A stretch of 64,000 bases of DNA from Eledone cirrhosa. Its lineage: Eukaryota. This document shows positions 1-64,000 of the stretch, in pieces. A program made the position numbers and the translations under genes. The stretch is from contig CAXHJY010001565.1 of the NCBI GenBank assembly GCA_964016885.1, forward strand, positions 19,101-83,100. Reading direction: 5' to 3'. Every line of letters starts with the position of its first letter. Position 1 is the stretch's first letter. A model generated the notes under the pieces. It had not been told where the DNA came from. It saw nothing but the letters and a program-made list of their open reading frames with translations, and did no database searches.

Positions 1-198
1 ACACATACACACACATACTTACATGTACACATACACACACACCTTACCTGCCGCCATCTCCGCTCGGACTCTAATTTTCTTGCTTTTCCTCCCGCCGATC
101 TCCCAGTCCACTCACCCCATACACACTACCCCACCCCCGCCATCCAAGACCCCCTCCCACTCCCTTCACTTTAATTTTTTTTAAATTCTGTTTTTTAA

Positions 199-1273
199 CC
201 CTTTATCATTTACACTACTCTATATTTACATTACTTTATATATACACTACTCTATATTTACACTACTCTATATTTACACTATTCTATATTTACACTACTC
301 TATAATTACATTACTCTATATTTACACTACTGTATATTTACATTACACTATATTTATACTACTCTATATTTACACTACTGTATATTTATACTACTCTATA
401 TTTACACTACTGTATATTTACATTACTCTATATTTACATTACTCTATATTTACACTACTCTATATTTACACTACTCTATATTTACACTACTCTATATTTA
501 CACTACTCTATATTTACACTACTCTATATTTACATTACTCTATATTTATACTACTCTATATTTACATTACTCTATATTTACACTACTGTTTATTTTTATA
601 TTACTGTATATTTTTACATTACTCTATATTTACATTACTCTATATTTACATTACTCTATATTTACACTACTCTATATTTACACTACTCTATATTTACACT
701 ACTCTATATTTATACTACTCTATAATTACACTAATCTATAATTACACCACTCTATATTTACATTACTTTATAATTACACCACTCTATATTTACATTACTT
801 TATATTTACTACTTTATTTCCACGGTAAACATTTTACCTCATATAATTATCTCACACAATATCGAATCTATGAGATTTTGATAATACTTATTTTGAGAAC
901 AATACCTCAATGTAAATATGGGCAGCTGGTTATCGTTAGTTTAAACAGAGAGAGGTGAGAATTCCGGCCGGATACGACCGGTTTAAATGCTATAGGGTTA
1001 GGGCAGAGTAGAAGGTCCAGTCATTACACTTCTGTTAAATGAGGGCTTTCTGCCTGGAGGAACTAAAAAAATCATAAGAAGAGATAGAAACAAACCTAGC
1101 AACAACAACATGTCTTGAGGTTACTATTTTAACAACACTGCCAATTACATCGGTTGCAGCTCTGAGACGGCCAAAACACTCTTTGTTCCTAGTGAGCTTT
1201 TCAACCGTTTCAGTCCTGCAACACAGAGAGGTGAGAATTCCAGCCGGATACGACCGGTTTAAATGCTATAGGG
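199..1273. mobile_element. piggyBac-like non-autonomous DNA transposon (MITE) with TTAA target-site duplication
   Basis: TTAA at 195-198 followed by CCCTTTATCATTTA; right end TAAATGCTATAGGG followed by TTAA at 1274-1277 (imperfect TIR). A second copy of the right ~55 bp lies at ~945-1000. Confidence 0.65.
207..815. repeat. 16-bp minisatellite (CACTACTCTATATTTA)n, ~38 copies, inside the MITE
   Basis: Period of 16 read directly (e.g. cactac at 245 and 261). Confidence 0.9.
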
Positions 1274-1399
1274 TTAATATAATCTGTTTCTATTTATTTT
1301 GATGTTTATTTTTATTTCTATTTTTTCCTGTCCTTTCATGTTTTTCCTATTAACCCCCCCCCCCACACACACACCCCACACCCTCTCGAAGTTCTTCCC

Positions 1400-1436
1400 A
1401 ACTTCCTGATGAAGGACTTATGTCTGAAACGTCATA
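1400..1436 (+). ncRNA. Degenerate hammerhead-like core (Penelope pLTR-type)
   Basis: CTGATGA(1406)-A-GGAC-TTAT-GTCT-GAAAC-GTC; stem II present, stem I not evident. Confidence 0.4.
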
Positions 1437-1561
1437 ACCCCCCCCCCCCACTCTCATCAAGCGTGAAGCTAATAACACTATATACTGTTGACTCCTGTGT
1501 TTGTTTATTTGTCCTTTTGAAATCTATATATTATATCATATTACCCTAAAAGTAGAACTGA

Positions 1562-1661
1562 TCTACACCATCTATGTCTGTATATATGTCGTCTGCGTGT
1601 ATTATAGGCAGTCTACACCATCTATGTCTGTATATATGTCGTCTGCGTGTATTATAGGCAG
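1562..1661. repeat. Exact 50-bp tandem duplication spanning the splice acceptor
   Basis: tctacaccatctatgtctg...attataggcag at 1562-1611 and 1612-1661. Confidence 0.9.
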
Positions 1662-1912
1662 AGGACAATGAGCGCTACAAATTGGGAGAACTGAAAAAGG
1701 ATTTAAAACACTGTTTGGCCGAAACAGTGTTTCTGATTGTTGACCAAAGCTATGCCGGACACATAGCTAACGCTTTCCAAGGTTCCGTAGACCACCCCAA
1801 TGTCCAAGTTCTGGCTAGCAGTCAGGCAGCCCAGTATTCATTTGGAAGAAATTTCTCAGAATTCATTGCATCCTACAACCACAGCCACACCTGTCTACCG
1901 CAGGTGCTTCAG
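1658..1912 (+). CDS. Internal coding exon (phase 0-0, 85 codons) of a probable peptidase C13/caspase-fold-like protein
   Basis: TAG acceptor 1655-1657, CAG|GTGAGT donor at 1913; open frame AEDNERYKLGELKKDLKHCLAETVFLIVDQSYAG...HTCLPQVLQ. Hydrophobic strand + DQSYAG resembles the clan CD DxCxSG motif (family call from recalled motif only). Confidence 0.8.
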
Positions 1913-1934
1913 GTGAGTTAAATAAGATTAATAA

Positions 1935-2042
1935 TGCTTTCTGATTTAGGCACAAAGTCAGTTTTTGGAGCGAGGAGTCGATTAAATCAACCCCAGTCCA
2001 TTACTAATATTTTATTTTAACCCCGTAAAAATGAAAGGCAAA
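1935..2042 (-). mobile_element. SINE fragment (family with central domain GCCTTTCATCC...GGGGTCGATAAAATAAAGTACCAG)
   Basis: Similar to copies at 30665, 42920 and 62743 (ggcacaa...gattaaatcaaccccagt...atgaaaggcaaa). Confidence 0.6.
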
Positions 2043-2066
2043 AAATAAATAATAAATAAAAATAAA

Positions 2067-3050
2067 AATCTGTCTACTAGTAAAGATACTATAAACATTT
2101 GAACTAATAAACCACAGGAAACCATATTCGTAAGACATCTTTGAAAAGTACAAAACAACACTATGACTACATCACATTAAATACAGAAGTCTTTAATACA
2201 ATAAATTATACAACAATCTGTCCACCACTAAAGATACTATAAACATTTAGTACAAAACGACACTATGACTACATCACATTAAAGTCTTTACTGTAATACT
2301 GTAAATTTTCACAACAATCTGTCCACCAGTAAAGATACTATAAACATTTAGTACAAAACCACACTATGACTATATCACATTAAATATTAAAGTCTTTACT
2401 GTAATACTGTAAATTTTCACAACAGTCTGTCCACCAGTAAAGATACTATAAACATTTAGTACAAAACCACACTATGACTATATCACATTAAATATTAAAG
2501 TCTTTACTGTAATACTGTAAATTTTCACAACAGTCTGTCCACCAGTAAAGATACTATAAACATTTAGTACAAAACAACACTATGACTACATCACATTAAA
2601 TATTAAAGTCTTTACTGTAATACTGTAAATTTTCACAACAGTCTGTCCACCAGTAAAGATACTATAAACATTTAGTACAAAACAACACTATGACTACATC
2701 ACATTAAATATTAAAGTCTTTACTGTAATACTGTAAATTTTCACAACAGTCTGTCCACCAGTAAAGATACTATAAACATTTAGTACAAAACAACACTATG
2801 ACTACATCACATTAAATATTAAAGTCTTTACTTAAACATGCTAAATGTTCACAACAATCTGTCCACAAAGATACTATAAACATTTGAATTAGCAAACCAC
2901 TTGAAACCACATTAGCAAGTCAATCTTGAAAAGCACAAAACAACACTATGACGACATCACACTACACATAGATGTCTTTACTCTAATACTACACATTTTT
3001 CAAACAATCTGTCCACCAGTAAAGATACTATAAACATTTGAATTAACAAA
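2067..3050. repeat. 108-bp intronic minisatellite with longer diverged flanking units
   Basis: gtccaccagtaaagatac recurs at 2321, 2429, 2537, 2645, 2753. Confidence 0.9.
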
Positions 3051-3147
3051 CACATGTTTATAAATATTTTCTGCTAAATTATTACAGGATGCTAAGAGTT
3101 AAGCTTATACGTCTTTTTTTCTTTTCTTTACTTTTTGATGTCGCCAG

Positions 3148-3345
3148 GAAAGTAAAAAGGTTCTCAGAAAATCGAGCCCTGTATTCACAGCAGGAAAAGG
3201 GACACCACAACAGCGAATCCCTAAAAATATCTTCGGAGCGCCTTGCAACCTGACTTTACCATTTCGATCCTGGGAACTGGAATCATACCGTGGCTGCCGA
3301 AATGTCCCAACAGCCGTATGGCTGAAAATTTTACGACAAACATGA
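3148..3345 (+). CDS. Terminal coding exon of the same gene (65 aa + TGA)
   Basis: Polypyrimidine tract + CAG acceptor (3145-3147), phase 0 matches the previous donor; ESKKVLRKSSPVFTAGKGTPQQRIPKNIFGAPCNLTLPFRSWELESYRGCRNVPTAVWLKILRQT*. Not in the ORF track (no start codon). Confidence 0.8.
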   Translation, partial: ESKKVLRKSSPVFTAGKGTPQQRIPKNIFGAPCNLTLPFRSWELESYRGCRNVPTAVWLKILRQT

Positions 3346-3394
3346 AATAATTCTCGAAAATTGGTGAATAATTTCGAAAGAGATCAAAATGGAG

Positions 3395-3400
3395 AATAAA
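3395..3400 (+). terminator. Candidate polyadenylation signal AATAAA
   Basis: AATAAA 50 nt after the stop codon; AT-rich context weakens it. Confidence 0.35.
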
Positions 3401-3544
3401 ATTGAAGAATTTTGTGAAATAAGAGAAGCTATATGATAGAGGTAGGAAGTAGTAGGGTGGGAGTGGTTGGTATGGTGGGTGATGTAGTATGGTAGAGGGG
3501 GATATAAATATTAACAAATAAAGAAAAAAAAATTAGCATGCGAA

Positions 3545-3612
3545 TATGTATGTGGGTATGTATGTACATATGTATATATATATATGTATGTATATGTATG
3601 TATATATGTGTG

Positions 3613-3644
<32 letters not shown>

Positions 3645-4380
3645 TATAAGTATACATGTGTGTATATATATATATATACACACATATATATACTTAAATA
3701 TATATATATACTTATAAGTATATATATATACATATATATATATACATATATACATATACATATACACATATACATATATATATACATATATATATACATA
3801 TATATATACATATGTATATATATACATATATATATATATATACATACATATATATATACATATATATATATATATACATACATATATATATACATATATA
3901 TATACATACATATATATATACATACATATATACATACATACATATATATATACATACATATATATATATATATATACATACATATATATATACATATATA
4001 TATACATATATATATACATATGTATATATATACATATATATATATATATACATACATATATATATACATATATATATACATACATATATATATACATACA
4101 TATATACATACATACATATATACATACATATATATATATACATACATATATATATACATACATATATATATACATACATATATATATACATACATATATA
4201 TATACATACATATATATATACATATATACATACATACATATATACATACATACATATATACATACATACATATATATATACATATATATATACATATATA
4301 TATACATATATATATACATATATATATACATATATATATACATATATATATATACATATATACATATACATATATATATA
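3545..4380. repeat. (TA)n/(TACA)n compound microsatellite
   Basis: Direct reading; source of the Y/I/H/M ORFs. Confidence 0.95.
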
Positions 4381-7300
4381 TTGAAACAAAATGAAAACGA
4401 AATTTCATTTCTCACTCTTAGTATGGCACTTACTTAAATGTAAGTATGCATGTATACGTACATACATATATGTATACAGACGTACAGTAGCATGCACATA
4501 TATATATATATATACATATATACATACAATGCATACAGGTACACATACATATATGCACGTATCAGTTTAGCGGCGCTAACGTCGCTTTGTTCGTTTGTAA
4601 ACAAACTGAACAGCCTGAATTTATGCCATACGGTGTTAAGGCAACCACGTCACCTTTTTGTTCAACACTGACACAGGAACGATGTACTAGTTTCAAGCTT
4701 GTTACGTATCATCAGCCACCGTTTACCCATCTGCCAGATAGTTGAACGTTCGAAAGTATATACTTTCCTATGAAAATTAACGGCTGAGCAGCCTAATTTG
4801 CATATTGAGTGAGTTAAATCGGTCAGGCATACCGAAAACGATAAATTGAAACAAAATGAAAACGAAATTTCATTTCTCACTCTTAGTATGGCACTTACTT
4901 AAATGTAAGTATGCATGTATACGTACATACATATATGTATACAGACGTACAGTAGCATGCACATATATATATATATATACATATATACATACATATGCAT
5001 ACAGGTACACATACATATATGCACGTATCAGTTTAGCGGCGCTAACGTCGCTTTGTTCGTTTGTAAACAAACTGAACAGCCTGAATTTATGCCATACGGT
5101 GTTAAGGCAACCACGTCACCTTTTTGTTCAACACTGACACAGGAACGATGTACTAGTTTCAAGCTTGTTAGCTATCATCAGCACCGTTTACCCATCTGCC
5201 AGATAGTTGAACGTTCGAAAGTATATACTTTCCTTATGAAAATTAACGGCTGAGCAGCCTAATTTGCATATTGAGTGAGTTAAATCGGTCAGGCATACCG
5301 AAAACGATAAATTGAAACAAAATGAAAACGAAATTTCATTTCTCACTCTTAGTATGGCACTTACTTAAATGTAAGTATGCATGTATACGTACATACATAT
5401 ATGTATACAGACGTACAGTAGCATGCACATATATATATATATATACATATATACATACATATGCATACAGGTACACATACATATATGCACGTATCAGTTT
5501 AGCGGCGCTAACGTCGCTTTGTTCGTTTGTAAACAAACTGAACAGCCTGAATTTATGCCATACGGTGTTAAGGCAACCACGTCACCTTTTTGGTCAACAC
5601 TGACACAGGAACGATGTACTAGTTTCAAGCTTGTTAGCTATCATCAGCACCGTTTACCCATCTGCCAGATAGTTGAACGTTCGAAAGTAAATACTTTCCT
5701 TATGAAAATTAACGGCTGAGCAGCCTAATTTGCATATTGAGTGAGTTAAATCGGTCAGGCATACCGAAAACGATAAATTGAAACAAAATGAAAACGAAAT
5801 TTCATTTCTCACTCTTAGTATGGCACTTACTTAAATGTAAGTATGCATGTATACGTACATACATATATGTATACAGACGTACAGTAGCATGCACATATAT
5901 ATATATATATACATATATACATACATATGCATACAGGTACACATACATATATGCACGTATCAGTTTAGCGGCGCTAACGTCGCTTTGTTCGTTTGTAAAC
6001 AAACTGAACAGCCTGAATTTATGCCATACGGTGTTAAGGCAACCACGTCACCTTTTTGTTCAACACTGACACAGGAACGATGTACTAGTTTCAAGCTTGT
6101 TAGCTATCATCAGCACCGTTTACCCATCTGCCAGATAGTTGAACGTTCGAAAGTATATACTTTCCTTATGAAAATTAACGGCTGAGCAGCCTAATTTGCA
6201 TATTGAGTGAGTTAAATCGGTCAGGCATACCGAAAACGATAAATTGAAACAAAATGAAAACGAAATTTCATTTCTCACTCTTAGTATGGCACTTACTTAA
6301 ATGTAAGTATGCATGTATACGTACATACATATATGTATACAGACGTACAGTAGCATGCACATATATATATATATATACATATATACATACATATGCATAC
6401 AGGTACACATACATATATGCACGTATCAGTTTAGCGGCGCTAACGTCGCTTTGTTCGTTTGTAAACAAACTGAACAGCCTGAATTTATGCCATACGGTGT
6501 TAAGGCAACCACGTCACCTTTTTGTTCAACACTGACACAGGAACGATGTACTAGTTTCAAGCTTGTTAGCTATCATCAGCACCGTTTACCCATCTGCCAG
6601 ATAGTTGAACGTTCGAAAGTATATACTTTCCTTATGAAAATTAACGGCTGAGCAGCCTAATTTGCATATTGAGTGAGTTAAATCGGTCAGGCATACCGAA
6701 AACGATAAATTGAAACAAAATGAAAACGAAATTTCATTTCTCACTCTTAGTATGGCACTTACTTAAATGTAAGTATGCATGTATACGTACATACATATAT
6801 GTATACAGACGTACAGTAGCATGCACATATATATATATATATACATATATACATACATATGCATACAGGTACACATACATATATGCACGTATCAGTTTAG
6901 CGGCGCTAACGTCGCTTTGTTCGTTTGTAAACAAACTGAACAGCCTGAATTTATGCCATACGGTGTTAAGGCAACCACGTCACCTTTTTGTTCAACACTG
7001 ACACAGGAACGATGTACTAGTTTCAAGCTTGTTAGCTATCATCAGCACCGTTTACCCATCTGCCAGATAGTTGAACGTTCGAAAGTATATACTTTCCTTA
7101 TGAAAATTAACGGCTGAGCAGCCTAATTTGCATATTGAGTGAGTTAAATCGGTCAGGCATACCGAAAACGATAAATTGAAACAAAATGAAAACGAAATTT
7201 CATTTCTCACTCTTAGTATGGCACTTACTTAAATGTAAGTATGCATGTATACGTACATACATATATGTATACAGACGTACAGTAGCATGCACATATATAT

Positions 7301-7686
7301 ATATATATACATATATACATACATATGCATACAGGTACACATACATATATGCACGTATCAGTTTAGCGGCGCTAACGTCGCTTTGTTCGTTTGTAAACAA
7401 ACTGAACAGCCTGAATTTATGCCATACGGTGTTAAGGCAACCACGTCACCTTTTTGTTCAACACTGACACAGGAACGATGTACTAGTTTCAAGCTTGTTA
7501 GCTATCATCAGCACCGTTTACCCATCTGCCAGATAGTTGAACGTTCGAAAGTATATACTTTCCTTATGAAAATTAACGGCTGAGCAGCCTAATTTGCATA
7601 TTGAGTGAGTTAAATCGGTCAGGCATACCGAAAACGATAAATTGAAACAAAATGAAAACGAAATTTCATTTCTCACTCTTAGTATG
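4381..7686 (-). mobile_element. Left arm of 466-bp tandem hammerhead-ribozyme array (~7.1 units; retrozyme-like / non-autonomous Penelope-like)
   Basis: Unit starts ttgaaacaaaatgaaaacg at 4381, 4846, 5312, 5778, 6244, 6710, 7176, 7642. HHR motifs on - at 4678-4723 (damaged), 5144-5188, 5610-5654, 6076-6120, 6542-6586, 7008-7052, 7474-7518. Confidence 0.85.
5144..5188 (-). ncRNA. Minimal type I hammerhead ribozyme (representative of the left arm)
   Basis: Reverse complement: AACGGTG-CTGATGA-TAGCT-AACA-AGCTT-GAAAC-TA-GTA^CATCGTT; 7-bp stem I, AGCT/AGCT stem II, short palindromic stem III. Confidence 0.85.
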
Positions 7687-10123
7687 CATATGTATGTATA
7701 TATGTATATATATATATATATGTGCATGCTACTGTACGTCTGTATACATATATGTATGTACGTATACATGCATACTTACATTTAAGTAAGTGCCATACTA
7801 AGAGTGAGAAATGAAATTTCGTTTTCATTTTGTTTCAATTTATCGTTTTCGGTATGCCTGACCGATTTAACTCACTCAATATGCAAATTAGGCTGCTCAG
7901 CCGTTAATTTTCATAAGGAAAGTATATACTTTCGAACGTTCAACTATCTGGCAGATGGGTAAACGGTGCTGATGATAGCTAACAAGCTTGAAACTAGTAC
8001 ATCGTTCCTGTGTCAGTGTTGAACAAAAAGGTGACGTGGTTGCCTTAACACCGTATGGCATAAATTCAGGCTGTTCAGTTTGTTTACAAACGAACAAAGC
8101 GACGTTAGCGCCGCTAAACTGATACGTGCATATATGTATGTGTACCTGTATGCATATGTATGTATATATGTATATATATATATATATGTGCATGCTACTG
8201 TACGTCTGTATACATATATGTATGTACGTATACATGCATACTTACATTTAAGTAAGTGCCATACTAAGAGTGAGAAATGAAATTTCGTTTTCATTTTGTT
8301 TCAATTTATCGTTTTCGGTATGCCTGACCGATTTAACTCACTCAATATGCAAATTAGGCTGCTCAGCCGTTAATTTTCATAAGGAAAGTATATACTTTCG
8401 AACGTTCAACTATCTGGCAGATGGGTAAACGGTGCTGATGATAGCTAACAAGCTTGAAACTAGTACATCGTTCCTGTGTCAGTGTTGAACAAAAAGGTGA
8501 CGTGGTTGCCTTAACACCGTATGGCATAAATTCAGGCTGTTCAGTTTGTTTACAAACGAACAAAGCGACGTTAGCGCCGCTAAACTGATACGTGCATATA
8601 TGTATGTGTACCTGTATGCATATGTATGTATATATGTATATATATATATATATGTGCATGCTACTGTACGTCTGTATACATATATGTATGTACGTATACA
8701 TGCATACTTACATTTAAGTAAGTGCCATACTAAGAGTGAGAAATGAAATTTCGTTTTCATTTTGTTTCAATTTATCGTTTTCGGTATGCCTGACCGATTT
8801 AACTCACTCAATATGCAAATTAGGCTGCTCAGCCGTTAATTTTCATAAGGAAAGTATATACTTTCGAACGTTCAACTATCTGGCAGATGGGTAAACGGTG
8901 CTGATGATAGCTAACAAGCTTGAAACTAGTACATCGTTCCTGTGTCAGTGTTGAACAAAAAGGTGACGTGGTTGCCTTAACACCGTATGGCATAAATTCA
9001 GGCTGTTCAGTTTGTTTACAAACGAACAAAGCGACGTTAGCGCCGCTAAACTGATACGTGCATATATGTATGTGTACCTGTATGCATATGTATGTATATA
9101 TGTATATATATATATATATGTGCATGCTACTGTACGTCTGTATACATATATGTATGTACGTATACATGCATACTTACATTTAAGTAAGTGCCATACTAAG
9201 AGTGAGAAATGAAATTTCGTTTTCATTTTGTTTCAATTTATCGTTTTCGGTATGCCTGACCGATTTAACTCACTCAATATGCAAATTAGGCTGCTCAGCC
9301 GTTAATTTTCATAAGGAAAGTATATACTTTCGAACGTTCAACTATCTGGCAGATGGGTAAACGGTGCTGATGATAGCTAACAAGCTTGAAACTAGTACAT
9401 CGTTCCTGTGTCAGTGTTGAACAAAAAGGTGACGTGGTTGCCTTAACACCGTATGGCATAAATTCAGGCTGTTCAGTTTGTTTACAAACGAACAAAGCGA
9501 CGTTAGCGCCGCTAAACTGATACGTGCATATATGTATGTGTACCTGTATGCATATGTATGTATATATGTATATATATATATATATGTGCATGCTACTGTA
9601 CGTCTGTATACATATATGTATGTACGTATACATGCATACTTACATTTAAGTAAGTGCCATACTAAGAGTGAGAAATGAAATTTCGTTTTCATTTTGTTTC
9701 AATTTATCGTTTTCGGTATGCCTGACCGATTTAACTCACTCAATATGCAAATTAGGCTGCTCAGCCGTTAATTTTCATAAGGAAAGTATATACTTTCGAA
9801 CGTTCAACTATCTGGCAGATGGGTAAACGGTGCTGATGATAGCTAACAAGCTTGAAACTAGTACATCGTTCCTGTGTCAGTGTTGAACAAAAAAAAAAAA
9901 AAAAAGGTGACGTGGTTGCCTTAACACCGTATGGCATAAATTCAGGCTGTTCAGTTTGTTTACAAACGAACAAAGCGACGTTAGCGCCGCTAAACTGATA
10001 CGTGCATATATGTATGTGTACCTGTATGCATATGTATGTATATATGTATATATATATATATATGTGCATGCTACTGTACGTCTGTATACATATATGTATG
10101 TACGTATACATGCATACTTACAT
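7682..10123 (+). mobile_element. Right (inverted) arm of the 466-bp HHR array (~5.2 units)
   Basis: Reverse complement of the left-arm unit; HHR motifs on + at 7962-8006, 8428-8472, 8894-8938, 9360-9404, 9826-9870; junction microhomology GTATG at 7682-7686. Confidence 0.85.
7962..8006 (+). ncRNA. Minimal type I hammerhead ribozyme (representative of the right arm), predicted cleavage after 7999 (GUA)
   Basis: AACGGTG(7962-68) CTGATGA(7969-75) TAGCT AACA AGCTT GAAA(7990-93) C TA GTA(7997-99) CATCGTT(8000-06). Confidence 0.85.
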
Positions 10124-10287
10124 ATATATATACATATACATATATATATACATATACATATATATATACATATACATATATATATACATATATATATACA
10201 TATATATATACATATATATATACATATATATATATATATACATATATATATACATATATATATATATATACATATATATACATATAC

Positions 10288-10318
<31 letters not shown>

Positions 10319-10347
10319 CATATATATACATATATATATATATATAC

Positions 10348-10389
<42 letters not shown>

Positions 10390-10445
10390 GTATATATATA
10401 TACATGTATATATATGTACATGTATATATATACATGTATATATAT

Positions 10446-10492
<47 letters not shown>

Positions 10493-10528
10493 CATGTATA
10501 TATATATACATGTATATATATATACATG

Positions 10529-10563
<35 letters not shown>

Positions 10564-10673
10564 GTATATATATATACATGTATATATATATACATGTATA
10601 TATATATACATGTATATATATATACATGTATATATATATACATGTATATATATATACATGTATATATATATAC

Positions 10674-10704
<31 letters not shown>

Positions 10705-10866
10705 CATATATATATATACATATATATATATACATATATATATATACATATATACATATATATATACATATATATATATATACATATATATACATATATA
10801 TATATACATATATATATATACATATATATATACATATGTATATATATATATATATGTATATATATC

Positions 10867-10908
<42 letters not shown>

Positions 10909-10913
10909 TATAC

Positions 10914-10972
<59 letters not shown>

Positions 10973-11306
10973 TATACATATATATATATACATATATATA
11001 TATACATATATATATACATATGTATATATATACATATGTATATATATATATATATATGTATATATATCTATATATATATGCATATATATCTATATATATA
11101 TATATATATGCATATATGTATATATATATATATATGCATATATGTATATATATGCATATATGTATGTATATATATATGCATATATGTATGTATATATATA
11201 TGCATATATGTATGTATATATGCATATATGTATGTATATATATATGCATATATGTATGTATATATATATGCATATATGTATGTATATATATATGCATATA
11301 TGTATG

Positions 11307-11341
<35 letters not shown>

Positions 11342-12091
11342 GCATATATGTATATATATGCATATATGTATATATATATATACATATATGTATATATGTA
11401 TATATATATATGCATATATGTATATATATATATATATGCATATATGTATATATATATATGCATATATGTATATATGTATATGCATATATGTATATATATA
11501 TATGCATATATGTATATATATATATATGCATATATGTATATATATATATGCATATATGTATATATATATATGCATATATGTATATATATATATGCATATA
11601 TGTATATATATATATGCATATATGTATATATATATATGCATATATGTATATATATATATGCATATATGTATATATATATATGCATATATGTATATATATA
11701 TATGCATATATGTATATATATATATGCATATATGTATATATATATATGCATATATGTATATATATATATATGCATATATGTATATATATATATATGCATA
11801 TATGTATATATATATATGCATATATGTATATATATATATGCATATATGTATATATCTATATATATATATGCATATATGTATATATATATATATATATATG
11901 CATATATGTATATATATATATATATATATGCATATATGTATATATATATATATATATATATGCATATATGTATATATATATATATATATGCATATATGTA
12001 TATATATATTATGCATATATATATATATGCATATATGTATATATATATGCATATATATATGTATATATATATGCATATATATATATATATA
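10124..12091. repeat. (TA)n microsatellite with TACA, CATG and TGCA interruptions
   Basis: Direct reading. Confidence 0.95.
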
Positions 12092-12142
12092 TAAAATAAA
12101 GTTAAATAAAAGTCAAATGATTAAAATTTAGCTTCGTTTATT

Positions 12143-12197
12143 ACTGCTATATATATTTCAGTGACAGCCATCTTTGGCTGTGACCTCTTCAGGCAGT
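12143..12197 (-). ncRNA. Type I hammerhead ribozyme
   Basis: Reverse complement of the motif at 12411-12465. Confidence 0.75.
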
Positions 12198-12410
12198 TTG
12201 AATTAGTGTGGTATAGACAGGTACATATGTTGTTTAGGTGTATGATATTGTCAATACTCTGATATGCCCAGTTCCTTGCTGGGTTGTTAATTCACTGGGG
12301 AACTGGAGTCATATCAGAGCACAACCCAGCAAGGAACTGGGCATATCAGAGTATTGACAATATCATACACCTAAACAACATATGTACTTGTCTATACCAT
12401 ACTAATTCAA

Positions 12411-40830: not shown

Positions 40831-40937
40831 ACATAGTATCATTGTCACTTGTGGTAGTAATAGTTTCTGAATTAGACACCGGGCCAACAATTTAGGGGGG
40901 GGGGGGGCGATTAAATCGACTCCAGTGTGTATTATTA

Positions 40938-41108
40938 CAGGTAAAATTCATTTACAACGAATACCATTATAACGAAATTTTCTTCCATCCCCGAGTTAAT
41001 AACAAATAAACGCTCGATTAATTTCGGTCGATCTCGTTATAAAGAATTTTTCGTTACAGTGAAATTTTTTTTATACCTCGTGAATTTCGTTATAACGGAA
41101 TTTCACTG
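40938..41108. mobile_element. Second copy of the Tc1/pogo-type MITE, inside a SINE
   Basis: Near-identical to 39892-40061; flanked by gattaaatcgactccagtg and ggtactttatttt SINE halves. Confidence 0.75.
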
Positions 41109-41534
41109 TATTATTATTATTAGCTCAGGGTCTTTTATCACCAATACGATACTAATACAGGTACTTTATTTTGCTGCCAGTGTGTTGGCTTTCACGCAAA
41201 AGTATTGGAGAGGGAGGTTTCCGGCACCTCTTATGGTGTGTAATCACACCTTAGTGTTGAATTAATATTGTCTTTCGTTTTGATTCTATAAAATGTTAAA
41301 TATTTATAAGTATTAGAGTCTCCGACACTCCTTGTCGGTGTGATCGATTCACACGTTTTCGTGTTCAATAAACATTTTTTTTCGTTTTGATGCTGTAACT
41401 TTTTGGTGAAATATTTATATTTTAGTGGTGTCACCTCTCAGAAAGATTGCCACTTTCAGAAGATGGATATAAGAACATGTTTATAATAGTGTAAGGAAAA
41501 TCACTGCATAACTGTTAGTAAATATTTCAGGAGC

Positions 41535-42282
41535 AGCTAAATGAAACAAAGTCAGTCACATCTATCAATACATCCCATGTCTTGAGACACACGAGGCAGC
41601 TAAAGTGCTCCACTGACCAAGGTCAGTCACATCTATCAATACACCCCATGTCTTGAGACACAAGAGGCAGCTAAAATGCTCCACTGACCAAGGTCAGTCA
41701 CATCTATCAATACATCCCATGTCTTGAGACACACGAGGCAGCTAAAGTGCTCCACTGACCAAGGTTAGCTACAACTATCAATACACCCCATGTCTTGAGA
41801 CACAAGAGGTAGCTAAAGTGCTCCACTGACCAAGGTTAGTTACGACTATCAATACATCCGATGTATTGAGACACAAGAGGTAGCTAAAGTGCTCCACTGA
41901 CCAAGGTTAGTTACGACTATCAATACATCCCATGTCTTGAGACACAAGAGGTAGCTAAAGTGCTCCACTGACCAAGGTTAGTTACGACTATCAATACATC
42001 CCATGTCTTGAGACACACGAGGCAGCTAAAGTGCTCCACTGACCAAGGTTAGTTACGACTATCAATACATCCGATGTATTGAGACACAAGAGGTAGCTAA
42101 AGTGCTCCACTGACCAAGGTTAGTTACGACTATCAATACATCCCATGTCTTGAGACACAAGAGGTAGCTAAAGTGCTCCACTGACCAAGGTTAGTTACGA
42201 CTATCAATACATCCCATGTCTTGAGACACACGAGGCAGCTAAAATGCTCCAATGACGACGGTTAGTTCTATCTATCAATACA
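41535..42282. repeat. 71-bp minisatellite, ~10.5 copies
   Basis: tctatcaatac at 41561, 41632, 41703 and onward. Confidence 0.95.
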
Positions 42283-42289
42283 TCGTTCC

Positions 42290-42445
42290 GACTTTTGTTG
42301 ATAGGTTTCAGGTCTGTCGATTCGATTGCCTGCCGTCAGGTCACCTTAGGTGGCTTAGGACGTCCTCTTTCCATTGGGGGTATCTACCAATACAGGACCT
42401 AATTAGTATGTCGCTCACTTGAGAGTCATAGAACATGCCCCACCA
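42290..42445 (-). mobile_element. Decayed RTE-like LINE 3' fragment
   Basis: LVGHVL*...VLYW*..P..RGRPK..KVT*RQAIE. Confidence 0.45.
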
Positions 42446-42751
42446 AAACAGTGATCAAAACGTTGACAAACTCGTATCTAAATCCAACGTTTCGTATTTT
42501 ATTTTACGTCTCAAATTATTCCAAGATTCACATATTGGTAAAGATAAATTCATGTAAACATAAACCAATGCCAAATAATTGCAGAATTCGTCCTAAGATA
42601 TTAGAACTACCTATTTATTTAACCTACTATTTTTACAGACGATATTATTTGATTTCTTTAAAAGTAAAGGCGAATGAAGCTGGCTTCATTACTTCAGTGA
42701 AAGAACAACATTGAAAGTTTGTTATGAATTTCAACTTATTTCCTTAGAACG

Positions 42752-42824
<73 letters not shown>

Positions 42825-42919
42825 TGTGTGCGTGTGTGTGTAACGAAAGGTATATTTACTTTTACTTACTTAAATATGGAATGTTACGCGAATTGATTCT
42901 TCCTCTTCTAAGTCTCTTT

Positions 42920-43392
42920 CCCCGCCGAGGTCAACTTTGCCTTTCATCCTTACGGGGTCGATAAAATAAAGTACCAGTAATGCACTGGGTTATTTGCTGG
43001 CCTTGTGCCTAAAGTAGAAACAATTATTTCACATCGCGGTGGATTGGCAGTATCGGTAGAGGGTCGGACGCCATGCTTTCCAGCATAGTTACGTCCCTTT
43101 ACGATCTGAGTTCAAATCCCGCCGAGGTTGACTTTGCCTTTCATCCTTACGGGATCGATAAAATAAAGTACCAGTAATACACTGGGTTATTTGCTGGCCT
43201 TGTGCCTAACGTAGAAACAATTATTTCACATCGGTAGAGGTTCGGACGCCATGCTTTCCAGCATAGTTACGTCCCTTTACGATCTGAGTTCAAATCCCGC
43301 CGAGGTTGACTTTGCCTTTCATCCTTACGGGGTCGATAAAATAAAGTACCAGTAATGCACTGGGTAATTGCTGGCCTTGTGCCTAAAGTAGT
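42920..43392 (+). mobile_element. Three tandem SINE copies (Meta-domain-like)
   Basis: cccgccgaggt.ractttgcctttcatccttacggg.tcgataaaataaagtaccag occurs three times; B-box GAGTTCAAATCC. Confidence 0.8.
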
Positions 43393-43581
43393 ATCTATCC
43401 TTTTCTGGAAGAAATCTGGTGTTTAGACCTGGAGAGAGATGTGCTCCTTCATGTTTTCAAATGCACTAGAAAAGCCACGGCATCCCTATAACTCCATCGG
43501 GTGTTACGAACACACACACACACACACACACACACGATGGCTGCAAACTCACTCTAAGAGTATTGCAATCGCTTGTCAGAT

Positions 43582-44060
43582 TCAGATGTGGGACGCTCGG
43601 ATATGGCTTTTCAAGCCTGCTTGATACTTGCACTCCTTCACACACTGACGAAAACTATGGATCTCCCTGGCTTGAGGTCCCGCATCAGGTTGCCCGTGAA
43701 CCCTCACAACACCGTGGAGATCATAGTTCACTGGTTCTCTTTGAACATGGCAGCGACTGTGGCTCCTGAGACCAGATTTGCTCAAGCAAATCTTTCCACA
43801 CTCAGGGCACTTCAATTCAATGGAGACACCGATCGCTTCGAGAGATACACCAGGGCATTGCTTACACACATCCCGTTTGATCTTCTCGTGCTCTATGTGT
43901 CTGTCCTCAAAATTATGGACCCCATCATTCACCATTCCACGCCAAGTTTCTCTTTCAAGAGCTCCTATCTCCCAGTCAGCCATCATCAAACCATTTTTTT
44001 TCAATGAGTCCTTTACACAATCCTTGAATCGGAGCCTTGGCCACCAGGGCCCATTTTATT
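43582..44060 (-). mobile_element. RTE/BovB-type LINE 3' fragment with C-terminal C2H2 zinc fingers
   Basis: PRLRFKDCVKDSLKK...WE..ALERETWR..V..G...FE...CPECGKICLSKSGLRSHSRCH, then a second degenerate finger C.KECKYQAGLKSHIRASH. Confidence 0.75.
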
Positions 44061-44214
44061 AATTGAGATAGGGTACAACACCCTAAAACCAGCCATGATA
44101 ATAATACACCAAGTGTGCTTGTGTATCGATATATATGGTTTGAATTTGTATAGTTCTCTGTACTAATTGTTCATTGAGTAACTTAATCAATATGCATTTA
44201 TATGTATAGATTTA

Positions 44215-44247
<33 letters not shown>

Positions 44248-44249
<2 letters not shown>

Positions 44250-44820
44250 TTTCTGAATTTGTTTAGCAAGATTCTTTATCTGAAAACGTGTGTTGAAACC
44301 GATATTGTTATACTTTGGGAGGGTCATGTTGCCAATAAGAAACACACGCACCAGTTGCTTTCACTCCAATTTATTATAAATTAAATTTATAAATTTAAGA
44401 ATTTATAAATTTCCGGTTGGTTGGTTGGTTCCACAACCGGACGGTTGTTCAAATATTGTCAAAGTTCTTTCGTCACACATTCTGTGACCTCTTCAGTGAC
44501 TGGATTCTTTTCTCTGTTTTGTGCCTCTCCTTTGTTCTGTCCTACGCCATCTTGTAATAACACAAAAACAAGATGGCGTAGGTCAGGACAAAGGAGAGGC
44601 ACAAAACAAAGAAAAGAATCCCCAGTCACTGAAAAGGTCACAGAATGTGTGACGAAAGAACTTTGACAATATATGAACAACTGTCCGGTTGTGGAACCAA
44701 CCAACCAACCGGAAATTTATAAATTCTTAAATTTATAAATTTAATTTATAATAAATTGGAGTGAAAGCAACTGGTGCGTGTGTTTCTTAATGGCAACATG
44801 ACCCTCCAAAGTATAACAAT

Positions 44821-44822
<2 letters not shown>
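44248..44822. mobile_element. Penelope-like terminus in fold-back arrangement (arms ~44302-44555 and 44568-44822) in (TA)n
   Basis: ~255-bp inverted repeat with a few mismatches; HHR motif in each arm. Confidence 0.75.
44458..44500 (-). ncRNA. Type I hammerhead-like motif (partner at 44625-44667 on + has CTGAAAA)
   Basis: Reverse complement: GTCA-CTGAAGA-G GTCACA GAATG TGTGAC-GAAA-G AA CTT^TGAC. Confidence 0.65.
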
Positions 44823-44859
<37 letters not shown>

Positions 44860-46234
44860 TATACATATATACACACATATACATATATATACACACACAT
44901 ATATATACACACACACATATATACATATATATACACACACATATATATATATACATATATATACACACACATATATATATATACATATATATATACACAC
45001 ACATATATATATATACATATATATACACACACATATATATATACATATATATACACACACATATATATATACATATATATATATATATACATATATATAT
45101 ACACACACATATATATATATATATATACATATATATATACACACACATATATATATATATATACATATATATATACACACACATATATATATATATATAC
45201 ATATCTATATACACACACATATATATATATATATACATATATATATACACACACATATATATATATACATATATATATACACACACATATATATATATAC
45301 ATATATATATATACACACACACATATATATATATATACATATATATATACACACACACATATATATATATATACATATATATATACACACACATATATAT
45401 ATATATACATATATATATACACACACATATATATATATATATACATATATATATACACACACATATATATATATATATACATATATATATACACACACAC
45501 ATATATATATATATATACATATATATATACACACACATATATATATATATATATACATATATATATACACACACATATATATATATATATACATATATAT
45601 ATACACACACATATATATATATATATACATATATATATACACACACATATATATATATACATATATATATACACACACATATATATATATATATACATAT
45701 ATATATACACACACATATATATAATATATATATACACACATATATATATATATATATACATATATATATACACACATATATAATATATATATACATATAT
45801 ATATACACACATATATATATATATATATACATATATATATACACACACATATATATATATATATACATATATATATACACACACATATATATATATATAT
45901 ACATATATATATACACACACATATATATATATATATATACATATATATATACACACACATATATATATATATATACATATATATATACACACACATATAT
46001 ATATATACATATATATATACACACACATATATATATATATACATATATATATACACACACATATATATATATATACATATATATATACACACACATATAT
46101 ATATATATACATATATATATACACACACATATATATATATACATATATATACACACACATATATATATATATACATATATATACACACACATATACATAT
46201 ATACATATATATACACACATATATACATATATAT

Positions 46235-46275
<41 letters not shown>

Positions 46276-46477
46276 TATATATATATACATATATATACAC
46301 ACACACATATATATATATACATATATATATACACACACATATATATATACACACACATATATATATACAACATATATATATATACACATATATATATACC
46401 ACATATATATATACACACACATTATATATATATACACATATATATACACACACACATATATATATATACATATATAT

Positions 46478-46518
<41 letters not shown>

Positions 46519-47395
46519 TATATATATACATATATATACACACACACAATATATATACATATATATACACACACACATATATATATATACATATATATAC
46601 ACACACACATATATATATACATATATATACACACACACATATATATATACATATATATACACACACACATATATATATATACATATATATACACACACAC
46701 ATATATATATACATATATATACACACAACATATATATATATACATATATACACACACATATATATATATATATATACACACACATATATATATATAATAT
46801 ATATACACACACATATATATATATATATATACACACACATATATATATATATATATACACACACATATATATATATATATACACACACACATATATATAT
46901 ATATACACGCACACATATATATATATATCACACACACATATATATATATATACACACACATATATATATATACATACACACACACACATATATATATATT
47001 ATATACATACACACACATATATATATATATATATATACATACACACACATATATATATATATATACACAATATATATATATATATATACACACATATATA
47101 TATATATACACACACATATATATATATATACACACACACATATATATATATATACACACACACATATATATATACACACATATATATATACACACACACA
47201 TATATATATATATACACACATATATATATATATACACACACACATATATATATATACACACACCACACATATATATATATACACACATATACATATATAT
47301 ACACACACATATACATATATTACACACACATATATATATATATACACACACACATATATATATACACACACACATATATATATATATACACACAC

Positions 47396-47426
<31 letters not shown>

Positions 47427-47430
47427 TATA
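44823..47430. repeat. (TA)n/(CA)n compound microsatellite
   Basis: Direct reading. Confidence 0.95.
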
Positions 47431-47771
47431 TGGTGACTTTGGTACAATCACTGTTGGAAACTCCTGTCTCGTTTCCTCTGCACATCTACATCTGTCACCT
47501 CTATACCAATTGGTTTACACTTTGCAGTTGATCATCGCTGTTTTCATATCAACGTGGAGCATAACAGTTTTTGAGCTGTTGAGGTGGGGTATGACGCAGC
47601 AGCCCTAACACGTAAACAAAGGCCATTCAGAAAATAAAGCCAATTTTGAACCCAAGCCAGATATTAATCCGTAAGTTATATGCTCCGCCTGTAATTATTC
47701 CAAATTTACATAAACATACACAAATTAATTCCAATCTCAGTGTTGTTGCTATAAGAAGTTTACTTTCCAAT

Positions 47772-50534
47772 CACAAGGTCCAGGGTTCTAACCCTACATT
47801 TGTCCCTGTAAATAGTTATTTCTCTAAAGTTACACAAGGTCCAGGGTTCTAACCCTACATCTGTCCCTGTAAATAGTTATTTCACCAAAGTTACACAAGG
47901 TCCAAGCTTCTAACCCTACATTAGTCCCTGTAAATAGTTATTTCACCAAAGTTACACAAGGTCCAGGCTTCTAACCCTACATTTGTCCCTGTAAATAGTT
48001 ATTTCTCTAAAGTTACACAAGGTCCAGGGTTCTAACTCTACATTTGTCCCTGTAAATAGTTATTTCTCCAAAGTTACACAAGGTCCTGGGTTGTAACCCT
48101 ACATTAGTCCCTGTAAATAGTTATTTCTCCAAAGTTACACAAGGTCCAGGGTTCTAACTCTACATTTGTCCCTGTAAATAGTTATTTCTCCAAAGTTACA
48201 CAAGGTCCTGGGTTGTAACCCTACCTTAGTCCCTGTAAATAGTTATTTCTCTAAAGTTACACAAGGTCCAGGGTTCTAACTCTACATTTGTCCCTGTAAA
48301 TAGTTATTTCACCAAAGTTACCCAAGGTCCTGGGTTCTAACCCTACATCTGTCCCTGTAAATAGTTATTTCTCTAAAGTTACACAAGGTCCAGGGTTCTA
48401 ACCCTACATTTGTCCCTGTAAATAGTTATTTCACCAAAGTTACACTAGGTCCTGGGTTCTAACCCTACATCTGTCCCTGTAAATAGTTATTTCACCAAAG
48501 TTACCCAAGGTCCTGGGTTCTAACCCTACATCTGTCCCTGTAAATAGTTATTTCTCTAAAGTTACACAAGGTCCAGGCTTCTAACCCTACATTAGTCCCT
48601 GTAAATAGTTATTTCACCAAAGTTACACAAGGTCCAGGCTTCTAACCCTACATCTGTCCCTGTAAATAGTTATTTCTCTAAAGTTACACAAGGTCCAGGG
48701 TTCTAACCCTACATCTGTCCCTGTAAATAGTTATTTCACCAAAGTTACACTAGGTCCAGGCTTCTAACCCTACATTAGTCCCTGTAAATAGTTATTTCAC
48801 CAAAGTTACACAAGGTCCAGGCTTCTAACCCTACATCTGTCCCTGTAAATAGTTATTTCTCTAAAGTTACACAAGGTCCAGGCTTCTAACCCTACATCTG
48901 TCCCTGTAAATAGTTATTTCTCTAAAGTTACACAAGGTCCAGGGTTCTAACCCTACATCTGTCCCTGTAAATAGTTATTTCACCAAAGTTACACTAGGTC
49001 CAGGCTTCTAACCCTACATTAGTCCCTGTAAATAGTTATTTCACCAAAGTTACACAAGGTCCAGGCTTCTAACCCTACATCTGTCCCTGTAAATAGTTAT
49101 TTCTCTAAAGTTACACAAGGTCCAGGCTTCTAACCCTACATCTGTCCCTGTAAATAGTTATTTCTCTAAAGTTACACAAGGTCCAGGGTTCTAACCCTAC
49201 ATCTGTCCCTGTAAATAGTTATTTCACCAAAGTTACACTAGGTCCAGGCTTCTAACCCTACATTAGTCCCTGTAAATAGTTATTTCACCAAAGTTACACA
49301 AGGTCCAGGCTTCTAACCCTACATCTGTCCCTGTAAATAGTTATTTCTCTAAAGTTACACAAGGTCCAGGGTTCTAACCCTACATCTGTCCCTGTAAATA
49401 GTTATTTCACCAAAGTTACACAAGGTCCAGGCTTCTAACCCTACATTAGTCCCTGTAAATAGTTATTTCTCTAAAGTTACACAAGGTCCTGGGTTGTAAC
49501 CCTACATTTGTCCCTGTAAATAGTTATTTCACCAAAGTTACTCAAGGTCCTGGGTTCTAACCCTACATTAGTCCCTGTAAATAGTTATTTCTCCAAAGTT
49601 ACACAAGGTCCAGGGTTCTAACCCTACATTTGTCCCTGTAAATAGTTATTTCTCTAAAGTTACACAAGGTCCAGGGTTCTAACTCTACATTTGTCCCTGT
49701 AAATAGTTATTTCTCCAAAGTTACACAAGGTCCTGGGTTGTAACCCTACATTTGTCCCCGTAAATAGTTATTTCACCAAAGTTACACAAGGTCCAGGCTT
49801 CTAACCCTACATTAGTCCCTGTAAATAGTTATTTCACCAAAGTTACACAAGGTCCTGGGTTGTAACCCTACATTAGTCCCTGTAAATAGTTATTTCACCA
49901 AAGTTACACAAGGTCCTGGGTTGTAACCCTACATTTGTCCCCGTAAATAGTTATTTCACCAAAGTTACACAAGGTCCAGGCTTCTAACCCTACATTAGTC
50001 CCTGTAAATAGTTATTTCACCAAAGTTACACAAGGTCCTGGGTTGTAACCCTACATTAGTCCCTGTAAATAGTTATTTCACCAAAGTTACACAAGGTCCT
50101 GGGTTGTAACCCTACATTTGTCCCCGTAAATAGTTATTTCACCAAAGTTACACAAGGTCCAGGGTTCTAACCCTACATTAGTCCCTGTAAATAGTTATTT
50201 CACCAAAGTTACACAAGGTCCTGGGTTGTAACCCTACATTAGTCCCTGTAAATAGTTATTTCACCAAAGTTACACAAGGTCCTGGGTTGTAACCCTACAT
50301 TAGTCCCTGTAAATAGTTATTTCTCCAAAGTTACACAAGGTCCAGGGTTCTAACCCTAGATTTGTCCCCGTAAATAGTTATTTCACCAAAGTTACACAAG
50401 GTCCAGGGTTCTAACTCTACATTTGTCCCTGTAAATAGTTATTTCACCAAAGTTACTCAAGGTCCAGGGTTCTAACCCTACATCTGTCCCTGTAAATAGT
50501 TATTTCACCAAAGTTACTCAAGGTCCAGGGTTCT
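47772..50534. repeat. 61-bp minisatellite, ~45 copies
   Basis: Unit cacaaggtccagggttctaaccctacatttgtccctgtaaatagttatttctctaaagtta; period 61 (47772, 47833). Confidence 0.95.
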
Positions 50535-51179
50535 TATTTACAGGATTAGGGTCAATTAGGGGTTCCAAGATCTTCTGATAGCAGGGCCGGAATTTCACTT
50601 ACTGAAGCCCTGAAATGCGAGGCCATAATCTTTGATGATTTAGTGTTAAAAAATATAAATTATCGATGAAATAAAAACATATTTTTAAAAATGATTCCCC
50701 TTAGGTTTGTGATCTTTAGTTATAGCTTATAAGTACGACAGCGGTGCTGTTATTAGTGTTAGGGATAACTAGGGCCAGATTTTCACCTTATAAATAAACA
50801 GATCTGACATTCCTGATGATTTCATCCGTATGAAACAGGCTCTAATCTTTGATGATTTAGTGTTAAAGAATAAAAACTAATGATAAAATAAAAATATATT
50901 TGTTGAATGAGGCCCCCGAGGGAATGCAAACGCTGACGGCAATAACACCACTGCCGGGGTCCCGTCTATTATATAGAGTAACTGTCAACATAATACCTCG
51001 GTGAAAGCGGAAAAGGGTGCGATTCGTGGTAGCTTTCGTTTTTTTCTGTTTTCGATAGGGGTACGTGGCTTTGATACCCTATATTTAGCTTATAAGGTAA
51101 GGCCGATCCTTTAAATCATTTTGGAAAGTTCCTTATCTAGTTTCTTTCTCTATCTACACACATTTATTTTATATTTATA

Positions 51180-51460
51180 TTAATTGGTTAAATATACAGA
51201 AAAAGAAAGCAGTATTGGAAAGGACTATAAATAAGAAGGGGGGAGGGTGACAGGTTCTACGCATAGGACAGAACAGTGTTTTAGCTGCACCCCGTGGACT
51301 AAATAGCAAAGGTATTTCCACGGACAATGGCCAACGACATACGCAGCAACAGACAGCCCCACCTTCCTTCCTCAGACGGGCTGCTATTGATCCGATTTTA
51401 CGGAGGAGGTCAGCTGCCCGGGGCCCAAGGATGCGTGACATCTTGACGGTGACCGGTGCA
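51180..51460 (-). mobile_element. CRE-like non-LTR retrotransposon 3' remnant (restriction-like endonuclease C-terminus)
   Basis: APVTVKMSRILGPRAADLLRKIG..., frameshift, LRMSLAIVRGNTFAI*; fits the PxAxETxGxLGxxA...RLSxAxxRGNxxxI motif; T-rich 3' UTR. Confidence 0.55.
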
Positions 51461-51689
51461 AATATGATTTATTTATATTTTCATGCATGCCTGGGGGGGT
51501 CAGTGAATTGTTTAAAGATCCCATGAATGGGTTTATCCTTTGAAAACTTTGTGAGCCCTGATCTGCGTAAAGGAAAAGGGGCCATTATATTATATACATA
51601 CCTTCGAGTGTCAGGATGTCTGGTAAATGGTATAAATCTCTCAAGATGGCTGTAGATGGTCCCCTTGTTGCATTCATCCAGCCTGCAAG

Positions 51690-53475
51690 TGTCTGAGCAT
51701 TCCATAGACACGTTTACCCATAACGTAATTCTCAGAGAAATTCAGCATGACACTGTGCGACAAAGCAGGCCTTTTGAATTACAGGTACAGTCCATCTTAT
51801 ATTATAACTGTTTCTACTTTTGGCACAAGGCCAGCAATTATTCCAGTGCATTACTGGTACTTTATTTTATCGACCGCGTAAGGATGAAAGGCAAAGTCAA
51901 CCTCGTCGGGATATATTATAATTTAAGTCGTTGAGTATTCCACAGATATGTACACACTTAACGTACTTCTCAGGGAGATTCAGCAAGGCTGAAACTTTGA
52001 ATTACGGGTACAACCGGAAGTGGGATATCATGCTCAAGAACGCAAAGCATGACAAGAAATCGAACTCACGATCTTACGGAACCTAACATCTTAAACTTGT
52101 GAACAGCAAAATCAAATAAAAGATAAGGGAAATAACTCTTTCTAAGAATTATTTTGCTTGTATACTCCAAGAGTTAGCTCCCCCTTACGGCTATCCTTTT
52201 TTTTTTTTTACTTTTTTTTACAATGCAGCAGCAAATTGGCAGAATCGTTAGAACACTTTGCGGTATTTGTTTCAACTCGCTATTCTTTGAGTTCAAATCC
52301 CGCCGAGGTCAACTTTGCTTTTTATTCATTCGAGGTAAACAAAAAAAAAAAAATACCAGTCAAGTACTGGGGTTGATTCTTTCTCACTTCCATTCTCTCA
52401 CCCTCTCTCCTTCTCTGGAAGAAATCTGTTGTATTCGGACGTGGCGAGGAGATGGGCTCCACTAAGTTTTAAAATACCCTAGAAAGGCCTTATGTCAATA
52501 CTACACCGTTACCACTGCCCCAGGAGTTATAGGACCATACATCCAATTTTACAATGTGACTGAAAAACAAAATCAATCTTACCCATGTCTTCCTTTACCT
52601 CAGCTTCTTTCCACTTGAAAATCCTGCTATTTCTTCACACCAAAATCAAAATATTATCTTTACCTGTTTCATGGTTATTCAGCTGATCATCAGAAGACTT
52701 ATTCATACCCATCTTTATTGTGGCATGGTGGTTAAGGTGTTGTACTTAAGATGATAATATTGTAGGTTTGATTCCTGTGCTGTATTGTGTTGTGTTGTGT
52801 TGTGTTGTTTTCTGCAGCAAAGCCCTTCATTTCACGTTGCTCCAGTACACTGAGTTACAAATGAGTCCCAGCTGTAGCTGAGAGCTATCCCTGTGATGGA
52901 CTGGTTTCCGGAAAAATTAGTATAAGCACTGGCCTTATGACCCTCTGGGCTTGAAACAGAGAGGTTTTCCTGGCTGTGGCAAGACTAAACAGTCTTCTCT
53001 ACTATATGTTGTCTGAATAGTAAAATAAGACAGGATGGTCACAGTTGGGATAATCATTTTCTTTATTTATTAAATTGATCAACAAGATCCCAGATCTCAT
53101 TTGCTTACCAAGTGGAGTGGAACTCATCAAACTGAACCAAAGAAACAATGTTTCTATTGGTCTTTCCATTGCTGATATTATCTACCAGCTGCAACTCCTG
53201 GCAGATGAAGCAATGTGAAATAAAGTGTCTTGCTCAAGGACATACAACATCACCCAGACTTCATTTGCTTACCAAGTGGGGTGTATCTTGTCAAATCGGA
53301 CCAAGGAAATAATGTTTCCATTGGTCTTTCTATTGCTGATACTATCTGCTGGTCACAACTCTTAGCAGAAGGAGCAACGTAAAATAAAGTATCTTGCTCA
53401 AAGAAACAATGCAATGCCAGGAATCGAACTCACAACCTCATAATTGCAAATCTAATTCTCTAACCACTAAGCCTA
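51690..53475. mobile_element. Cluster of SINE fragments (51690-51790, 51810-51910, 51930-52085, 52230-52375, 52725-52870, 53095-53472)
   Basis: Matches to the SINE heads and central domains seen elsewhere in the window. Confidence 0.6.
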
Positions 53476-53733
53476 CCATATTGTCTGCGTAGTAAAATAA
53501 GATGGAATGGTCACACCTGGAATATCTTTTCATCAGAGGTCTCCACAATCAGTGCCCGACCTGGGGCTAAACAAAAACACCAACACCATTGAGGTTAAGG
53601 AGTTTGCTGGCATCCATATGGTTTATGAGTTTGGTGCCACTGTATGGCATATTAGGTAAATGTCTTCTACTATGGCCTTGTCTGCTTCGAACAGTACACC
53701 ACCTGTAACTGTTGTTACACACTTAACATATAA

Positions 53734-53768
<35 letters not shown>

Positions 53769-53772
<4 letters not shown>

Positions 53773-54281
53773 GGGGCTTAAAAAAAAATTTATGGAAAAA
53801 GTAGATAACTAAAAATCATGAGCAATGATTTTGATCTCAATGTACCTGTATGTTCTCGTACTAACGTGTCATAATATGTTCTAACACGAACCCTTAAAGT
53901 ACATGTTGTAGTGCCAGTCGGAAGTCAGCACCCACTCAAGCAACATGGGCTCCATCAAAACATCAAATTCATGGTAAAGATAGGGTCGAAGAGCAGCCAA
54001 AATCAATGACACTCTGTAGCAAGTTTATGGGGACAATGCCCCAAATAAATCAACAACCTACAAATGGATAAGTTGTTTTAGAAGTGGAAGAGATGAGATT
54101 GAAGATGATCCCCAGTTGAAGATGTGAAAAATGCTGCTTTCACATGGATTAATCACAAGGCCCTTAGTTTTACACAGATGGACTTAAAGGCTGGTATCAA
54201 CACTTGTGGAAGTATTGACCAAGATGGATAAAACTTTTTTTCCATTTGTCCTTTTTCCTTGAATGTTTTGAAGCACTCTCG
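53769..54281 (+). mobile_element. Internally deleted mariner transposon, Hsmar2-like (irritans subfamily)
   Basis: TIR remnants TA|TGAGGGGGCTTAAAAA..TTTATGGAAAA and TTTTCCTTGAATGTTTTGAAGCACTCTCG|TA; IKFMVKIG...VYGDNAP..STTYKWISCFRSGRDEIEDDP. Confidence 0.7.
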
Positions 54282-54502
54282 TATATATATATATAACATC
54301 CACGATCAGCCAGTCATATATATATATTATATATATATATATACACATGCAACATCAGACATCCACTATCAGCCAGTCTATATATATATATATATATACA
54401 CATGTAACATCAGACAACCACTATCAGCCAGTCTATATATATATATTATATATATATATATACACATGCAACATCAGACATCCACTATCAGCCAGTCTAT
54501 AT

Positions 54503-55669
54503 ATCATCATCAACGTTTAACGTCCGTGTTCCACGCTTGCATGGGTTTGGACGGGGGGTATTCCCACTTGAGGCAAGAGTGATTGTCTTGCTCGCATAGG
54601 ACTGTCTGGCAGGTTTTCTACAGCTGGATGCCCTTCCTAACACCAACCACATTTACAGTGTGAGACTGGGAGGTTTTTACCGTGTTGCCTACACGGCCAC
54701 ATTACAGCGTGGACTGTGTGTTTTTTTTGTCGTGACACCTACACGATCTCATTTGTTTCGGCCTGGATGGTGTGGCACCAACATAACTTTACATAGGAGG
54801 GGGTGGTGTGGATGGGGTGGGGGTGGTGGGACCGGGGTGTATTTTGTTAGAGATGCCTACTGGCTGTAGTAGGTTTTACTATGTATTTAGGTAAGGCGGG
54901 TCTTCTCTATTACTGAGTACCGCCAAAGGTCTCGGTCCAGTGACATTGTCTTGGAGAGGTGTAAGTGTGTGAGGTCGGAGTTTATCAGCTCGTCCCAGGA
55001 TTTTCTAGGTCTGCCTATTCCGTGGCTACCATCTATCTTTATTGCCCTGCACTTTGTTATACAGCTATCGACTTTCATGCGCATCACGTGTCCGTACCAA
55101 CGTAGCCTTCTCTCGAGTAAACAACATCTGATTCCTCTTATTCCTAATTTCTCCCTTAGTTCGTTTATGCTTTGCCGTTCACGTATATTACTATTACACA
55201 TCCAGCAGAGCATGCAAGCTTCGTTCCTCTCTAGTCTGCGTATATCCTCTGCGCACAATGCCCAGGTCTCACTGCTATGCAACATTGCTGTTCGTATGCA
55301 GGCATCATACAACCTGCCTTTCATTTTTAGGGAGAACCCTTTAGCAGCTAATAGTGGTATAAGCTCTCTGAACTTTTTCCATCCCGTTCTGACTCTAGCT
55401 ACTGTACTTTCGGAGCACCCGCCCCCACTGCTGATTTCGTCACCCAGGTAACGGAAGCTGTCCACTATTTCTATAGAGCCCTCTGTGCAATTGAAAGAGT
55501 TAGTATTCTGTGGGCACTTGCTGCTACTTATTGCACCAGAGCACCGCCCACATGTAAAATTTAAGTTCTTAGTTAGCTTACCTGTGATCCCACTACATCT
55601 TTTATGCACCCATACTTTGCATTTGGGACATAAAATGGAGTTTCTACCTACGCCTTTCCTACACACTGA
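54503..55669 (-). mobile_element. 5'-truncated RTE LINE (C-terminal ~259 aa + ~380-bp 3' UTR + (GAT)n)
   Basis: ORF 54887-55666 nearly identical to the C-terminus of 56543-59290. Confidence 0.9.
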
Positions 55670-55723
55670 TATTTATATATATATATATATACACATGTAA
55701 CATCAGACAACCACCATCAGCCA

Positions 55724-55762
<39 letters not shown>

Positions 55763-55833
55763 ACATCAGACAACCACCATCAGCCAGTCTATATATATAT
55801 ATATATACACATGTAACATCAGACATCCACCAG

Positions 55834-55869
<36 letters not shown>

Positions 55870-56018
55870 CACATGTAACATCAGACAACCACCATCAGCC
55901 AGTCTCTATATATATATATATATATATATTGTTATACTTTGGGAGGGTCATGTTGCCAATAAATTCAGAAACGAAATATATATATATATATACACATGTA
56001 ACATCAGACATCCACCAG

Positions 56019-56052
<34 letters not shown>

Positions 56053-56160
56053 CACATGTAACATCAGACAACCACTATCAGCCAGTCTATATATATATAT
56101 TATATATATATATATATACACACATGTAACATCAGACAACCACCATCAGCCAGTCTATAT

Positions 56161-59100
56161 ATCATCATCAACGTTTAACGTCCATGTTCCACGCTTGCAT
56201 GGGTTTGGACGGGGGTATTCCCACTTGAGGCAAGAGTGATTGTCTTGCTCGCATAGGACTGTCTGGCAGGTTTTCTACAGCTGGATGCCCTTCCTAACAC
56301 CAACCACATTTACAGTGTGGGTCTGGGAGGTTTTTACCGTGTTGCCTACACGGCCACATTACAGCGTGGACTGTGTGTTTTTTTGTCGTGACACCTACAC
56401 GATCTTATTTGTTTCGGCCTGGATGGTGTGGCACCAACATAACTTTACATAGAAGGGGGTGGTGTGGATGGGGTGGGGGTGGTGGGACGGGGGTGTATTT
56501 TGTTAGAGATGCCTACTGGCTGTAGTAGGTTTTACTATGTATTTAGGTAAGGCGAGTCTTCTTTATTACTGAGTACCGCCAAAGGTCTCGGTCCAGTGAC
56601 ATTGTCTTGGAGAGGTGTAAGTGTGTGAGGTCGGAGTTTATCAGCTCGTCCCAGGTTTTTCTAGGTCTGCCTATTCCGTGGCTACCGTCTATCTTTATTG
56701 CCCTGCACTTTGTTATACAGCTATCGACTTTCATGCGCATCACGTGTCCATACCAACGTAGCCTTCTCTCGAGTAAACAACATCTGATCCCTCTTATTTC
56801 TAATTTTTTCCTTAGTTCGTTTATGCTTTGCCATTCACGTATATTACTATTACACATCCAGCGGAGCATGCAAGCTTCGTTCCTCTCTAGTCTGCATATA
56901 TCCTCTGCACACAATGCCCAGGTCTCACTGCCATGCAACATTGCTGTTCGTATGCAGGCATCATACAACCTGCCTTTCATTTTTAGGGAGAACCCTTTAG
57001 CGGCTAATAGTGGTATAAGCTCTCTGAACTTTTTCCATCCAGTTCTGACTCTAGCTACTGTACTTTCAGAGCACCCTCCCCCACTGCTGATTTTGTCACC
57101 CAGGTAACGGAAGCTGTCCACTATTTCTATAGAGCCCTCTGCGCAGTTGTAAGAGCTAGTATTTTGTGGGCACTTGCTGCTACTTATTGCACCAGACCAC
57201 CGGCCACATGTAAAATCTATGTTCTTAGTTAGCTTACCTGTGATCCCACTATATCTTTTATGCACCCATACTTTGCATTTGGGACATAAAATAGAGTTTC
57301 TACCTATGCCTTTCCTACACACTGAGCATGGCCATTTCCTGGAAGGGACCGCCGCCTTATTTTCTTTCCTACAAACTAGAACTTTAGTCTTAGCCAGGTT
57401 AATTTTAAGGCCTTTTGATTCTAGGCCGTGCTTCCATGTTTGGAATTTCTTCTCTAGCTCGGCCATTGATTCAGCTATGAGTGTCAGGTCGTCTGCGTAT
57501 AGGAGTTCCCATGGGCAGCCGGTCTTGAACTCCTCTGTTATAGCCTGAAGGGCAATAATAAATAGTAGGGGGCTGAGAACAGAGCCCTGATGGACGCCAA
57601 CTTTTATGCTAAACTCTTCACTATATTTGTTGTTAATTCTAACCTTGCTGACTGTTTCTTTATACATGGCTTGTATAGCTCTCACAAGCCATTCGTCGAC
57701 ACCTAGTTTTCTAAGGGCCCACCAGATAATGGAACGGGGGACTCTGTCGAAGGCTTTCTCCAAGTCGACAAAAGCTAAGTAGAGGGGTTTACCTTTAGCT
57801 AGGTACTTCTCCTGTAGTTGTCGTACAATGAAAAGAGCGTCTGTGGTACTTTTGCCTGACACAAACCCGAATTGCATTTCATCTAGGTCAATTCTCTCTC
57901 TGATTAGTTGCGCTATTACTTTTTCCGTGACCTTCATGACCTGGTCGATTAATTTAATGCCTCTATAGTTACTCCTATCTAAGGCATCTCCTTTACCCTT
58001 ATAACAGTTAACGATGATGCTGCTATGCCAGTCCTTCGGAACAACCCCATTCTGTACGACTTGGTTAACTATCCGGGTGACCATGGTGAGTCCCACCGTG
58101 CCAGATGCCTTCAGCATCTCAGCAACTATTTCCGAAGGCCCAGCCGCCTTACTCGTCTTCATATCCTTGATTGCCTTACTTATTATACTACCCTCGACTA
58201 ACACTGCTGGTCCCTCTATTGGGTCGATGTGGGGGAGACTGTCTTTCTCCCATTTATTCTCCTCATTTAGTAGCCTTTCATAGTGACACTTCCAAGCTAC
58301 CTTCTTATCAGCGTCGGTGATGGCAAGTACGCCGTCATCATTAAGTACACACTTCTCCCCGATAATATCACGGTTTTCCTTGACACATTGCCTAGCAATC
58401 CTGAACACCTCACGTTTTTGCTCCTCGCGTTGTAGAACATGCTTGAACTTTCTTTCCTCTGCTTCCCATCTTGCGAAGTACACTTGTCTCCTAGCTTCCC
58501 TCCTGGCCACTTGATAGTCTTCTCTACTTCCCCCATCCCGCCATACTTTCCAAGCCTGCTTTTTGGCCTTAATTGACCCCTCCACCTTACTGTTCCACCA
58601 CCATGTTACTCTCCTCCTGCCTACAGGCCTGCTCCAGCCACAGACTTCGTCTGTCGCCATCAGCAGGTTTGCTTTCAGAAATTCCCACTGTCCCTCTATA
58701 TTGTCCGACTCTAAATGCTCTTCCTTACTGTCGAAAGCATCAAGTAATATGCTTTGAAATTTATTTCTGGCTGTGGGGTCCTTTAGCTTCCATATTTTTC
58801 TCCTGAGGATAGTCCTCTTCTGCTGTCGAGTACGTCTCGTCCTGACTATGAGGTCGCTAATTATCAGTCTATGTTGAGAGGTGCATTCTTCATGGGGGAG
58901 GGATTTAGTGTTTACAACAGACACTCTGTCACGTCTTCTGGTAAGGATATAATCTACCTGGCTTGTGTGTTCTCCGGATCTATAGGTGATCAGGTGATTG
59001 TCACGTTTTTTGAAGTTAGTGTTACAGATAGTTAGGTTATTTGCCTCACAGAATTCCAGGATTCTGGAGCCTTCCTCATTTCTAGTACCAAACCCATAGC

Positions 59101-59288
59101 CTCCATGGATTTCGTCGTAGCCGTCACAATGTTGTCCAACGTGACCATTTAGGTCGCCTGCAATAATTATATAGTCACTGTCGGTTATTTGTGAGGTAGT
59201 GAGCATCAGTGTCTCATAGAATCTGTCTTTTATAGCGCCGGGCAGTCCGGATTGGGGTGCGTACGCAGATATTACTGTCACCGTAGTT

Positions 59289-59292
<4 letters not shown>
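56161..59292 (-). mobile_element. RTE-clade LINE, 5'-truncated within the endonuclease
   Basis: (GAT)n tail at 56161, 3' UTR, uninterrupted ORF, 5' end abuts (TA)n. Confidence 0.95.
56543..59290 (-). CDS. RTE ORF: partial APE endonuclease + reverse transcriptase + Cys-rich PHD-like finger (~915 aa)
   Basis: ISAYAPQ, GDLNGHVG, QVDYIL, SQHRL (APE); NYRGIKL, QFGF, AFVDLEKAFDRV, GVHQGSVLSPLLF, LLYADD (RT). The first ~44 aa of the listed ORF are microsatellite. Confidence 0.92.
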
Positions 59293-59360
<68 letters not shown>

Positions 59361-59391
59361 TGTAACATCAGACAACCACTATCAGCCAGTC

Positions 59392-59422
<31 letters not shown>

Positions 59423-59933
59423 GTAACATCAGACACCACCATCAACCAGTCTACCAAGTTGGACCAGCACTTCTTTCATTGATCCCTGAAAGAAAGATAA
59501 ACAAAGATGACCTTGGCAAGATTTGAACTCAGACTGTAGGGACTTGGAACAAATACCACAAGGCATCTAAACTGACGTTTTAACAGTGATTCTCAAATGG
59601 GGGACACATGGTTGTCAGAGAAAGGGCTTTACCGGAAGGAGGAATGAAAACTGGGAAATAATAGAATATCTATTGTATATATATCAAATGAAAAACCAGT
59701 ACACCCAACTAGTGTGTGTGTGTGTGCGTGTGTGTACGAGCGAGACACGGTCACCCGACCAATCTTGCCTCAAGCGGGACAAACCTGTCCAACCCAAGCT
59801 ATGTGGTAGAAAAATATAAAGGGCAAATCATAACAAATAAAACAAAACAAAGTAATGTCTCTACCCAGTATATTTCAGGGCTAATACCCTCTTTTCAAAA
59901 ACCGATGGGCTAAAATTGCTCAGAGGACAGAGA

Positions 59934-60076
59934 CCAGTGGTCAACAGAGAGACAATCCATGAGGTGGGTGACAGGCAGACGAAATATATACACCTTGTCC
60001 TCCTCCTCCTTCAAACTTTTCTATATTTCGTCTGCCTGTTACCCACCTTATGGATCATCTCTCTGTGGACCATTGG
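59934..60076. repeat. ~55-bp imperfect fold-back, probably of an RTE-type LINE end
   Basis: 59934-59988 vs 60022-60076; preceded by WAKIAQ/DRDQW-like codons. Confidence 0.65.
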
Positions 60077-60244
60077 CATCTGCGTGGAAATAATCTAACA
60101 CAGCAGGAGTTAATATACATATATTTTTTTAAATATTATATGTAGCTGTGTGTAAAGTTTTTTTGTAATAAATTATCGTATTTTGAGCTGATATAACTTT
60201 TTCCCCTACACCTTTCCAGTTTCTATGTTTGAAAACATAGGATA

Positions 60245-61072
60245 AATTTGGGTTTAAAATCTTATAATAACCCTCCGAGTAACCCAGCTTTGCTACCCTT
60301 CGAAAACGATGTCTTGGCACTCATACGGAGTATCACATTTCAGAACAGGAGCAATTCCTTCCAGCAGGACCTGAAGAATAGAATTCGTTCTATTAAGGAT
60401 TCTAATGCCGTGCATGTCCACTCCGACAAAACTGGCAATCTATATCAAGTGGAGCGCAGTACTTACCATCAACTGCTACATAATGCTGTAACTAAGGTTT
60501 ACCGGAAAACTAATTGGCGTGTCATTAATGACATCAACGATGCTGGGTTTAAAATCACTTCTGAACTCAACATCCAGAACCGGACTGAACCTCTGGACCT
60601 ATTTCTCCCCACTTTACCCTGAAGGATCACAAACCCAATTTCACTAACAACTCTTCTATTTGGCTAATTAACCCTACAAGGTCTGATTTAGGTAGACTTA
60701 GTAAAAGGATTTTAGATATAATTATACCTGAAATTAGAAGCTTGGCCCCTCTTGCACTGTGGAACAATTCTTTCGCGGTGATTGATTGGTTCAATGGCAT
60801 ATGCAACAAAGAACATTGCTGTTTTATCCAATTCGATATCAATGACTACTACTCCTCCATCACTTTACCACTTCTTAGAGCTATCAATTTCGCTAAAATG
60901 CCCACGGTGGTTAACGATTTCGAAGTTGATGTCATCCTCAATGCCCGTAAGTCGGTGATTAATTTTGATGACTCTATTTCGATAACAAAATCTAATAGTA
61001 CCCCATTTGACGTGAGTATGGGCGCCAACGATTTGGCGGAGGTTACTGATCTTATTGGCCTTTTTCTTCTTT
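60245..61072 (+). pseudogene. Penelope-like element reverse transcriptase remnant (frameshifted, 3'-truncated)
   Basis: FGFKS...FENDV...SDKTGNLY...TLKDHKPNF...LINPTRSDLGRLSK.ILD...W.N...VIDWF...FIQFDINDYYSSI...FDVSMGANDLAEVTDLIGLFLL. Confidence 0.8.
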
Positions 61073-61079
61073 TATATAT

Positions 61080-61343
61080 ATCATCATCATCATTTTACGT
61101 CGGCTTTTCCCTGCTTGCAAGGGTGGGGCGGGTCCTCTTCAGCACAGCATCTCTCCATTCTTCACGATCCTTTGTCATCGCCTCGGTGAGTTTCAGCGAT
61201 CTGAGGTCTGCTCTCACCACCTCCGCCCATGTTTTACGGGGTCTAGCTCTACTGTGTCTTCCTTCTACTGGGATTTCTTGGCACTTCTTTACCCAGCGGC
61301 CATCCTCCATGCGCATCACATGCCCATACCATCTCTCCTGCAC
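61080..61343 (-). mobile_element. RTE LINE 3' end with (GAT)n tail
   Basis: RWYGHVMRM...VEG...RPRKTW.EVV..DL......DREEWR; tail matches the SINE tails. Confidence 0.85.
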
Positions 61344-61371
61344 CTATATACATATGTATGTGTGTGTATGC

Positions 61372-61408
<37 letters not shown>

Positions 61409-61491
61409 GGAAGTGAGTTTTATTGTAGTACAATAAAGCAATGCAGATATCGGATAAGAAGCACTCTACAGTTTGTAGGACTGGAGTATAC

Positions 61492-61540
61492 ATAATATAT
61501 AAGATCAAAAGATGGAACTCTTTTAACCATCTTTTGATCT

Positions 61541-61550
<10 letters not shown>
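61492..61550. repeat. Perfect 24-bp fold-back next to (TA)n
   Basis: ataatatataagatcaaaagatgg / ccatcttttgatcttatatattat. Confidence 0.8.
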
Positions 61551-61599
<49 letters not shown>

Positions 61600-61949
61600 T
61601 TGAGAAAACCTGGGACTTCAATGGGAGAAATATGACAGGGGTTTGGGAGAAATATGACAGGGGTCTCTCAGATCACTGTTAAAAACATTGCCAATATAAA
61701 CAAAATAAAATAAACAAACACTCAATAAACATTTGTGTTGCATCAATTTAAAGAATGGAATGTGTCTTTTTTTCTTCTTTCTTTCTTTCTCTTTCTTTCT
61801 TCTCTTGGTTATGTTTTATTATCAATATAATCAGCATTATTCAACATAATCAGCATTATTAATATATATATATAATCAGTATTATTATAATAATTAGTAT
61901 TATCAACATCACGGTCAGTACATTGTTAGTATGGAGTGGGAGGGGATCA

Positions 61950-61989
61950 TGAATATATATATGTATATATCTTTATATATGCATGTGTG

Positions 61990-62034
<45 letters not shown>

Positions 62035-62119
62035 ATGAATATATATGTGTATATATATATATATATATATGTATATATTATTGTATGAATATATATGTGT
62101 ATATATATATATATATATG

Positions 62120-62202
<83 letters not shown>

Positions 62203-62496
62203 GTTATGTATACATATATATATATATATGTTATGTATACATATATATATATATGTTATGTATACATATGTGTGTAAACATATATATACAAACATATATA
62301 TATATATGTATATACATACATATATGTATATATATATATATATGTGTATATACATATATATATATGCATATGTCTTCATTATAGTTTACAGTGTTCATCG
62401 GTTTCTTAAAATATTATTATTATTATTATTATTATTATTAGTCATTAACATTTGTATCAGATATAATCTTTTAATAAAAATAACAACAATATTAAC

Positions 62497-62540
<44 letters not shown>

Positions 62541-62580
62541 TAATAATATCGATAATAATAGTGATAATGATGATTATAAT
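61950..62580. repeat. (TA)n, (TAT)n and (AAT)n microsatellites
   Basis: Direct reading. Confidence 0.9.
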
Positions 62581-62742
62581 GGTTATTTCTAAGACGGGGA
62601 GGTAGGGTGTGGAGATGGGGGCCGGGCTGAGGTGTAATTAAACAGTAATATTACTGCATTGATTGATGCTGAGCTAGATTAAAGGACTTGATTTTAGTAG
62701 GGCATCATTTGAAGTGTAAAGAGCTGGAACTCAGGAATAATA

Positions 62743-63363
62743 TGGCACAAGGCCAGCAATTAATGGGGGTGCGGGTGGGGCGTTGTTTAAATTGACCCCG
62801 GTGCATTACTGGTACTTTATTTTATCGATCTCCGTAAGGATGAAAGGCAAAGTTAACCTCGGCAGGATTTGAAGTCAGAACGTAAAGGGCAATAACTCCA
62901 TGCTGCAAAGCAAGGTGTCTGATGCTTTACCGATTCTACCAATCCAACGCCCTCTTAATAATGGTTTCTTATACAGGGACAGGGCCAACAATTCTGGGTC
63001 AGAGGAAATTCGATTAAATCAACCCCAGTGCATTACTGGTACTTTATTTATCGACCCTGTAAGGATGAAAGGCAAAGTTAACCTCGATGGGATTTGAACT
63101 CAGATCATAAAGGGACGTAACTCTATGCTGCAAAGTATGTAGTCTGATGCTCTACCAATTCTACCAATCCACTACCGTAATAATAATAATTATAATAATA
63201 ATTGTTTCTACTTTTGGCACAAGGCCAGCAATTACCCCAGTGCATTACTGGTACTTTATTTTATCGACCCCGTAAGGATGAAAGGCTAAGTTAACCTCGG
63301 CGGGATTTGAACTCAGAATGGCAAGGGCCGTAACTCTATGCATTAAAGCATGGCGTCCGACCC
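62743..63363 (-). mobile_element. Three tandem SINE copies (Meta-domain-like)
   Basis: gtgcattactggtactttattttatcga...gtaaggatgaaaggc.aagttaacctcg..ggatttgaa.tcaga occurs three times. Confidence 0.8.
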
Positions 63364-63594
63364 TAATAAATTCTTCATTTCTTTCACCTAATTAGTATTA
63401 GCACTATTACAATTATCATGATCAAACCTTATAATTATCATTATCAAATATCATGATTAGGAAAAAATATATTTTGCCTTTATCAACTTTTCAAATAGAG
63501 TGAAAAAAGTTTCAAATAATTTTAAGTGACTTTAAAACAACAACAACAAAAAGAAAATGAAAATTTCTTATTTGTTTTTTGTATTTTTTTGCAT

Positions 63595-63695
63595 GTATAT
63601 ATGTATGTAAATATGTATGTATGTAAATATGTATGTATATATATATATATATATATACATATATATGTCAATATATATATATATATATATATGTC

Positions 63696-63748
<53 letters not shown>

Positions 63749-64000
63749 GTGTATATATATGTATACGTATATATATATATATATATATATATATACGTAT
63801 ATATATAATATATATATACGTATATATAATATATATATATACATATATATAGATACATATATGTATATATATACATATATAGATATATATATATACGTAT
63901 ATACGTATATATATCTATATATATATACATATATCTATATATATATACATATATCTATATATATATATATATATCTATATATATATATATATATATATAT
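63595..64000. repeat. (TA)n compound microsatellite
   Basis: Direct reading. Confidence 0.95.

Follow-up and report, generated by a model that had tools for sequence, protein, structure and literature searches.

A candidate non-LTR retrozyme family in the octopus Eledone cirrhosa with insertion ends like those of Penelope-like elements

Introduction

The metazoan non-LTR retrozymes described in coral, mussel and axolotl are non-coding, low-GC tandem units with one type I hammerhead each. They occur in thousands of copies, and it has been proposed for them, also in a vertebrate survey, that they depend on Penelope-like elements, or PLEs (PMC7229834; bioRxiv 10.64898/2026.07.22.740005). This proposal was argued from co-occurrence and pLTR similarity (same sources). 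Reported consensus lengths are 51–972 bp (bioRxiv 10.64898/2026.07.22.740005), and the species tested in PMC7229834 are ~220–400 nt long.

PLEs, according to excerpts of PMC8557442, have a tail at one end, an inverted 5′-truncated copy and (TA)n targets. In EN+ PLEs (Hydra, Neptune and PAc (Poseidon); PMC8557442 and PMC3846280, in part, and PMC11167929) partial tandems are also found, and the hammerhead lies upstream of two RT start sites, of which site A is in a stem-loop. For PAc in vitro, two internal RT start sites bracket the tail and both target strands are nicked (PMC11167929). The minimal hammerheads of metazoan PLEs display a CUGANGA/GAAA/NUH core, an extra nucleotide after position 9 and a palindromic 15.2–16.2 dimer region. 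Their G10.1–C11.1 pair is termed highly conserved, their activity in vitro is low, and opposite-strand motif pairs 100–700 bp apart have been noted (PMC4209133). MRC1 of Chlamydomonas, a non-autonomous PLE, is non-coding and forms multicopy head-to-tail insertions moved by PLE proteins (excerpts of PMC8557442).

The octopus element described here shares the features listed for retrozymes, for EN+ PLE insertions, for the core and dimer region of minimal hammerheads, and for MRC1, its own movement by PLE proteins being probable. It differs from the metazoan retrozymes in having a minimal hammerhead with a U-U at the base of stem II, and from the EN+ PLEs in having no ORF and arms of up to 15 short units. 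Its 58-nt tail compares with 30–40 nt described for PLEs. Elements of the MRC1 type generally share 3′ sequence with an autonomous family and most Chlamys elements are without a canonical hammerhead (excerpts of PMC8557442), whereas the octopus unit has a hammerhead and is without an identified parent among three families compared. The searched text of PMC7229834 and of bioRxiv 10.64898/2026.07.22.740005 mentions no cephalopod, nor head-to-head arms, fixed A/B ends or (TA)n targeting.

The window array

The window is the whole 64-kb stretch of E. cirrhosa DNA that was analyzed. It contains a repeat with a period of 466 bp and 12.3 units in total, as a first, sequence-only reading had reported. 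The near identity also noted in that reading holds: TRF gives 99% matches, and 7 of the 10 full monomers are identical to the reference monomer. The array is not the single tandem of twelve units that was described. It consists of two head-to-head arms within a (TA)n tract, 7.1 units on the minus strand and 5.2 on the plus strand, which meet 5′ to 5′. The features are as follows.

3545..4379, no strand: left-hand part of the target tract, (TA)n/(TATACA)n
4380..7686, minus strand: left arm of 7.1 units with 7 hammerheads; its 5′ end is unit position 261, and its 3′ end, which joins (TA)n, is at site B (unit ~306, "tailed")
4380..4437, minus strand: 58-nt PLE-type "tail" (unit 249–306), at the outer end of the left arm only
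~4678..4723, minus strand: the leftmost and twelfth hammerhead, in which stems I and II are altered
7682..7686, no strand: head-to-head junction, a 5-nt microhomology (GTATG) common to the 5′ ends of both arms, the overlap being read by eye
7682..10123, plus strand: right arm of 5.2 units with 5 hammerheads; its 5′ end is unit position 149, and its 3′ end, which joins (TA)n, is at site A (unit 248, "tailless"); the A-run of its last unit is longer by 12 nt
8428..8472, plus strand: minimal type I hammerhead (example), predicted cut after 8465
7962, 8894, 9360 and 9826 (plus strand); 5144, 5610, 6076, 6542, 7008 and 7474 (minus strand): further exact hammerheads, by motif match
8466..8931, plus strand: reference monomer, 466 nt from cut site to cut site; unit numbering begins at 8466
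8520..8729, plus strand: long-range 7-bp helix of unit 55–61 with 258–264, closing a domain that contains site A
8588..8697, plus strand: long TA/TG-rich hairpin (unit 123–232), directly upstream of site A, whose length differs from copy to copy
10124..12093, no strand: (TA)n-rich target tract, right side

The unit has a GC content of 36%. No credible ORF was found on either strand of the unit or of the window insertion, in agreement with the sequence-only reading. The longest ATG ORF on the hammerhead strand is 48 aa, and the 93 and 112 aa frames of the opposite strand are both low-complexity. Neither the unit nor the insertion contains an RT plus GIY-YIG ORF between pLTRs, the arrangement of an autonomous PLE. 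Terminal repeats other than the units themselves were not seen, and the flanking (TA)n is sequence in which a target-site duplication cannot be read. The unit had been considered unusually long for a retrozyme, but 466 bp lies within the reported range, although above the lengths tested in PMC7229834.

Hammerhead motif

Each unit has one motif, AACGGTG-CTGATGA-T-AGCT(AACA)AGCT-T-GAAAC-TA-GTA^CATCGTT, and this 45-nt sequence is exact in 11 of the 12 window hammerheads. The predicted plus-strand cuts fall after 7999, 8465, 8931, 9397 and 9863, exactly where they had been placed. In the leftmost hammerhead, stem I has one additional G and a dinucleotide of stem II is swapped; these changes may be mutation or sequencing error. 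Cores read CUGAUGA or CUGACGA, GAAA and GUA. In 16 sequences, the same ones from which the structure was derived, 95.8% of stem I cells and 98.4% of stem II cells are paired, and one stem I pair is seen as G-U, U-G and A-U. The palindromic stem III could form a CUAG self-duplex of predicted −6.8 kcal/mol, which would allow a dimer.

The hammerhead also departs from the types in PMC4209133. Stem II has 4 bp, and stem I is extended by further helices. The G10.1–C11.1 pair is absent and a U...U flanks an A-U pair; the U-U noticed by the sequence-only reading is thus real. An identical U...U stem II base is present in the hammerhead of a resident 758-aa Hydra-clade PLE. Rfam gave no match at gathering score, the best hammerhead match being Hammerhead_HH9 (18.5 bits, E 0.13, gathering 52). 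The miRNA-family Rfam matches over the TA hairpin were rejected as low-complexity artefacts. The hammerhead would probably be active solely when it forms a dimer or is assisted by a protein.

The genome-wide family

Genome copies were counted by pattern matches and not by DNA similarity search. Across the genome there are 8,299 exact copies of the 45-mer, against 0 of its reversed control, and relaxed matches number 27,644, which include older 420–430-bp subfamilies. A marker of the youngest subfamily is present in 4,449 copies. A hammerhead-less subfamily hinted at by a loose end was rejected (1 match only). Thus the unit is not confined to this locus but belongs to a dispersed, non-coding, hammerhead-bearing tandem family, as expected of the proposed retrozyme. 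By these sequence features the family would be placed among the known non-LTR retrozymes. It takes up megabases of the octopus genome and brings its own TA microsatellite.

Of the 4 public runs compared, all 4 have contigs that contain the tandem junction. Runs X4 and X5, with organism labels B and C, each have one ring-closing contig (0 and 1 differences), and runs X1 and X6 have many variant contigs of the unit. The ring-closing contigs are not taken as evidence of circles because tandem DNA also gives a ring.

Insertion ends

Most copies consist of two arms that meet 5′ to 5′. Arms stop at one of two fixed positions inside the unit, separated by 58 nt, and run straight into (TA)n. Site A is at unit 248–251 and site B at unit 305–310; genome-wide, 2,470 A and 2,795 B end patterns were found. 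Among neighbouring opposite arms in 60 stretches, 32 are head-to-head and 2 tail-to-tail. Of the 27 classifiable head-to-head pairs, 26 are A+B and none is B+B; the single A+A pair includes an arm that is an interrupted tail. The other 5 of the 32 have an unclassifiable partner. A second sample, the ends listed first for contig C1, overlaps partly with the first in loci; here, outward-facing neighbours no more than 12 kb apart are A/B in 25 of 27 cases. The window junction is asymmetric and follows the same rule. One locus (L040) runs against a strict rule, its B arm being joined to a long-ended arm of another family.

The 5′ ends of the arms are scattered. A pile-up at the hammerhead cut was tested and rejected (0 of 202 starts). 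Junction phases are likewise scattered, with an overlap of 0–5 nt in 22 of 33 junctions. An inverted 5′-truncated head-to-head copy is a PLE feature, and a (TA)n target is that of Hydra, Neptune and Naiad.

Relationship to autonomous Penelope-like elements

Resident PLE open frames with a C-terminal GIY-YIG, 758, 809 and 995 aa in length, are present in the genome and are candidate active autonomous elements on the basis of their sequence. Three families were compared with the unit: the Hydra-clade 758-aa family, the 995-aa family, which we take to be Neptune-like from its motifs, and Hydra-B. Each has its own hammerhead and tail. Pfam gave no class for the PLE ORFs; the Hydra label is from the RWR, DKT, CxCX5C, CxxC and CxH motifs as given in section 11 of PMC8557442.

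The unit showed no match to the pLTR, 3′ end or tail of the three families, Hydra-B being represented by copies short of full length, and no detectable homology to them; in tail alignments 60–428 of 500 shuffles scored as high. Origin of the unit solely as the pLTR of a Penelope family, a possibility left by the sequence-only reading, was accordingly not found for these three. A two-end pattern like that of the retrozyme is displayed by autonomous PLE families of this genome. One locus (L102), with an 86-nt unit piece 1.1 kb behind a Neptune-like EN, was rejected as a parent as the other 29 copies examined do not have this piece as a 3′ UTR. Another (L116), taken for a chimera, proved to be a Hydra-type copy with a retrozyme nested inside it.

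At L027, a single TA tract contains a chimera in which a Hydra-B tailed arm and a piece of Hydra-B ORF (98% to young copies) are joined to an A arm of the retrozyme. This points to a young Hydra-clade helper family; taken alone, the locus could also result from deletion between nested insertions. Hydra-B, with a tail of about 90 nt as against 58 nt in the retrozyme, would be the likeliest helper, a tentative assignment with slightly less than an even chance.

RNA structure

The predicted circle has an MFE of −152 for the sense strand versus −113.5 for the antisense strand, and z is −4.8 for the unit without the TA hairpin. The 7-bp helix shows two compensatory double changes across subfamilies, which represent few events inherited by subfamilies. 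Of 101 locus haplotypes, 56 have T-A and 42 have C-G at pair 57/262, and 76 have A-T and 17 have T-A at pair 61/258. Compensatory changes together with strand-specific folding support selection on RNA structure.

Variation within loci

Divergence is 0.23% within loci versus 1.66% between loci (15 loci). Rare variants are fixed in all units of both arms (7/7 at L023, 6/6 at L173, 5/5 at L093 and 4/4 at L172), which together with the low divergence indicates a single template per event. With a further rare variant in 9 of 9 units at L166, such fixation implies monomer bottlenecks. Variants common to both arms are mosaic in 14 cases and fixed in 11, and period-2 or period-3 unit patterns are found at L112, L157, L163 and L042/43. 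Both fit heterogeneous multimer templates or later turnover, and local turnover is visible in older arrays.

Proposed mechanism and alternatives

The element is quite probably a non-autonomous retrozyme moved by PLE proteins. The Penelope-type machinery in trans suggested earlier is now backed by the A/B pairing, while a single rolling-circle pass yielding one tandem is unsupported, the arms being oppositely oriented, each with a fixed priming site of its own. Given the "tail plus inverted copy" footprint, both target ends are most likely primed by a PLE RT/endonuclease. This RT/GIY-YIG protein of a PLE, probably dimeric, would bind the structured RNA domain and cut both strands of the (TA)n tract. 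The freed 3′ ends would become primers, one at A and one at B, and each RT would copy upstream until falling off. The two cDNA 5′ ends would then be joined by microhomology. Unequal exchange and TA slippage would later reshape older arrays.

Since arms run through the hammerhead cut, reaching up to 15 units, a template continuous across the cut is needed, either a circle or an uncleaved multimer. Self-cleavage, 466-nt release and circles are predictions from sequence motifs. We lean toward a circle formed by dimeric hammerhead cleavage and ligation, at even chances or a shade better; this preference is weak because in PAc, the one PLE tested in vitro, the hammerhead is dispensable and uncleaved RNA is the main template (PMC11167929). 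The inner stem I pairs, with a probability of just 0.18–0.28 in the predicted circle, count against the proposed mechanism, as do the missing G10.1–C11.1 pair, the lack of homology to the three PLE families, the tail length, the L040 exception and the mosaic variants.

A long uncleaved linear multimer, transcribed from an existing array and used in the same PLE twin-priming, is a serious though somewhat less likely template. The hammerhead would then act slowly or be carried along passively, and any circles would be by-products. PAc hammerhead mutants left insertion unaffected, with no reads ending at the cut (PMC11167929), and minimal hammerheads cleave poorly, as in PMC4209133 and in Xenopus retrozyme dimers, of which 8 of 9 were without cleavage. 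The smallest insertions (L184, L186) have no hammerhead, and the two arms of L042/43 carry the same run of unit variants shifted by one unit. However, the stem II variant of L042/43 is limited to 20 copies genome-wide, and 16 other stretches gave no source array with the unit order of this locus. The monomer bottlenecks implied by fixed rare variants likewise argue against the multimer, as does retention of the core and stems across subfamilies only ~76% identical, N7, loop II and compensated stem pairs being where most changes fall.

For rotifer Penelope, the excerpted text of PMC3846280 proposes self-priming on an antisense transcript. Such priming could produce head-to-head structures, and 4 of 33 junctions (L025, L030, L051, L087) are symmetric at unit palindromes. 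It is improbable here: at the remaining 29 junctions the phases differ, the two outer ends are each a sense 3′ end joined to target (TA)n, the one at A and the other at B, and folding and G-U-type variation favour the hammerhead strand.

Twin priming by L1 gives head-to-head inversions, and its second priming site is variable. LINE ORFs are present in the window at 56543–59428. SINE-like mobilization by an RTE/L2-type LINE is nevertheless very improbable, as the retrozyme has no poly(A) or tandem-repeat 3′ end, both of its priming sites are internal and fixed, and the autonomous PLE families of this genome have the same two-end pattern.

A DNA-level minisatellite arising by slippage or unequal exchange, or a fold-back-read assembly artefact, with a fortuitous hammerhead-like motif, would suit the small contig of the window (C1592), the error-like changes of the leftmost unit, the turnover in older arrays and the low Rfam score, but is largely refuted and scarcely credible given that dispersed insertions share both ends by the thousand, and given the asymmetric, rule-abiding junction, the tandem junction in all four runs and the compensatory changes.

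Significance

The class of element itself is already known. What the octopus family adds is a mechanistic footprint of PLE mobilization: each arm has one of two fixed RT start sites, and the target is (TA)n. The pairing of tailed and tailless ends makes the "optional tail" of PLEs a countable rule, which fits a dimeric enzyme priming both target strands. With a 466-nt RNA, mapped start sites and candidate intact helper ORFs, the role of the PLE hammerhead and the circle template become directly testable.

In its furthest form, which we regard as unlikely although conceivable, the element would be a self-perpetuating circular-RNA retro-replicon without sequence debt to any living PLE, recruiting a Hydra-clade RT/endonuclease by RNA structure alone. 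Two rolling-circle RTs would run at once, one per cut target end, every insertion would obligatorily be two-armed with one tailed and one tailless end, and the X4 and X5 ring contigs would represent the expressed circle of the youngest subfamily. If true, the family, whose short and young insertions number in the thousands, would be the clearest natural record of PLE integration and of circle-templated retrotransposition in an animal.

The 466-bp array

The 466-bp unit is a non-coding retrozyme repeat, numbered here from position 8466, the first base after the predicted hammerhead cut. It is present in 12.3 copies at positions 4380–10123 of the window (TRF and direct alignment). The sequence-only reading had described about 12.3 units of 466 bp in a single tandem array. 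Unit length and copy number stand, but the copies form two opposite arrays, or arms, each a run of units on the same strand:

4380–7686, minus strand: left arm, 7.1 units, starting at unit position 261 and ending at 306
7682–10123, plus strand: right arm, 5.2 units, starting at unit position 149 and ending at 248

The two arms are joined 5′ to 5′ through a 5-nt microhomology, GTATG, and long (TA)n-type tracts flank the array on both the left and the right. Seven of the ten full monomers are identical. The unit has a GC content of 36% and no credible open reading frame was found in it. A hammerhead had been read in each unit, and the 45-nt motif is indeed exact in 11 of 12.

Family size and subfamilies

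The unit is not confined to this locus: a pattern count over the 3.0-Gb genome gives 8,299 exact matches to the 45-nt hammerhead, against none for the reversed control. There are 27,644 matches to a relaxed 28-nt hammerhead core and 4,449 to a marker of the youngest subfamily. The stretches sampled surround the matches listed first, most of them on one contig, C1, thus the sample is positional and not genome-wide. These stretches display a subfamily series from the 466-bp form down to forms of 420–430 bp, which are about 76% identical. The 466-bp family is a real, young and abundant octopus retrozyme.

Insertion ends and arm pairing

Arm ends are non-random. They fall at site A, the tailless end (unit positions 248–251), or at site B, the tailed end (305–310), which are 58 nt apart and fuse straight to (TA)n. 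In 60 stretches, anchors class 85 of 97 arms as A or B, with a few of the A calls being interrupted tails; four are doubtful B and eight are other. Neighbouring opposite arms in these stretches are head-to-head in 32 cases versus 2 tail-to-tail. The 32 head-to-head pairs, a count that the duplicated locus L089 enters twice, comprise 26 A+B, 1 A+A, 0 B+B and 5 with an unclassifiable partner. Genome-wide there are 2,470 matches to A and 2,795 to B end patterns, which cover the subfamilies unequally. A further sample, the 96 A and 100 B ends listed first on C1, shares part of its loci with the 60 stretches; in it, outward-facing neighbours within 12 kb are A/B in 25 of 27 cases and there are only two inward-facing neighbours.

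The phases of the head-to-head junctions are scattered, with a 0–5 nt overlap in 22 of 33 and symmetric palindromes at 4 of 33. Starts at unit position 1 were reported for 5 of 202 arms, and on inspection all five run beyond the cut. The smallest insertions (L184, L186) consist of hairpin and tail, without a hammerhead.

Integration mechanism and template

The hallmarks described for endonuclease-containing (EN+) Penelope-like elements (PLEs) are a tail on one of the two ends, a 5′-truncated copy in inverted orientation and targeting of (TA)n (PMC8557442; PMC3846280). For the PLE PAc, both strands of AT-rich DNA are nicked in vitro and reverse transcription begins at two internal sites bracketing the tail; as regards the PAc hammerhead, protein is needed and the motif is dispensable for insertion (PMC11167929). 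In the octopus family, the cut target ends would prime one arm each, one from A and the other from B, and the cDNA 5′ ends of both arms would then be joined by microhomology. Because the arms repeatedly cross the cut site and never stop there, the template is not a linear, cleaved monomer; it would be either a circle or an uncleaved multimer.

Divergence of 0.23% within loci versus 1.66% between loci counts for a homogeneous template, as do rare variants that are fixed in both arms or in every unit (L023, L173, L093, L172, L166). On the other side, the variants shared by arms (14 mosaic versus 11 fixed), the in-register mosaic of L042/43 and the period-2 variant patterns in L112, L157 and L163 count for heterogeneous templates or later turnover. 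Period-2 alternation along the arms is seen in L112, L157, L163 and L023, and may reflect either a dimer-circle template or a subsequent two-unit duplication.

The public sequencing runs X4 and X5, which carry different organism labels, each give one ring-closing contig with 0 and 1 differences, respectively, from window positions 8329–8794 and no subfamily variants. Contigs of this kind can also form from tandem DNA.

RNA structure and the hammerhead

The predicted circle fold is −152 kcal/mol for the hammerhead strand versus −113.5 for the opposite strand. When the TA hairpin is left out, z against 60 shuffles is −4.8 for the sense strand, whereas the antisense strand lies close to the shuffle mean. 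The 54 named pairs of the structure are 97.5% paired across 16 subfamily representatives, which is support and not proof, since the structure was derived from the same, related sequences. Changes recurring in several of these sequences preserve pairing on the hammerhead strand, mostly via G-U, and one stem I pair occurs as G-U, U-G or A-U.

Site A is enclosed by a 7-bp helix whose strands, unit positions 55–61 and 258–264, are separated by about 200 nt. Among 101 locus haplotypes the helix displays two compensatory double changes, T-A in 56 versus C-G in 42, and A-T in 76 versus T-A in 17, each probably one historical event. Unit position 59, within the 5′ strand of this helix, is the start of 6 of 202 arms (L034, L044, L048, L094, L157, L185) and may be a reverse transcriptase (RT) stall site.

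The hammerhead has features expected of dimer-acting minimal hammerheads (PMC4209133), namely the core, an additional nucleotide following position 9 and a CUAG palindrome, but lacks the G10.1–C11.1 pair. An intact Hydra-clade PLE in the same genome has the same U...U base of stem II in its hammerhead. In the Rfam search that the sequence-only reading had proposed, the hammerhead falls below the gathering score.

Resident Penelope-like elements

The genome harbours at least three families of autonomous PLEs that have long open frames:

Hydra-clade family, 758 aa
Neptune-like family, 995 aa
young Hydra-clade family "Hydra-B", up to 809 aa

Among named relatives of one resident PLE protein, the best is an Octopus vulgaris protein (67% identity). 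Within (TA)n, Neptune-like and Hydra-B copies display the two-end pattern of the retrozyme. No sequence common to the unit and any of the three families was found. In a single case, L027, a tailed Hydra-B arm and a piece of the Hydra-B open reading frame, each with about 98% identity to young copies, adjoin a retrozyme A arm with no TA between. This join is what a template switch would give; possibly it is a deletion between nested insertions.

At L040 (2090–2345) and L031 (1900–2240), retrozyme arms abut other small elements head-to-head, at the 3′ end of the latter and with no intervening TA, and these may be cross-family chimeras. The 758-aa family has a degenerate TA/TG microsatellite of over 1.5 kb inside its 3′ region (L060, L062 and L070, downstream of the open reading frame; L082; L085), so PLEs may spread microsatellite DNA here.

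Other elements in the window

12094–12613: small non-coding inverted pair in (TA)n, a minimal hammerhead in each arm differing from that of the 466-bp unit
13208–14281: head-to-head insertion with a Hydra-clade GIY-YIG fragment (13760–14224) and a hammerhead (13340, minus)
61405–61545: Hydra-B insertion of about 140 bp, minimal and head-to-head, composed solely of the tailed and the tailless 3′ end
22278 (minus), 32233 (plus), 44496 (minus), 52693 (minus): hammerhead-like motifs of other families
60233–61080: broken Hydra-type RT fragment
56543–59428, minus: LINE open reading frame, 961 aa, endonuclease and RT
2147–2885 (108 bp), 26584–28171 (49 bp), 41562–42284 (71 bp), 47772–50534 (61 bp): ordinary minisatellites

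The pair at 12094–12613, of which just one arm is extended (by about 98 nt), represents a second small family of PLE type and has the same two-end architecture. The insertion at 13208–14281 has a tail of about 79 nt at one end, and the motif at 44496 is part of the Neptune-like PLE. The genome has many distinct minimal-hammerhead families.

Relation to known retrozymes

The 466-bp octopus family adds one more member to the non-LTR retrozymes, an established class for which circles have been demonstrated in coral, mussel and axolotl (PMC7229834). A 2026 preprint argues for a PLE origin of retrozymes from co-occurrence and pLTR similarity; in the available text, its sample is 35 genomes with no mollusc, and the unit lengths given are 51–972 bp (10.64898/2026.07.22.740005). 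In the available text of the giant squid genome paper, hammerheads appear only as a count, 235 by Rfam. No account of the 466-bp family was found in the main text of open-access papers on octopus or cephalopod hammerheads, retrozymes and Penelope, nor one of the tail and inversion footprint on any retrozyme in those on retrozymes and PLE twin priming. The 466-bp family provides direct structural evidence for twin-primed integration of the PLE type, and offers a compact system in which hammerhead function and circle templating can be tested.
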